Source: Erysipelotrichaceae bacterium (GTDB taxonomy: Bacteria; Bacillota_I; Bacilli_A; RF39; UBA660). From it: a DNA stretch of 64,000 nt. Within the stretch, counting starts at the first letter, position 1; each line of letters opens with the position of its first letter. The position numbers were made by a program, and so were the translations under genes. The DNA is taken from assembly GCA_022772985.1 (NCBI GenBank), contig JALEZJ010000181.1, forward strand, positions 3,959 to 67,958, read 5' to 3'. Shown one piece after another: positions 1-64,000 of this stretch. The notes beneath the pieces were generated by a model. The model did no database searches, was not told the DNA's origin, and saw only the letters and a program-made list of their open reading frames with translations.

Positions 1-672
1 TATTATCAAAGAATAAAGAAAATAATTAAACAATCAAATATAAGAGTAGATATGCATCCTAATCAATATTGTGTTTTAAATAGTGTAAAACAAGAAGTAG
101 TCTCTATGAGTCAAGATATTTTAGAATACCATTATAAAATTTTAGATGCTATAGGAATAAAAGATAAATTAATTATTTTACACATAGGAAGTAATACTTT
201 TGGAAAGAAAAATTCTCTGACTAGATTTATCCATAATTTTTCAAGGCTTCCCAAATATTTACAAGAAATCATTGCAATTGAAAATGATGATAAAATTTTT
301 AATATAGAAGATTGTTTGTATTTATCAAATATTTTAGATATTCCTATTGTATTAGACTATCATCATTTTAAATGTAATCATTCTAATAAAAAAATAGAAG
401 AATACATAGAACCCATCTTAAAAACATGGAAAAATAAAAGACCAAAAATGCATTTTAGTAGCCCAAAAAACCAAAAAGAATATCGAGCTCATCATGAATA
501 TATTAATGCAAATGATTTTATAGACTTCTTGCAAATTTTATCCTCTTATCAACAAGATATAGATATTATGTTAGAAGCAAAAGGAAAAGACGAAGCCCTA
601 TTTCGATTAATAAGAGAATTAAAATATAAAAAAAATTATAAATTTATAGACGAAACTAGTTTTGAAATTTAA
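1..672 (+). CDS. uvsE: UV damage endonuclease (UvdE/UvsE family); N-terminus lies upstream of the window
   Basis: Frame 1 is open from base 1 into the listed ORF (YYQRIKKIIKQSNIRVDMHPNQY...), so the ATG at 52 is internal. Motifs RVDMHPNQY, ILHIGS, AIENDD and VLDYHHF fit the UvdE endonuclease pattern. Confidence 0.8.
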   Translation, partial: YYQRIKKIIKQSNIRVDMHPNQYCVLNSVKQEVVSMSQDILEYHYKILDAIGIKDKLIILHIGSNTFGKKNSLTRFIHNFSRLPKYLQEIIAIENDDKIFNIEDCLYLSNILDIPIVLDYHHFKCNHSNKKIEEYIEPILKTWKNKRPKMHFSSPKNQKEYRAHHEYINANDFIDFLQILSSYQQDIDIMLEAKGKDEALFRLIRELKYKKNYKFIDETSFEI

Positions 673-705
673 AATAATCCATATAGTTAATTAGGTGATA
701 ATAAA

Positions 706-1341
706 ATGTATAAGAGATATCCTTTACTATATGGTTTTTCAGACTTAGAACCCTATATTGATACTCATACTCTAGGGCTTCACTATAATAAACATCAATT
801 AGGCTATTTAAACAAATTACATCAATTATTAGAAAAAAATAATTATCATGATGAATATCCGATTGAATTACTTAGTTATCATATCAGCGAATTTCCAAAA
901 GAAGATCAAGAAGATATTTTATTTAATTTAGGAGGTGTATTAAATCATAACATCTATTTTAAAAGCATATCTAAAAATAAAATAATGCCAAGTCCTTCTT
1001 TTGAAGAACAATTAAAAAAACAATTCCAAAGCTTAGAAAATTTTAAAAAAATATGGAAAGAAAATGCTTTAAAAGTAAAAGGATCAGGTTACACTTATTT
1101 AGTAATTGACAGAGATAAAACTCTTAAAGTTATGAACTTTTTAAATCAAGATTGCCCTTATTTTTATGAATTAATTCCTCTTTTATGTATTGATGTCTGG
1201 GAACATGCTTATTACATCAATTATGAAAATAAAAGAGATTTATATATTGATAATTTTTTAGAAATAATAGATTTTTCTTTTGCTAATCAAATGTATGAAA
1301 TGTTTATTTCTAAGCAAACAAATAATCTTTCTTCTAATTAA
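706..1341 (+). CDS. sodA: Fe/Mn superoxide dismutase (paralogue 1)
   Basis: LEPYID..LHYNKH..YLNKL, GGVLNHNIYF, GSGYTYLV and IDVWEHAYYINYENKR..YIDNF are present. All four metal ligands (H,H,D,H) are visible. AGGTGA RBS upstream. Confidence 0.85.
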   Translation: MYKRYPLLYGFSDLEPYIDTHTLGLHYNKHQLGYLNKLHQLLEKNNYHDEYPIELLSYHISEFPKEDQEDILFNLGGVLNHNIYFKSISKNKIMPSPSFEEQLKKQFQSLENFKKIWKENALKVKGSGYTYLVIDRDKTLKVMNFLNQDCPYFYELIPLLCIDVWEHAYYINYENKRDLYIDNFLEIIDFSFANQMYEMFISKQTNNLSSN

Positions 1342-1446
1342 AAATAAATACTTTTATCATATTCCATCTAACTATAAAAATAAATTCCATGGAAGTATTT
1401 TAGAAATAATAAAGTAAATATTTCATAAAATTAAATAGGTGATAAT

Positions 1447-2829
1447 ATGAATGATAGAGTAACTAAAAAAGTTGTTCTTGATCCCTATCGAGGTGGGGAA
1501 GATATAGGAAGTAATACCAATGGAATTATAGAAAAAGATTATAATTTAAAAATAACGAAATATATATATGATCGCCTGCGATCTTTAGGAGTTCCAGTAT
1601 CTATCACTAGAGATAGCGATGAGACATTAAATATGAATAATCGGATCAATCGAATTAAGTCTTTTTATGGTACTGGAAACGATGTAATCGTACTATCTAA
1701 TGCCCTAACAACTGGAGGAGAAGGAGCCGAGATTGTTTATGCGCTGAGAAATAGTAATGCACTTTCTCAAAAAATTGCAAATGAAATTGAAAAAACAGGT
1801 GGTGAAGTAGGCAAATTTTATCAAAGAAGACTTCCTAGCGACACAGCTAAAGATTATAATCAATTAATTAGAGATACTGCCAATAATGAAAGTCTTATTA
1901 TTTACTATGGCAATATAGACGATACAGAGGAAGCATCTTTTTTAAAAAATCACTTAGAAGATTTAGGAGAAGCAGTGGTAATTGCTCTTACTGATTATTT
2001 AAATGTAACCTATAAACCAGGTAGTGGTAGTAATTATTATATTGTAGAAAAAGGTGATAGTCTATATAGTATTGCAAATAAATATAATACTCCAGTAAAT
2101 GAAATAAAAGAGTTAAATAATTTATCTACAAATAATCTTTCTATTGGTCAAGTATTAAAAATACCAACCAAAGAAGAAACACCAAGCGAAGAAGAAATTA
2201 TTTATACAGTAAAAAGTGGCGATAGTTTATATAGTATTGCTAGCAAATATCATACTACAGTAGATGAATTAAAAAATCTAAACCATTTATCTAGTAATAT
2301 TTTAAGTATTGGCCAACAATTAAAAATACCTAGTAGCAGTGAAGAAAGTAGTACGGAATATATTACCTATAAAGTAGTAAGTGGCGATAGCTTATATAGT
2401 ATTGCCAAAAAATATAACACCACAGTAGATGCTATTAAAACATTAAATAATCTTAGTTCTAATTTACTAAGTATTGGCCAAACTTTAAAAATACCAACTA
2501 GTGAAACTGTTGAAACAGTACCAAATTATTTAACTTATAAAGTAGTAAGCGGCGATAGTTTATACAGTATTGCCAAAAAATATAATACCACAGTAGATTC
2601 CATTAAAAACTTTAATAACTTAACTTCCAATATTTTAAGCATTGGTCAAACTTTAAAAATACCTACAACAACATCCCCAAGTTATACTACCTATAAAGTA
2701 GTAAGTGGCGATAGCTTATATAGTATTGCAAAAAAATATAACACCACAGTAGATTCGATTAAAGTACTGAATAATCTTAGTTCTAATTTATTAAGCATTG
2801 GCCAAATATTAAAAATTCCTAATTCATAA
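1447..2829 (+). CDS. Amidase_3-like domain (key catalytic residues apparently substituted) fused to five LysM peptidoglycan-binding modules
   Basis: The N-terminal ~185 aa follows the MurNAc-L-Ala amidase (Amidase_3) layout (LDPYRGGEDIGS, IIEKDYNL, VLSNAL..GAEIVY). Five copies of the Y.V..GDSLYSIA.KY.T.V..IK.LN.L.SN.LSIGQ.LKIP LysM motif follow. No signal peptide is evident. Confidence 0.8.
   Translation: MNDRVTKKVVLDPYRGGEDIGSNTNGIIEKDYNLKITKYIYDRLRSLGVPVSITRDSDETLNMNNRINRIKSFYGTGNDVIVLSNALTTGGEGAEIVYALRNSNALSQKIANEIEKTGGEVGKFYQRRLPSDTAKDYNQLIRDTANNESLIIYYGNIDDTEEASFLKNHLEDLGEAVVIALTDYLNVTYKPGSGSNYYIVEKGDSLYSIANKYNTPVNEIKELNNLSTNNLSIGQVLKIPTKEETPSEEEIIYTVKSGDSLYSIASKYHTTVDELKNLNHLSSNILSIGQQLKIPSSSEESSTEYITYKVVSGDSLYSIAKKYNTTVDAIKTLNNLSSNLLSIGQTLKIPTSETVETVPNYLTYKVVSGDSLYSIAKKYNTTVDSIKNFNNLTSNILSIGQTLKIPTTTSPSYTTYKVVSGDSLYSIAKKYNTTVDSIKVLNNLSSNLLSIGQILKIPNS
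2035..2820. repeat. Five tandem LysM-coding modules; the last three are near-identical at DNA level
   Basis: The unit beginning ac[ct]tataaagtagtaag[tc]ggcgatag recurs at about 2367, 2533 and 2689. Two earlier, more diverged copies start at about 2035 and 2200. Confidence 0.85.
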
Positions 2830-3029
2830 GAAAAAGTAAGAGTTTTTGTGAAACCCATTACTCAGACTATTGACAAATAAATTTTTGTTGATAGCCTTTT
2901 CTTATGTTTAAAATCCTCCCTACTTGTAAAAAAAGTAGTAATAAGGGTAAGTAATTTTAACCAATAATTAATTGCTAATGATTTGCGTATTTTTCTGTTA
3001 TAATAAAAATAAAGAAAGTAGGGATAATA

Positions 3030-4418
3030 ATGAAAATAAATAAATATATGTTTCGTGAATATGACATTAGAGGAATTTATGGAAAAGATATTGATGAAGA
3101 AGTTTCTTATTTAATTGGTAAATCTTTTGGTACAAAACTAAAAAGATTAGGAAAAGATACTACCATTGTTGGCTATGACAATCGTTATAGTTCTCCTATT
3201 ATCGAGAAAAATTTGGTAAAGGGAATTACGGAATGTGGAGTCAATGTCGTAAGATTAGGATTAGTTACTACACCAATGTATTATTATAGTTGGGATTTAT
3301 TAGATATTCACTGTGGTATGATGGTTACTGCTTCTCATAATCCAAAAGATGATAATGGCTTTAAATTTTCTTATAATGGAATTCATAATGCCTATGGAGA
3401 TAGTACCATAGAGCTATACAATATGATTGTAAATAAAGATTTTATAACTAGTAAAAATCTAGGAACAATAAAAAATATAGATATAAAAAATGATTATATT
3501 GAAATGATTACTTCTAATATCAATTTAGGAAAAAGAAAATTAAAAGTAATTTATGATTGTGGTAATGGGACAACCTCTATTGTAGCGGATCAAATTTTTA
3601 ATACTTTTCATGATAAATTAGAATTCATTCCTTTATTTAATGAATCAGATTCTTCTTTTCCTAATCATCATCCCGATCCTGCAGTAGAAGAAAATTTAAG
3701 TATTTTAAAAGAAAAAGTAAAAGAAAATCATGCTGATGTTGGAATTGCTTTTGATGGGGATGGGGATCGAGTAGGCATAATCGATGAACAAGGAAATTTC
3801 TTGGATATGGATAAGTACATGATTTTAATTTGGCGAGATTTAAGAAATAAAAGTGTTGCGAAAAAAACTTTCTATGATGTGAAATGTTCTCTTACTTTAA
3901 AAGAAGAATTAGATAACTTAGGAATAGAAAATGAATTTTATCGAACAGGTAATTCTTATACCAAAGCAAAAAGTGTCGAAGGCAATTATCCTTTTTCAGG
4001 AGAATTATCAGGCCATGTCTTCTTTCGAGATAAATTTAATGGTTATGATGACGGAATTTATGCTGGCCTTCGTTTAATCGAAATCTTATCAAATACCAAC
4101 AAATCAATTACAGAACTATTAAAAGGAATCAGTCACTACGAAAGTACTCCAGAAATTAAAATTGCTACTCCAGATGAAATAAAATTTCAAATAATTGATA
4201 AAGTAAAGAAATATTGTCTAGAAAAACACTATCAAATCTTACTAGTAGATGGAGTAAAAGTATTTTTTGAAGATGGTTCTGCTTTAGTACGAGCTTCCAA
4301 TACAGGACCTAATATTACCACTAGATTTGAAGCCAAAACCAAAGAAAGATTAGAAGAGATTCAAACAGAATTTACAAATTTAATTGAAACCTTAAAAGAA
4401 GTTAGTGAGGGAAAATAA
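3030..4418 (+). CDS. Phosphohexomutase, phosphomannomutase/phosphoglucomutase type
   Basis: It has the phosphoserine loop TASHNP, metal loop FDGDGDR and sugar loop GELSGH. The N-terminal FREYDIRG resembles the PMM/PGM branch rather than the GlmM GTDGVRG start. Confidence 0.85.
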   Translation: MKINKYMFREYDIRGIYGKDIDEEVSYLIGKSFGTKLKRLGKDTTIVGYDNRYSSPIIEKNLVKGITECGVNVVRLGLVTTPMYYYSWDLLDIHCGMMVTASHNPKDDNGFKFSYNGIHNAYGDSTIELYNMIVNKDFITSKNLGTIKNIDIKNDYIEMITSNINLGKRKLKVIYDCGNGTTSIVADQIFNTFHDKLEFIPLFNESDSSFPNHHPDPAVEENLSILKEKVKENHADVGIAFDGDGDRVGIIDEQGNFLDMDKYMILIWRDLRNKSVAKKTFYDVKCSLTLKEELDNLGIENEFYRTGNSYTKAKSVEGNYPFSGELSGHVFFRDKFNGYDDGIYAGLRLIEILSNTNKSITELLKGISHYESTPEIKIATPDEIKFQIIDKVKKYCLEKHYQILLVDGVKVFFEDGSALVRASNTGPNITTRFEAKTKERLEEIQTEFTNLIETLKEVSEGK

Positions 4419-4420
4419 AG

Positions 4421-4909
4421 GTGAGAGAAACAATTGATATTTTTGGTAAGAAAATTACTTATAATTGCATGGGATGTGAAACAGCCAATCATCAATTAAT
4501 TCCACCTGGTGGCTATGTGTATGAAGATGATTTTATTAATGTTTCAGCCGATTTTGAAATTCCAATTCCAGGATTTATGATTTTAGGAATTAATAAACAT
4601 TATCAAAGTATAAATCAAATGACTTCCCAAGAAAGAAGTAAAGTAATAGAAGTATTAAACAAAACAATAGAAATAGTTAAAAAAGTATGTCAAGTAGAAA
4701 ATATAACAATCATTCAAGAAGAAAAATGCACCCATTTTCATATATGGATTCTACCAAGTTATTCTTGGATGAATCAATTTGGAAAAGGAAGTTATGGAAT
4801 CAAAGAAAAATTTAGTTTTGCCAAAGAAAAAAATAATGAAGAAAATATTAAAAATTGTTTAAAAAAAGTAGAAGAAATTCGTGATGAATTCCAAATAGAA
4901 GAAGATTAG
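4421..4909 (+). CDS. HIT-like hydrolase family protein
   Basis: GTG start 3 nt after the upstream stop. It has an N-terminal CMGC...H zinc-ribbon-like segment and a THFHIWILP histidine-triad-like motif in which the third His is replaced by Trp. Confidence 0.5.
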   Translation: MRETIDIFGKKITYNCMGCETANHQLIPPGGYVYEDDFINVSADFEIPIPGFMILGINKHYQSINQMTSQERSKVIEVLNKTIEIVKKVCQVENITIIQEEKCTHFHIWILPSYSWMNQFGKGSYGIKEKFSFAKEKNNEENIKNCLKKVEEIRDEFQIEED

Positions 4910-4955
4910 TATAGATTTTTAAAGAAAGGGTTAGTATAATAAAAATGGTGATAAT

Positions 4956-7553
4956 ATGTATCAAAAAGAATGGAAAGATGTAGTAGAAGAATTAAATTCT
5001 AATATAAAAGGTTTATCAAAGGAAGAAACCCTAAAAAGACTAAAAGAAAACGGGAGAAATAATCTTCCCAAAGAAAAAAAAGACAGTATTTTAAAAATAT
5101 TTTTTAGTGAACTATTAGCTCCTTTAGAAGTGATTTTATTAATTACAGTAATCATTTCTTTTCTGATAGGAGAAACCCTAGATGCTTGCGTTATTTTATT
5201 TATTATTTTAGTAGATGTGATAATGGGGACTTATCAAGAATATAAAGCTTTAAAATCAGCAGAAGCTCTATCTAATATGTTAAAGATAAAAACAAAAGTA
5301 TTACGAGATGGAGAAGAGATGGAAATTGATAGTGAAGAATTAGTAGTAGGAGATATCTTAATTGTAGATAGTGGGACTAAAATTACTAGTGATGCTAGAA
5401 TTATCGAAAGTTATAATTTACAAGTAGATGAATCCGTTTTAACTGGAGAAAGCACTACCGTTTTCAAAACAAATAGCGCTTTAAAAGAAGAGACAGTATT
5501 AGCAGAACGAAAAAATATGCTATATGCAGGTACTAACATCATGACAGGGCGTGCAAAAGCAATTGTGGTAGCAACCGGAATTCATACAGAAATTGGTAAA
5601 ATTACTAAAACAGTATTAGAAACAGATGACGAAAAATCTCCTTTAACCATTCGAGTAGAAAAATTTTCAAAACAAATTAGTATTTTAATAGGAATTATTG
5701 CTCTAATATCCGGAATATTACTTTATATCAAAGGCTATGAAACGAAAGCTATCTTTTTATCAGTAGTAGCTCTTGCTGTATCCGCGATGCCAGAAGGATT
5801 ATCTCTAGCCCTAACTATGGCTTTAACAATCGCATCCAACAGAATGAGTAAGAAAAATGTAATTGTAAAAAAATTAAACTCGGTAGAATCCCTTGGTAGC
5901 TGTACAGTAATTGCTAGTGATAAGACAGGAACCCTAACCGCCAATGAACAAACAGCTAGAAAAATCGTCTTAAAAAATGGAGCTATTTTCCATGTTAGTG
6001 GCACAGGTTATAATGTAGACGGAAGTGTTACAACCGACAATAAAGAATACCTAACAAACGCTGAACAAATCGCTAGTCTTTGTGCCTTAAATAATGAAGC
6101 CCATTTTGAAGAAAATAACGATAAATATGAATGGTATGGAGATTCTATCGATATTGCCTTTCTTGTTTTAAAAGAAAAAATGAAACTAAAAGAAAAACTA
6201 AAAGCCAAAAAAATGATTCCATACGAATCCGAAAAACAATACTCAGCTGTTTTCTATGAAAAAGAAGGAGAACTTCGTTGTACCGTAAAAGGATCTTTAG
6301 AAAAAATTATGGAGTTTAGCGAAAAAAAAGACTTATATCAAAAACAAAATGAAGAATTATCCAAAGAAGGATATCGGGTTATTGCTGTTTGTGATGGAAA
6401 AGTTTCTGGAGAAGAAGAACAAGATATAAAAAATTTAGAATTTTTAGGACTCGTTGCCTTTATTGATCCAGTACGGGAAGATGCCGTATCTTCCATAAAA
6501 GAATGTCATCAAGCAGGTATTAAAGTAATAATGATAACAGGAGACCATCCTATGACTGCTTTAGCTATTGCTCGTGAATTAAATCTTGCTAGTAAAATAG
6601 AAGAAGTTGCTACTGGAGTAGAAATTGAAAAAGCTTTTGCCAAAGGAGAAGAATATTTTCAAAACTTTATCAAAGACAAATATGTTTTTTCTAGGGTAAC
6701 ACCTATGGATAAATTACATATCATAGAAGCTTTAAAAAAGATGGGAGAATTTGTTGCTGTAACAGGGGATGGTGTTAATGATGCTCCCGCTATTAAAACA
6801 GCTAACATCGGTATTGCGATGGGAAGTGGTACCGATGTTGCTAAAGATACGGCCGACATGATTATTACTGATGACAATTTCAAATCCATTGTAACTGGCG
6901 TAAAAGAAGGCAGAATCGCTTATTCTAACATCAGAAAGATTACCTTATTCTTATTATCTTGTGGTATGGCCGAAGTATTATTTTATCTTCTTTCTATTGG
7001 CTTTAATTATCCATTACCATTAGTAGCGATTCAATTATTATGGCTAAATGTAGTAACAGATGGATTCCAAGATTTTGCTTTATCTTTTGAAGGTGAAACC
7101 AAAGATATCATGAAAGAAAAGCCAAGAAGTCCGAAAGAAAACTTATTCAATAAATCCTTAATGATGGAAGTATTATTATTTGGTTTAGCGATTGCACTGA
7201 TGGTATTTAATACCTGGAAATATCTAATAGATCAAAATACAGAATTAGCCTTAGCTAGAAGTATGATTATGTTACTAATGGTATTTATTCAAAATATTCA
7301 TGTTTTAAACTGTCGTAGCGAAAAGAATAGTGTCTTCACAACTAAAATTACTTCCAATCCACTAGTAATTAGCACAATCATTGGCACCATTCTATTACAA
7401 CTAGTAGTAACAATGAGTCCTATTGGTAATCGCATCTTAGGAATCACACCTATAGCCCTAAATCATGTTATCATCTTATTATTAGTAGCTGCTATTATTA
7501 TTGTAATAGCAGAAGTTTATAAGTATTTTTATCGTAAAAGGATAGGTGCTTAA
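4956..7553 (+). CDS. Cation-translocating P-type ATPase, P2 (Ca2+/Mn2+-like) type
   Basis: Motifs TGES, DKTGTLT (phosphorylation site), TGDHPMTA and GDGVNDAPA are present. 865 aa with about 10 hydrophobic segments. Confidence 0.9.
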   Translation: MYQKEWKDVVEELNSNIKGLSKEETLKRLKENGRNNLPKEKKDSILKIFFSELLAPLEVILLITVIISFLIGETLDACVILFIILVDVIMGTYQEYKALKSAEALSNMLKIKTKVLRDGEEMEIDSEELVVGDILIVDSGTKITSDARIIESYNLQVDESVLTGESTTVFKTNSALKEETVLAERKNMLYAGTNIMTGRAKAIVVATGIHTEIGKITKTVLETDDEKSPLTIRVEKFSKQISILIGIIALISGILLYIKGYETKAIFLSVVALAVSAMPEGLSLALTMALTIASNRMSKKNVIVKKLNSVESLGSCTVIASDKTGTLTANEQTARKIVLKNGAIFHVSGTGYNVDGSVTTDNKEYLTNAEQIASLCALNNEAHFEENNDKYEWYGDSIDIAFLVLKEKMKLKEKLKAKKMIPYESEKQYSAVFYEKEGELRCTVKGSLEKIMEFSEKKDLYQKQNEELSKEGYRVIAVCDGKVSGEEEQDIKNLEFLGLVAFIDPVREDAVSSIKECHQAGIKVIMITGDHPMTALAIARELNLASKIEEVATGVEIEKAFAKGEEYFQNFIKDKYVFSRVTPMDKLHIIEALKKMGEFVAVTGDGVNDAPAIKTANIGIAMGSGTDVAKDTADMIITDDNFKSIVTGVKEGRIAYSNIRKITLFLLSCGMAEVLFYLLSIGFNYPLPLVAIQLLWLNVVTDGFQDFALSFEGETKDIMKEKPRSPKENLFNKSLMMEVLLFGLAIALMVFNTWKYLIDQNTELALARSMIMLLMVFIQNIHVLNCRSEKNSVFTTKITSNPLVISTIIGTILLQLVVTMSPIGNRILGITPIALNHVIILLLVAAIIIVIAEVYKYFYRKRIGA

Positions 7554-7554
7554 T

Positions 7555-8412
7555 ATGATAAAAGAGCAAACTATCTTTCTTATAACAATGCTTTTTAACC
7601 TAATTATTGCTACCATAAAATTACTAACTGGAATTATTTTTGGATTTTCTTCTTTAATGGCAGATTCATTGCAATCATACACCGATTTTATTACAGATAT
7701 TATCTCTATGATTGCCAGTAAAGTAGGAAAAAAACGGGCAAATAAAAAGTATCCTTTTGGTTATGGTATGATTGAAAATATTTCTAATTTATTCATAGGC
7801 TTATTCTTAATTATCTTAAGTATTTTCATCTTTATTCATAGCTTTTCTACATCAACTCCAATTATTAGTCCTATGATTTTTATCATCCTAGTAATCACTA
7901 TCTTTCTAAAAACAATGATTATTCTAATCTTATATCACTACGGAAAGAAAAATCATAATCAATCGATGATTGTTTCTGCTAAAGAATCATCTACTGATTT
8001 AATTTCTACATCTATTGTTTTAATTGTTGGTATTTTACTTTTATTCAAAGATCAATTTCCTATTTTAAAGCATGCTGACATGATAGGTAGTATCTTGATT
8101 AGTCTTATCATTTTCTATATTGCAATCACCATTATTATAGAAAATATTACTTATCTTTTAGGAAGCAGTGAAGAAAATAAAGAGTTATTAACCAAAATAG
8201 AGGAGATCATAAAACAACATTCCTTAATTAAAGATAGCCATATCAAATTAATGAAAACAGGCACTTATTATCACTTGTATCTAACTATTGAATTAGAGGA
8301 TACCATTACTTTAAAACAATTAGTCAAACTAGATAATCAGTTAAAAAAAGAAATTAAACAACTTCCTTTAAAAATCAGATTTATTGAAATAGAACCCAAA
8401 CAATATCATTAA
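7555..8412 (+). CDS. Cation diffusion facilitator (CDF) family transporter
   Basis: Six hydrophobic helices, an ADSLQSYTDFITD motif in the second helix and a C-terminal cytoplasmic domain. I prefer ATG 7555 (AGGT RBS) to the listed 7546 start. It abuts the ATPase stop. Confidence 0.8.
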   Translation: MIKEQTIFLITMLFNLIIATIKLLTGIIFGFSSLMADSLQSYTDFITDIISMIASKVGKKRANKKYPFGYGMIENISNLFIGLFLIILSIFIFIHSFSTSTPIISPMIFIILVITIFLKTMIILILYHYGKKNHNQSMIVSAKESSTDLISTSIVLIVGILLLFKDQFPILKHADMIGSILISLIIFYIAITIIIENITYLLGSSEENKELLTKIEEIIKQHSLIKDSHIKLMKTGTYYHLYLTIELEDTITLKQLVKLDNQLKKEIKQLPLKIRFIEIEPKQYH

Positions 8413-8464
8413 GGTTCTATTTTTCTTAGCTCCTATTTACCTTTTTAATTACATATATATTAAT

Positions 8465-8854
8465 ATGAAACAAAATATAGATGAAGAATTAATCGATAGA
8501 TTAAAACTCTTAAAAGCAGAAGATATCATTTGGACCATTTTAATAGGACTTTTACTTTTATCTTTTTATGCCAACAAACTAGAAAGAGAATATTTAATTT
8601 ATGATAATCACATTAGTAAAGAAAAGTATCGCCACTTACAAATATTTATCTTTGTAGTAGCAACGCTCACTTATTTATTTTATGCACTTCATGATTTTCA
8701 AGATTTATTTAAATTAAAACCAACCGATAATCCAGAAAAAATACAACATACTTATCTTTCATTTATTGCCAGTGTATTTGTTTTAACAGCTGGCTGTATC
8801 TTTATCTATATTGCAGTAACCGATACAGAATTAGAAACAGAAATTTCTCTATAA
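8465..8854 (+). CDS. Hypothetical 3-TM membrane protein
   Basis: 129-aa ORF with three clear hydrophobic segments, same strand as its neighbours. No family recognised and no obvious RBS. Confidence 0.5.
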   Translation: MKQNIDEELIDRLKLLKAEDIIWTILIGLLLLSFYANKLEREYLIYDNHISKEKYRHLQIFIFVVATLTYLFYALHDFQDLFKLKPTDNPEKIQHTYLSFIASVFVLTAGCIFIYIAVTDTELETEISL

Positions 8855-8902
8855 TCTTGTATAATTTTTATAATATTTTATATATTTAAGTAGGTGATCA
8901 AT

Positions 8903-9505
8903 ATGTATCAAGAAATAAATTTAGATTATAAGTTAAACGAATTATCTCCTTATCTAATGGAAGATTCCCTAAAAGAGCATTATCAAATTTATCAAGAAAA
9001 TGTAAAGAAGTTAAATGAATTATTAAAAAGTATCAACTATGATTATTCTTATTCATTAAGAGATTTAGTAGATCATATTGATATTTTCCCCTTAACCATC
9101 AGAGGTGAGATTCTATATTACTTATCTAGCGTATTAAACCATAACCTTTACTTTTATAATATGTCAAATAAAAAAAATAACATTCCATCCCAAACAATAG
9201 GAAAAGATATAACGAAGTATTTTGGATCCTTCGAAGAATTTAAACGCCAATTTATCAATCACGCTATGAATTTAAAAGGGAGTGGTTATACCTTCTTAGT
9301 AAAAGATGAGAAAGGAGATCTAAAAATTATCAATACTTCAAATGAAGATAGCCCTTATTATTATAAAATGATCCCAATTATCAGTCTAGATGTATGGGAA
9401 CACGCTTATTTTCTACAATATAAAAATAATCGACTTGCTTATATTGAAAATTTTTTTGAAGTAATTGATTTTGATAAGATTAATACTTATTATGAGAAGG
9501 TATAA
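8903..9505 (+). CDS. Fe/Mn superoxide dismutase-like protein (divergent paralogue 2)
   Basis: SVLNHNLYF, GSGYTFLV and LDVWEHAYFLQYKNNR..YIENF are conserved. The N-terminal motif is EHYQIYQENVKKLN instead of H.xKHHxxY. Start moved to ATG 8903 behind an AGGTGA RBS. Confidence 0.8.
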   Translation: MYQEINLDYKLNELSPYLMEDSLKEHYQIYQENVKKLNELLKSINYDYSYSLRDLVDHIDIFPLTIRGEILYYLSSVLNHNLYFYNMSNKKNNIPSQTIGKDITKYFGSFEEFKRQFINHAMNLKGSGYTFLVKDEKGDLKIINTSNEDSPYYYKMIPIISLDVWEHAYFLQYKNNRLAYIENFFEVIDFDKINTYYEKV

Positions 9506-9570
9506 AATACTTAAAACATCATAGACCTCTATTTCATCTATTTCTAAGTAGCAATTCTTTTTCTAAAAAC

Positions 9571-9599
9571 TTGACTAAAATAAAATAAGATTCTATAAT
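9571..9599 (+). promoter_or_regulatory. Sigma-A type promoter for the 9629 ORF
   Basis: TTGACT (9571-9576), 17-nt spacer, TATAAT (9594-9599), followed by an AGGAGG RBS. Confidence 0.6.
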
Positions 9600-9628
9600 A
9601 CAAGCTATCTTAAGAAAAAGGAGGAAAT

Positions 9629-10486
9629 ATGTCTATGTCTCAAAAAATTTCATATAAAAAATGTTGCATTCAAAATGAAGGATATTATTTTGATTCCAAT
9701 AAATTTACAGATGAGGATCTAAAAACTTTTAACGATAGTTTTCATCTTATAGATAATTATGATTTATTAAAAATCATGTTTAGCTTAAATCCAAAAGATT
9801 GCGAATTTTTTGCTATTTATGAAAAAGAAATATTATCAGATCAATTTATTGAGAATTTTAGATATGGAATGAATAATAGGTGGTCTTCTAAAGATAGACT
9901 AGCTTTTGATCCAGCCATTCATCCACTATTTACTGGTTACTGCTTAGATGAAGAAGAATTAATGAATATTCAAAAAGTTCTTGTTACTGTCAATAAAAAA
10001 TATGGATCTATTGGACTTACAAAATTAAGAGAAATCAATTTAGCACAAGGCGTAATGGAAATAGAACATTATATCCCAGTATTTGATCCAAACGATTATT
10101 ATGATTTGCCAACAGATGTATTAATAGATGGAACTGAATATAAAGAAATACTTTTAGATAAAAGTGAGTATCATCCAGTTAAGCGAACATTAGATGTATT
10201 AAATTGTGAAATTTTTATCAATTATTCAAACGAGAATGTAAAAAGTGCTTTATTTTCAATGCCTCATTTGTTGTATGATGAAGATGGAAATTTTTTAGAT
10301 GATCAATCTATTTCTAATTTATTACAAATGGTATCGAAAAGATTAGGAGAACCGAAAGAAATTACTTTAAATTATGAAGATATGTGGAAGGCTACACATA
10401 TCTGTTATCAAATCTATTTAGAACAAAATTTAGAAAAATATCGAAAACTTCCAAATAAATTAACCAGAACAAAGAAAAAACAATAA
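9629..10486 (+). CDS. Hypothetical cytoplasmic protein, no family recognised
   Basis: 285-aa ORF with a strong AGGAGG RBS and a consensus promoter. No TM segment, signal peptide or known motif. Confidence 0.65.
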   Translation: MSMSQKISYKKCCIQNEGYYFDSNKFTDEDLKTFNDSFHLIDNYDLLKIMFSLNPKDCEFFAIYEKEILSDQFIENFRYGMNNRWSSKDRLAFDPAIHPLFTGYCLDEEELMNIQKVLVTVNKKYGSIGLTKLREINLAQGVMEIEHYIPVFDPNDYYDLPTDVLIDGTEYKEILLDKSEYHPVKRTLDVLNCEIFINYSNENVKSALFSMPHLLYDEDGNFLDDQSISNLLQMVSKRLGEPKEITLNYEDMWKATHICYQIYLEQNLEKYRKLPNKLTRTKKKQ

Positions 10487-10783
10487 ATAAATGTTATCCA
10501 AAAAAGGGTAGCATTTTTAATTTACTTATCTTTTTAACAAAATAATAATAAAAGAAAAATGATGTCATTAAAATGTACAAAGAAAGAAGTAAAAATGAAC
10601 CCAATCGAACAATACTATCAAGATTCAAGATTGCTCCCAAGCTATAAATTACAGTTATTTGGCAATAGACTGTTGCAAAAGACAAAATCAAAAAAATTCA
10701 TCAAAAGATAAAGCAATGATTTTAAAAAAACTGTTCAAACTATTATTAGAACACAGTAAGAAAAATAGAAAGTAGGAAAAACT

Positions 10784-12709
10784 ATGAAAGAATATGGATT
10801 TGTAAGAGTAGGAACGATAGTTCCTAAATTAAAAGTGGCTGATATAGCATTCAATACTAAAGAATTAATGAAGGAAATAAAGAAATTATCAAATCAGAAA
10901 GTAAGTATTGTGGTAACTCCAGAATTATCTTTAACAGGTTATACTTGTGCAGATTTATTTTATCAAGATGTGATATTAGAGGATTGTAAAAAAGCTTTAA
11001 ATAAAATTTTAAGAGGTACTAAAGATTTAGATATTATTAGTATTATAGGAATGCCTTTAAAACATGAAAATAAACTTTACAATGTAGCTGTTGTAATGCA
11101 AAAAGGTCGTATCTTAGGAATTGTTCCTAAAACTTCTATTCCTAATGATTCAGAATTTTATGAACAAAGATGGTTTACAAGTAGTGCTGATATCAAAAAT
11201 CATCAAATTAAATTATGTAATCAAATTGTTCCAATTGATACCCATTTATTATTTCAAGATAAGGAAAATGAAGATATATGTTTTGGAATAGAAATATGTG
11301 CAGATTTATGGGATTTATATCCACCTAGTACTTTACATGCTGTAAATGGTGCTACCATCCTATTTAATTTATCGGCTAGTGATGAAATTATCGGTAAATA
11401 TGAATTTCGAAGAGAACTGATTAAAGTTCAATCGGCTAAAACTATTAGTGCCTACTGTTATGTCTCAGCAGGTGTGAATGAATCTACTACAGATTTAGTC
11501 TTTTCTGGTTATTCTATGATTGCTGAAAATGGAATTATTCTAAAAGAAAATAAACGCTTTGAATTAGAAAGTACTTCTATTTATGCTGATATTGATACCC
11601 AAAAACTCATGAATGAAAGAATTCAAAATAAAAGCTATAAAACAACAACAAAAGAAGAAAACTATCATATCATTGAAATAGATGTAGTTGATCATTTGAC
11701 AAAATTAGAAAGAACTTACCAAGAATATCCATTTGTACCAAGTAATGAAGAAACTCGTAATCAAAGGTGCCAAGAAATCTTGACTATTCAAGCACACGGA
11801 TTAATTAAAAGATTATTACATACGAATACCAAAAAAACTGTTATAGGAATTTCAGCTGGCCTGGATTCTACTTTAGCTTTTTTAGTCATTCTAGAAGCAT
11901 ATCAAAAATTAGAAATTTCTAAAGATAATATGATCGGAGTAACGATGCCAGGATTTGGAACAACTGATAGGACCTATGAAAATGCTTGTAATTTAGTAAA
12001 ATGTTCTGGTGCCACGCTAAGAGAAATATCAATTAAAGATGTCTGCTTAACCCATTTTAAAGATATTCAGTTCCAAGAAAATGATCGAAGTATTGCTTTT
12101 GAAAATAGCCAAGCCAGAGAGAGAACCCAAATTTTAATGGACATTGCGAATCAAGAAAAAGCTCTAGTAATAGGAACGGGAGATTTATCAGAATTAGCCC
12201 TAGGCTGGTGTACCTATAATGGAGATCATATGAGTATGTATGCAGTAAATGCTTCTATTCCTAAAACCTTAGTTCGCTTCTTAGTCGAATGGAAGTCCAA
12301 AAAAGTAGAACCGCCATTAAAAAATATTTTAACAGATATTCTAAAAACACCTATTAGTCCTGAACTATTACCACCAGATGAATATGGAAAGATAACACAA
12401 ATCACCGAAAATCAAATTGGACCATATGTACTACATGATTTCTTCTTATACCATTTCTTTCGTTATGGTACCTCTCCAGAAAAAATTTATTTTCTAGCTC
12501 GTCATACCTTTGGTTCAAAGTTTAATGAAGAAGAAATCAAAAAATGGCTAACAATATTCTTTCAAAGATTTTTTAGTCAACAGTTTAAAAGAAGTTGCTT
12601 ACCAGATGGACCTAAAGTAGGAAGTGTAAGCTTAAGTCCAAGAGGAGATTTTAAAATGGCTAGTGATGTTGGTGCATCCGCATGGATAACAAGAATAAAA
12701 AAATTATAA
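10784..12709 (+). CDS. nadE: Glutamine-dependent NAD+ synthetase
   Basis: N-terminal CN-hydrolase domain (TPELSLTGY, GIEICADLW) plus a C-terminal NAD synthetase domain (GISAGLDST PP-loop, GTGDLSELALGW). 641 aa. Confidence 0.9.
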   Translation: MKEYGFVRVGTIVPKLKVADIAFNTKELMKEIKKLSNQKVSIVVTPELSLTGYTCADLFYQDVILEDCKKALNKILRGTKDLDIISIIGMPLKHENKLYNVAVVMQKGRILGIVPKTSIPNDSEFYEQRWFTSSADIKNHQIKLCNQIVPIDTHLLFQDKENEDICFGIEICADLWDLYPPSTLHAVNGATILFNLSASDEIIGKYEFRRELIKVQSAKTISAYCYVSAGVNESTTDLVFSGYSMIAENGIILKENKRFELESTSIYADIDTQKLMNERIQNKSYKTTTKEENYHIIEIDVVDHLTKLERTYQEYPFVPSNEETRNQRCQEILTIQAHGLIKRLLHTNTKKTVIGISAGLDSTLAFLVILEAYQKLEISKDNMIGVTMPGFGTTDRTYENACNLVKCSGATLREISIKDVCLTHFKDIQFQENDRSIAFENSQARERTQILMDIANQEKALVIGTGDLSELALGWCTYNGDHMSMYAVNASIPKTLVRFLVEWKSKKVEPPLKNILTDILKTPISPELLPPDEYGKITQITENQIGPYVLHDFFLYHFFRYGTSPEKIYFLARHTFGSKFNEEEIKKWLTIFFQRFFSQQFKRSCLPDGPKVGSVSLSPRGDFKMASDVGASAWITRIKKL

Positions 12710-12944
12710 ATTAGAAAAATGACTTTTTAATGAATAGAAAATAATTTTTTAAGACCTAAGTTAAAAATTAGCTATAAAACTAGCTTTTCATCTCTTATAT
12801 TATATTTATTGATTAAAAATTTATATAATCAATATTCTAACAATAAAATTATCTGATAAATACTAAAAAATATGTTACAATAAGATAGGAAATACTTAAC
12901 AATTTTATCTTTAAAAGTGAGATTAAAAAAGAAAGGGCGATATT

Positions 12945-13421
12945 ATGTTTAAAGAAGTTGTTGAATTACTAGAGAAAAAGAACTTACAAATTGCTACTAT
13001 GGAGTCTTGCACCGGCGGTGCTCTAGCGAATGCCATCACTTCCGTAACTGGTGCTAGTGAAGTATTACAGTTTAGTGCCGTTACTTATTCTAATGAATAT
13101 AAAATCAAGATGGGAGTATCTGCTGACGTAATTGAAAAGTATAGCGTTTATAGTATGGAAACCGCTCGTGAAATGAGCACTCATATCAGTCAATTTGCCA
13201 ATTCAGATATTGGAGTAGGAATCACCGGAAAAATAAACGCTGCAGATGCGAAAAACCCAGAAGGACAAGATGATTTAGTTTATATCAGCATCTATTTAAA
13301 AAAAGAGAATTCCTATGAAAATTTTATCTATAAAGCAGTATCCGGAGAAACAAGAACATGGAATAAACAACAAATTGTAAAATTAATAGAAGAAAAATTA
13401 CAAAAATTATTAAAAGACTAA
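12945..13421 (+). CDS. pncC: CinA C-terminal-domain protein / nicotinamide-nucleotide amidase
   Basis: ATMESCTGGALANAITSVTGAS and GVGITG are typical of the CinA/PncC deamidase domain. 158 aa. Confidence 0.8.
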   Translation: MFKEVVELLEKKNLQIATMESCTGGALANAITSVTGASEVLQFSAVTYSNEYKIKMGVSADVIEKYSVYSMETAREMSTHISQFANSDIGVGITGKINAADAKNPEGQDDLVYISIYLKKENSYENFIYKAVSGETRTWNKQQIVKLIEEKLQKLLKD

Positions 13422-13574
13422 ACTAATGATCGCAAAATAAGTAAAACACATATGAGTATTTTACTAGTAAAAAGAACGTCTTATCCCTTTAAAAATAAAT
13501 GGTATACTCATGGCGTTAGACACATCCATCTATATTATTTCAATAAAAAAAAGAAGGTAGTATAGAATTATAAA

Positions 13575-14325
13575 GATATAAAAAGTAAAATGATTCCCCA
13601 ACGTAAATAATAAATCTCAAGAATTAGCCATTAAATTAGAAAATAAATTAATAAATTATAAAATCAAATATCAAATCAAGATTATGATTTAGCAATTGTG
13701 ATTGGTGGTGATGGTAGTTTTCTTAGACTGATTAAAAAAAATCAATTTGATAGTAAAGTTTATTACGTAGGTGTAAATACAAGTACTCTTGTTTTTTTAC
13801 AAGAAATTAATCCCAATGATCTCTTAAAAAAACTTGGAATACAAGAAAATAAAATTACGACCAAAAAGAAATAAGTTCAATTCTATTCTTTAAATGATAT
13901 TATCATTCATGATCAAGACTTAAAGAAACCATCAATAGAAATCTGTATTGCTGATGAATTATTAGAAATTTATACAAAAGATGGCTTAATTATTTCTACT
14001 TCAATTGGTTCTACCGCTTATAATTTAAGTTTAGGTAGATCATTGTTTATAATGATTTACATACCTTACAAATCACCTAAGTTGCACCTCTTAATACAGA
14101 AAACTTATCGTAATATTTTAAATTCAGTAGTAATTCCTGAACATAAAACCATCTATCTTTTTCCTAAAAGTAGCAGTTGTAACTTAATTTTATCAAGCGA
14201 TGGAGAAAATAAACTTTATTAAGATGTTGTAAGTATTGAAACTAGCATAAGTGAAAAAAAGAAGTTATCTTCGAATGAAAGACTATCATTCTACAAAAAT
14301 TATTCATGATAAATTTTTAAAATAA
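13575..14325 (+). pseudogene. nadK: NAD kinase pseudogene (multiple frameshifts and stops)
   Basis: Recognisable pieces sit in three frames, interrupted by several stops: DYDLAIVIGGDGSFLRLIKK..VYYVGVNTSTLVFLQE, TKDGLIISTSIGSTAYNLSLG, LHTLQIT*VAPLNTE and RMKDYHSTKIIHDKFLK*. No ORF of 60 aa or more is listed here. Confidence 0.75.
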
Positions 14326-14463
14326 GAAAAGACACGCTATAAAAAAATCAATGGTTTATGACTCTAATGATCTATCCTTGATTTTTTTATTTCTTATTAG
14401 TAAAGTTTAATAAAAATGGTCCAATTTATGGTATGATAAACAAAGAAGGAGTAAGAGAGTAAA

Positions 14464-15465
14464 ATGAATTTAAAAGAAAAAGCCGAAATTTTTGCCATAA
14501 AGGCTCATGATGGACAAATAAGAAAAGCAGATCCTGAGAAACCATATGTAATCCATCCCATTGATGTAGGAAATAAATTAGAAAAATATGGCTTTGGAAG
14601 AGAAGTAGTAGCCGCTGGAAAATTACATGATGTTGCAGAAGATACCGATTTTTCCATAGTAGACATAAAAGAAGTGTTTGGAGAAAACGTTGCTTCCTTA
14701 GTAAGAGGTGCCAGCGAAACAAGCAAATTAGAAAAGAAAAAAAAAGAGTTATCATGGGAAGAAAGAAAAAAAGAGACGATTGAGAGATTAAGAAATCTGG
14801 ATCTAGAACACAAAGCAATTGCTTGTGCCGACAAAATCAGCAATTTAGAAGATATCATAATTTTATCAGGAAAAACAGGTAGACCAAATTTTGATGGCTT
14901 TAAAAGAGGATTTGAAGATCAAAAATGGTATTATGAAAATGTTTATCAAAGTTTAATCCATGGTCATGATAAAAATTTGAAAATGTTTCAAGATTTAAGA
15001 AAGTTAATTGATTTACTTTTTTATAATGAACAAACCTTTCATAAAAGCAATATATTATATTATCAAAAACAAGAATTATTAAAATTAAGAAGTATCTTTG
15101 ATACCAAATATCCTAACTTAGAAAAATTTTATTTTTTAAATTGTGATCTAGAAATATATAATGATATCAAATTATACTTTCAAAATATTGAAATTCAAAC
15201 TGAGAACTTGCCTTATCAATATTTTATTATAGGAGCTTATCCACAAATTAGTTATTATAGGGATGGCGACAAATTATCAATAAAAGAAGAATTTTATTAT
15301 AAAACTATGGAACATAATGCTAATATTCATCTATCCACCAAAAAAGAACAAGCAAAATTAATTGTAGATACACTGATGAAAGATTTATATCAAGAAAGTT
15401 TAAATACTATAAAATTAAAGATTAAAGAGAAAAAAATTTATAACGAGGTGACTAAAAATGAGTGA
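14464..15465 (+). CDS. HD-domain protein of the RelA/SpoT hydrolase type (small alarmone hydrolase-like) with an unassigned ~170-aa C-terminal domain
   Basis: AHDGQIRKADPEKPYVIHPIDV...AAGKLHDVAEDT matches the (p)ppGpp pyrophosphohydrolase HD motif. No synthetase domain is present and the C-terminal half matches nothing I recognise. Confidence 0.7.
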   Translation: MNLKEKAEIFAIKAHDGQIRKADPEKPYVIHPIDVGNKLEKYGFGREVVAAGKLHDVAEDTDFSIVDIKEVFGENVASLVRGASETSKLEKKKKELSWEERKKETIERLRNLDLEHKAIACADKISNLEDIIILSGKTGRPNFDGFKRGFEDQKWYYENVYQSLIHGHDKNLKMFQDLRKLIDLLFYNEQTFHKSNILYYQKQELLKLRSIFDTKYPNLEKFYFLNCDLEIYNDIKLYFQNIEIQTENLPYQYFIIGAYPQISYYRDGDKLSIKEEFYYKTMEHNANIHLSTKKEQAKLIVDTLMKDLYQESLNTIKLKIKEKKIYNEVTKNE

Positions 15466-17086
15466 CATTGAAATAGCCAATCAAACAAAAAAAGAAAAAA
15501 TAATTGATATTGCTAAGAAATTAGGAATAGAAAAACAGATTGAATTATATGGAAATGATAAAGCTAAAATTAAATTTCAAGAAATTTCTTCTAAACAAAC
15601 CGGAAAGTTAATTTTAGTAACATCAATCAATCCAACACCCTATGGAGAAGGTAAAACGACTGTTAGTATCGGGCTAAATGATGGATTAAATAAATTAGGA
15701 AAAAAATCCATTGCGGTATTAAGAGAACCATCCTTAGGACCAGTATTTGGAATCAAAGGAGGCGCTACCGGTGGAGGATATTCTCAAGTAATTCCAATGG
15801 AAGATATTAATCTTCACTTTACAGGAGATTTTCATGCAATTACTTCTGCTAATAATTTAATTGCTTCTGCTATTGATAATCATATTTACTTTGGAAATGA
15901 ACTTCAAATAGATGTTAATAATATTTGTTTTAGAAGATGTCTAGATATAAATGACAGAGCGCTAAGAGATGTAGATCTTTCTAGTCGAAAAGATAACTTT
16001 AATATCACGGCAGCTAGTGAAATTATGAGTATCTTATGTCTTAGTAAAGATTTTAAAGATTTAAAGAAAAGATTAGCTAATATTTTATTAGCCTATAATA
16101 AAGAAGGAAAACCTATCTATGCCAAAGACTTAAAATTAGAAGGAGCTCTAGCAGTACTTTTAAAAGATGCTATCAAACCAAATTTAGTTCAAAGTCTAGA
16201 AAATAATCCAATCATCATTCATGGTGGACCATTTGCGAATATTGCACATGGCTGTAACAGTGTTATTGCTACGAAACTAGGTTTACAATTAGCAGATTAT
16301 GTAGTAACAGAAGCTGGATTTGGTTCTGATTTAGGAGCCGAAAAATTTTTTGATATCAAGTGTCGAACCGCTCATTTAAAACCAGATTGTGTTGTGATAG
16401 TTGCAACCATTAAAGCACTAAAATATAATGCCAACACCCAAAAAGAAGAAATCCATCTCCCCAATCCACAAGCAGTAAAAAAAGGCCTATCCAACTTAGA
16501 AGTACACATTGAAAACATGAAACAATTTACAAATAATATCATTGTTACATTAAATCATTATGATACAGATACACAAGAAGAAATAGAAATTGTAAAACAG
16601 TTTACCAAAGAGAAAAATTGTGAATTTGCAATAAACGATTCTTACTTAAAAGGAGGAATAGGGGCAGTTGAATTAGCAAGTAAAGTAATAGATACTTGTA
16701 AGAAACCAAATGATTTTACCCTTTTATATCAAGATAACGACAGTATTTTAAATAAAATCCAAATCATTTGCACCAAGATTTATCATGCTAGTAAGATGAA
16801 TTATGATAAAACTGTTTTAGAAAAAATCCAAAAATTAGAAAAGTTAGGGTATTCAAAGTATCCAATCTGTATTGCCAAAACTCAATATTCCATTAGCGAT
16901 GATCCTAAAAAACTAGGTTATCCTAAGGATTATGAAATTCATATTCAAGATATAAATATCTATACTGGAGCGCAATTCATTGTTATCTATTTAGGAAACA
17001 TTATGACGATGCCTGGCCTTTCAAAACATCCAAATTATGAAAATATAGATATTGACTCTAATTATCATATGAAAGGATTATTTTAA
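15458..17086 (+). CDS. fhs: Formate--tetrahydrofolate ligase
   Basis: TPYGEGKTT, EPSLGPVFGIKGGATGGGY and PFANIAHGCNS are hallmark FTHFS motifs. It overlaps the upstream gene by 8 nt. Confidence 0.95.
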   Translation: MSDIEIANQTKKEKIIDIAKKLGIEKQIELYGNDKAKIKFQEISSKQTGKLILVTSINPTPYGEGKTTVSIGLNDGLNKLGKKSIAVLREPSLGPVFGIKGGATGGGYSQVIPMEDINLHFTGDFHAITSANNLIASAIDNHIYFGNELQIDVNNICFRRCLDINDRALRDVDLSSRKDNFNITAASEIMSILCLSKDFKDLKKRLANILLAYNKEGKPIYAKDLKLEGALAVLLKDAIKPNLVQSLENNPIIIHGGPFANIAHGCNSVIATKLGLQLADYVVTEAGFGSDLGAEKFFDIKCRTAHLKPDCVVIVATIKALKYNANTQKEEIHLPNPQAVKKGLSNLEVHIENMKQFTNNIIVTLNHYDTDTQEEIEIVKQFTKEKNCEFAINDSYLKGGIGAVELASKVIDTCKKPNDFTLLYQDNDSILNKIQIICTKIYHASKMNYDKTVLEKIQKLEKLGYSKYPICIAKTQYSISDDPKKLGYPKDYEIHIQDINIYTGAQFIVIYLGNIMTMPGLSKHPNYENIDIDSNYHMKGLF

Positions 17087-18162
17087 TGTATATCTATATT
17101 CATATTCCATTTTGTAGTCACATCTGTTCTTATTGCGATTTCCCTAAACTTCTATATGATAAAAAATATATAAATTCCTATCTAGAATGTCTAAAGCAAG
17201 AAATAAAAAAAAGATATAAAGAAGAACAAGTAGCATCTATTTATATTGGGGGTGGAACTCCTACTAGCCTAGATAGAAATGAATTAAAGCATTTACTAGA
17301 CATAACTACCATCTTTCATAAAAAGAAAAAAATAGAATTTACGATAGAATCTAATGTAGAAAGCTTAACCAAAGAAAAAATTCAATTACTACATACTTAT
17401 GGAGTAAATCGAGTAAGTTTAGGAGTCCAATCATTTCATGAAAATACTTTAAAAGAACTAAATCGTCATCATACGAAAGAAGAAGTATTCCAAGTAATAA
17501 AAAATTTAAAACAAACAGGAATATCGAATATTTCTATTGATTATATCTATGGAGTCCATCCAAACTTAAAAGAAGTAAAAGAAGATTTAGAAACATACTT
17601 ACAATTAGAAATTCCTCATATCTCTTGCTATTCACTAATTATTGAAGAAGGTACTATCTTTGGAATAAAAAAAAGAAAATATATTGACGAAGCAATCGAT
17701 GATAAAATGTATCACACGATAGAAAAAATACTAAAAAAAAATCACTACATACACTACGAAATTTCTAACTATGCCAAAGAAGGATATCAATCGATTCATA
17801 ATATAAACTATTGGAAAAACGGAGAATATTATGGTTTTGGCCTAGGAACTGTAAGTTTTATAAACAACACTAGAATCACGAACACGAAAAGCTTAACCAA
17901 ATATTTAGAAAATCAATATCACTTAACAAAAGAATATGAAAATAGAAACATTCAAATCTCTAATACTTTTATGCTAGGACTTCGTTTAGTAAAAGGAATA
18001 AATATAATTGAGTTCAAAAAAAGATATCAACAAGATATAAAAGAAATAACACCAGTAAAAGAACTATTAAAACAAAAAAAGTTAGTTTTAAAAAACAATC
18101 AATTATTTATTCCATCCAAATACCTTTACTTATCAAACGAAATTATCATAAAATTTATCTAA
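17086..18162 (+). CDS. hemW: Radical SAM heme chaperone HemW (HemN-like, oxygen-independent coproporphyrinogen oxidase family)
   Basis: IHIPFCSHICSYCDF (CxxxCxxC radical SAM cluster), GGGTP, and a C-terminal HemN_C-like region. Its start overlaps the fhs stop by 1 nt. Confidence 0.85.
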   Translation: MYIYIHIPFCSHICSYCDFPKLLYDKKYINSYLECLKQEIKKRYKEEQVASIYIGGGTPTSLDRNELKHLLDITTIFHKKKKIEFTIESNVESLTKEKIQLLHTYGVNRVSLGVQSFHENTLKELNRHHTKEEVFQVIKNLKQTGISNISIDYIYGVHPNLKEVKEDLETYLQLEIPHISCYSLIIEEGTIFGIKKRKYIDEAIDDKMYHTIEKILKKNHYIHYEISNYAKEGYQSIHNINYWKNGEYYGFGLGTVSFINNTRITNTKSLTKYLENQYHLTKEYENRNIQISNTFMLGLRLVKGINIIEFKKRYQQDIKEITPVKELLKQKKLVLKNNQLFIPSKYLYLSNEIIIKFI

Positions 18163-18252
18163 AAGAATAAAAAAAGGTCCTTCTTGATATTTACAAATTT
18201 TCTATTTTTGCTATAATGATAATAGAATAGAGTAAGAAAGAGGTAAAAAAAG

Positions 18253-19056
18253 ATGAACGATGAACAAAAAAATAATAGCATTGTGACCATTACACCAAAT
18301 ATGGAAACTCCTCAAACAAGTAAGACACCAAACGAAAATAATAGTATTCCAGGAAGTAATAGTATTCCAGGAAGTAACCTAAGTCCTGTCGGAGTAATAT
18401 CTACCCCATCAGCAACTCCAGTTTCTGGAAGTGTAGGAGTAGCAAATAATAATCAAACTCCGCAATCACTCTCTAATGAAAATGTATTATCTGTAAATGC
18501 AAATCAGATAATTCCACCTACAGCCAATAATACTATCAATACTTCTGCCCCAGTAAATAATATTCCAATCACACAGGAGCCAAATTTAGAATTAAAAATA
18601 GATTCATCTACTCCTTTTGACATAGGAGTAACTACTCAAGGACCAATAACGTCCAATCCAACATTAAATTCGGAAATTCCCGCAAACAACAACATCCCAA
18701 CATTTACATCCACCGAAACACCAATGAATAGCGTAACTACTAATACGGCATCAAATTCAATAAACAACAATAGCATCCCATTGACAAATGATTCCATAAA
18801 TACCAATTCAAATGGAGAAAATATTGTTTCAGTTGGAAAATATTTAGGAAATTTAATTCTATTTTCCATTCCATTGATCGGATTCATCATGTTACTAGTA
18901 AAGGCTTTTGGAAATAAAAATGATCAAAACATCAGCAATTTAGCCAAAGCCCAACTATTACTAGCTTTAATCATAATTATTTTAGGAGTGATATTAAGCA
19001 TTATTTTTTCTTCTTTATTAGCAGGAATTGCTCCTAGTACCCCTTATGGAATATAA
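18253..19056 (+). CDS. Membrane protein with a long N/P/S/T-rich low-complexity N-terminal region and two C-terminal TM helices
   Basis: Good RBS (AAGAGG). About 190 aa of Asn/Pro/Thr/Ser-rich sequence is followed by LILFSIPLIGFIMLLV and LLLALIIIILGVILSIIFSSLL. Confidence 0.6.
   Translation: MNDEQKNNSIVTITPNMETPQTSKTPNENNSIPGSNSIPGSNLSPVGVISTPSATPVSGSVGVANNNQTPQSLSNENVLSVNANQIIPPTANNTINTSAPVNNIPITQEPNLELKIDSSTPFDIGVTTQGPITSNPTLNSEIPANNNIPTFTSTETPMNSVTTNTASNSINNNSIPLTNDSINTNSNGENIVSVGKYLGNLILFSIPLIGFIMLLVKAFGNKNDQNISNLAKAQLLLALIIIILGVILSIIFSSLLAGIAPSTPYGI
18340..18375. repeat. Perfect 2 x 18-bp tandem duplication inside the CDS (NSIPGS NSIPGS)
   Basis: aatagtattccaggaagt occurs at 18340-18357 and again at 18358-18375. 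Confidence 0.9.
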
Positions 19057-19107
19057 TTTGTGATGAAAAAAATTGTAAAATTTAAAAAAATATGGTATAT
19101 TATAGAT

Positions 19108-19225
19108 AGATGAGTTGATTTTTAAAAAGTGAAAGATATGTAGTACCCAGTAATTTCTTAGGAAAATTATAGGTATCAAATAAACTACTCCCAATTTCAC
19201 TAAAAATTTTAACTCATCTTTTTAC
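19108..19225 (+). other. ~112-nt imperfect rod-like hairpin followed by a T-run (long terminator or small RNA candidate)
   Basis: Nested complementary arms: agatgagtt 19108-19116 / aactcatct 19211-19219; gtgaaa 19129-19134 / tttcac 19195-19200; gtagt 19140-19144 / actac 19184-19188; apical taatttc/gaaaatta. Then ttttt. A TGgTATATT box lies at 19093-19101. Confidence 0.4.
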
Positions 19226-19375
19226 TTTGTTCATTCGTGATACAAATTAAAAATTCTATCTCAGTATTTTCCCTAAAAAGAAATAATTGATTTTCTAATA
19301 TTACTAGATAAAAACTAAAAAAAAACAAAAGTTTGTGATATAATAAAAAACAAAGAAAAGAAAGAAGGAAGAATT

Positions 19376-21031
19376 ATGACAAATAAAGATTTAGCAAATT
19401 TAATATTTCCTAATATTACTAAAACAATAGAGGATTATAGAAAAATTTATCCTGCAAGAAATTTATCAGAAGGAGCAAAGGTAACTAGATTTGCTCCATC
19501 TCCAACTGGATTTGTTCATTTAGGTGGATTATATCAGGCTATTATTGATATGCTATTAGCGAAAAGTAGTAATGGAATTTTTTATCTTCGCAATGAAGAT
19601 ACAGATAAAGTAAGAGAATTAGATGGAGCATTAAAACTAATTTTGGATACTTTAAAATATTATCAAATTATGCCAAATGAATATCAAGACAAAGATAAAG
19701 TCATAGGTGATTATGGCCCTTATACTCAAAGTGAAAGAAAAGAAATTTATCATGCTTTTATTAAATACTTTATAGAAATAGGAAGGGCATATCCTTGCTT
19801 TTGTAGTAAAGAAAAGTTAGAGAAATTAAGAGAAAATCAAAATAGGGACAAAGTAAGAACTGGATACTATGGAAAATATGCTACTTGTAAAAATATGAGT
19901 ATAGAAGAAGCTGCTGATAGAATAAAAAATGGAGAAGAATATATTATTCGTTTTCGTTCATTAGGGGATAATGATAAAAGATTTAAATTTAATGATTTAG
20001 TTAAAGGGGAAATAGAATTTCCTGAAAACGATTTAGATATTGTAATTATGAAAGCTGATGGACTTCCTACTTATCATTTTGCTCATTTAGTAGATGACTA
20101 TTTAATGGGAACCACACATGTTGTTAGAGGAGAAGAATGGCTTAGTTCTGTCCCAGTTCATATTGAGTTATTTAAAACATTAGGAGTAAAACCACCAAAA
20201 TATATCCATACTCCTTTGATTATGAAAAAAGATGGCGATATCGTTCGAAAAATTAGTAAAAGAAAAGATCCAGAGGCTTCCATGAGTTATTATAAAGAAC
20301 ATGGCTATCCAATTGAAGCTGTGATTGAATCTTTAATGACTATTATTAATTCTAATTATGAAGAATGGCATACGGCAAATCCAGATAAAAGTTATTTAGA
20401 TTTTCAGTATAGTCCTAAAAAAATGTCATCTTCTGGGGCACTATATGATTTAGATAAACTTTCTAATATTTCTAAAAATATCATTTCTCGTATGACAAAG
20501 GAAGAGTTGTGTGAAAAATCTTATGAATGGGCTGAAAGTTATTCAAGTGAATTAAAGAGATTGATTGAGCAAGATAAGAACTATTATATGAATATCCTAA
20601 ATATTGAAAGAGAACAAAAGAAACCTAGAAAAGATATTGCTAAGTACGATGAGATAATTGATAATATTTGGTATATGTATGATGAATTATTTGAGAATAA
20701 AGAGAAAGCTTATGAATATCAAACAATTACAGATAAAGAAGAGATAAAAAAGATTTTAGTTACTTACATGGATAAATATTTTGAACTAACAGATAAGGAT
20801 GTTTGGTTTAATAATATGAAAGCTTTATGTGATGAATTAGGATACGCTAGTAACATGAAGGATTATAAGCAAAATCCAGAGAATTATAAAGGAAGTGTTG
20901 CAGATGTATCAACAGTTCTTCGTGTTGCTTTAACTACTAAGTGTATGACTCCAGATTTATATGAAATTATGAAATTATTAGGTAAAGAAAGAATTGAAAA
21001 AAGATATCATAATATAAAAAACATTTCTTAA
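19376..21031 (+). CDS. gltX: Glutamate--tRNA ligase (long form)
   Basis: It has a class I signature region RFAPSPTGFVHLGG (HIGH variant) and KISKRK (KMSKS). 551 aa. An extended -10 TGTGATATAAT about 35 nt upstream leaves no room for a T-box leader. Confidence 0.8.
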   Translation: MTNKDLANLIFPNITKTIEDYRKIYPARNLSEGAKVTRFAPSPTGFVHLGGLYQAIIDMLLAKSSNGIFYLRNEDTDKVRELDGALKLILDTLKYYQIMPNEYQDKDKVIGDYGPYTQSERKEIYHAFIKYFIEIGRAYPCFCSKEKLEKLRENQNRDKVRTGYYGKYATCKNMSIEEAADRIKNGEEYIIRFRSLGDNDKRFKFNDLVKGEIEFPENDLDIVIMKADGLPTYHFAHLVDDYLMGTTHVVRGEEWLSSVPVHIELFKTLGVKPPKYIHTPLIMKKDGDIVRKISKRKDPEASMSYYKEHGYPIEAVIESLMTIINSNYEEWHTANPDKSYLDFQYSPKKMSSSGALYDLDKLSNISKNIISRMTKEELCEKSYEWAESYSSELKRLIEQDKNYYMNILNIEREQKKPRKDIAKYDEIIDNIWYMYDELFENKEKAYEYQTITDKEEIKKILVTYMDKYFELTDKDVWFNNMKALCDELGYASNMKDYKQNPENYKGSVADVSTVLRVALTTKCMTPDLYEIMKLLGKERIEKRYHNIKNIS

Positions 21032-21190
21032 TAGTAAATAACTAATATTAGAAGTAGCTTAATTATTTACCATTAAGAAACAAAAGAATAAGTATTTTAA
21101 AGTTCTAAAAAAAAGAATTGACAATCTAAGTTAAAAATGTTAACATAGGTGATGTATTTTATGAATGTTTGATTTAAAGGGGGATATATA

Positions 21191-21763
21191 ATGAAAAATG
21201 TAGTCAAATATGTAGGAATTATTTTAGTAATTGCTGGAGTTTTATTAGTAATGAAAAATTTATTTACCCAAGATGAAAATTGGGAACAAAATAAAAAAGA
21301 AAAAGAAGAAACAACTTCAGTTGTATATTATAGTGCAAAAATTCAATTATTAGATCAAGAATCCAATTCATTTCTAAATGGTTCAAACTTAATTTTAAAA
21401 AACGAGTCTGGAGAAGTGATTGAAAAGTGGACTACCGAAAGTGGCGTTCATTTAGTCAATAAATTAAAAAAAGGAAGTTACACAGTAGAACAAGAAACAG
21501 CACCAGAAGGATATCATTTAAATAAAGAAAGTGTTACTTTTGAAATTAAAAATCAAGATCAAGAAGTCACAATATATAATACTAAAATGACAGAAGAAGA
21601 AATAGAAGAAGCAAGAGCCCAAAACACCACTTCTAATGAAGTAGGAGTTGACAACACACTATCTGAAAAAAATATTTGGTCCATTCTAGGCGGAGTTCTT
21701 AGCATTGGACTAGGAATAGGATTAATTCTACTTCAAAAAAGATCATCTAGCAATGATGTTTAA
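21191..21763 (+). CDS. Surface/envelope protein with a SpaA-type prealbumin-fold domain and a C-terminal hydrophobic anchor
   Basis: N-terminal signal/TM segment. LILKNESGEVIEKWTTESGVHLVNKLKKGSYTVEQETAPEGYHL resembles the SpaA/Cna-B-like fold (APEGY). The C-terminal IWSILGGVLSIGLGIGLILL + QKRSSS tail has no LPxTG. Confidence 0.55.
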   Translation: MKNVVKYVGIILVIAGVLLVMKNLFTQDENWEQNKKEKEETTSVVYYSAKIQLLDQESNSFLNGSNLILKNESGEVIEKWTTESGVHLVNKLKKGSYTVEQETAPEGYHLNKESVTFEIKNQDQEVTIYNTKMTEEEIEEARAQNTTSNEVGVDNTLSEKNIWSILGGVLSIGLGIGLILLQKRSSSNDV

Positions 21764-21875
21764 CAATGAAAATAAAAAAAGAAAAATGAGAAGTTCTTCC
21801 ATAGAAGGATAAACTCATTTTTTCTTGTCATAAAAATAATAAAGTTTTATAATGATATAGAAAGGAATGATAAAT

Positions 21876-23006
21876 ATGTCAAAAAAAACAATACCAATTA
21901 CTTTATTAACAGGCTATTTAGGAAGTGGTAAAACAACATTAATCAATCATATTTTAACCAATCAAAGTAAATATAAAATTGCCATAATTGTAAATGATAT
22001 AGGAGAAGTAAACATTGATGCTACATTAATTGAACAAGGTGGAGTAGTAACCAAAAAAGATGATTCCTTAGTAGCGTTATCCAATGGATGTATCTGTTGT
22101 AATTTAAAAATGGATTTAGTTGGTCAAATTATTGATATTATAAATCAAGAAAAATTTGATTATATTGTAATAGAAGCGAGTGGCATTTGTGAACCACTTC
22201 CAATTGCTCAAACGATTACCATGATGCCAGAGATGATTGAAGGAGAAAACAAAGAAGATATTTGTCGACTAGATTCTGTTGTAACAGTAGTAGATGCTCT
22301 ACGTTTAAGGGATGAATTTAATTGTGGTAATTGTCTAAAGAAAGAAAATTTAGAAGAAGAAGATATTGAAAAATTAATTATTGAGCAATTAGAGTTCTGT
22401 AATATAATTATTTTAAATAAAGTTAGTGATATTAGTAAAGAAGAATTAGAAGAAGTAAAAGCTGTAATAAGAAGTATTCAACCACAAGCCAAAATAATAG
22501 AAACAGATTATGCTAAAGTAAATATAAATGAAATTTTAAATACAAATCTATTTGATCTAGAAGCATCCACAATGACTGCTGGTTGGATTGAGGCATTAGA
22601 ACATCCTGATGAAAAAGAAGCAAGCAACGAGGTGCTAGAATATGGAATTAGCACGTTTGTTTATTACAGAAGAGCACCCTTTAATCGAAAAATGTTTTAT
22701 GAATGGTTAGATACAAAGTGGGATAAATCTATTATTCGTAGCAAAGGGGTGGTTTACTTTACTGATGAAATGGATACTGCTTATATGGTAGAAAGTGCAG
22801 GAAATAGTAAAAATTTAGTTTCTACTGGTCCATGGGTCAGTGCAATGCCAGAAGAAGAGCAACAAATGATATTAATAGAAAATCCAGATATAAAAGATAA
22901 TTGGGATGAAGAATATCAAGATAGAATGAACAAAATTGTCTTTATTGGAAAAAATATGGATAAGGAAGCAATTATTACTAAATTAGATAGTTTTCTAGAT
23001 TTATAG
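21876..23006 (+). CDS. CobW/G3E-family metallochaperone GTPase
   Basis: P-loop GYLGSGKTTL, CICCNLK (CxCC) metal motif, NKVSD, and a C-terminal CobW_C-like domain. Start moved to ATG 21876 (AAAGGAA RBS). Confidence 0.85.
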   Translation: MSKKTIPITLLTGYLGSGKTTLINHILTNQSKYKIAIIVNDIGEVNIDATLIEQGGVVTKKDDSLVALSNGCICCNLKMDLVGQIIDIINQEKFDYIVIEASGICEPLPIAQTITMMPEMIEGENKEDICRLDSVVTVVDALRLRDEFNCGNCLKKENLEEEDIEKLIIEQLEFCNIIILNKVSDISKEELEEVKAVIRSIQPQAKIIETDYAKVNINEILNTNLFDLEASTMTAGWIEALEHPDEKEASNEVLEYGISTFVYYRRAPFNRKMFYEWLDTKWDKSIIRSKGVVYFTDEMDTAYMVESAGNSKNLVSTGPWVSAMPEEEQQMILIENPDIKDNWDEEYQDRMNKIVFIGKNMDKEAIITKLDSFLDL

Positions 23007-23042
23007 TCTAATTCAAAAATAGAATAAAAAATGAATAGTTAC

Positions 23043-23071
23043 TTGTAATTTAAAAAAAAGAGTGTTAGAAT
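23043..23071 (+). promoter_or_regulatory. Sigma-A type promoter for tRNA-Arg
   Basis: TTGTAA (23043-23048), 17-nt spacer, TAGAAT (23066-23071), about 35 nt before the tRNA. Confidence 0.55.
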
Positions 23072-23105
23072 GAATATAAGAGAAATGTTGTCTATTTTTT
23101 CTTTT

Positions 23106-23182
<77 letters not shown>

Positions 23183-23195
23183 TTTGATAATTAAT

Positions 23196-23226
23196 CCTTG
23201 AATTTCAAGGGTATTATTGGTTTTTT
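23196..23226 (+). terminator. Rho-independent terminator after the tRNA
   Basis: Hairpin ccttgaa/ttcaagg (ccttgaatttcaagg, 23196-23210), with a tttttt run a few nt downstream. Confidence 0.55.
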
Positions 23227-23244
23227 GAATTTTAGTTGGTCCTG

Positions 23245-23278
23245 AAAAACCACATCTAAAAATTTTTAGATGTGGTTT
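23245..23278. terminator. Perfect 34-nt palindrome, bidirectional terminator-like
   Basis: aaaaccacatctaaaaa / tttttagatgtggtttt (17-nt arms), with A-run and T-run flanks. Confidence 0.6.
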
Positions 23279-23382
23279 TCAACATTTCTGACCAAACAAT
23301 TAACTTTAAAATAAATGAAAAATATTAAATATTTTTATTATCAAATTCCCCAATATAAAAACATATTTAATATCTTTATATC

Positions 23383-23401
23383 AGGTCCGTCAAAATTCGA
23401 A
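23383..23401. repeat. Left copy of a 19-bp perfect inverted repeat
   Basis: aggtccgtcaaaattcgaa is the exact reverse complement of 35434-35452. Confidence 0.9.
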
Positions 23402-23801
23402 GAACCATTTTATTTGGCTAAATAGCTTTACCTCTTATTTTCATGTAAGTTATGAAAACTATTAACAGTATTGCTCTTTTTTTCTGGAAACATGTGAATA
23501 AGTGTTTTGTACCTGCGAGAAAAACAATAATTATCTATAAAATATAATTACCAAGGGGCTAAAATGCACTCGCAATTACAAAAAATATTTTGGATGGCAT
23601 AATTCACAAAAAAAGTTTTAAATTTTACAAATTGATATAAAATTCAAAACTTTTTTCTTTTATCCTGAAAATATTATCTTGCACTTTTAAAAACTAAAGC
23701 TGACTTTTTATAATTGAATTGAATAGAAAATAGAAATAATTTCATATTCCATTTATGAAGATACAAAAACTTCTAGAAGTTCCATCCTTTTTCTATAACT
23801 T

Positions 23802-23966
23802 TTATTCATCTTTTTTTGAAAAACTACGACAGATTGTTTCTTTTTCATCATGGCAATCACAACCTTTACAAGTACAACTAATATCTAATACTTCTAAATC
23901 ACAACAATTACAGTCATTATGTTGACATGATGTTACATCACATTTTACTTTTGTATTTTGCTTCAT
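23802..23966 (-). CDS. Small cysteine-rich protein, DUF1540-like (54 aa; below the ORF-track length cut-off)
   Basis: Minus-strand ORF MKQNTKVKCDVTSCQHNDCNCCDLEVLDISCTCKGCDCHDEKETICRSFSKKDE with a GAGGAGG RBS 7 nt upstream. The V.C.V..C.HN...C pattern and 10 Cys are present. The palindrome aacttctagaagtt follows as a terminator. Confidence 0.65.
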   Translation of the reverse strand: MKQNTKVKCDVTSCQHNDCNCCDLEVLDISCTCKGCDCHDEKETICRSFSKKDE

Positions 23967-24126
23967 TTAAATTCCTCCTCATAATTAGTATGATTTCCTT
24001 TTTCTAAAATATTCTTTTTAATAAAGAGATATTGACATAAAATTCAATATATGCAAAATCAAAAATTTACAAATTAAAAAGGATTTTGAAAAGTTATCAC
24101 TAATAATATAAGTAGAGGAGGTAAAA

Positions 24127-24822
24127 ATGAAATTGATAAAAAAGAATTTAAAGTGGATTACAATAATAGTTTTAATAGTAATGATAATAAGTTTCCTTTT
24201 ACTAAAATATTTTTTATTAAAGCAAAAAGATAATATAGAAAAAGAGGCAATAACAGTAAAAGAGCAATCAGAACTTTTGCTAATAGAAGAAAAGCAAGAG
24301 CCTATAAAGAATATTTTTGTAGATATTAAAGGAGCAGTTTCTCAACCTGGGGTATATGAAATAGAAGAAAATAAAAAGGTAATAGATGTCGTACAATTAG
24401 CTGGTGGATTAACTGATCAAGCTGATACTACATTAATAAATTTAGCAAAAAAAGTTACAAATGAAATGGTAATTATTATCTATACAAAGGATGAAGTAAA
24501 AAAAGCAACAGAAGAAAATAACATTGCCAAAATTGTAGACAAGCAGTGTATTTGTCCAGAAATAAAAAATGATGCTTGTATAAATGACAACACTAAAGAA
24601 AATGAGACATCATCAGAAGCTACTGAAACCAAAAAAATAAATTTAAATACAGCAACATTAGAAGAATTACAAACCCTATCTGGAATAGGAGAAAGTAAAG
24701 CCAAAGCAATTATCGAATATCGAGAGACGGTCGGGAACTTCCAGAAAATAGAAGACTTAATGGAAGTATCTGGAATTGGTGAAGCTCTTTATGAAAAAGT
24801 TAAAAACGATATTACAGTCTAA
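24127..24822 (+). CDS. comEA: Competence DNA receptor ComEA
   Basis: N-terminal TM, an SLBB-like segment (DIKGAVSQPGVYEI) and C-terminal tandem helix-hairpin-helix (LNTATLEELQTLSGIGESKAKAII...MEVSGIGEALYEKV). Confidence 0.85.
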   Translation: MKLIKKNLKWITIIVLIVMIISFLLLKYFLLKQKDNIEKEAITVKEQSELLLIEEKQEPIKNIFVDIKGAVSQPGVYEIEENKKVIDVVQLAGGLTDQADTTLINLAKKVTNEMVIIIYTKDEVKKATEENNIAKIVDKQCICPEIKNDACINDNTKENETSSEATETKKINLNTATLEELQTLSGIGESKAKAIIEYRETVGNFQKIEDLMEVSGIGEALYEKVKNDITV

Positions 24823-26878
24823 ATATCTTTTTAAAATAATTGGCCTAATCTTTTTAATCTATGCAATTTTTGTAGTAAACTTTTTTCCTAAAACTAGTAT
24901 TTATTCAGAAAAAAACACGGAAGTAATAGGAAAAGTTACTAAATATGAAATAGACGGAAACCAATGTACCATTTACTTAAAAGGAAACGAAAAAATACTT
25001 ATTTATTATTATTTTCAAAGTAAGGAAGAAAAAGAGTATTATGAAAAAAACTTAGAACTTGGAAGTATTTTAAAAGTACAAGGAATTTTTAAAAAACCTT
25101 CAAAAAATACCATTCCAAATGGTTTTAATTATAGAAAATATCTCCAATATCATCAAATCTACTACATTGTAGAATCAAATAAAATATCAATAGAACAAAA
25201 TAATACCAGTATTTTATATCATATCAAAAATAAAATGATCAATCGTATAGACAAGATAGATAACAAAGGATATTTAAGCACTTTTCTATTAGGCGATAAA
25301 TCCTTAATGGATGAAAATACCTTAAAAGAATATCAACATAATGGAATATCTCATTTGTTTTCAATCTCAGGAATGCATGTTAGTTTAATCGTAAGTGCCA
25401 TTTTATTTGTATTAAATAAAATCTCGTATCACCGTATTTATAAATATGGTATTATACTACCAATTTTATTTTTATATCTATTCTTAACAAACTTTAGTGC
25501 ATCAATCACTAGAACAGTCATTATGTTTACTTTATTTGCAATTAATGAATGTTTGTATCTAAAAATCAGAAAAGTAGATATATTAATACTGACTTTAATC
25601 ATAGTAATTATCATAAATCCGGCTATGATTTATGATATAGGATTTCAATTCTCATATATAATTAGTGGGACCCTAATCTTATTTTCCAAAAAAATAAATC
25701 AAATTAAAAATAAGGTAGTAAAAAATTTAATGACATCATGGATATGTTTTTTAGTATCCTTCCCAATTTGTATTTATTATTTTTACCAAGTCAATATTCT
25801 GTCGATTTTACTAAATCTAATAATGATACCCTTTATAAGTATCATAATATTTCCTATGACGATAATAACTTTTATCTTTCCTATCATTTACCCTTTTTAT
25901 CAAGTTATGATACAAATACTAGAAAAAATAAATCATCTTGCAAATAGCTTAAACTTCTTTGAAGTAGTTTTTGCAAAGCCACCACTCATTATAATCTATA
26001 TTTATTATGCAATAATTTATTTATCCTTCTGGCATCGAAAGTATTTAAGTTTATTCTTCCTAGTAATTTTTATCCATAAAGTTTTCCCTTATTGGAATCA
26101 ACAATTTATCTTTACAACATTAGATGTAGGTCAAGGAGATGCCCTTTTTGTAAAATTCCCGAATAACTATGGAAATATATTAATAGATACCGGAGGTAAA
26201 GTGAAAATAGAGCAAGAAAAATGGCAACAAAAAAAGAATTCAAATACTATAGCAACTTCAAAAATAATTCCATATTTAAAATCGTTAGGAATTAATAAAT
26301 TAAATTATTTAATATTAACACATGGAGACTATGACCATATGGGTGAAGCGATTAATTTAGTTAATAATTTTAAAGTAGATAAAGTTATCTTGAATTGTGG
26401 TGAATATAATGATTTAGAAAAAGAATTAATCAAAGTATTAGATAAGAAAAAAATAAAATATTACTCATGTATTAAAAAATTAAATATTGATAAATATAAG
26501 TTAAAATTTTTGAATACAAAAGAATATGACAATGAAAATGATAATTCAAATGTGATATATTTTAATTACTATAACTATAAGTTTCTTTTTATGGGAGATG
26601 CAGGAATAGAGAAAGAAAAAGATATATTAGAAAAATATAACTTAAAAAATATAGATTTTCTAAAAGTAGGTCATCATGGATCTAATACAAGTAGTAGTAA
26701 AGAGTTTATAGATAGTATTAGTCCAAAATATTCTTTTATATCAGTAGGCAAGAATAATAGATATGGTCATCCAAAGGCAAGTGTTTTAAATATATTAAAT
26801 AATAGTCAAATATATAGAACAGATTTAGATGGAAGTATTGAAATAAAATTAAAAAAAGATGGATATAAATTGTCATAA
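24791..26878 (+). CDS. comEC: DNA internalisation competence protein ComEC/Rec2
   Basis: Polytopic competence domain plus a C-terminal metallo-beta-lactamase domain (LDVGQGDA, ILTHGDYDHMG, VGHHGS). Start taken at ATG 24791, overlapping the comEA end. Confidence 0.9.
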   Translation: MKKLKTILQSKYLFKIIGLIFLIYAIFVVNFFPKTSIYSEKNTEVIGKVTKYEIDGNQCTIYLKGNEKILIYYYFQSKEEKEYYEKNLELGSILKVQGIFKKPSKNTIPNGFNYRKYLQYHQIYYIVESNKISIEQNNTSILYHIKNKMINRIDKIDNKGYLSTFLLGDKSLMDENTLKEYQHNGISHLFSISGMHVSLIVSAILFVLNKISYHRIYKYGIILPILFLYLFLTNFSASITRTVIMFTLFAINECLYLKIRKVDILILTLIIVIIINPAMIYDIGFQFSYIISGTLILFSKKINQIKNKVVKNLMTSWICFLVSFPICIYYFYQVNILSILLNLIMIPFISIIIFPMTIITFIFPIIYPFYQVMIQILEKINHLANSLNFFEVVFAKPPLIIIYIYYAIIYLSFWHRKYLSLFFLVIFIHKVFPYWNQQFIFTTLDVGQGDALFVKFPNNYGNILIDTGGKVKIEQEKWQQKKNSNTIATSKIIPYLKSLGINKLNYLILTHGDYDHMGEAINLVNNFKVDKVILNCGEYNDLEKELIKVLDKKKIKYYSCIKKLNIDKYKLKFLNTKEYDNENDNSNVIYFNYYNYKFLFMGDAGIEKEKDILEKYNLKNIDFLKVGHHGSNTSSSKEFIDSISPKYSFISVGKNNRYGHPKASVLNILNNSQIYRTDLDGSIEIKLKKDGYKLS

Positions 26879-26979
26879 CTTATTTTAATCAAAATAAGTA
26901 GAAAGAAGCACACTATCAAGTAATTTTTAGCCAACTAGAATTGTGTGTAAAGGAGAACCTTTGAAAAGAAGCTGAAAGC

Positions 26980-27027
26980 AAACATACTATAAACTAATCG
27001 TAAACAGTATGTTTCCTTTTTGTTTTT
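26980..27027 (+). terminator. Rho-independent terminator after comEC
   Basis: aaacatact (26980-26988) pairs with agtatgttt (27006-27014), followed by cctttttgttttt. Confidence 0.6.
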
Positions 27028-27058
27028 CTTACAACTTCAAAAAAGTGAAAAAAGGTTA

Positions 27059-27225
27059 TCATATTCTTCTAAACAGTTTAGGATTAGGTATTTTTCTTTT
27101 CCAAAATTCTATTTTAAAAATTTGAGGACTATTTATAACAATAGCATTGGTTAATTGTCTTTGAGATAAAAATATTATTTCTCTTGTTTTTTACGATTTT
27201 TTCGCCTATATTTTTTCTTTGACAT
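27059..27225 (-). pseudogene. XRE-family helix-turn-helix repressor fragment (frameshifted)
   Basis: The minus strand reads MSKKKYRRKNRKKQEK*. After a frame shift it reads LSQRQLTNAIVINSPQIFKIEFWKRKIPNPKLFRRI*, matching the LSQ..L......S...IsKiE.G.R.P....L..I pattern of HTH_3 domains. Confidence 0.35.
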
Positions 27226-27360
27226 AAAACTTCTTATCAACATTAATCATACTGATAACTATAAACATTAACAAAAGTATTGACAGTTAATAATGATAAT
27301 TCATATTGGATGTGACAAATTTAATTAACATTAAAATTTAGTTGGTTAGTTTTAATTAGA

Positions 27361-27524
27361 AATGAAGCAAGAAAAAGCTATGTATGAAAAAATTCATGAA
27401 TTTAAAGGAAATGTTTTGAAAATATAATTGATAAAATTATTGTAGATCAAATAGATGAAAACGGGCACAAAAACCTAATGTTATGAAATTCATTTTAAAA
27501 GGACAAAAGATTACAACTTTTTGA
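27361..27524 (+). pseudogene. Possible C-terminal fragment of a large serine recombinase (broken by stops)
   Basis: Pieces MKQEKAMYEKIHEFKGNVLKI*, IDKIIVDQIDENGHKNLML* and MKFILKGQKITTF* resemble the ...[FI]IDKI[IV]V... tail of large serine recombinases. No catalytic domain is present. Confidence 0.3.
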
Positions 27525-27673
27525 TAAAGAATAATAAATCTATATCCTTTGGGACATAAACAAATAAGTACATGATAGAGTACCGCAGTAATGGTAGAAG
27601 TATTGTAAGAGAATATAAATTGATATAATATATTGATATGATATAATAATTATATATAGAAAAAGAGGAATTT

Positions 27674-28216
27674 ATGGAACAAATATTTTATCACGTTGTA
27701 ACTGAACGACCAATGAAATTAAATCAAGAAATAATATTTGATGAAAAACATCATAGTGGTGTATATGAAAGAGTATACAATTTAGAAAAAAAGGTTAATG
27801 ATATTTATACGAATCCTGATAAATATTTTAATACTGAATTTGAACATCATACTAAAGTTGCATTAAGAGAACTTGCATTAGAAGAAGTAAGAATCAAAAA
27901 ATATCCAAATTATCCATCTAGACTTTCATCATTATACGTATCAAAAACACTTGAAGAAGCTAAAAATTGGTATGAATATTTTATGAGTTTGGGTAGACCA
28001 ACATTTCAAATAGTCAAAATAAGTGTTAATGGTAATATTTTTACAGGAGATGCTTGCAATTGCTTTGACGGAACAATAAATAAAGACGAAAATTTAAAAC
28101 AAGCAGAAATATATTGGGAAGCTCGTGATAATATAAAAGGTAAAACTCCAATATATGAAACTATAGTATCTGGTAAAATCAAAATTATTGAAATAATAGA
28201 AGAAAACAGTTTATAA
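27674..28216 (+). CDS. Hypothetical protein, the only intact gene of the element remnant
   Basis: 180-aa ORF with an AAGAGGAA RBS and repeated TTGATAT(A/G)ATATAAT promoter-like boxes at 27619-27650. No TM or signal peptide. Motifs FYHVVT and PSRLSSLYVSKTLEEAKNW noted. Confidence 0.7.
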   Translation: MEQIFYHVVTERPMKLNQEIIFDEKHHSGVYERVYNLEKKVNDIYTNPDKYFNTEFEHHTKVALRELALEEVRIKKYPNYPSRLSSLYVSKTLEEAKNWYEYFMSLGRPTFQIVKISVNGNIFTGDACNCFDGTINKDENLKQAEIYWEARDNIKGKTPIYETIVSGKIKIIEIIEENSL

Positions 28217-28261
28217 AAATTAATTTTTTAGCATCTTTCTTTGAAAATAAAAAATTTTTAT

Positions 28262-28836
28262 TTGAATGGATAACGCATATTGACACATGAAGATTATGAT
28301 CATATGTTTGAAACTAAAAATTTTAAAAAATTTATAGTAAATAAGGTTATTTTTGATAAAGATGAATATAATACATTAGAAACAGATTTAATAAAAAAAT
28401 TAAAGTAAAAAGAACATAAAATATTATAAAAACAACCAAAATTCAAACCAAGAAAGTATATTTCTTATATTTTTAATCAAACTATTTATTAGAAAAGAAG
28501 ATGAGAATAAAAATAGCAATATTATATACTTGAATGATAACCAATAGTATTTCTTATTATTAGAGGATTCACCCCCTGAAAATACAATAGACATATTAAA
28601 CTAGTATCATAAAAAATATTAGTTTTAAAAAAAAGGCACATAGTTGCAGCACTAGAGTAATAAATATTTTATGGATAATAGAAAATCAACAGTTAGTATA
28701 ATTGGTATAGAATTTCATAACAGCATCATCATCGAATAAAGAGGTATTAATTAACTTGAAAGATTCAAATAGATACCAAACAGATCAAAATGGGAGTCTT
28801 ATAATTAAGATAAAAATCATGACGTTTGCTCCATAA
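28262..28836 (+). pseudogene. Diverged, decayed copy of the comEC 3' end (metallo-beta-lactamase domain)
   Basis: It reads LNG*RILTHEDYDHMFETKNFKKFIVNKVIFDKDEYNTLETDLIKKLK*. After frame shifts it continues EDENKNSNIIYLNDNQ*YFLLLEDSP...DILN*YHKKY*F*KKGT*LQH*SNKYFMDN...YQTDQNGSLIIKIK. This is collinear with ComEC residues LNYLILTHGDYDHMG...YRTDLDGSIEIKLK. Confidence 0.75.
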
Positions 28837-28880
28837 GTTGGTCGTAAATTCGCAATGAATTTGCGTTTAATATAGAACAA

Positions 28881-28908
28881 GGAAACTGTCTAATAGTTTC
28901 CTTTTGTT
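28881..28908 (+). terminator. Rho-independent terminator after the displaced comEC fragment
   Basis: ggaaact (28881-28887), loop gtctaat, agtttcc (28895-28901), then ttttgtt. A second hairpin cgtaaattc/gaatttgcg lies just upstream. Confidence 0.6.
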
Positions 28909-29003
28909 AATTATTAGATAACGTTATTTTGTTGACTATTAAGAAAACTTATTATATAATTTGTATAGTGTAAGTAGTTTTTATGATAGTAAGGTGAGTA
29001 AAA

Positions 29004-31232
29004 GTGGCAAAAAAGAAAACAAAAAAAGAGAAAAACAAAAATAAATTTGAATATAGCAATGAGATTATAGGGGTTATTATAATTTTATTAGGTATTATTG
29101 GAATACTAGGAACAGGAGTCATCGGTCATATTGTCAGAAGTTTCTCAATTTTTCTAGTAGGAACGTTATATTTAGGGCTATTAATTTTTTTAGTTATTGT
29201 GGGAATATTATTAATTTTAAAAAGAGAAACACCCAATTTATTTTCAAGTAGATTGATAGGTATTTATATAATAATTATTTCATTGCTAGTGATGTTACAT
29301 GTTAAATACATTGAATTAAACGAAACGGAAGGCTTAAAAATTATTACAGAGACATTTAATAATTTGATGCTTTCATTCACAAGCAATACAGCTTTATCTA
29401 ATGCTGGCGGAGGAATTGTTGGAGCATTATTTAGCTATTTATTCGTTACTTTTTTTGGCGATGGAGCTATAATTATTACTTTTACATTATTAATATTAGG
29501 TATTCTTTTATTGTTCAATGTTAGTATTTTAGAGTTAATAAACAAAATAAAACAGATGATTACTAAAATTTGGGAACGTACTACTGATGAAGAATTAGAA
29601 GAGGAAGAACAAGTTACCGATAAAGTTAAAGTATCCAATGGTAGTGTTGCAGATGATTTACTTGAACAACCAGCTGTTGTTGTAGAACCAATAAAAGTTG
29701 AACCAATAGACGAGGACGTACCTATTGTTAGAACACCACCTAAAATTGTTACAAATGAATTAGTTGAAGTTCCAGATGAAGTGATTATTAACAGTGTAAA
29801 TACAAATTATCAATTACCTTCTATTAATCTTTTAAATACAGTAAAAAATGTAAGTAATCGAGATAATGAGATTAAAGCCAAAGAAAATATTGGAGAATTA
29901 GAAAAAGTGTTAAAAGATTTCGATATTGTTGGAAAAATTGTTCAAGTAAATATTGGCCCAACAGTTACACAATATGAATTAGAAATTAAGGCTGGAACGA
30001 AAGTTAGCAAATTGCTTTCTATCCAAAGAGAAATTGCATTGGCATTAGCTGCTAAAGATGTCAGAATTCAAGCACCAATTCCTGGAAAAAATCCAATTGG
30101 AATAGAACTGCCTAATAAAATAAATAGTTCTGTATCTTTTAAAGAAGTATTATCTAAAATGCCAGAAGTCAACGAGAAAAACTTATTAGCAGTAGGTCTA
30201 GGGAAAGATATTATGGGAAAAGTAAAATGGATGGAAATAAATACAACACCACACTTATTAGTAGCTGGAGCTACAGGAAGTGGTAAGTCTGTTTGTATGA
30301 ATTGCATTATTACATCTATTTTGATGAGAACAAAACCAGATCAAGTAAAATTGGTGATGGTAGATCCAAAAAAAGTAGAATTAAGTATGTATAATGGGAT
30401 TCCCCATTTATTATGCCCAGTTGTTACAGATCCGAAAAAAGCTTCCGTTGCTTTAAAAAATATTGTAGTTGAAATGGAAAAACGTTATGATATTTTTGAA
30501 AATACAAAGAATAAGAATATCAAAGGATATAACGAATTTTGTGAAACACATCCAGAATATTCTAAAATGCCCTATATTGTTGTTATTATTGATGAGTTAG
30601 CTGATTTGATGTTAGTAGCAGCAAAAGAAGTAGAGGATTCTATTATGCGTATTACGCAAATGGCCCGTGCAGCAGGAATTCATTTAATTGTAGCAACTCA
30701 AAGACCATCAACAGATGTTATTACTGGTGTCGTAAAAGCGAATATTCCATCACGTATTTCTTTTGCTGTGTCCTCTAGCATTGATTCTAGAACTATTTTG
30801 GACTCAACAGGAGCAGAAAAATTATTAGGCAAAGGAGATATGTTATTTCTACCAATGGGCGAAAATTCTCCTACTAGGATTCAAGGAGCTTTTATTAGTG
30901 AACAAGAAATCCAAAAGGTCGTTGATTTTGTTTGTGAACAACAAAAAGCTCAATATGATCATTCATGGACAGAAATGAAAAACGATTCAGAAAGTCATAA
31001 TGATGGATATGAATCTCAAGAAGAATATGAAGATCCATTATATAATGAAATTGTTGATTATGTTATTCAAGCTGGAAAAGTAAGTGCTTCTTTAATCCAA
31101 AGAAAATATCGTCTTGGCTATAATCGAGCTGCTAGAATTATTGATTTATTGGAAGAAAGAGGAATTATTGGACCTCAAAACGGATCTAAGCCAAGAGAAG
31201 TATTAATAAAAAAAGAAAATATAGAAGAATAA
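29004..31232 (+). CDS. ftsK: DNA translocase FtsK/SpoIIIE
   Basis: GTG start behind an AGGTGAG RBS. N-terminal TM helices, Walker A GATGSGKS, Walker B VVIIDELADL, and a C-terminal gamma winged helix (SASLIQRKYRLGYNRAARIIDLLEERGIIG). Confidence 0.95.
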   Translation: MAKKKTKKEKNKNKFEYSNEIIGVIIILLGIIGILGTGVIGHIVRSFSIFLVGTLYLGLLIFLVIVGILLILKRETPNLFSSRLIGIYIIIISLLVMLHVKYIELNETEGLKIITETFNNLMLSFTSNTALSNAGGGIVGALFSYLFVTFFGDGAIIITFTLLILGILLLFNVSILELINKIKQMITKIWERTTDEELEEEEQVTDKVKVSNGSVADDLLEQPAVVVEPIKVEPIDEDVPIVRTPPKIVTNELVEVPDEVIINSVNTNYQLPSINLLNTVKNVSNRDNEIKAKENIGELEKVLKDFDIVGKIVQVNIGPTVTQYELEIKAGTKVSKLLSIQREIALALAAKDVRIQAPIPGKNPIGIELPNKINSSVSFKEVLSKMPEVNEKNLLAVGLGKDIMGKVKWMEINTTPHLLVAGATGSGKSVCMNCIITSILMRTKPDQVKLVMVDPKKVELSMYNGIPHLLCPVVTDPKKASVALKNIVVEMEKRYDIFENTKNKNIKGYNEFCETHPEYSKMPYIVVIIDELADLMLVAAKEVEDSIMRITQMARAAGIHLIVATQRPSTDVITGVVKANIPSRISFAVSSSIDSRTILDSTGAEKLLGKGDMLFLPMGENSPTRIQGAFISEQEIQKVVDFVCEQQKAQYDHSWTEMKNDSESHNDGYESQEEYEDPLYNEIVDYVIQAGKVSASLIQRKYRLGYNRAARIIDLLEERGIIGPQNGSKPREVLIKKENIEE

Positions 31233-31241
31233 GAGGTTGTT

Positions 31242-31805
31242 ATGAAAAATCAAACAAAAAGAAAAAATATTTTTGCTTGGTGCTTTTTAATCCTCTTAAT
31301 CATTGGATTATTGGCACTAAATTATATTAAATTTTTTTTAAAACAGAATCCCAATATTGAAACCCACCCTGTAGAAAGTTCTACTCAGAATGCTATTAAT
31401 ACTGCATTAAAGGATATTGTTTATAATTTTAATAATAGTCAAAAAGTAAAAGATTATGCCGAACAAAACATTGTTATGAAAGCTACTTTAAACCAATATT
31501 TTATTTATATTAGTTATATCACGGATACAACAATTACTTATGAGTTCTCTTATAATAATTTAAAATTAGATATTACTGTGCAAAATGATATGGATAATTT
31601 GGAAAAATTTAAAAAAGTTTATGGAGTATTGATTGAGGCAGTTCAACAAAGAATTGGCAATTCGAATAATATTGATTCTTTAGTTGAACAATTATTTAGT
31701 AATGAAATAGAATTTGAAGGAATAACAAAAGAAGTAACAGGACAGACAATTCATTATCAAATGGATATTACAAAAAGATTAGTAGATGAAACCAAAGTCA
31801 ACTAA
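31242..31805 (+). CDS. Hypothetical membrane-anchored protein
   Basis: 187 aa with one N-terminal TM (IFAWCFLILLIIGLLALNYI) and the rest predicted extracytoplasmic. RBS AAGAGG. No family recognised. Confidence 0.6.
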   Translation: MKNQTKRKNIFAWCFLILLIIGLLALNYIKFFLKQNPNIETHPVESSTQNAINTALKDIVYNFNNSQKVKDYAEQNIVMKATLNQYFIYISYITDTTITYEFSYNNLKLDITVQNDMDNLEKFKKVYGVLIEAVQQRIGNSNNIDSLVEQLFSNEIEFEGITKEVTGQTIHYQMDITKRLVDETKVN

Positions 31806-31991
31806 AAGTTTAATTAAATTTCTACTACTAATTAGAAAAAATGAAATGTAGATTGTAAACTAGAACATATTTCATTTGTTAAAAATATGGATAAAGAAAG
31901 TGCCTTGCTTACCTTTAATACAAAGAAGAAACTAAATAAAAAAAATTACAATATTAAAAATGATAATAAATATATAGAATGGAGAGATAAT

Positions 31992-32702
31992 ATGGCGACA
32001 CCACATATTGAAAGCAAAAAAGAAGAAATTTCTAAAATTATTTTGATGCCTGGCGATCCAAATAGAGCAAAATATATTGCAGAAAATTATTTGACAAATG
32101 TCAAAGTGATCAATCAGGTAAGAGGAATGATAGCTTATACTGGAGAATATCAAAAAAAGAAGATCACTATTTTTCCGTCTGGTATGGGAATTCCTAGTAT
32201 AGGAATTTATAGCTATGAGTTATTTCATGATTATGAGGCAGATTGCATTATCCGAATTGGAACGATTGGAGCCTATCACCCAGATTTAAAGTTAGGCGAT
32301 ATCATTTTAGCAACTCGTGCATATTCAGATTCTTCATTTGCACTCGTGCAAAGTGAGTATCCTAAAAATTATCTAGATGCAAATTCAGATTTAAATCAAT
32401 TGATTGCCACTACTGCCAAAGAAGAAAATATAAAATATCAAGAAGGAAAGATTTTTACATCTGATGTCTTTTACGAAAAAAAAGGAATGAATCAGGAACG
32501 GTTAGAACAATTTGACGTTTTAGGTGTTGAGATGGAAACATTTGGATTATTGCAAACAGCAAGAATTTGTCAAAAAAAAGCTACAGCTATTTTAACAGTT
32601 TCTAATTCATTTTGTTTTGACCAGGAATTAACTAGCGACGAAAGAGAAAAAAATTTAAATAATATGATTGAATTAGCATTAAAGAGTAGTTTAAAATTGT
32701 GA
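31992..32702 (+). CDS. deoD: Purine nucleoside phosphorylase DeoD type
   Basis: MATPHIESKKEEISKIILMPGDPNRAKYIAENYL and GVEMET match the hexameric PNP N-terminus and motif. GGAGAG RBS before ATG 31992. The listed 31887 start is an upstream over-extension. Confidence 0.9.
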   Translation: MATPHIESKKEEISKIILMPGDPNRAKYIAENYLTNVKVINQVRGMIAYTGEYQKKKITIFPSGMGIPSIGIYSYELFHDYEADCIIRIGTIGAYHPDLKLGDIILATRAYSDSSFALVQSEYPKNYLDANSDLNQLIATTAKEENIKYQEGKIFTSDVFYEKKGMNQERLEQFDVLGVEMETFGLLQTARICQKKATAILTVSNSFCFDQELTSDEREKNLNNMIELALKSSLKL

Positions 32703-32741
32703 ATATTAGATATACTATAATCAGAGGGAGTTGATCAAAAT

Positions 32742-34022
32742 ATGGATTATGAACAATTTGATATGGGGTCTTATCACTTGCATATTATAAAGACAAAAAA
32801 ATTTAAAACAATTACAGTAGAAGTAAACTTTAGAAGAAAAATAAAAAAAGAAGAAATAACAATTCGAAATTTATTAAAAACAGTATTACTTAGTACAACT
32901 CAAAATTTTAAAACAGAACGAGAACTAATTAAGGAAACAGAAAATTTATATGATTTAAAATTAATTAGTTCAAATATGAGAATAGGAAATTATTCTAATT
33001 TGTCTTTTAAAGTAAGATTTTTGAATGAGTTATATACAGAAGAATCCATGAATGAATATTCAATCGCTTTTTTAATGGATGTTCTATTTCATCCTAACAT
33101 AGTAGATAATCAATTTACTTCAGAGGAAGTAAAAAAAGCAAAAAGTAAGCTAGAGAAAAGTATTCAAAAACTTTCTGATAATAAATTGAAATATGCACTA
33201 ATCAAATTATTAGAAACAACTAAAGATAAACCTTATTCTTATAGTTCATTTGGTTCCATTTTAGATTTAGAAGCAATTACTCCAGCTAGTTTATATGAAT
33301 ATTATAAATCTGTATTACGAGATGATTATGTAGATATTTTTGTAGTCGGAGATGTCGATGTCAGTAAGATGAAAAAGATATTTAAAAAATATTTCAAGGC
33401 TAATACATTTAAAAAAGAACAAAATAATATCTTAGTAGAAGAATTACCACCAAGAAAAAGAATAAAAAAACAAATAGAGTACGAAAAAGCAAATCAGTCT
33501 CAATTAACAATTCTGTGTACTATGAATGGACTTACTGAATTTGAAAGAAAATACGTAGTACTAGTCTATAATGAAATTTTAGGTGGTAGTTCTAATTCTT
33601 TATTATTTGATACGGTAAGAGAAAAAAATTCCTATGCTTATTATGTTAATTCAAATCAAAAGGCTTATGATAATATTTTAATGATTTATTCCGGAATTGA
33701 ACCAGGAAATTATGAAAATGTATTAAAATTAATTAGAAAAACATTATCAAATATTAATAAAGGTTCCTTTAACGATGATGTTTTAGAAAATGCTAAAGAA
33801 ACAATTATAGCTTCCATAAAAGCAAGCACTGATAGTCCTGCGGGAATCATTAATACTTATTATGCAAAAGTCTTAGTAGGATCTGGAGATTTTTCAAAAA
33901 GAATTGAAAATATAAAACAAGTTTCAAAAGAAGATGTTATTAATTTGAGTAAAAAAATAGCTATGCACACAGTATTTCTTCTAGAAGGAAATAACGAGGA
34001 GGATACCGATGAAGAAAATTAA
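32742..34022 (+). CDS. M16-family peptidase-like protein lacking the HxxEH zinc motif (YmfF-like, probably non-catalytic partner)
   Basis: 426 aa with the two-domain M16 layout and no HxxEH. It pairs with and overlaps the following M16 gene. Confidence 0.75.
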   Translation: MDYEQFDMGSYHLHIIKTKKFKTITVEVNFRRKIKKEEITIRNLLKTVLLSTTQNFKTERELIKETENLYDLKLISSNMRIGNYSNLSFKVRFLNELYTEESMNEYSIAFLMDVLFHPNIVDNQFTSEEVKKAKSKLEKSIQKLSDNKLKYALIKLLETTKDKPYSYSSFGSILDLEAITPASLYEYYKSVLRDDYVDIFVVGDVDVSKMKKIFKKYFKANTFKKEQNNILVEELPPRKRIKKQIEYEKANQSQLTILCTMNGLTEFERKYVVLVYNEILGGSSNSLLFDTVREKNSYAYYVNSNQKAYDNILMIYSGIEPGNYENVLKLIRKTLSNINKGSFNDDVLENAKETIIASIKASTDSPAGIINTYYAKVLVGSGDFSKRIENIKQVSKEDVINLSKKIAMHTVFLLEGNNEEDTDEEN

Positions 34023-35280
34023 ATTAAATCATATAGGAGAAAGTGTTTGGTATGAAAAATTAGAAAATGGATTAGATGTCTATTTATATTGCAAAGATAA
34101 CTGTACAAATAATTACGTAACTTTTACAACTAAATTTGGTTCAATTTATAATGAGTTTGTTCCGATTGAGGAAAATAAAATGATAAAAGTTCCTCATGGC
34201 ATAGCACATTTTTTAGAGCATAAAGTCTTTGTTCAAAAAAATGATCCTCAACCAGAAGAATTTTTTGCAAGAAGCGGTGCAATTTGTAATGCTTATACTA
34301 CGTTCAAAAACACTACTTATCTTTTTTCTGGACCAAATCAATTAAAAGAGAACATTAATTTTCTATTAGATTATGTACAAAGCCCTTATTTTACAAAGAA
34401 AAATGTAGATAGTGAAAAAGGAATCATCACTCAAGAAATACATATGTGTGATGATAATCCAACTGACATCATGTATGAAAAAATTCGAAAAAATACATTT
34501 TTTCATAATCCTTTTAAAGATAGCATTATTGGAACTGTAGAAGATATTAATAAAATTAACGAAAAAATTTTATTCACATGTTATAATACATTTTATCACC
34601 CTGAAAATATGTTTTTAGTAGTAACGGGAAATTTTAATGAAGAAGAAATTCTAAATAGTATTATTGAAAACCAAGCTAAGAAAGAGTATAAGCCATTAAA
34701 AGAGATAAAAGTGAAAAAATACGATGAGCCAGATAAAGTTGTGAAGGAAAGACAGATTGTAAAAATAAATACTCCTATTCCAAAAGTTTCTTATAATATC
34801 AAAATATCTCTTTCTAATATTGAGATGAATATCAGAAAATATAATTTATATTTATTTATTATTTTCTCTTGTTTATTTGATGATACTTCCATTTTTGATG
34901 AAGAAGCAAAGAAAGAAAATATTATCACAAATTCAGTATATTTTAATTTACTAAATTGCGATACTCACTTGCTAATTTCATTGATTAATGAGACTAATTC
35001 ATATGAAAGATTATTAGAAAAAATAGAAAAAACATTAAGTAATATAGAAATAGCAGAAGAAGATTTAGAAAGAAAAAAGAAAGTTTTGATTAGTAATGAA
35101 TTATTTAGTTTTGAAAATATAGAAGTCATTAATGATATGATTGTAGATAATATAATATTTGACAATCAAGTAGAACGAGATATCATTGGATTATTAAAAT
35201 CTCTTAATAAAGAAGAATTAGATTGTATTTTGAAAAATTTAAATTTAAAAAATAAAGCAATTGTTATATTAAAAAAATAA
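34009..35280 (+). CDS. M16-family zinc peptidase (YmfH-like)
   Basis: The inverted zinc motif HFLEH is present in GIAHFLEHKVF. 423 aa. It overlaps the upstream partner by 14 nt, with a GAGGAGG RBS. Confidence 0.8.
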   Translation: MKKIKLNHIGESVWYEKLENGLDVYLYCKDNCTNNYVTFTTKFGSIYNEFVPIEENKMIKVPHGIAHFLEHKVFVQKNDPQPEEFFARSGAICNAYTTFKNTTYLFSGPNQLKENINFLLDYVQSPYFTKKNVDSEKGIITQEIHMCDDNPTDIMYEKIRKNTFFHNPFKDSIIGTVEDINKINEKILFTCYNTFYHPENMFLVVTGNFNEEEILNSIIENQAKKEYKPLKEIKVKKYDEPDKVVKERQIVKINTPIPKVSYNIKISLSNIEMNIRKYNLYLFIIFSCLFDDTSIFDEEAKKENIITNSVYFNLLNCDTHLLISLINETNSYERLLEKIEKTLSNIEIAEEDLERKKKVLISNELFSFENIEVINDMIVDNIIFDNQVERDIIGLLKSLNKEELDCILKNLNLKNKAIVILKK

Positions 35281-35433
35281 ATTTTTATAATAAAATAGAA
35301 CAATATAAAATAAAGACGAATAAAACTAGTTAGCATCTTTCTTATAAATGAATTACTAGTAAAAAAAAGCAATTTCTTCAATATTTTTTAAAAATTCATC
35401 ATGCACTTTTAGAAATATCATATATTGTGGGGG

Positions 35434-35452
35434 TTCGAATTTTGACGGACCT
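35434..35452. repeat. Right copy of the 19-bp perfect inverted repeat
   Basis: ttcgaattttgacggacct is the exact reverse complement of 23383-23401. Confidence 0.9.
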
Positions 35453-35474
35453 AGATAAAAATTAAGTGTATTTA

Positions 35475-35509
35475 GGAATACTATATTTTGCATGGTATTC
35501 TCTTTTTTC
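35475..35509 (+). terminator. Rho-independent terminator-like hairpin
   Basis: gaatac (35476-35481) pairs with gtattc (35495-35500), followed by tcttttttc. Confidence 0.5.
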
Positions 35510-35865
35510 TTTTTAAGCATAAATCTAGAATTCATATTGTTAAAGTTATTAAATTGAAAAGATATTCTTCGTATTTAATTCACATTTTATTTAAACTTTT
35601 TAGTAAGTAATTGCGCAATATGAAATAAGTTTATAACCATTTAGCAGTAGGAAATCCTTTAATTGAAATCAATGTAAAGATTAAACTGAAACATATTAGT
35701 AAGCTTAATTATGAACCTTCTTTTTAGATAATGAACAAAAATTTATCCAAAATGTTAATAAATCTATCTTCAATAACATCAATAGTTTAAAAATTTAAAA
35801 AAAGTATATATTCATTTTCAAAATAATATGTTATAATGATATTACTAGAAAGAAGGTATAAAAAT

Positions 35866-36696
35866 ATGACGGTTAGTAGTGTGATTACTGTTATTCAAAA
35901 GATTATTGATATTTCCTTAGTATGGATTATTATTTATTCTGTTTTAAAAAGTTTAAAAAACAACGTAAAAATGATTCTAATTTTTAAAGGTGTTATCATT
36001 ATTGTTCTAGTTAAATTATTAAGTGATTATTTCAATTTAACAACAGTAGGACTTTTATTAGAATATGTTATTATGTGGGGGCCACTTGCATTGATAATTA
36101 TTTTTCAGCCTGAAATTCGTAATATCTTAGAACATTTGGGAAGACAACAAATTTTAACAAGACATCGAGTTCTTACGATGGATGAGAGAGAAAAAATGGT
36201 ATATGAAATTATGAATGCAATTGAATATTTAAGAAAATCCCGAATTGGTGCATTAATTGTAGTAGAAAGAGATGTTAGCCTACACGATTATATTGAAAGA
36301 AGCAAAGCTATTTACGCTGATATTTCTTCAGAATTATTAATTTCAATCTTTTTTCCAAGAAATCCCTTACATGATGGTGGAGTAATTATTCAAGGAAATC
36401 GAATTACTAGTGCTGGAGCAGTATTTCCCATTAGTTTAAATACCAAAATTAACAAAAGACTTGGGACTAGGCATAGAGCAGCTTTGGGAATTAGTGAAGA
36501 ATCTGATGCAATTGCCATTGTAGTAAGTGAAGAAACAGGAAAGATTTCTATTGCAATCAGTGGAACATTAAATTATAATTTATCTATTGATGATGTTAGA
36601 ATGATGTTAGTAGAAGAATTAAAGCCAAAACATGAAATTTTATTAGACGATGAATTTGAAAATGAAGATAGTAGTGAGGATGGTGAGAAAAGATGA
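35866..36696 (+). CDS. cdaA: Diadenylate cyclase CdaA
   Basis: Three N-terminal TM helices plus a DAC domain (RIGALIVVERD, LHDGGVIIQGNRI, GTRHRAALGISE, VVSEETGKISIA). ATG 35866 has an AGAAGG RBS. The listed 35836 ATG lies inside a TGTTATAAT -10 box. Confidence 0.9.
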   Translation: MTVSSVITVIQKIIDISLVWIIIYSVLKSLKNNVKMILIFKGVIIIVLVKLLSDYFNLTTVGLLLEYVIMWGPLALIIIFQPEIRNILEHLGRQQILTRHRVLTMDEREKMVYEIMNAIEYLRKSRIGALIVVERDVSLHDYIERSKAIYADISSELLISIFFPRNPLHDGGVIIQGNRITSAGAVFPISLNTKINKRLGTRHRAALGISEESDAIAIVVSEETGKISIAISGTLNYNLSIDDVRMMLVEELKPKHEILLDDEFENEDSSEDGEKR

Positions 36697-38066
36697 AATT
36701 AATTAAAAATTTCTTTCGAACAATTGCAGCTTTTTTTCGAACTATCTATAATTTATTAGATAAGTTTATCATTGTACCCATTACTAAATTTATTTTATTA
36801 ATCAATGATAAATTTGGAAATCGTACAGATCGTTTTGAAAAATGGATTACAAAAAAAAATACTTTAATTTTTATATCTTTAATTTTAGCAATTTTATTAT
36901 TTTTGTATGTTGATAGTGAGTCAACAGCGATCATTACCGATAGTGCAGAAGTATTATATGGTCAAAAAGTAGAAGTTACTTATAATAATAATGCATATGT
37001 AATAGAAGGATTACCTGATAGTGTTGACGTAACTTTAATCGGAAGAAGAGTAGATTTATACTTAGCAAAACAATTATCAGGTGGAGTTGTTACAGCAGAT
37101 TTATCCGGATTAGGAGAAGGAATGCATACAATTAAATTAGATTATGATTGCTCAATCACATCCGTAGAATATAAGTTAGACCCATCAGTAGTAAATGTAA
37201 CAGTTTATCCAAAAGTGTCTCAAACCAGAATAGCTACAATTGATTTAATCAATGAAAATAAACTAGATAAAAAACTATCTATTGACAATGTAGAATTAAG
37301 CAATTCAGAGATTGTAATCAAAGGAGCCGAACATGTGTTGAGTGAAGTTGCTACAGTAAAAGCTTTGATAGACGTTAGTAAGATTGCAAATCCTAAGATT
37401 GGAGTTTCTACTTTAGATAATAATGATATTAAATTAGTAGCTTATGATTCTTCTGGAGAAGTGATCAAAGATTTAGAAATGGAGACCTCTGACTTAAGTG
37501 CAAAAATTACAATTAATTCGCCAAGTAAAGAAGTACCTATCAAAATAATACCAACTGGTGATTTAGAATTCGGAAAAGCAATTGATACAATTACAACCAA
37601 TATTTCCAAAGTCACTATATATGGAGATCAAGATTTGTTGAATAGTTTGGAATACATTCCTGTAGAAGTAGATATTTCTAATTTGAATGAGGATAAAAGT
37701 TATGATGTAATTATTCCAAAACCTGCTGGTATTAAAGAAATAAAAGAGACCAATTTGAAAGTAAATATTACAGTTGGAACTGAAGTGACACGTGAAGTGG
37801 AAGATGTTTCTATCGAAGTAATCAATTTAGATTCTAAGTACAAAGCAGTGGCAATAGGAGAAAATTCTAGTAAAACTAAAGTGATTGTAAAAGGTACAAA
37901 AAATGTAGTAGATGCATTAGAAGCTTCCATGATAAAAGCTCAAGTAGATTTAGAAGGTTATAGTGAAGGAGAGTATGAAGTAACAGTTAAAGTAATTGGA
38001 GAAGATAATAAAGCAACTTATACTCCAAAGACAACAAAAATCAAAGTTCGAATTAGTAAAAAATAA
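36693..38066 (+). CDS. cdaR: CdaA regulatory protein CdaR (YbbR-domain protein)
   Basis: ATGA overlap with cdaA. N-terminal TM followed by repeated YbbR-like beta-rich modules. Conserved position downstream of cdaA. Confidence 0.8.
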   Translation: MKLIKNFFRTIAAFFRTIYNLLDKFIIVPITKFILLINDKFGNRTDRFEKWITKKNTLIFISLILAILLFLYVDSESTAIITDSAEVLYGQKVEVTYNNNAYVIEGLPDSVDVTLIGRRVDLYLAKQLSGGVVTADLSGLGEGMHTIKLDYDCSITSVEYKLDPSVVNVTVYPKVSQTRIATIDLINENKLDKKLSIDNVELSNSEIVIKGAEHVLSEVATVKALIDVSKIANPKIGVSTLDNNDIKLVAYDSSGEVIKDLEMETSDLSAKITINSPSKEVPIKIIPTGDLEFGKAIDTITTNISKVTIYGDQDLLNSLEYIPVEVDISNLNEDKSYDVIIPKPAGIKEIKETNLKVNITVGTEVTREVEDVSIEVINLDSKYKAVAIGENSSKTKVIVKGTKNVVDALEASMIKAQVDLEGYSEGEYEVTVKVIGEDNKATYTPKTTKIKVRISKK

Positions 38067-38176
38067 TTATTTATATAAAAAAGTTGCTTTAAACTTGAAG
38101 AGACTTATAAAAAAAGAATCGTCAAGATTCATTATTACGCTTAATAAAAAGAGATTAGCTTTTATATTTTTCAAAA

Positions 38177-38221
38177 AAAGAGATTATCATAGACTCTAAA
38201 TTTCAATATGATAATCTCTTT
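38177..38221. terminator. Strong bidirectional terminator after cdaR
   Basis: aaagagattatcat (38177-38190) pairs with atgataatctcttt (38208-38221). A-run before, T-rich after. Confidence 0.7.
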
Positions 38222-38494
38222 ATAAATTTCAAGTTCCCTTAATCTTGATGAAACTAAAAAGTTTCAAATAAAATGGAACTTTTTTTGAACGTAAAAACAG
38301 AAAAATTCAATTCCTAATTCAATCTTTTTCACTTTACCACCTGACGACATATGATAACATCATTTGAGACTTTTTGGTAAAATAACAACTCAAGACATTA
38401 TCACAGAATAACCAGATTTAAAATAATTTTTTAGCAATTTTCTTGTAATAAATTTTAAAATAAGTTATACTTAAAACAAGAATGTGGTGATAGT

Positions 38495-41449
38495 ATGTAT
38501 CTAAAGAGTATTAAAGCTTATGGTTTTAAGTCTTTTGCCGATAAAATTGAGATTAATTTTGGACCAAATATTAACGGAATTGTAGGACCAAACGGAAGTG
38601 GAAAATCAAATGTGGTGGATGCAGTTCGCTGGGTGTTAGGAGAACAATCTATTAAGTCGTTACGAGGAGAAACTTCTACAGATGTTATATTTTCAGGAAG
38701 TAAGAGTAGAAAGCCGTTAAATAGTGCTTCTATCACTTTAGTATTTGATAACACCGATTTATATTTACCAATTCAATATACAGAAGTATCTGTTAGAAGA
38801 GTGATGTATCGAAGTGGAGAGAATGAATATTATTTAAATAATGAAAAATGTCGATTAAAAGACATTACCAATTTATTAACAGATAGTGGTGCAGATAAAG
38901 AAAGTTTTAATATTATTGGTCAAGGAAAAATTGATGAAATTTTATCTACAAGGCCAGAAGATAGAAGATTAGTATTTGAAAGTGCTGCAGGAGTACTAAA
39001 ATACAAAAAAAGAAAATTAGAAGCAATAAAAAAATTAGAAAGAACCAATCAAAATATTTCACGGGTAAATGATATTTTAAATGAGTTGGAAAATAATATT
39101 TATCCATTAGAAAAACAAAGTTTAAATGCCAAAAAATATTTAGAATATAAAGAGGAACTAACAGATTTAGAAATTTCTTTAATGGTTCATGATATTCACT
39201 TTTATAATCATCATACCAAACAATTAAAAGAGAAAATAGACAAATTAAAAGATGAACTAATTCAATTATCTAGCAGTCATTCCTCTTATGATATCGATAT
39301 TTTAGAAAAAAAAGACCAAATAAAAAAAATGGAAAGTGAGATAAATTTAAATCAAAACGCTTTGCTTGAAGTTATAAAAAGTATTGAGAAAATAGATGCT
39401 GATATCCGAATTTTAAAAGAAAGAAAAAAATATACTGAAGATTCAAAAAATCATTCTGAGCAAGATGTACTACTACTAAAAGAAAATATTTTAAAGCTAG
39501 AAACTTCTTTAAACGAATTAAAAAATGATATCTCAAAATATCAAGAAAACATAATGATAGTACAAAATCAAAAAGAAAATTATCAGAAGAAATATCAAGA
39601 ATTAGTAGATAAAAAAAATCAATTAAACAATTTATTAGAACAAAATCAACGAGATAAAACAAAATTAAAATATAAAATTGATTATTTAGAAAATAGTATT
39701 CAAAATAATCAAACGCTTCCTAGTTCAGTGAAAAATATTTTATCGAACAAAAGATTCATAGGAATTCATAACGTGATTGGTAAATTATTTGAATTAGACG
39801 ATCAGTATTATACAGCAATTAGTATTGCCCTAGGTGGAGCTGCAAACTATATAGTAGTAAATACAAGTAGTGATGCCAAAGAAATAATACACTATTTAAA
39901 AGAAAACAAGTTAGGTAGAGCCACTTTTTTTCCAATTGATACTATTAAACCGAGATACATTGACGAGACTTTTTTAAACAAAGTGAAAAATATGGATGGA
40001 TTTATTGGAATAGCTTCTTCTTTAGTGAGATGTAAAGAGATCTATCACAATATTATTTTAAATCAATTAGGGAACGTAATAGTAGCCGACAATTTAGAAC
40101 ATGCAAATCAATTCAGCAAAATGATGATGCATCGCTATAAGATTGTAACATTAGACGGACAGCAAGTAAATGTAGGTGGCTCTATTACAGGTGGAAGTAT
40201 ATCTACCACACGTAATTTAATTCAAGATAAATATGAATTACAAACAAAAACTATGGAGCTAGAATCATTAAACCAGAAAGAACTAGATTTAGAAGATAGT
40301 CTGAAGAATGTGGTAACGGAACTTCAGAAGTATGAACAATTTATCCATGCTAATAAAACAAAAATATTAGATATTACCGAAAAAATGAATCAAAAATCAA
40401 ACGCTAAAGAATCTCTTTCATCCCAAAAAGAAAGTTTAGAAAGAGAGTTAAAAGATATAATATCTATTTCGAATCATAATACAGATCATGAATTAGAAAA
40501 TTTAATGAATATGTATTATAGCGCCATTGAAAATCGAGATAATGTTGAAACTATCCTAGAAACATTAAAAACAAAAAAAGTAGAAATAGAACAAAATATT
40601 ATTGAAACAGAAGAATTGTCTAAACAAGATAATTATTATATAAGTACTAAAGAGAAAAATTTAAAAGAATTAGAAATTCAATTAAATACAACTAATATTC
40701 GCTTAGATAATTTATTAATTTCTCTTGGTGAAGAATATAATATGACTTATGAAGCAGCAGTTTCAAAATATAATTTAGAAGTAGAAGAAGAATTAGCTCG
40801 TAATAGGGTTAAAGAATTAAAAAATTCAATTAAAGAATTAGGCTATGTAAACATAGAAGCAATTGATGAATATGATCGAGTAAAAGAACGTTATGACTTT
40901 TTAAACGGACAAAGGGAAGATTTAAAAAAAGCAGAGAATACTTTATTAGAAATTATTAAAGAGATGGACGATGTAATGAAAGAAAAATTTGTTACTACTT
41001 TTGAAGCGATCAGAAAAGAATTTAAAAAAGTTTTTCGGGAAATGTTTCATGGGGGAGAAGCAGAATTATTATTGACAGATCCAGATAATATTTTAGAAAC
41101 AGGAATCGAAATTCAAGCTGTGCCTTCTGGTAAAAATTTAAAGAGCCTATCTTTATTAAGTGGCGGTGAAAAGACATTTACAGCAATTTCTTTATTATTT
41201 GCAATACTAAATGTTAGGCCGGTACCATTTTGCTTATTAGATGAAGTAGAAGCAGCCTTAGATGATGCCAATGTGGAAAGTTTTGGAAATTATCTAAATA
41301 AGTATCGGGATACTACCCAATTTATCTTAATTACTCACAAGAAAAAAACCATGGAGTTTGCAGATATATTATATGGTATTACGATGCAAGAATCTGGGGT
41401 TACCAAACTTGTTAGTGTCAGACTAGAAGATATTAAAGAAAATAATTAA
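38495..41449 (+). CDS. smc: Chromosome segregation protein SMC (short, 984 aa)
   Basis: Walker A GPNGSGKSN, a hinge around GRATFFPID, signature LSGGEK and Walker B CLLDEVEAALD. It has clearly shorter coiled-coil arms than the ~1190-aa Bacillus type. Confidence 0.95.
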   Translation: MYLKSIKAYGFKSFADKIEINFGPNINGIVGPNGSGKSNVVDAVRWVLGEQSIKSLRGETSTDVIFSGSKSRKPLNSASITLVFDNTDLYLPIQYTEVSVRRVMYRSGENEYYLNNEKCRLKDITNLLTDSGADKESFNIIGQGKIDEILSTRPEDRRLVFESAAGVLKYKKRKLEAIKKLERTNQNISRVNDILNELENNIYPLEKQSLNAKKYLEYKEELTDLEISLMVHDIHFYNHHTKQLKEKIDKLKDELIQLSSSHSSYDIDILEKKDQIKKMESEINLNQNALLEVIKSIEKIDADIRILKERKKYTEDSKNHSEQDVLLLKENILKLETSLNELKNDISKYQENIMIVQNQKENYQKKYQELVDKKNQLNNLLEQNQRDKTKLKYKIDYLENSIQNNQTLPSSVKNILSNKRFIGIHNVIGKLFELDDQYYTAISIALGGAANYIVVNTSSDAKEIIHYLKENKLGRATFFPIDTIKPRYIDETFLNKVKNMDGFIGIASSLVRCKEIYHNIILNQLGNVIVADNLEHANQFSKMMMHRYKIVTLDGQQVNVGGSITGGSISTTRNLIQDKYELQTKTMELESLNQKELDLEDSLKNVVTELQKYEQFIHANKTKILDITEKMNQKSNAKESLSSQKESLERELKDIISISNHNTDHELENLMNMYYSAIENRDNVETILETLKTKKVEIEQNIIETEELSKQDNYYISTKEKNLKELEIQLNTTNIRLDNLLISLGEEYNMTYEAAVSKYNLEVEEELARNRVKELKNSIKELGYVNIEAIDEYDRVKERYDFLNGQREDLKKAENTLLEIIKEMDDVMKEKFVTTFEAIRKEFKKVFREMFHGGEAELLLTDPDNILETGIEIQAVPSGKNLKSLSLLSGGEKTFTAISLLFAILNVRPVPFCLLDEVEAALDDANVESFGNYLNKYRDTTQFILITHKKKTMEFADILYGITMQESGVTKLVSVRLEDIKENN

Positions 41450-41639
41450 AAATTATAAAACAGAGTAAGGAGCTTTTTAATATTTGTTAAAATACTTCTT
41501 TTTTCTTTTCCTCTTAATTCATTGATTAGAAGGATTTAATTTTAAAATACACTTAAATAATTTTTTTAAAATATTTCTTCTTTTTTTTACATATAATCAT
41601 TTTTATGTTATAATGTCTTAGTTACTGTGGGAGGAAAAA

Positions 41640-42665
41640 ATGAAGACAGATGATTTTGATTTTAATTTACCAGAAGATTTGATAGCACAACATCCAATTG
41701 AAAAACGTGATCATTCTAGGATGATGGTTTTAGATCGGAAGACAGGAAAAATAGAACATAAAATATTTTCAGATATTATTGATTATTTAAAACCGGGTGA
41801 TACATTGGTATTAAATGATACAAAGGTAATTCCAGCAAGACTTTTCGGAGTAAAAGTAGAAACATCAGCTCATGTAGAAGTATTACTATTAAAAAATATT
41901 TCAAAAGATAAATGGGAAACATTAGTAAAACCAGCAAAAAGAGTTAAGATTGGTACCGTTGTATCTTTTGGAGAGGGAATTCTAAAAGCAACCTGTGTTG
42001 GAATAGGGGAAGAAGGAATCCGAGAATTTGAATTTAGTTATGATGGCTTATTTTATGAACTATTAGATAAATTAGGTACGATGCCACTTCCACCTTATAT
42101 TAGAGAACAGCTCTCTGATCAGCAACGTTATCAAACAGTATATGCCAAAAATATAGGAAGTGCTGCTGCTCCAACAGCTGGATTGCATTTTACCAAAGAA
42201 CTATTAAAAAAATTAGAACAAAAAGGAATTACCATTTGCTATATTACACTCCATGTAGGACTAGGAACTTTTCGACCAGTGAATGTAGAAGATGTTACAA
42301 AACATACAATGCATTCTGAATATTATAGAATGTCTAAAGAAGTTGCCGATAAGTTAAATTTAGCCAAAAAAGAAGGAAGAAGAGTGATTGCAGTAGGTAC
42401 TACTAGCACTAGAACCTTAGAGACCATTATCAAAAAGTATGGGCATTTTCAAGAATGTTCTGGATGGACAAATATATTCATTTATCCAGGATATCAATTT
42501 GGAGCAATTGATGGGTTAATTACAAATTTTCATTTGCCAAAATCTACTTTAATTATGTTAGTATCAGCACTAGCTAGCAAAGAGATTATTTTAAGCGCAT
42601 ATTCTGAAGCTATAAAGCAAAAGTATCGATTCTTTTCTTTTGGAGATTGTATGTTCATCCAATAA
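41640..42665 (+). CDS. queA: S-adenosylmethionine:tRNA ribosyltransferase-isomerase
   Basis: [38 protein letters not shown] and [10 protein letters not shown] are typical QueA motifs. Confidence 0.95.
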
Positions 42666-42800
42666 TAAAAAAGAATTTTCATGAAAAGCTCTATCATAGA
42701 ATTTAAAGACATGATTTAAAAATATAAAATAAAAAAATTTTAATAAAAAAAAGGATTTTTAAAATTTATGTAGAATATTAATATATAGAGGGTGATTGCC

Positions 42801-44534
42801 ATGGCCTATATCGATGAAACAACGATTAATGCAATTAGAAGAAAACATCCTATTAAAGAGATTGTAGAACGATATGTTAGTTTAACAAAAAAAGGAGAAG
42901 ATTATTGGGGACTATGCCCTTTTCATGCAGATAATAATGCATCTATGTCTGTATCACCTAGATTAGATATGTTTCAATGTTTTGCTTGTAAAAAAGCTGG
43001 GAATGTTTTCAATTTTATTGCCCTAATGGAAAATATTTCATACGGAGATGCAATTCGTTTGTTAGCAAAAGAAGACGGCTATGAGATAGGAAGAAGTATT
43101 CAAAAAGAAGATCCTCATATAAAAGATTATGAAATTTTCAAGCTAGCAATGAAATATTATCAAAATAATATTTATAGCAAATTAGGAGAGAATGCTATTT
43201 TATATTTAAGGGATAGGAAAATTGATCGAGAAACGATTCAGAAGTTTGAGATTGGACTGTCCATTTCTAAACAACCATTAACGCCATTTTTATTAAATAA
43301 ATATCCTTTAGATAATTTGATTGACTTAGGGATTTCCAACACCGATGGAAAAGATATTTTTAACGATCGCATTATGATTCCAATTCATGACATGAATGGA
43401 AACCCAATTGGATTTGGTGGTAGAATTTATCAAACAAAAGATAGTAGTAAGTACATAAATACAAAAGCTACAGAACTTTTTGATAAAGGCACGATTCTTT
43501 ATAATTATCATCGTGCGCATAATAAACTTACAAAAGATGAATCTATCATTGTTATGGAAGGATATTTTGATGTGATTCGAGCATCAACAATAGGAGTTAA
43601 CAATTGTGTTGCACCAATGGGAACTTCTTTGACAAAACAACATATTCAGATTTTAAAAAAAATAACAAATCATATTATTTTATGCTTTGATGGAGACGAA
43701 GCAGGCAAACAAGCAACAATTAGAGCAATTCCATTGTTAGAACAAGCTAACATGGATGTGAAAATAGTTCGGCTAGAAGAAAAAGATCCAGATGAATTTA
43801 TTATCAAACGAGGAAGAGAAGCATTTTTACAAAAAATAGCCAATCCACTTAATGCACTTGATTTTAAAATGCAAGTATTAGGAGAAGATAAAAACTTAAA
43901 TGATACAAAGGAAGCTAGTATTTACATTGACGAATTACTTCAAGAATTAGCAAAAGAAAAAGATGAGATTTTAGTAGAACTTACCTTAAAAAAAATAGCT
44001 AATCGTTTTCAGATGGAATATGAAACATTAAATCAAAGATTTATTAAATATCAATTAAAACAAAAATCAATTCAAAAAACAAATAACCCAAATATTAAAA
44101 AGGAACAAAAAACACCAAATAAGTATGGACAAGCCACTAATAATTTGTTATACTACATGATTATATCAGCTAATGTGATGGAACAAGCAGAATCGCAAGT
44201 GATGATGATTATGGATAATAAAAAAAGAAGATTATTTAATGAAATTATTTATTATTATCACAAATATGGAGAATTAGTAGTTGCTGATTTTATTACTTAC
44301 TTAACGACTAAAACAGATGTTATTGATACCTTTTGGGAAATTATGAATCAAAACTTAAAAAAAACGTATTCAAATGAAGAAATTGTTGATTATATAAAAT
44401 GTGTAAATGATTATTATAAAAAAAATATTATAGATAAATTAAAGCTTGACTTAAAAAAAGAAACTGATCCAATGAAACAAGCGAATATCTTAAAAGAAAT
44501 AATGAAGATAAGAGGAGTGAAAACCAGTGATTGA
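42801..44534 (+). CDS. dnaG: DNA primase
   Basis: Zinc ribbon [20 protein letters not shown] and TOPRIM ([16 protein letters not shown]). ATG 42801 behind a GGGTGA RBS is preferred to the listed GTG 42792. Confidence 0.9.
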
Positions 44535-45627
44535 AGAAATTAAAACTTTTGAAGAAAGAAAAGAAGAATTAATTAAAAAGGGAAAAGAAAATGGATTTAT
44601 TACTTATGAAGAATTAGCAAATGGTTTAAAAGGATTAGAGATTGATAGTGATGCTTTAGATGATCTATATAATTCTTTAATTGAAAATCAAATCGAAATC
44701 GTAAATGATGAATCTGAAGTTGGTTCTGGTGGAGACGAAGATTTTGGTGGAGATATCGAAGAAATCTTAAAAGATAATAGTATTGCCAAAGAACTATCTA
44801 TCAACGATCCAGTTCGTATGTATTTAAAAGAAATTGGTAGAATTAGTTTATTATCTTTAGAAGAAGAAACTAAACTATCGGAACGAATTGCTGAAGGCGA
44901 TGAAGAAGCAAAAAATATTTTAGCAGAATCTAACTTACGTTTAGTGGTTAGTATTGCGAAAAGATATGTAGGACGAGGAATGTTATTTTTAGATCTAATT
45001 CAAGAAGGAAATATTGGTCTTATGAAAGCGGTAGAAAAATTTGATGCCAATAAAGGTTATAAATTTTCTACTTACGCTACTTGGTGGATTCGTCAAGCAA
45101 TCACTAGAGCAATTGCCGATCAGGCAAGAACAATTCGTGTTCCAGTTCACATGGTGGAAACAATTAATAAGTTATCCCGTTATCAAAGACAATTAACATT
45201 AGAATTAAATAGAGAACCAACCGATGAAGAACTTGCGAAAAAGATGGGAATGGCAGTAGATAAAGTTCGTGAAGTAATCAAAATCGCTCAAGATCCAGTT
45301 TCACTAGAAACACCAATTGGAGAAGAAGATGATTCGCATTTAGGAGATTTTGTGAAAGATGAAAGAAGCATGTCTCCTGAAGAATATACAATTCATGAAT
45401 TATTAAAAGATGAAATTAGTGATGTTTTGCTTACCTTAACAGAAAGAGAAGAACAAGTATTAAGACTTCGTTTTGGACTTGATGACGGCTCATGCAAGAC
45501 ATTAGAAGAAGTTGGACAAATGTTTGGTGTCACCAGAGAAAGAATTAGACAAATCGAAGCCAAAGCACTAAGAAAATTAAGACATCCATCTAGAAGTCGA
45601 AAGCTAAAGGATTTCTTAAATGATTAA
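44527..45627 (+). CDS. sigA: RNA polymerase primary sigma factor
   Basis: Regions 2-4 are present: [44 protein letters not shown] and [30 protein letters not shown]. It follows dnaG as in the Firmicutes macromolecular-synthesis operon. Confidence 0.95.
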
Positions 45628-46294
45628 ATTATCAGATAGATTAAAAAAAATAGCGGATTATGTGAATGATGATAGTTCTATGATAGATATTGGATGTGAT
45701 CATGGACTGTTAGATATCTATCTTATACAAAAGAAAAAGAATATAAAGTTGATTGCTAGTGATGTCAATCCTAATGCTTTAAATAATGCAAAAAAAAATA
45801 TAAAAAAATATGGGCTAGAAAATAAAATTACAACCGTTCTTAGCAATGGGTTAGACGAAATTGATACAACAGGTGTGGATACTATCATAATTTCTGGAAT
45901 GGGTTCCCATACAATTGTAGGAATCCTATATAATCACCTAAGAAAAATAAAAAACGTAAAACAGTTAATTATTCAAAGTAATAATGACCTAGATTTTTTA
46001 AGATATAAATTGACAAAGATAGGTTATTACATTGAAAAAGAAGAATTAGTAAAGGATGCAGATATTATATATACTATTATTCAGTTTCGACATGGCTATC
46101 GTTTTTACACTAAGAAACAACTGTATTTTGGGCCATATTTATTAAAAGAAAATAGTAACTTATTTCAAGAAAAATGCCAACTAGAATTAAAAAAGTTGGA
46201 ACAATTTTATCCAATGATTCCCAAAAATCATTATCATCACAGAAGAAAGACTTATCAAAAAATTAAAATGCTTAGAAAGATATTGAATCAATAA
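45620..46294 (+). CDS. trmK: tRNA (adenine22-N1)-methyltransferase
   Basis: [12 protein letters not shown]....[15 protein letters not shown] and ASDVNPNAL are present. It sits right after sigA, as B. subtilis yqfN does. Confidence 0.8.
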
Positions 46295-46547
46295 AAAGCA
46301 AGACAATAGTATAAAGTATTTCCATAATTAGCTATTGATAAATCTTAATATGCTTTTTTACATTTTATAAAATAAGTGTAAAAGTTTTAATTGATGCAAT
46401 CCTGGAGATTGACTTGGTAGTGATGTTTAGAGTGCAGAAACGTATAGTGATTACTATGCCTATCTAATAAATGATTCTAAAAAAAGTATTAAAAACTAAA
46501 TTTTAATTACAATTTTTTCACTTATAGTGAATTTTGCTTTCTACAAT

Positions 46548-46576
46548 TTGACAAAATGCATAAAATATGATAGAAT
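46548..46576 (+). promoter_or_regulatory. Near-consensus sigma-A promoter firing into the ORF-free spacer
   Basis: TTGACA (46548-46553), 17-nt spacer, TGaTAGAAT extended -10 (46568-46576). Confidence 0.65.
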
Positions 46577-46582
46577 GATTAA

Positions 46583-47060
46583 CACATGGTGCATTATTCT
46601 AGTCATTTGTGCTAAAGGAAGGTAGGGCTAAAAATCTACTAATTGTGTAATGATACTTTGTACATTTGCTTCTTTCGCCCAGATTGGGGCGGTGTATAAT
46701 TTAAAGATCAAGGAAGCTTTATAACGGCATATAGAGTAAGTCCTTTTTCTGCATCGAATTACCAATAAAACACATGTCGTGAGTGAATAGCGTGGGATAA
46801 GTAAAGATAGTATTTGCAAAATTGTCATTGCTTGATGCTTTGAAAATCTATTTGCAAAAGCGAATAAATTTAGATTTCAAATGTTAGGGAAAACCTCTAG
46901 AGTGTATATATTATAAGTGTTGAAGTGCGGACCGAATGGCAATCGAGTAATTAAAATGGTGACATTTAGTTATTTCCTTTAAATAGAAATAGCCGGTGGG
47001 TAACCTAAGGTAGGAAATAGAGAAATTCAACTCGACCTCAGCCGTAAAATTAATTTATAA
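46583..47060 (+). ncRNA. Candidate large structured RNA / long structured leader (OLE-like arrangement; class not verified)
   Basis: ~480 nt between the promoter and the next RBS has no credible ORF and looks more G/C-rich than other spacers here. Nested complementarities include the hairpin cgccc-agattg-gggcg (46676-46691), tcgagt 46943-48 / actcga 47030-35, tatttcc 46971-77 / ggaaata 47013-19 and ggt 46995-97 / acc 47003-05. Confidence 0.45.
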
Positions 47061-47095
47061 TATACCATATTGTTAGTTTAAACAAGGAGATAAAT

Positions 47096-47614
47096 ATGAA
47101 AAAGGATAGTTGGATTCCTATTATATTTATACTTACCTTTATTTTAGCATTCGTATTTGGTGCCATATCGAATCTTGTATCAAATATGAATGCTTTATTA
47201 TTAGGTATTTTGTTAATTGTGATTATTTTAATAGGAATTATATTTGATATGATAGGAGTAGCGGTACTAAGTTGCGAAGAGTCAACCTTTCATGCTAAGG
47301 CATCTAGAAAAATAACTGGTTCAAAAGAGTGTGTTCAATTAATAAAGAAAGCAAACCGTACTAGTAGTATTTGTAATGATGTAATTGGAGATATTTGTGG
47401 CATTGTTTCTGGAAGCATTTCCGCTTCCTTGGTAGTTTTATTATATGATACGCCATTAGTAGCCATTCTTCTAACTGCAATAGTTTCTGCTTTTACAGTA
47501 GGCGGAAAGGCAATTGGAAAAAAAATAGCTATCGATCATTGTGAGGATATTACGTTTATAGTAGGAAAATTGTTAAGTAAAACAACTGTTAAGAAAAGAA
47601 AAAAATCAAACTAA
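47096..47614 (+). CDS. Stand-alone 4-TM membrane protein resembling a DUF21 (CorB/CNNM transmembrane) module; OapA-like candidate
   Basis: 172 aa with an AAGGAG RBS. It has two TM helices, the acidic motif LSCEESTF, a basic juxtamembrane helix (KASRKITGSKECVQLIKKANR), then ICNDVIGDICGIVSGS and a fourth TM. No CBS/CorC domains. A terminator hairpin lies at about 47603-47650. Confidence 0.55.
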   Translation: MKKDSWIPIIFILTFILAFVFGAISNLVSNMNALLLGILLIVIILIGIIFDMIGVAVLSCEESTFHAKASRKITGSKECVQLIKKANRTSSICNDVIGDICGIVSGSISASLVVLLYDTPLVAILLTAIVSAFTVGGKAIGKKIAIDHCEDITFIVGKLLSKTTVKKRKKSN

Positions 47615-47698
47615 TTGATCGGTTCCTCGATTAGTTAATTTTTTTCTTTTAAAATGAGAAAAAATTTGCTATAATAAAATCATGAAAGAGGGATTTCT

Positions 47699-48625
47699 AT
47701 GAAAGAACAAATGAAAGGAAGTCATCTAGTTTCTATTTTTCTTATATTTTTTATTATTATTGGCCTAATTGCAGGTTTATTTTATTTCAATATAAAAAAA
47801 CACGCTAGCATTACAGTAGAAGCAGTAGTAAAATATATAGGAAATGACTACATTGTTGTAGAAGATGAAAATCAAGAAGAGTATTCATTAAAAACAGAAG
47901 AGGATTATAATGTGGGAGATAAAGTTTCTTTTGTGATAAAAGATATCAAAAAAGATTCAAACCCAAAAGAAGGAACAGTAGAAAAAATAGACACAATTAG
48001 TAAAAGTGTTCATTTTGTTATTATGGATAATAATAACAAAGAAAATGATGAAACTACTACTTCAAATGATGAAACAACTACAGAAGCAGAGAATAAGAAT
48101 GCAACCCAACAAGATACTACTTCAAATGCTTCTATTGAAACAGAAGATTCGGTAGTTACTTATTTTGAACAATTAAATAAAGATATAGATAGGTATAATC
48201 AAAATAGAAGTTTAGGGCAAACTATAAAAAAGGGGTTCGTAACAGCGATAGATTTTCTTTTTTATGGTGGAACAATAAAAGGTTATACTTTCGACTCATT
48301 AAGTAATAAAGCAAAATTAAAAGTACTAAAATTAGCTTTTTCAATAGACAGCAAAATCGAAAAGTATTTTCCTGGGTATAAAGAAGAAATATCTACTACA
48401 AGTAGTAAAATTTATACAAATGTAAAAGCTAAGGCAATAGAAGCTTATTTGGATATTACAACAAAAGTATGTCAAGAACAATCAGACACCTGTCATACAG
48501 CTAAAGAAGGACTTGCTGATTTGAAAAAAAGTTTTTCACTCACTTGGGATTTTATTAAAGATATTTCGGGAGTAGGAATATCTAAGTTAAAAGCATGGTA
48601 TGAAGTTTGGAAGGAAACCGAATGA
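47699..48625 (+). CDS. Hypothetical membrane-anchored protein
   Basis: 308 aa with one N-terminal TM (LVSIFLIFFIIIGLIAGLFYF) and an acidic T/N-rich linker. Its stop overlaps the uvrC start (ATGA). No family recognised. Confidence 0.6.
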   Translation: MKEQMKGSHLVSIFLIFFIIIGLIAGLFYFNIKKHASITVEAVVKYIGNDYIVVEDENQEEYSLKTEEDYNVGDKVSFVIKDIKKDSNPKEGTVEKIDTISKSVHFVIMDNNNKENDETTTSNDETTTEAENKNATQQDTTSNASIETEDSVVTYFEQLNKDIDRYNQNRSLGQTIKKGFVTAIDFLFYGGTIKGYTFDSLSNKAKLKVLKLAFSIDSKIEKYFPGYKEEISTTSSKIYTNVKAKAIEAYLDITTKVCQEQSDTCHTAKEGLADLKKSFSLTWDFIKDISGVGISKLKAWYEVWKETE

Positions 48626-50388
48626 TTGATCAAAAATTAGCTCTAGTTCCTCATCAACCTGGTTGTTATTTGATGAAAGATAAAAATGGAATTATTATTT
48701 ATGTAGGAAAATCAAAAAATTTAAAGAATCGTCTTTCTTCTTATTTTAAATCTAGTCATACTGGAAAAACAGCAATGTTAGTCAGAGATATTGTAGATTT
48801 TGAATATATTTTAACTTCATCAGAACTAGAAGCATTATTGTTAGAAATTAATTTAATAAAAAAACATGATCCAAAATATAACATTTTACTTAGAGATGAT
48901 AAAACATATCCTTATATTGAAATTACAAATGAAAAAGTATTTCGCTTATTAGTAGTAAGAAACCCTAATATCAAAAAAAGTAAAAATACAAAACTATTTG
49001 GTCCATTTCCAAACGTAACAGCAGCTAGAAAAGTTGTAGATATGATAAATCGTATTTACCCATTAAGAAAATGCCATACTTATGAAAAAAAAGAATGTTT
49101 GTATTATCACATTCATGAGTGCCTAGGGTATTGTACAAAACAAGTAGATGATGAAACAATGAAAACAATGCGTAATGAGATCGTTTCTTTTTTAAACGGG
49201 AATCACGCTATTTTAACTAATAAATTAAAGAATCTAATGGAAGAATCATCTTCTAAATTACAGTTTGAAAAGGCTTTAGAATATAAGGAATTACTAGACT
49301 ATATTACAGTAACTTTGGAAAGACAAAAAGTAGAATTAGATGATAATTTGGATCGAGATATTATTGGATATTATACAGAAAAAAATTATTTATCCATGCA
49401 AATCTTGTTTATTAGAGGTGGAAAACTATTAGATCATAGTAGTGCTTTGTTTCCAATGATTGATACATTAGAAGAAGAAATTACAACTTATATTTCCAAA
49501 TTTTATGATAAACATAAAATGAAACCAAATGAAGTATTAGTACCAGATATTGTCAATAAAAATATGTTAAGCGAAGCATTTGATCTAAAATTTGTAACCC
49601 CTATAAGAGGGAAAAAGAAGCAAATGTTAAATTTAGCTACAGAAAATGCGAAAAATTATTTTAATGAACAATTTACTTTTATGATACAGGATGAAGAAAA
49701 AACGATGGGAGCAATTAAAACTTTAGAAAAGCTATTACATATTGATACAATTAGTCGAATAGAATTATTTGATAATTCTAATTTATTTGGTGATTTTAAC
49801 GTATCAGGAATGGTTGTATTTATTGATGGCAAGCCCGCTAAAAATGAATATCGTAAATTTAAAATTACAAAGAATATAAATGATGATTATGGTACAATGA
49901 GAGAAGTTATTTATAGAAGATATTTTAGAGTATTAAAAGATCACTTAGCACCCCCTAATTTGATTATTGTTGATGGTGGAATCGGCCAATTAAATGCCAC
50001 AAGAGAAGTACTTTCCTCTTTAAATTTAAACATTCCAACAGTTGGCTTAAAGAAAAACGAAAAACATAACACATCTGAGTTAGTAGGATTACATCCAATT
50101 CAAGTGATACCAGTAGATAAGAAAAGTAGTTTATTTCTATTATTGACCAAGATGCAAGATGAGATGCACAATTTCACAATTAATTATCATAGGCAAATCC
50201 GAAGTAAAGGAGCACTTGCTAGTATTTTAGATAATATAGAAGGAATTGGTGAAACTAGAAAAAATAAATTATTAAAAAAATATAAAACGATTTCTAAAAT
50301 GAAGGAAGCTAGTATTGAAGAATTAAAAGAAATTTTACCAGAGGAAGTTTCTATTCATTTTAAAGAAATTTTAAATAGCATGAAATAA
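48622..50388 (+). CDS. uvrC: Excinuclease ABC subunit C
   Basis: GIY-YIG (GCYLMKDKNGIIIYVGKSKNLKNRLSSY), a UVR domain (FEKALEYKELLDYI), a C-terminal endonuclease domain and HhH (IEGIGETRKNKLLKKY). Start at ATG 48622. Confidence 0.95.
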   Translation: MIDQKLALVPHQPGCYLMKDKNGIIIYVGKSKNLKNRLSSYFKSSHTGKTAMLVRDIVDFEYILTSSELEALLLEINLIKKHDPKYNILLRDDKTYPYIEITNEKVFRLLVVRNPNIKKSKNTKLFGPFPNVTAARKVVDMINRIYPLRKCHTYEKKECLYYHIHECLGYCTKQVDDETMKTMRNEIVSFLNGNHAILTNKLKNLMEESSSKLQFEKALEYKELLDYITVTLERQKVELDDNLDRDIIGYYTEKNYLSMQILFIRGGKLLDHSSALFPMIDTLEEEITTYISKFYDKHKMKPNEVLVPDIVNKNMLSEAFDLKFVTPIRGKKKQMLNLATENAKNYFNEQFTFMIQDEEKTMGAIKTLEKLLHIDTISRIELFDNSNLFGDFNVSGMVVFIDGKPAKNEYRKFKITKNINDDYGTMREVIYRRYFRVLKDHLAPPNLIIVDGGIGQLNATREVLSSLNLNIPTVGLKKNEKHNTSELVGLHPIQVIPVDKKSSLFLLLTKMQDEMHNFTINYHRQIRSKGALASILDNIEGIGETRKNKLLKKYKTISKMKEASIEELKEILPEEVSIHFKEILNSMK

Positions 50389-50410
50389 AAATTATAAGAA
50401 AGGAATGAAG

Positions 50411-50899
50411 ATGGATAATAAAATAGAGTTAGAAGATTTGCTGTTGATAAAAGTAGATAAGAATAATTTAAAACATTTAGAATATTTAAAAAAATTATTC
50501 CAAAATAAAGAAGATAAATCGATGGATTTCTTAGGCCAATTAGATCAACAAATTGATGATAATACCTTTATTGTTCAAAATAAACATGATAAGAAAGTTG
50601 GTTATTTTGCAATGTCAAAACCAGTGATTAATTATTTAGGATTATCCTCTATTAGCCTATATTATACGATAGAACCAACTTATCGATCTAAAGGGTATGC
50701 AACGATATTACTACAAGAGATGAGTCAGTATCTTTTAGAAAAAAACGATATGTTAGTTTTAAATATTCATAAAAAGAATTTAGCCTCAAGAAGAGTTGCT
50801 GAAAAAGCAGGATTTCAATTAGAATTTACTAGTGATGAGGAAGAAGAAGAAATTTATACTAAGTATGCACAGAAACAAAAGAAAATAAGAAGGTGGTAA
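50411..50899 (+). CDS. GNAT-family N-acetyltransferase
   Basis: It has a motif A-like YRSKGYATILLQEM and NLASRRVAEKAGFQLEF. About 160 aa. GAAAGGA RBS before ATG 50411. Confidence 0.7.
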   Translation: MDNKIELEDLLLIKVDKNNLKHLEYLKKLFQNKEDKSMDFLGQLDQQIDDNTFIVQNKHDKKVGYFAMSKPVINYLGLSSISLYYTIEPTYRSKGYATILLQEMSQYLLEKNDMLVLNIHKKNLASRRVAEKAGFQLEFTSDEEEEEIYTKYAQKQKKIRRW

Positions 50900-50906
50900 G
50901 TGTTTT

Positions 50907-52736
50907 ATGAGTAAAATAAAAGTAATGGATGAACTACTGGCCAATAAAATAGCAGCAGGAGAAGTAGTAGAAAAATGTGTTTCCATCGTAAAAGAATTAG
51001 TAGAAAATAGCATTGATGCAGGTGCTACAGAGATTAAGATTGAATTAAAAGAAGCTGGTATTAGAGAAATTAAGGTAATTGATAATGGGATAGGCATGGA
51101 TTCTAATGATGCCTTATTAGCTTTCCAAAGACATGCTACTAGTAAGCTATACAATGTAGATGATTTATTTAATATTTCATCTTTAGGTTTTCGTGGTGAG
51201 GCTTTACCTTCCATTGCTTCCGTTAGTGAGGTCATCTTAAAAACTTGTCAGAACGATATTGGTTCACTTATTCATATAAAGGGTGGTCATGTATTAGAAA
51301 ATACTTTATGTGAATCTAGAATAGGAACTAGTATTACAGTAAGCAATCTTTTTTATAATACACCGGCTAGATTAAAGCATTTGTCTAGCATTTATTCAGA
51401 ACTGGCTAATATTAGTGACTATATCAATAAAATGGCTTTATCTTATCCTAAAGTAAAGTTCTTATTAACTAATGACGAAAAAGAGTTATTAAATACGGAT
51501 GGAAGTGGAAATTTATTAAAAGTCATTAAAGCAATTTACGGCCTAGATGTTACGAAAAAGATGCTATCAGTATCTAGCGAAAATGAAGATTATCATGTAT
51601 CAGGATATATCTCTATGCCCGAAGTAAATCGAGCTAGTCGCAATTATATGACTACAATAGTAAATGGAAGAGTTATTAAAAATGCCAGTTTAAACAAAAG
51701 TATTAATGAGGCTTATAGTAGTTTTAAAGAAGATACAAGATATCCTATTGTAGTTTTAATAATTGAAACGGATCCTAGTTTAATTGATGTAAACATTCAT
51801 CCTTCTAAGTTAGATATTAAGTTTAGTAATTTTGAAGAATTGAAACAATTAATTAACGAAATGATCATTCAAACAATTCGTGGAAAATCATTAATTCCTA
51901 AAATAGAAAAAAAAGAGTCCAAGCCCACAATAAAGTATGAAAACTTATCCTTAGATTTAGAGAGAAATATAGTCTCTGAAGGAGAAAATACGGATGAAGT
52001 TGAGTATCAAGCACGTTTATCTAATTTAGTAAATTTTAAAGAATCCTCTAACTTATGGGAAGAATTAGAGAAAAAAAATAATCAGGAAAATAAACAACCC
52101 TCTCAAGAGGAAACAACATCTTGTATAGAAGAAATATCATCAGAACAGGATAAATTGCCGGAGTTATATCCTATTGGATTAGCTCTTGGAACCTATATAG
52201 TTTGTGAGAATGAAAAAGGAATTTATTTAATTGATCAACATGCAGCACAAGAAAGAATTAATTATGAAAAATATTCTTATTTATTATCACACCCATCGAA
52301 AAACACAATCGACACCATTGTTCCTATCATAATAGAATTACCTATGAACGAATTTTTAATCATTAAGAAAAATTTAGAGATATTAGAAAACTTAAATATC
52401 CATGTAGAAGAGTTTGGCAGTAGTTCTTTTCGAATTACCACTCATCCAACTTGGTTTTCTAAAAATAATCCAGATAAAATAATCCAAGGAATATTTGAAC
52501 AAATTGTAAAGGAAGAAAAAAATTTCGATTTAGCTAAATTTAATGATCATTTAGCAGCAACGATCGCTTGTAAGGCTAGTGTAAAGGCCAATACTAGAAT
52601 TACGAAAGAAGATATGGAAAGTATCATCAATCAATTAAGAAGATGCAACAATCCCTTTAATTGTCCACATGGAAGACCAACAATTATTGAATTTACCATT
52701 TATGAATTAGAAAAAATGTTTAAAAGGAGTATATAA
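50907..52736 (+). CDS. mutL: DNA mismatch repair protein MutL
   Basis: GHKL ATPase motifs (ANKIAAGEVVE, VKELVENSIDAGA, DNGIGM, GFRGEAL) and a C-terminal dimerisation/endonuclease region (DQHAAQERI, CPHGRP). Confidence 0.95.
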   Translation: MSKIKVMDELLANKIAAGEVVEKCVSIVKELVENSIDAGATEIKIELKEAGIREIKVIDNGIGMDSNDALLAFQRHATSKLYNVDDLFNISSLGFRGEALPSIASVSEVILKTCQNDIGSLIHIKGGHVLENTLCESRIGTSITVSNLFYNTPARLKHLSSIYSELANISDYINKMALSYPKVKFLLTNDEKELLNTDGSGNLLKVIKAIYGLDVTKKMLSVSSENEDYHVSGYISMPEVNRASRNYMTTIVNGRVIKNASLNKSINEAYSSFKEDTRYPIVVLIIETDPSLIDVNIHPSKLDIKFSNFEELKQLINEMIIQTIRGKSLIPKIEKKESKPTIKYENLSLDLERNIVSEGENTDEVEYQARLSNLVNFKESSNLWEELEKKNNQENKQPSQEETTSCIEEISSEQDKLPELYPIGLALGTYIVCENEKGIYLIDQHAAQERINYEKYSYLLSHPSKNTIDTIVPIIIELPMNEFLIIKKNLEILENLNIHVEEFGSSSFRITTHPTWFSKNNPDKIIQGIFEQIVKEEKNFDLAKFNDHLAATIACKASVKANTRITKEDMESIINQLRRCNNPFNCPHGRPTIIEFTIYELEKMFKRSI

Positions 52737-52950
52737 AAAAAGAGTAAGTATTGAATAATAACACTGTTAATAACTATCTATTAGCAATTACCAATCCAAA
52801 AGAAAAAGAGGATAACAGGCAAGATTTATAAATCAATATTTTATCTTTTTTTCATCTCTCGTTAAATAAATCTTTTTTTTCTAATTGAATTTAGATTATT
52901 GTATGTAAGCAAATATTTTGTTATAATAAAGAAAGAATGGATGTGAGTTT

Positions 52951-53832
52951 ATGAATGGAAAATTATTAAAAGTTGTTCAATATAATCTAGAGTTTGGATC
53001 AAAAGAGCGATTTGTAAATGTTTTTAGCTGTTTTAAGCATAAACCAACTAGCAATTTGTATTTGATCTATGCGGATGTTGATACAAAATATAATATAATT
53101 TATTATGGTAGTGCTCATATTAAATAAGATTCTATTCTTTCTATGCAATGTCGCAATCAAAAAGAAGAAGAAATTATCAAAGAATATATATTTAAAGTCA
53201 CAAATCAGGAAGCAATCGATGATTTTGAAGTGATTCCTTTGGATAAAGTAGAAAAAATTGAAATTATTGCTTCTAATAAATTTGAAGTAAAACCGGAAGT
53301 GATTGCTTCTTTAGTAGAAATGACATTACCAAAAAAAGATGTAAGCAAAGAAGAAAAGAGTTCTAAGCAAAAGAAAAGAAAATCAAAAAAAGGACTTGTA
53401 TTTCTACTATTAGCAGTCATATTAATTGGAATTGGTGGCTATTATTATTTTTCTACTTTACCATCAAAGAATATGGTTGCAAAGCAAATTATTTGTGAGA
53501 AAGAATATTCTCACAACGATTTAAAAGCGACAGTTTTTGAGACAAATACTTATAATTTTAATAATCAAGATATATTAGAAAAAGTAGATACAACAATGAT
53601 TTATCAATTTGAAGAATCAGATTATCAAGAATTTATTATGAAAGGAACTTATTACAAATATATGCCCGATTCCAATACAGAAGGTGGATGGGATAAGGAT
53701 GATACTTCTTATACATTTAAAGTTATGATAAAAGAAGAAATTGATGCTAGTTACAATAAACCTACTGCGTATGAGGAAGTACTTAGTTATTACAAGAAAG
53801 AAGGCTATACTTGTAAGGAAGATATAAAGTAG
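52951..53832 (+). pseudogene. Membrane-anchored protein gene interrupted by a single in-frame TAA (53125-53127), or two adjacent ORFs
   Basis: ORF 52951-53127 (MNGKLLKVVQYNLEFGSKERF...YYGSAHIK*) is in the same frame as the listed ORF 53143-53832. The latter has no RBS and an implausible MQCRNQ start. One TM (GLVFLLLAVILIGIGGYYYF) lies in the downstream part. Confidence 0.45.
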
Positions 53833-53839
53833 GGATAAT

Positions 53840-54784
53840 ATGAGCAATTTTTATCTTTTATACGGCCCAGATAAATCTTTTCTTCAGCATGAGTTAGATA
53901 AATTACTATCAAAATTAAAAATAAAAGATATCATTCGATATCATATGGCAACTAGTAGTATTTTGGATGTTGTAGAAGATGCATCAACGATTGGCTTATT
54001 CAGTTCTAACAAAGTAATAATATTAGAAGATTGTTATTTCTTATCTGCAAATAAAACAATTGATGATCTAGAAGTTTTAGAACGTTACGTAAAAAAATAT
54101 AATCCAAACAACTATTGTATCCTACTAGCTTATACAGAAAAAATAGATACTAGAAAAAAAATATATAAATTGTTAAATGAGAATGGAAAAATAATAGAAT
54201 TAAAAAAAGTTGATCAAGAATATTTAAAAAAATATATAGAAGATATTTTAAAACAAAAAAACTATCAAATGGAAGATATAAATTATTTTTTAGATAAAAC
54301 AGGAAGTAGCTTATCCAATATACAAAATGAACTAGATAAATTAATGATGTATCGATTAGAAAGTAAAAAAATTGTTCGAGAAGATATAGATAAAATCACT
54401 ATGTTATCTGTTGAAGATGAAATATTTTCTTTATCGGACGCAATTATTGCAAAAGATGTTTCTAAGTCATTAAAACTTTTAGAAGAATTTTTAAATAAAG
54501 GTTATGATGAGATACAAATGATTATGTTATTAGCAAGCCAATTTCGATTTTTATTTCAGGTGAAAAGATTACAAAACAAAAATAAGTCTGAAGGCGAAAT
54601 TGCCAAAATATTAGAGGTAAATCCTTATCGCGTAAAATTTACAACAAAAAAGTTATACACGTATTCAGAAGACATGCTGTTAGAGTATATTCAAAAATTA
54701 GCAAAAATGGATCATGACATCAAGTTAGGAATTATGGATAAAAAGTTAGCATTAGAATTATTCGTTATTGAAAATCATTACTGA
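53840..54784 (+). CDS. holA: DNA polymerase III delta subunit
   Basis: 314 aa. An N-terminal FYLLYGPDKSFL start, an AAA+-like lid and a C-terminal helical domain (NPYRVKFTTKK) fit HolA. AGGGA RBS. Confidence 0.75.
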   Translation: MSNFYLLYGPDKSFLQHELDKLLSKLKIKDIIRYHMATSSILDVVEDASTIGLFSSNKVIILEDCYFLSANKTIDDLEVLERYVKKYNPNNYCILLAYTEKIDTRKKIYKLLNENGKIIELKKVDQEYLKKYIEDILKQKNYQMEDINYFLDKTGSSLSNIQNELDKLMMYRLESKKIVREDIDKITMLSVEDEIFSLSDAIIAKDVSKSLKLLEEFLNKGYDEIQMIMLLASQFRFLFQVKRLQNKNKSEGEIAKILEVNPYRVKFTTKKLYTYSEDMLLEYIQKLAKMDHDIKLGIMDKKLALELFVIENHY

Positions 54785-54797
54785 AAGGACGAAACAG

Positions 54798-55454
54798 ATG
54801 TTAAAGTCAAAAAAAAATAGTTTTAAAATTTTAAAACTAGGAAGAAAAGAATTTGTTTTTTTGGTCATAGTATTTGCATTTTGTATGATGGTAATGGGAA
54901 GTACTTATGCCTATCTTTATATGAATGGTCAAAAAGCAAATACTATGGTGGGCAATTTAGGAACTGTTAAAATTGAACTTTCAATAGAAAAAATAGTACC
55001 TAGTACAGAATCCCCTTTGGTACCATTACTAGACGATGCTTTAGAAAATGCAATCATTGGAACGAACGGAAGTAGTGCTTGCATAGATAGTAATTCTAAT
55101 CTATCCTGTCAAGTATATAAAATTAACGTTACAAACACAGGAAAAACGAATTTAAAACTAAAAAGTACAATTACTTTAACTTCTAATAATTCTAATTATA
55201 CAAATTTAAAATGGCGGGAATTAGAAAATCCTACAACGATAAAATCCAATTCCATAATTCATGGAATGGAAACATCCATTTTAGATGATAGTCTGATTTT
55301 AAATCAAGACAAGACAGAAAGTTATTACATTGCCGTATGGATAAGTGAAATAGGTAGTAATCAAATTTACTATGATTATGGTTCCTTTCAAGGACTCGTT
55401 CAAGTAAATAATTCTGAAGGAGATGGGACTACCGCGATATTTGGTGGAGAGTAA
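54798..55454 (+). CDS. Secreted TasA/camelysin-like protein with a SipW-type signal peptide
   Basis: The N-terminus KKNSFKILKLGRKEFVFLVIVFAFCMMVMGSTYAYLY...NTMVGNLGTVKIEL parallels the TasA-type signal (GGGTWAAF...ATFASGTLDL). A beta-rich body follows. ATG 54798 behind AAAGGA is preferred to the listed 54768. Confidence 0.45.
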   Translation: MLKSKKNSFKILKLGRKEFVFLVIVFAFCMMVMGSTYAYLYMNGQKANTMVGNLGTVKIELSIEKIVPSTESPLVPLLDDALENAIIGTNGSSACIDSNSNLSCQVYKINVTNTGKTNLKLKSTITLTSNNSNYTNLKWRELENPTTIKSNSIIHGMETSILDDSLILNQDKTESYYIAVWISEIGSNQIYYDYGSFQGLVQVNNSEGDGTTAIFGGE

Positions 55455-55702
55455 TACCTCAAATAAGTATCAAGACAAACTTGATACTAGCAATCGTATT
55501 TTTTCTAAGAAAGAAGGAGTAAAAATAAGTAATTTCAAGAAAAAACAAAAAAATACTTGTGTAAGAATATAAATTATGGTAAGATAGATCTGGCTTTTCA
55601 AAAATATTCACAAATACTGATTTATTTCTTCTAGTGCTTAAATATTTAGGTGAAGAAATAAAGAAGAAGTATTTGGAAGCAAAACAAAGGAGGAATTAAT
55701 TT

Positions 55703-56653
55703 ATGGCAGTAGTATCTATGAGCTACTTATTAGAAGCAGGGGTACACTTTGGACATCAAACGAAAAGATGGAACCCTAAAATGAAAGAGTATATCTACAA
55801 TTCTCGTGACGATATTTATATTATCGATTTACAAAAAACAGTAGAAAAAATGGAAGAAGCGTATGAAGCTTTAACAAAAATTGTATCGGAAGGTGGAACA
55901 GTTCTTTATGTTGGAACTAAAAAACAAGCTAGTGAGGTATGTCGTGATGAAGCTACTCGTAGTGGTATGTATTATATGACAGAACGTTGGCTTGGCGGTA
56001 CATTAACAAACTTCAAAACCATTAGAAGAAGAGTAAAAAGATTAGATGAAATCGAGAAGATGGAAGCTGATGGCACATTTGATAAATTACCAAAAAAAGA
56101 AGTAATCGGTCTTAAAAAGGAATATGATAAGTTAAACAAAAACTTATGTGGTATTCGTGAAATGACAAAATTACCACAAGCTTTAATTATTGTAGATTCT
56201 ATGAAAGAAGAAAATGCAATTAAGGAAGCAAAAAAATTAGGAATTCCCGTATTTGGAATTATTGATACCAATTGCGATCCAGACATGGTAGATTATGTCA
56301 TTCCAGGAAATGATGATGCAGTTCGTGCAATTAAAGTAGTTTTAGGAGCTTTAACAAATGCAATTGTTGAAGTAAAAGGTGGAACGATTGTGGACTATGT
56401 AACAGAAGATGAATCAAGAAAGTCTGCAAGAGTACAAGAGAAAAAAGAAAAAAGAAATGAAGCAAAATTTTTAGAAAAGAAAGAAAAAAGAAATGAAGTA
56501 AAAAATGAAAAGCCAGAACCAGAAAAAATTGTAGAACCTAAATTAGATTTAACGATTCTTACAGTAAACGAGTTAAGAGAGTTAGCTAAGAAAAAAGAAA
56601 TTAAAGGTTATTCTAAAATGAAAAAAGAAGAATTAATTGAAGTTTTAAAATAG
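55703..56653 (+). CDS. rpsB: 30S ribosomal protein S2 with an ~80-aa C-terminal extension ending in a Rho_N/SAP-like module
   Basis: The S2 core is present ([37 protein letters not shown]). It is followed by a Lys/Glu-rich repeat ([10 protein letters not shown] / [10 protein letters not shown]) and [31 protein letters not shown]. Confidence 0.95.
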
Positions 56654-56668
56654 AAGGGATGTGTATGT

Positions 56669-57541
56669 ATGATTAGTGCAAGCATGGTAAAAGAATTACG
56701 TGAAACTAGTGGAGCAGGAATGCTTGATTGTAAAAAAGCTTTAGAAGCTACAAACGGCAATATGGAAGACGCTATGAATTGGCTAAGAGAAAAAGGAATT
56801 TCTAAGGCTGCAAAAAAGGCATCTCGAATTGCTGCAGAGGGGTTAGCACTTGCTAAAATAGATGGAAATAAAGCAGTGGTTGTAGAAGTAAATTCCGAGA
56901 CAGACTTTGTAGCAAAAAATGAAGAATTCAAAACTTTAGTAGATGATATAGCAACTGTTATTTTGAACAACAATGTTATAACGGAAGAAGAAGCCCTAGA
57001 ATTAAAATTAAATGGGAAAACTTTATCAGAAGTAATTTCAGAAAAAATTGGTACAATTGGAGAAAAGTTATCATTTAGAAGATTTGAAGTGATTACAAAA
57101 GAAGATAATCAGGTTTTTGGCACTTATTCTCATATGGGTGGCAAAATCGTTACAGTAGTGGTTATGGATGGTGATGATACAGAACTTGCAAAAGATATTG
57201 CAATGCAAGCAGCAGCAATGAAACCATTATATTTAAACCGTGACGAAGTTCCTAGCGAAGTAATAGAAAAAGAAAAAGCTATTTTAATGGAACAAGCAGA
57301 AAATGAAGGTTTAGATGAAAATAAATTACCAATGATTGTCAATGGTAGATTAAATAAATACTATGAAGAAGTTTGCTTAGTAGATCAAGCATTTATTAAG
57401 GAAAACAAAGTAAAAGTTTCGAAGTATGTAGAATCTAAACATAGTAGTATTATTAGATTTGTTCGTTATGAAGTTGGAGAAGGAATTGAAAAAAAATGTG
57501 AAAACTTCGCTGATGAAGTAATGAAACAAATTAATGGATAA
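56669..57541 (+). CDS. tsf: Elongation factor Ts
   Basis: An N-terminal UBA-like MVKELRETSGAGMLDCKKALE, and the EF-Ts core (VEVNSETDFVAKNEEF, QAAAMKP). Confidence 0.95.
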   Translation: MISASMVKELRETSGAGMLDCKKALEATNGNMEDAMNWLREKGISKAAKKASRIAAEGLALAKIDGNKAVVVEVNSETDFVAKNEEFKTLVDDIATVILNNNVITEEEALELKLNGKTLSEVISEKIGTIGEKLSFRRFEVITKEDNQVFGTYSHMGGKIVTVVVMDGDDTELAKDIAMQAAAMKPLYLNRDEVPSEVIEKEKAILMEQAENEGLDENKLPMIVNGRLNKYYEEVCLVDQAFIKENKVKVSKYVESKHSSIIRFVRYEVGEGIEKKCENFADEVMKQING

Positions 57542-57550
57542 AATAAGAAG

Positions 57551-57576
57551 GGTACTAGCAAACTAGTATCTTTTTT
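57551..57576 (+). terminator. Rho-independent terminator after tsf
   Basis: ggtactag / loop caaa / ctagtatc, followed by tttttt. Confidence 0.7.
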
Positions 57577-57852
57577 CTTCTTTTAAAGTAACAATATTTA
57601 AAAAAAGTACTTCTTTTTTTAATTTTTATATAGGATTTAAATAAATATAAATTTTGTTCATTCAACAAAAACTAAAAAAATAATATCATCAACAGTATTT
57701 GAAATAAAAAATTTTTAGATAATATTGATTTATAAAAAGATAAAAAAATACCAGATGATAAAAAAGCAATTGATAAAAAATTAAGTATTTCAAAACACGA
57801 ATTCTAATTAAAAAAGTAAAAAATTTCAAACAAAAAACACCTAAAAAAATGA

Positions 57853-57881
57853 TTGAAAAAAATAAAAGGATATGTTAAAAT
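57853..57881 (+). promoter_or_regulatory. Sigma-A type promoter for the 636-aa orphan gene
   Basis: TTGAAA (57853-57858), 17-nt spacer, TGtTAAAAT extended -10 (57873-57881). It lies inside the N-terminal extension of the listed ORF. Confidence 0.55.
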
Positions 57882-57906
57882 AATTGGAAGATTAGGGGGA
57901 AATAAG

Positions 57907-59817
57907 ATGTCAGATAATATAAATAAGAAAGAATTTCAACAAATTATAAATCATTTTTATCAACAAATGACTCAAGGAGAAAGTGTTCAAGATATTCTAC
58001 TAGATTATGATCACGAAAAATTAAAACAATTAGATCAATACGTTCTTAAAAATTATGAAACATTGAATCTGATTCACATTGAACGATGTGTTTCATATCG
58101 AAAAAAAATTATCTTAGAAACGACAGTTGGAATATTTCTACTAGATAAGCCAATGGATTTAAATAGCAAAAAACGTATGGAATCATTAAATCATGATAAT
58201 CTAAATATCCTAGAATTTTATGGAATAATATCCAATAATGATTTTGGTTTTTCTCTACCTAAGTATGATACTAAAATAAAGATTAGAAAAAATTATTATA
58301 AACAAGATTTTCTAGCCTCAAAAAATATAATCACTGATTTTTTAATAGCATATTTTCATTGCAGAATGATACAAGAATCAGAAAAGCAAAAACAGTTATT
58401 TATTTCTTTTAATAAAAATAACAGTAATTTTCAAAAAAATAGATCAATTCCATTAGAATGTTTAAATCATCCAAATTATCATGATTTTACTAAAACAAAT
58501 GAAGAATATGCAAAAGAATTACAAAATATATATGATAATTATTATCAGTTTTCTCAAAATCAAGCTTTAATTTTTACATTTATTATTTTTAATCATGATC
58601 TAACAAAAATAGATTATATCAAAAAGAATCTAGAAGAATTTAAAAAGTTTGTTATAAAGAAAGCTAGTAAAAAAATGAATACAAATAAATATATTTATCG
58701 CGTATATGATTATTTAGTTGATTCAGGCATTAGAAATCTATTCACCAAAGAAGATTTACAGAAGATGTATCAGATGAATGTTTCTTATTGGAATAAAGAT
58801 AAAAGCTTTTTTAGTGGGATTGCCCATACAATAAAAAATACTAGTCCAATGATTCGTTTAAGTAGAAAAGATGAAAAAAAAGTTCATATACGTTATCTAG
58901 ATTATGATCTATATGAAGAAACACCTGCTAAAATATTAGCTAATGCTGGAAATCAAAAGTTTCTAAATACTTTTTTAATGCATAATAAAACGATAGTAAA
59001 ATTATATCAACGCTATTACAAAAACTATCAAAAAGCAATAGATAAAACACCAGAGAAAGATAATCTATACGATTTTATTCAGTGTATGTTAAGTACGAAT
59101 AATTTACTAAAAATTTATGATAATCCAAATTTTAGTATTCAAGAGGTAAAAGCATTAATTAGTTTTGGCACCTATTATGATAAAAAAACTCAACAAAATA
59201 TTGAGATGGTTCAAGAATTTGGTAGAAGAAGGAGCATAACCATTTATAACACAATCGTAAAGTACCAAAATAATACATTAGAATTAGAAAGTATTTTAAA
59301 TCGTTTAAATTTAAATAAGAATACCATTTATTCTTTCATCATAGAAGACAAATTTTTATTTGCGATTGAAAAAGAAGGCGTATTAAATATCCTAAACGAT
59401 TGTTTTCCAAATTCGATTCGATTATTTGATATACTCTCTATTATAGATGAGGCAAATACTAGAGAAATATCTCTTTACGAAATGTTAAAGGAAAAAGAAA
59501 TATCATCTAGAGTATTTAATGGGCTTAGTGAGAATGTTTGGTTAAGAAATTCAAACACTATAAAAGAAGAATTTGAAAAAAAGAATCAAAAGATAAGAAA
59601 ACGATATTTGAATGCACTAAAAATTGGTTATCAAGTTTTAGATGATCCCACTTTTTCTTCAAAAAAATATGAAGAACAATTCTCAACATATATTGATTTT
59701 TATGAGCTATTATCATATTTAGAAGGAACAGAACTTGAACAGCCATTAATGGAAAAAGCATTTTCTTGGCCAGACGAAAAAAATACTATCTATAAAAAAA
59801 TGAAAAAAAACAAATAA
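57907..59817 (+). CDS. Large hypothetical cytoplasmic protein, no family recognised
   Basis: 636 aa from ATG 57907 (AGGGGGA RBS 6 nt upstream). N/K/Y/F/I-rich with no TM, signal peptide or catalytic motif that I recognise. A terminator hairpin aaatact/agtattt + T-run follows. Confidence 0.7.
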   Translation: MSDNINKKEFQQIINHFYQQMTQGESVQDILLDYDHEKLKQLDQYVLKNYETLNLIHIERCVSYRKKIILETTVGIFLLDKPMDLNSKKRMESLNHDNLNILEFYGIISNNDFGFSLPKYDTKIKIRKNYYKQDFLASKNIITDFLIAYFHCRMIQESEKQKQLFISFNKNNSNFQKNRSIPLECLNHPNYHDFTKTNEEYAKELQNIYDNYYQFSQNQALIFTFIIFNHDLTKIDYIKKNLEEFKKFVIKKASKKMNTNKYIYRVYDYLVDSGIRNLFTKEDLQKMYQMNVSYWNKDKSFFSGIAHTIKNTSPMIRLSRKDEKKVHIRYLDYDLYEETPAKILANAGNQKFLNTFLMHNKTIVKLYQRYYKNYQKAIDKTPEKDNLYDFIQCMLSTNNLLKIYDNPNFSIQEVKALISFGTYYDKKTQQNIEMVQEFGRRRSITIYNTIVKYQNNTLELESILNRLNLNKNTIYSFIIEDKFLFAIEKEGVLNILNDCFPNSIRLFDILSIIDEANTREISLYEMLKEKEISSRVFNGLSENVWLRNSNTIKEEFEKKNQKIRKRYLNALKIGYQVLDDPTFSSKKYEEQFSTYIDFYELLSYLEGTELEQPLMEKAFSWPDEKNTIYKKMKKNK

Positions 59818-59914
59818 AATATTATATTGATTGACGATAGAAATACTAACCAGTTAAAATGGGAGAGTATTTTTTTCTAACAAAAAAATCTATTACAAAA
59901 AAAAGAGTCAATAA

Positions 59915-62026
59915 TTAACTCTCTTTGATATATAATTCATGATGTTTGGAATCAATCATGATTTCACTATTAAATTTAATCTTATCTAGAATAATATTTT
60001 TAGCAATTAAAGTTTCAACATTTCTTTGAACATATCTTTTGATAGGTCTTGCCCCAAAATTTGGATCGTAAGATTCTTCAATAATTTGATTTTTAGCCTC
60101 TTCTGTTAAATGAATTTTAATATTTTTGTCTTTTAGACGAAGTTCAATCTCTTTGATAATTTTATCTAAAATTTCATATACAACTTGTTTTCCTAAAGAG
60201 TGGAAAATAATAATTTCATCAATACGATTAATTAATTCAGGTTTAAAAGTATGACGTAATTCTTCCATAACTAAAGCATGTGCATTTTCTTGATTTTCAA
60301 GGATATATTCACTTCCTAGATTAGAGGTCATAATAATAATAGTATTTTTAAAATCCACAGTTCTTCCTTGACTATCCGTAATTCTACCATCATCTAAAAT
60401 TTGAAGCAAAATATTAAAAACATCCTTATGTGCTTTTTCAATTTCATCAAATAAAACAATAGAGTATGGATTACGTCTAACCGCTTCGGTTAACTGACCA
60501 CCATCATCATAACCAACATATCCTGGAGGAGAACCAATTAATCTAGCAACAGAATGTGGTTCCATATACTCACTCATATCAATACGAACAATATGACGTT
60601 CATCATCAAATAATTCATAAGCTAGCGTTCTAGCGACCTCTGTCTTACCAACACCAGTAGGTCCTAAGAAGATAAAGGAACCAATTGGCCTATTTGGATC
60701 TTTAATACCAGCACGAGCACGAATAATTGCCTCACTAACTAAGTGAATAGCTTCTTCTTGACCCATAACCCTTTTTTTCATATTTTCTTCTAGATTTAAT
60801 AATTTATCACGTTCACTGCCAACTAGTTTTTGAACTGGAATAGCAGTCCATTTAGAAATAATTGTTGCAATAGACTCCTCATCCACCGTATCAGACAAAA
60901 TATCCGATTTATTTTGTTTCATCAATTCTGCTAATTCAGACTCTAACTTTGGTAAAACCCCATGTCTTAATCTAGCAGCGGTTTCTAAATCATAATTATT
61001 CTCAGCCGTTTCTAGCTTGTAATTTGTCTGTTCAATTTCTTCTTTTTTCTTATTAATTAGATTATTAATTTTCTTTTCTTCTTCCCAATTCTTACTAATC
61101 GCATCTTCTTTTTCCTTTAAAGTACTTAATTGTTTGTCTATTTCTATCATTCTGTTTTTAGATAGTTCATCCTTTTCTTTTTTTAAGGCTTCTTTTTCAA
61201 TCTGAAGTCGCATAATTTTTCTAGTTAAAGTATCCAAAGAAGTAGGAACAGATTCCATTTGAACTTTAATAGTAGCACAAGCCTCATCCACAAGATCAAT
61301 AGCTTTATCTGGTAAAAAACGACTTGTAATGTAACGATCAGATAAAGTAGCCGCAGCAATTAAAGCTCTATCTTTAATATTGACTCCATGATATACTTCA
61401 AACCTAGATTTTAATCCTCTTAAAATAGTAATAGTATCCATTACAGTAGGTTCATTGACCTGAACTTTTTGAAATCTTCTCTCTAAAGCACCATCTTTTT
61501 CAATGTATTTTCGATATTCATTTAAGGTAGTAGCACCAATACAATGAATTTCCCCGCGAGCAAGCATTGGTTTTAGCATATTGCCAGTATCCATAGCACC
61601 TTCAGTAGCACCAGAACCCACAATCATATGAATTTCATCAATGAACATAATAATCTTACCGTTAGAGTCTTTTACTTCTTTTAAAACAGCCTTTAATCTC
61701 TCTTCAAATTCACCACGATATTTAGCACCAGCAATTAAAGAACCCATATCTAGTTCCCAAATTGTTTTATCTTTCAAACTATTAGGAACATCTCCTTTAA
61801 TAATACGACTAGCAAGCCCTTCAACGATAGCTGTTTTTCCAACACCAGGTTCTCCAATTAAAACAGGATTATTCTTGGTTTTTCTTGATAAAATTCTAGT
61901 GATATTTCGAATTTCTTCATCACGTCCAATGACTGGATCAACTTTTCCATCTGTGACAGCTTTGGTAATATCACGACCATATTTTTCTAATGGTTTTTCT
62001 TCTTTTTCCGGGTAATTTTGATTCAT
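59915..62026 (-). CDS. clpB: ATP-dependent chaperone ClpB lacking the N-terminal domain
   Basis: Two AAA+ modules ([18 protein letters not shown] Walker A; [15 protein letters not shown] Walker B) flank a long coiled-coil middle domain. The protein starts directly at [22 protein letters not shown], 703 aa versus about 860 for full length. Confidence 0.95.
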
Positions 62027-62057
62027 ATTTATCCCTTCCTTTCTTTATATACTATAC

Positions 62058-62085
62058 ATTATAGCACTTTTTTAGCAATTGTCAA
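62058..62085 (-). promoter_or_regulatory. Consensus sigma-A promoter of clpB
   Basis: On the minus strand: TTGACA (62085-62080), 16-nt spacer, TATAAT (62063-62058), then an AGGAAGGGA RBS. Confidence 0.7.
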
Positions 62086-62098
62086 TGACGATTGCTAA
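62072..62098. promoter_or_regulatory. CIRCE-like inverted repeat (9-N9-9) overlapping the clpB -35 box; probable HrcA-type operator
   Basis: TTAGCAATT-gtcaatgac-GATTGCTAA shares the geometry and outer TTAGCA/TGCTAA bases of CIRCE (TTAGCACTC-N9-GAGTGCTAA). A third half-site TTAGCAATT lies at 62103-62111. Confidence 0.5.
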
Positions 62099-62126
62099 AA
62101 GGTTAGCAATTTGTTAAAAAAATTAC

Positions 62127-62155
62127 TTGACATAATAGAATTTTAGTGTTAAAAT
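62127..62155 (+). promoter_or_regulatory. Sigma-A type promoter of the sortase operon
   Basis: TTGACA (62127-62132), 17-nt spacer, TGtTAAAAT extended -10 (62147-62155). Confidence 0.6.
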
Positions 62156-62218
62156 AATTAACCAATTCAAAGAGAATAGATAAAAAGAATAAAGAAGCAA
62201 GTAGGCGAGGTGAAAAAG

Positions 62219-62860
62219 ATGGATAAAAGAAATTTAAAAACTAGAATTTTTATTGGTGTTATTTTAGTAGGAATAGGACTCTCTTTTTTAATCAATGATT
62301 TTTTAGTAGAGCGAAGAGAAAGAGTATTTAGTAGTATGAATTTAGAACTTACAGAGTTAATGCTAGCAGATACAAATCAAGAACAGAATGAAGTTTCTAC
62401 TCCAACCGTAACAGCACAAGAAGAAATAACTCCAGAACCACAACCTAGCGATTATGAAACTTATATTGGAATATTAGAAATTCCAAAAATTGGTTTTAGC
62501 AAAGGATTTTACAAAAAAGAATCTTCTCTTAACAACGTGAAGTTTAATCTAAAAATTTTACCTCAATCAAATTATCCAGATGAAGATAAAGGAAATGTAA
62601 TTATCATAGGTCACTCTGGAAATTACAGCAATAGCTATTTTGGAAATTTATATCAATTAGAAACAGGGGATACCGCTAGTATTAGCTATAATAATAAAAA
62701 ATATATTTATAAAATTGTAAACATTTACACAGATATAAAAGATGGAACAGTTACTATTTATCGGGATGAAACAAAAAGTTGTTTAACATTAATAACTTGT
62801 ACCAAAGATGATGAAACAACACAGACTATTTATATATTAGAACGTATCAGTGTAGAATAA
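62219..62860 (+). CDS. Sortase-family transpeptidase
   Basis: N-terminal TM anchor, IIIGHSG (His motif), the catalytic-Cys motif LTLITC and a downstream Arg. ATG 62219 behind a GAGGTGA RBS is preferred to the listed GTG 62210. Confidence 0.85.
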   Translation: MDKRNLKTRIFIGVILVGIGLSFLINDFLVERRERVFSSMNLELTELMLADTNQEQNEVSTPTVTAQEEITPEPQPSDYETYIGILEIPKIGFSKGFYKKESSLNNVKFNLKILPQSNYPDEDKGNVIIIGHSGNYSNSYFGNLYQLETGDTASISYNNKKYIYKIVNIYTDIKDGTVTIYRDETKSCLTLITCTKDDETTQTIYILERISVE

Positions 62861-62879
62861 AATAAAGGAGGTTTTGGTT

Positions 62880-64000
62880 ATGAAATATACAACAATTTTT
62901 GAAAAAATATTATGTCTTTTCAATTTAGTAAGCGAATCTTGGCTATATATTGCTTTTATTGGAATTACAGCCATTTTAATCATTTTATTAGGATTAAAAA
63001 AACTAACTTCTAAGAAATGCTTTCTATTAATGAACCTAGCTTGTGCTTGCTTATTTGGATATATGATTTATCAGTATTTTGATCCATTAAGTAAAATGAC
63101 CGATCAACTAATAGATAATCTATTTACAAGCTTTTATTTTCCATCAGCTTATGCATACTTATTTATATTAATTGTGATGGATGTTGTTACAATAATAGGG
63201 GTATTGAATCCTAGAAAAGAGAAAATTTATAAAACAATTCATGGAACTTTCTTCATTGCCATTAATTTTGTTTTAACACTAGTATTAGAAATGATTGCTA
63301 AAAATAATATTGATATTTTTTCTAAAAAATCATTATTTTCTAATACAGATTTGATTACTTTATTAGAATTTAGTATGAATCTATTTGCTTTGTGGATAAT
63401 TGTTTTAGTAATCATTTATGTTGTAAATATTTTAACAGAACATATGATAATTGCAAAAGAAAATAAGGTTTTAAATACAAAACCTGCAAATACATCTATC
63501 CCAATTCAAAATACTTTAAGCGTTGAGTTAGAACCCGAAAAAAAAGAAAGTATTTCTCTTCCAGAAAAAGAAACTGTTTCTACAACTGCTTTTACTCCTG
63601 ATACTGTAACCAATCATTTTATTCCTACTTTTGTTGATCAAAAAGAAGCTAGTACAATGGACAATATCAAGAACTCTTATATTCAAAATAATTCAAACAC
63701 AATAACAACATCTATGGAAAATCAACCATCACTTGCTCAAACGACAAATAACAATTTCAGTTATCAACCTTCTTATTCTAATGTCAAAACAAATGATACT
63801 GTTTTTGATTTAAGTTCATTTATTCCTAAAAAACAAGATATCCGCCCAATTCAATCATTAAATGACAATCACACAGCTGAAATTTTTGATCAAATATTAA
63901 AAAATGAATTACCATTCATAAAACAAGAGTCTAATTTCCAAAAAGAAGCACCTACTACTACTATTGAACAAGAAAAAGATCATTATACATTAAATGATTA
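62880..64000 (+). CDS. Polytopic membrane protein with a low-complexity C-terminal region; 3' end beyond the window
   Basis: ATG 62880 behind an AAAGGAGG RBS. I translated the frame by hand to base 64000 and it is open. It is not in the ORF track because it has no stop. About five hydrophobic helices precede a T/N/S/Q-rich tail. Confidence 0.6.
   Translation, partial: MKYTTIFEKILCLFNLVSESWLYIAFIGITAILIILLGLKKLTSKKCFLLMNLACACLFGYMIYQYFDPLSKMTDQLIDNLFTSFYFPSAYAYLFILIVMDVVTIIGVLNPRKEKIYKTIHGTFFIAINFVLTLVLEMIAKNNIDIFSKKSLFSNTDLITLLEFSMNLFALWIIVLVIIYVVNILTEHMIIAKENKVLNTKPANTSIPIQNTLSVELEPEKKESISLPEKETVSTTAFTPDTVTNHFIPTFVDQKEASTMDNIKNSYIQNNSNTITTSMENQPSLAQTTNNNFSYQPSYSNVKTNDTVFDLSSFIPKKQDIRPIQSLNDNHTAEIFDQILKNELPFIKQESNFQKEAPTTTIEQEKDHYTLND

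Follow-up and report, generated by a model that had tools for sequence, protein, structure and literature searches.

Evidence for an ole-oapA operon with a shortened OLE RNA in the genome of an RF39 bacterium

In the 64-kb stretch of DNA from an Erysipelotrichaceae bacterium analysed here (the window), the gene trmK (45620-46294; PF04816, E = 1e-47) is separated by a gap of 801 nt from an ORF on the forward strand that codes for a protein of 172 aa (47096-47614). As an earlier note on this DNA had stated, the spacer after trmK holds no credible ORF; a 66-aa ORF on the minus strand was rejected as a gene because it matches no Pfam family and sits within conserved RNA helices. That this is the longest ORF-free stretch in the window is, however, only roughly true, as other gaps measure 795 and 787 nt, and two further ones exceed 1 kb with nothing in them but a pseudogene, a tRNA and small ORFs. 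A reading of the empty spacers in genetic code 4 was also dismissed, since 6 of 46 ORFs end in TGA as a stop codon and tryptophan is encoded by TGG at all 77 positions. The higher G + C content seen by eye in the spacer could be confirmed, with 33.2% in the element described below as compared to 20-25% in other spacers and 27.3% in the entire window.

The spacer contains a promoter on the forward strand (46548-46576) with the -35 box TTGACA (46548-53), a 17-nt spacer and the extended -10 box TGaTAGAAT (46568-76; TAGAAT at 46571-76), which scores 11 out of 12 plus the TG of the extended -10, in keeping with its description as near-perfect in the earlier note. The same arrangement is found in the same position in 55 relatives, mostly with a 17-nt spacer and with the -10 box ending about 11 nt before a conserved GGUGCA; a score of at least 11/12 is reached in 45 of these 56 sequences (window included). 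Judged from the promoter position, transcription would start near 46583. In blastn comparisons with 80 related loci, conservation of the spacer begins at 46539, and no match was found among these loci further upstream. A G/C-rich patch at 46390-46470, once proposed as an extension of the element, lies upstream of the promoter and is alignable in no relative, and the closest relative has an ORF of about 210 aa at the same place; the patch is therefore not part of the element.

Downstream, the absence of a terminator ahead of the ribosome binding site holds true, since the sole terminator-like match (46675-46692) belongs to the P5 stem as its conserved tip. The start codon of the 172-aa ORF follows the last conserved helix by 27 nt, and the AAGGAG ribosome binding site read from the sequence (47084-47089, forward strand, 6 nt before the ATG) is outside all conserved helices. 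A putative intrinsic terminator was found with ViennaRNA at 47612-47650 on the forward strand, consisting of an 11-bp hairpin (47612-37) with three G-U pairs, which overlaps the stop codon, and a subsequent T-run; it had been missed by a consensus scan because its stem is poor in G-C pairs. A single transcript would thus extend from near 46583 to this hairpin, with its RNA part folding into a stable particle and its downstream part being translated.

A covariance-model search against all of Rfam, as had been suggested, places a match to the OLE family (RF01071) at 46570-47084 on the forward strand, covering model positions 1-616 with 209.8 bits (E = 1e-57), which is four times the gathering score of 50 bits. 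These are the limits of the Rfam model, and its first positions overlap the -10 box. No RNA family other than OLE was found at E ≤ 1 in 46200-47700, and at E ≤ 0.5 the whole window yielded OLE and one tRNA but no further family. Of the 238 highly conserved OLE consensus positions shown, 163 are identical in the window. The near-invariant blocks present include the P4 loop CUAAAAAU, GCCCA in P5.1, GGCAU in P6.1, CUAG in P2, GGAAAAC and AGCCGUAAAAUU, amongst others, and these blocks of the window element are invariant over 17 relatives.

The consensus fold was reconstructed independently of the Rfam model by a de novo RNAalifold analysis of 17 sequences, resulting in 126 pairs, of which 68 show compensatory changes. 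Paired cells amount to 97.4%, in contrast to 35-46% when the partners are slid, and none of 500 shuffles reached any of the observed measures. The covariation called for by the earlier note is therefore present in the relatives. Of the structures it had pointed out by eye, two coincide with covarying helices, namely the hairpin 46676-46691 and the nested domain with its three layers (46943-48/47030-35, 46971-78/47012-19 and 46998-99/47004-05). The bulged helix 46841-50/46871-79 was discarded, as it is paired in 52.9% of the cells, equal to shuffles, and is unconserved in the alignment, its strands pairing instead in P9 and in P3/P3.1.

In this fold the structured core is closed by P1, whose 5' strand (46586-90) pairs with 47064-68. 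It is followed by P2, P3 and P3.1 (helices 2-4, named by their order in the published model), with 5' strands in 46595-46616 (P2 46595-602, P3 46604-09, P3.1 46612-16) and partner strands at 46897-904, 46878-83 and 46869-73, respectively; compensatory changes affect all five pairs of helix 4 and four of the six pairs of helix 3. The P4 hairpin (46621-46640, helix 5) carries the invariant loop CUAAAAAU, which is the A-rich dimer contact in cryo-EM models (PMC12265935). Helices 7-9, with 18 of 31 pairs showing compensatory changes, form P5/P5.1 and P6/P6.1 (46658-46750), the former at 46658-46699 with the loop GCCCA and the latter at 46705-46750 with the loop AACGGCAU. Between these loops there is GCC/GGC complementarity, matching the published loop-loop kissing contact between P5.1 and P6.1 (PMC12265935). 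A linker (46751-46776) stands in place of P7 and P8, both of which are absent. In P9 (46777-46863, helices 10-11) the basal stem and a GGGAU/UGAAA internal loop are conserved, while the apical extension (about 46797-46840) is lineage-specific and contains one copy of the 11-nt direct repeat TATTTGCAAAA, which was located at 46811 and 46849 in agreement with the earlier note. With 67 nt between anchors, as compared to a median of 31.5 nt, P9 of the window is the longest of the short-OLE group.

The helix 46908-17/47054-63 encloses the 3' domain (46908-47063, helices 13-20), within which lie the P13 hairpin (46950-70), with a GUGA tetraloop (46959-62), the closing pair G46958-C46963 and one bulged A in the 5' arm, and the tip of the P14.1 hairpin with a GUAA tetraloop (47000-03); amongst relatives, the GNRA loops read GUGA, GCGA, GUAA or GAAA. 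By sequence, two features of the OapB-binding site as defined in PMC7936274 are kept, namely the GNRA tetraloop of P13 and a single bulged nucleotide in its stem. Both OapB-binding GNRA loops are retained although RF39 genomes are reported to be mostly devoid of OapB; inspection of the translations in the gaps of the window revealed no small ORF resembling OapB (YbzG, KOW) or OapC (YbxF, L7Ae), a result confined to these 64 kb of the genome.

The 172-aa protein encoded from 11 nt after the end of the OLE match was modelled with AlphaFold2 (pLDDT 77.9), which predicts four transmembrane helices (6-28, 33-59, 86-116 and 120-147) and short amphipathic helices, consistent with the four-helix topology already proposed. 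A basic loop spans residues 66-88, and the NDVIGD motif already noted is present and contains a DxxxD signature (D95-V-I-G-D99), of which D95, V96, G98 and D99 are shared without exception by 39 homologues. The match to PF01595 remains below threshold (E = 1e-3; 19.3 bits versus a cut-off of 28.4), and no other Pfam domain was found in the protein. In a phmmer search of the PDB, CorB (7M1T/7M1U) was returned at E = 0.6, and no solved OapA structure was amongst the results of this sequence search. The top four Foldseek matches of the predicted model are CorB/CorC membrane domains, with probabilities of 0.98-1.0 and TM-scores of 0.51-0.54 but weak E-values (0.04-0.7). The proposal of an isolated DUF21/CNNM-like membrane module thus fits both the weak PF01595 match and the fold matches, and it agrees with what has been published for OapA, described as a distant relative of the membrane domain of CNNM/CorB Mg2+ transporters (PMC11332333).

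The window protein has in common with OapA the four transmembrane helices, DxxxD, a basic cytoplasmic loop and the lack of CBS and CorC domains, and also, as published for OapA of Halalkalibacterium halodurans, the sub-threshold PF01595 match and CorB 7M1T/7M1U as the best structures. Proteins of the MpfA/CorB/CNNM type, which combine PF01595 with a pair of CBS domains and CorC, resemble the predicted fold of the window protein in their membrane domain (TM-score about 0.52). However, they have three instead of four transmembrane helices, whereas the window protein comprises only 172 aa, lacks CBS and CorC and carries DxxxD, which according to PMC11332333 is a distinctive feature of OapA missing from CNNM domains. 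The protein is therefore not a member of the MpfA/CorB/CNNM family. Its link to OapA runs via proteins of Oscillospiraceae metagenome-assembled genomes (MAGs) with 43-46% identity (E about 1e-40), which are encoded beside full-length OLE; the oapA gene of one such locus (L064), for example, has a 643-nt full-length OLE (443 bits) as its upstream neighbour.

With respect to gene order, 75 of 80 related oapA loci carry an OLE RNA, in 70 of them at most 120 nt upstream on the same strand (nhmmer), and the window OapA is 43-87% identical to the proteins encoded beside OLE in these 75 loci. All 17 related loci tested with Rfam contain OLE at 158-253 bits. The closest relatives are from MAGs labelled Bacilli, Mollicutes or Tenericutes, and a genome whose OLE is likewise of the short type (L069, Ca. 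Coprovivens) has been assigned to the order RF39. Judged from these relatives, the host is most likely an uncultured, RF39-like gut bacterium from the Bacilli with small genomes. Within this clade the ole-oapA pair is found in freely varying surroundings: dnaG-sigA-trmK precedes it only in L001, and uvrC follows it only in L002 and L003. Synteny was accordingly set aside as functional evidence, and for the same reason the absence of the usual isoprenoid neighbourhood is no argument against OLE. Within the species there was no variation to use, four other assemblies matching the window at 100% over 3 kb.

Taken together, the full-model Rfam match, the covariation and the adjacency of OLE and oapA in 70 of 80 loci favour the first option of the earlier note, an OLE/OapA ribonucleoprotein locus, and we put the probability at about 95% that the locus is an ole-oapA operon, in which an OLE RNA gene precedes the gene for the membrane anchor OapA. 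An alternative hypothesis assumes a long cis-acting leader, such as a sensor of Mg2+ or another metal, which would control a CNNM-like gene without forming a free-standing RNA. The distance of merely 11 nt between RNA and oapA, the single promoter with no terminator in between, the likeness of OapA to Mg2+ transporters and the Mg2+ sensitivity of H. halodurans upon loss of OLE (PMC11332333) would be in line with such a leader. However, neither the M-box nor any other riboswitch or leader family is matched even at E ≤ 0.5, which leaves the fallback option of an undescribed RNA class equally unsupported. Neither a terminator/antiterminator arrangement nor an alternative fold sequestering the RBS can be seen, the ribosome binding site being outside the conserved helices. 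Moreover, OLE lies 1-3.6 kb from oapA in three loci (L015, L017 and L075), with an ORF of 409 aa between the two in L015, and published work describes OLE RNA as abundant, stable and protein-bound. A cis-acting leader is therefore very improbable.

The OLE element of the window has a length of 515 nt, in contrast to about 610 nt for full-length OLE, owing to the lack of hairpins P7 and P8. Two stretches of the model, 44 and 36 positions long, are represented by just 8 and 10 nt, respectively, whereas in the 643-nt OLE of L064 this part of the model folds into two hairpins. Linker length separates 42 short OLEs (46-62 nt) from 7 full-length ones (109-147 nt). Still slightly less probable than a leader is a decaying OLE relic in a shrinking genome, short through loss and functionless. 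It is true that the element falls about 100 nt short of the usual length with two hairpins missing, that amongst the 238 highly conserved positions shown there are 57 substitutions and 18 deletions, and that the window contains many empty spacers besides at least one pseudogene. However, the short form is common to dozens of species (OapA identity 43-87%) with its helices kept by compensatory changes, the near-consensus promoter is retained in position, the RNA exceeds the neighbouring coding DNA in conservation (identity to the closest relative 88%, versus 79% for oapA and 78% for trmK DNA), and oapA is intact with invariant motif residues.

Instead, the absence of P7 and P8 places the OLE RNA of the window in the published 'variant 2', which is still inside the OLE class and was described by Fernando and Breaker 2024 (mSphere; PMC11332333) for the RF39 gut clade. 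The window element shares with variant 2 the OLE core without P7 and P8, the adjacent oapA and a host amongst uncultured gut Bacilli whose genomes are small and AT-rich, and also the tetraloop of P13, at which variant 1 differs. No defining feature sets the element apart. Its P9 is unusually long for the short group; in most relatives P9 is much shorter than the text of that paper mentions for variant 2.

Compared to full-length OLE (RF01071; H. halodurans, Clostridium acetobutylicum, C. botulinum), the window element has in common helices P1-P6 and P9-P15, the loops of P4, P5.1 and P6.1, the CUAG palindromes in P2, the GNRA loops of P13 and P14.1, and the downstream oapA. It differs in its G + C content (33% versus 53% in a clostridial example), in the absence of the GGCC loop on P9, and in being a stand-alone two-gene unit with its own promoter, whereas full-length OLE is found in a long operon with isoprenoid and housekeeping genes. 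In addition, two consensus sequences are not kept. According to published OLE work, GAUGAAG is the kink-turn site of OapC and the AUCGAU palindrome near P4a is the mapped OapA site. At the presumed OapC (YbxF) site near P5 the consensus CAUCGAUGAAG is replaced by GUAAUGAUAC and is variable among relatives, and CAAUUG occupies the P4a position in place of AUCGAU. Therefore, the composition and contacts of the ribonucleoprotein may differ from the H. halodurans model. Likewise, most relatives have only a short P9, so that the clade may lack the kissing contact which P9 makes in the cryo-EM dimer.

The absence of P7 and P8, a P9 stub without kissing loop in most species and the replaced kink-turn and P4a sequences have also given rise to a broader idea. 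The clade might define a smaller working OLE core than the literature states, with a different dimer geometry and partner set despite the retention of both GNRA loops, and in the form of a self-contained two-gene unit found in changing genomic contexts, but this we regard as unlikely.

By analogy with OLE from H. halodurans and clostridia, on which the known roles in anchoring, dimerisation and stress are based, OapA would bind the OLE RNA as a dimer and hold it at the membrane, and two OLE RNAs would dimerise via the P4, P5.1/P6.1 and P9 loops. The complex would help the cells to tolerate excess Mg2+, cold and short-chain alcohols and to manage on poor carbon sources.

The OLE class, its partner OapA, the CNNM likeness of the latter and the shortened RF39 gut variant have all been published before, and the locus therefore adds an instance but no new idea. 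Its practical value is correct annotation, because in related records the RNA and oapA are unannotated or 'hypothetical'. Few conserved bacterial RNAs of still unknown chemical function are as large as OLE (ornate, large, extremophilic) RNA, which in recent models spans the cell membrane. Short versions occurring in nature reveal which of its parts are dispensable, and the window locus, with its own promoter, RNA, oapA and putative terminator, provides a clean example.

The Rfam scan of the whole window gave just two matches, a tRNA and the large structured RNA OLE (RF01071), the latter at 46570-47084 on the forward strand, where it scores 209.8 bits (gathering threshold 50; E = 1e-57) and spans model positions 1-616. 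Since a permissive re-scan of 46200-47700 (E ≤ 1) or of the window (E ≤ 0.5) matched no further RNA family, neither an M-box nor another leader family resides in the spacer. The match lies in the 801-nt gap between trmK (45620-46294) and the 172-aa ORF (47096-47614), beside the partner gene oapA, which supports the OLE/OapA locus favoured as leading interpretation in the earlier note. The element belongs to a known RNA class, takes a variant form that has already been published and adjoins its known partner gene; the earlier observation is largely confirmed.

The window has a G + C content of 27.3% and almost all of its genes on the forward strand, in the order cdaA, ybbR, smc, queA, dnaG, sigA, trmK, the gap, oapA, a 308-aa ORF, uvrC, a GNAT gene, mutL, holA, rpsB and tsf. 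As had been judged by eye, the element is richer in G + C (33.2%) than the other long spacers of the window (20-25%). The description of the gap as the longest ORF-free stretch holds only roughly, as gaps of 795 and 787 nt are also present; two further gaps exceed 1 kb but have nothing in them except a tRNA, a pseudogene or small ORFs. The flanks of ole-oapA vary between loci: dnaG-sigA-trmK is found upstream only in the closest relative (L001), and uvrC is found downstream only in L002 and L003, both with a tRNA upstream. Therefore, the lack of the isoprenoid neighbourhood that is usual in other OLE hosts is no argument against OLE. Four independent metagenome assemblies (ERZ10544617, SRR14369236, SRR16596994 and SRR16596990) contain the 3-kb stretch from trmK to the 308-aa ORF (2.5 kb in one case, L084) with 100% identity, and thus one strain recurs across samples.

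With respect to the 172-aa product, the proposed DUF21 membrane module proved correct, being backed by a match to PF01595 (CNNM/DUF21 membrane domain; E = 1e-3, under the Pfam cut-off) and by fold matches to CorB and CorC. No NCBIfam model was matched, and a PDB sequence search returned archaeal CorB (7M1T/7M1U) alone (E = 0.6). An AlphaFold2 model from 39 homologues (pLDDT 77.9, pTM 0.71) has four long helices (residues 6-28, 33-59, 86-116 and 120-147) and short amphipathic ones, and its top four fold matches are the CorB and CorC membrane domains (probability 0.98-1.0, TM-score 0.51-0.54, with weak E-values of 0.04-0.7). Residues D95, V96, G98 and D99 are invariant and form the DxxxD motif, which is distinctive for OapA and missing from CNNM domains (PMC11332333), and K and R abound in the loop of residues 66-88. 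The product thereby shares the properties of published OapA, whose likeness to CorB 7M1U and interpretation as a CNNM domain lacking the CBS and CorC parts are already in print (PMC11332333).

Searching the 172-aa protein against one genome per species gave 80 loci. Almost all come from MAGs of uncultured gut bacteria that bear the labels Bacilli, Mollicutes, Tenericutes or Erysipelotrichaceae, joined by Oscillospiraceae and Faecousia at 43-46% identity. OLE scored 158-253 bits in all 17 loci tested with Rfam, and a sequence profile found it in 75 of the 80, ending at most 120 nt upstream of oapA on the same strand in 70; a contig end truncates at least three of the five loci that lack a match. 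An RNAalifold consensus of a MAFFT alignment of 17 sequences, independent of the Rfam structure, recovers the architecture of OLE, with the long-range helices P1-P3 included. Of its 126 pairs, 68 show one or more compensatory changes, standard pairs fill 97.4% of cells as compared to 35-46% with the 3' partners slid by 1-3 columns, and none of 500 column shuffles reached any of the five observed measures. Amongst the helices picked out earlier by eye, the hairpin at 46676-46691 and the nested domain of three layers correspond to helices that covary. The bulged helix (46841-46850/46871-46879) does not stand, since only 52.9% of its cells in the alignment are paired, a level not above that of shuffles; its strands belong to P9 and P3/P3.1.

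The RNA is 515 nt long and not ~610 nt, and when aligned to the model it has 8 and 10 nt in place of two stretches of 44 and 36 consensus positions. These stretches are two hairpins in the 643-nt, 443-bit OLE of an Oscillospiraceae MAG analysed likewise. Measured between conserved anchors, the P6.1 loop and P9 are 46-62 nt apart in 42 short OLEs versus 109-147 nt in seven full-length ones. This matches exactly the variant 2 of Fernando and Breaker (2024, PMC11332333), in which both P7 and P8 are missing altogether and which is frequent in the RF39 clade, a group of gut bacteria that are uncultured and have reduced genomes. One relative assigned to order RF39, Ca. Coprovivens excrementavium, carries the same short type, and the window probably belongs to RF39 as well. 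In variant 1 (TANB77), P7-P9 are short and the OapB site on P13 is often missing (PMC11332333), whereas the window RNA keeps the P13 hairpin with its GUGA tetraloop (46959-46962) and single bulged A. Also kept is GUAA (47000-47003) at the P14.1 tip, and the GNRA loops of relatives are GUGA, GCGA, GUAA or GAAA; as read from sequence, these loops fit the GNRA requirement of OapB (PMC7936274). The loops of P4, P5.1 (GCCCA) and P6.1 (GGCAU) are intact.

P9 is a stub in most relatives (median 31.5 nt between anchors, versus 77-104 nt in full-length RNAs), spanning 28 to 67 nt in the short-OLE clade with the window longest at 67 nt. Its tip (46797-46840) is unrelated in sequence to that of L001, and one of the copies of the 11-nt repeat TATTTGCAAAA sits in it, which suggests a local duplication. 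In full-length OLE, OapC induces a kink-turn in a stretch with the consensus GAUGAAG (PMC9723947), and an AUCGAU palindrome near P4a is a mapped OapA site (PMC12265935); the clade retains neither of these two sequences. At the AUCGAU position (46641-46646; columns 72-77 of A1, the alignment of related OLE sequences) a clade-invariant AAUUG is found; most relatives have CAAUUG there, the window has UAAUUG, and CAAUUG may be a replacement palindrome.

The promoter described earlier is real by consensus (TTGACA at 46548-46553, a 17-nt spacer, TG, and TAGAAT at 46571-46576). Its position is conserved too: in the window and 55 related loci the -35/-10 pair ends ~11 nt before the conserved GGUGCA of the RNA, with a spacer of mostly 17 nt and a consensus score of at least 11/12 in 45 of the 56 sequences. 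No terminator precedes the RBS of oapA (47084-47089, outside all conserved helices), as the earlier note held: the sole terminator-like match in the gap (46675-46692) is the G + C-rich tip of stem P5 and therefore counts as fold. After oapA, an 11-bp hairpin overlaps the stop codon and is followed by a T-run (47612-47650). The G/C patch at 46390-46470, once offered as an extension of the element, lies upstream of the promoter and has no counterpart in any relative, since similarity starts at 46539; L001 has a ~210-aa ORF in its place.

A cis-acting metal-sensing leader of oapA is unlikely, as no such family matches, no expression platform was seen, and OLE and oapA are 1-3.6 kb apart in L015 (2518-5522), L017 (951-5501) and L075 (3523-5513), with a 409-aa ORF between them in L015, so that OLE and oapA do not invariably form one unit. 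A decaying OLE relic is likewise unlikely, given that the short form is common to many species, its helices are maintained by compensatory change, its promoter is retained, and the RNA is better conserved than neighbouring coding DNA (88% identity to L001, from a roe-deer rectum MAG, versus 79% for oapA and 78% for trmK). In the favoured reading, a single transcript would start at ~46583, its 5' part giving rise to the stable RNA. By analogy with other species (PMC11332333, PMC12265935), OapA would bind this RNA and hold it at the membrane, two OLE RNAs would dimerise via the A-rich loops of P4, the P5.1/P6.1 kissing loops and the P9 loops, and the particle may make cells more tolerant of excess Mg2+, cold, alcohols and poor carbon sources.

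Straight after oapA, 47699-48625 encodes the 308-aa protein, which has a TM helix at its N-terminus, a TG-extended promoter of its own (47648-47675) and no family in Pfam or NCBIfam; only L002 has a copy, 34% identical, at the same position. Elsewhere in the window, 13422-14463 holds an NAD kinase remnant in which one frame, interrupted by in-frame stops, reads GGDGSFLR...STAYNLS... and whose stitched translation matches PF20143 (NAD_kinase_C; E = 1e-7). Either the assembly is wrong here, or this is a pseudogene in a genome that is shrinking. Five very AT-rich spacers of 400-800 nt (26879-27673, 28217-29003, 35281-35835, 38067-38494 and 52737-53142; G + C 0.20-0.25), unusually many for a compact genome, have stops in every forward frame and no Rfam match at E ≤ 0.5, and could be degraded genes or undescribed RNAs. 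Amongst the few minus-strand genes is a 54-aa cysteine-rich ORF (23802-23966) with a strong AGGAGG RBS and a DUF1540 match barely over the Pfam cut-off (22.5 vs 22.1 bits), and rpsB (55703-56653) carries an unusual C-terminal Rho_N domain fused to ribosomal protein S2 (residues 282-313, E = 5e-8).

The regions 21191-21763 and 62210-62860 code for a SpaA-fold surface protein and a sortase, and thus this small-genome organism retains cell-wall anchoring of the Gram-positive kind, a point relevant to the published idea linking OLE to the cell envelope. Beyond the known class, the remaining interest lies in the very short P9 of the clade and in its diverged kink-turn and P4a sequences.
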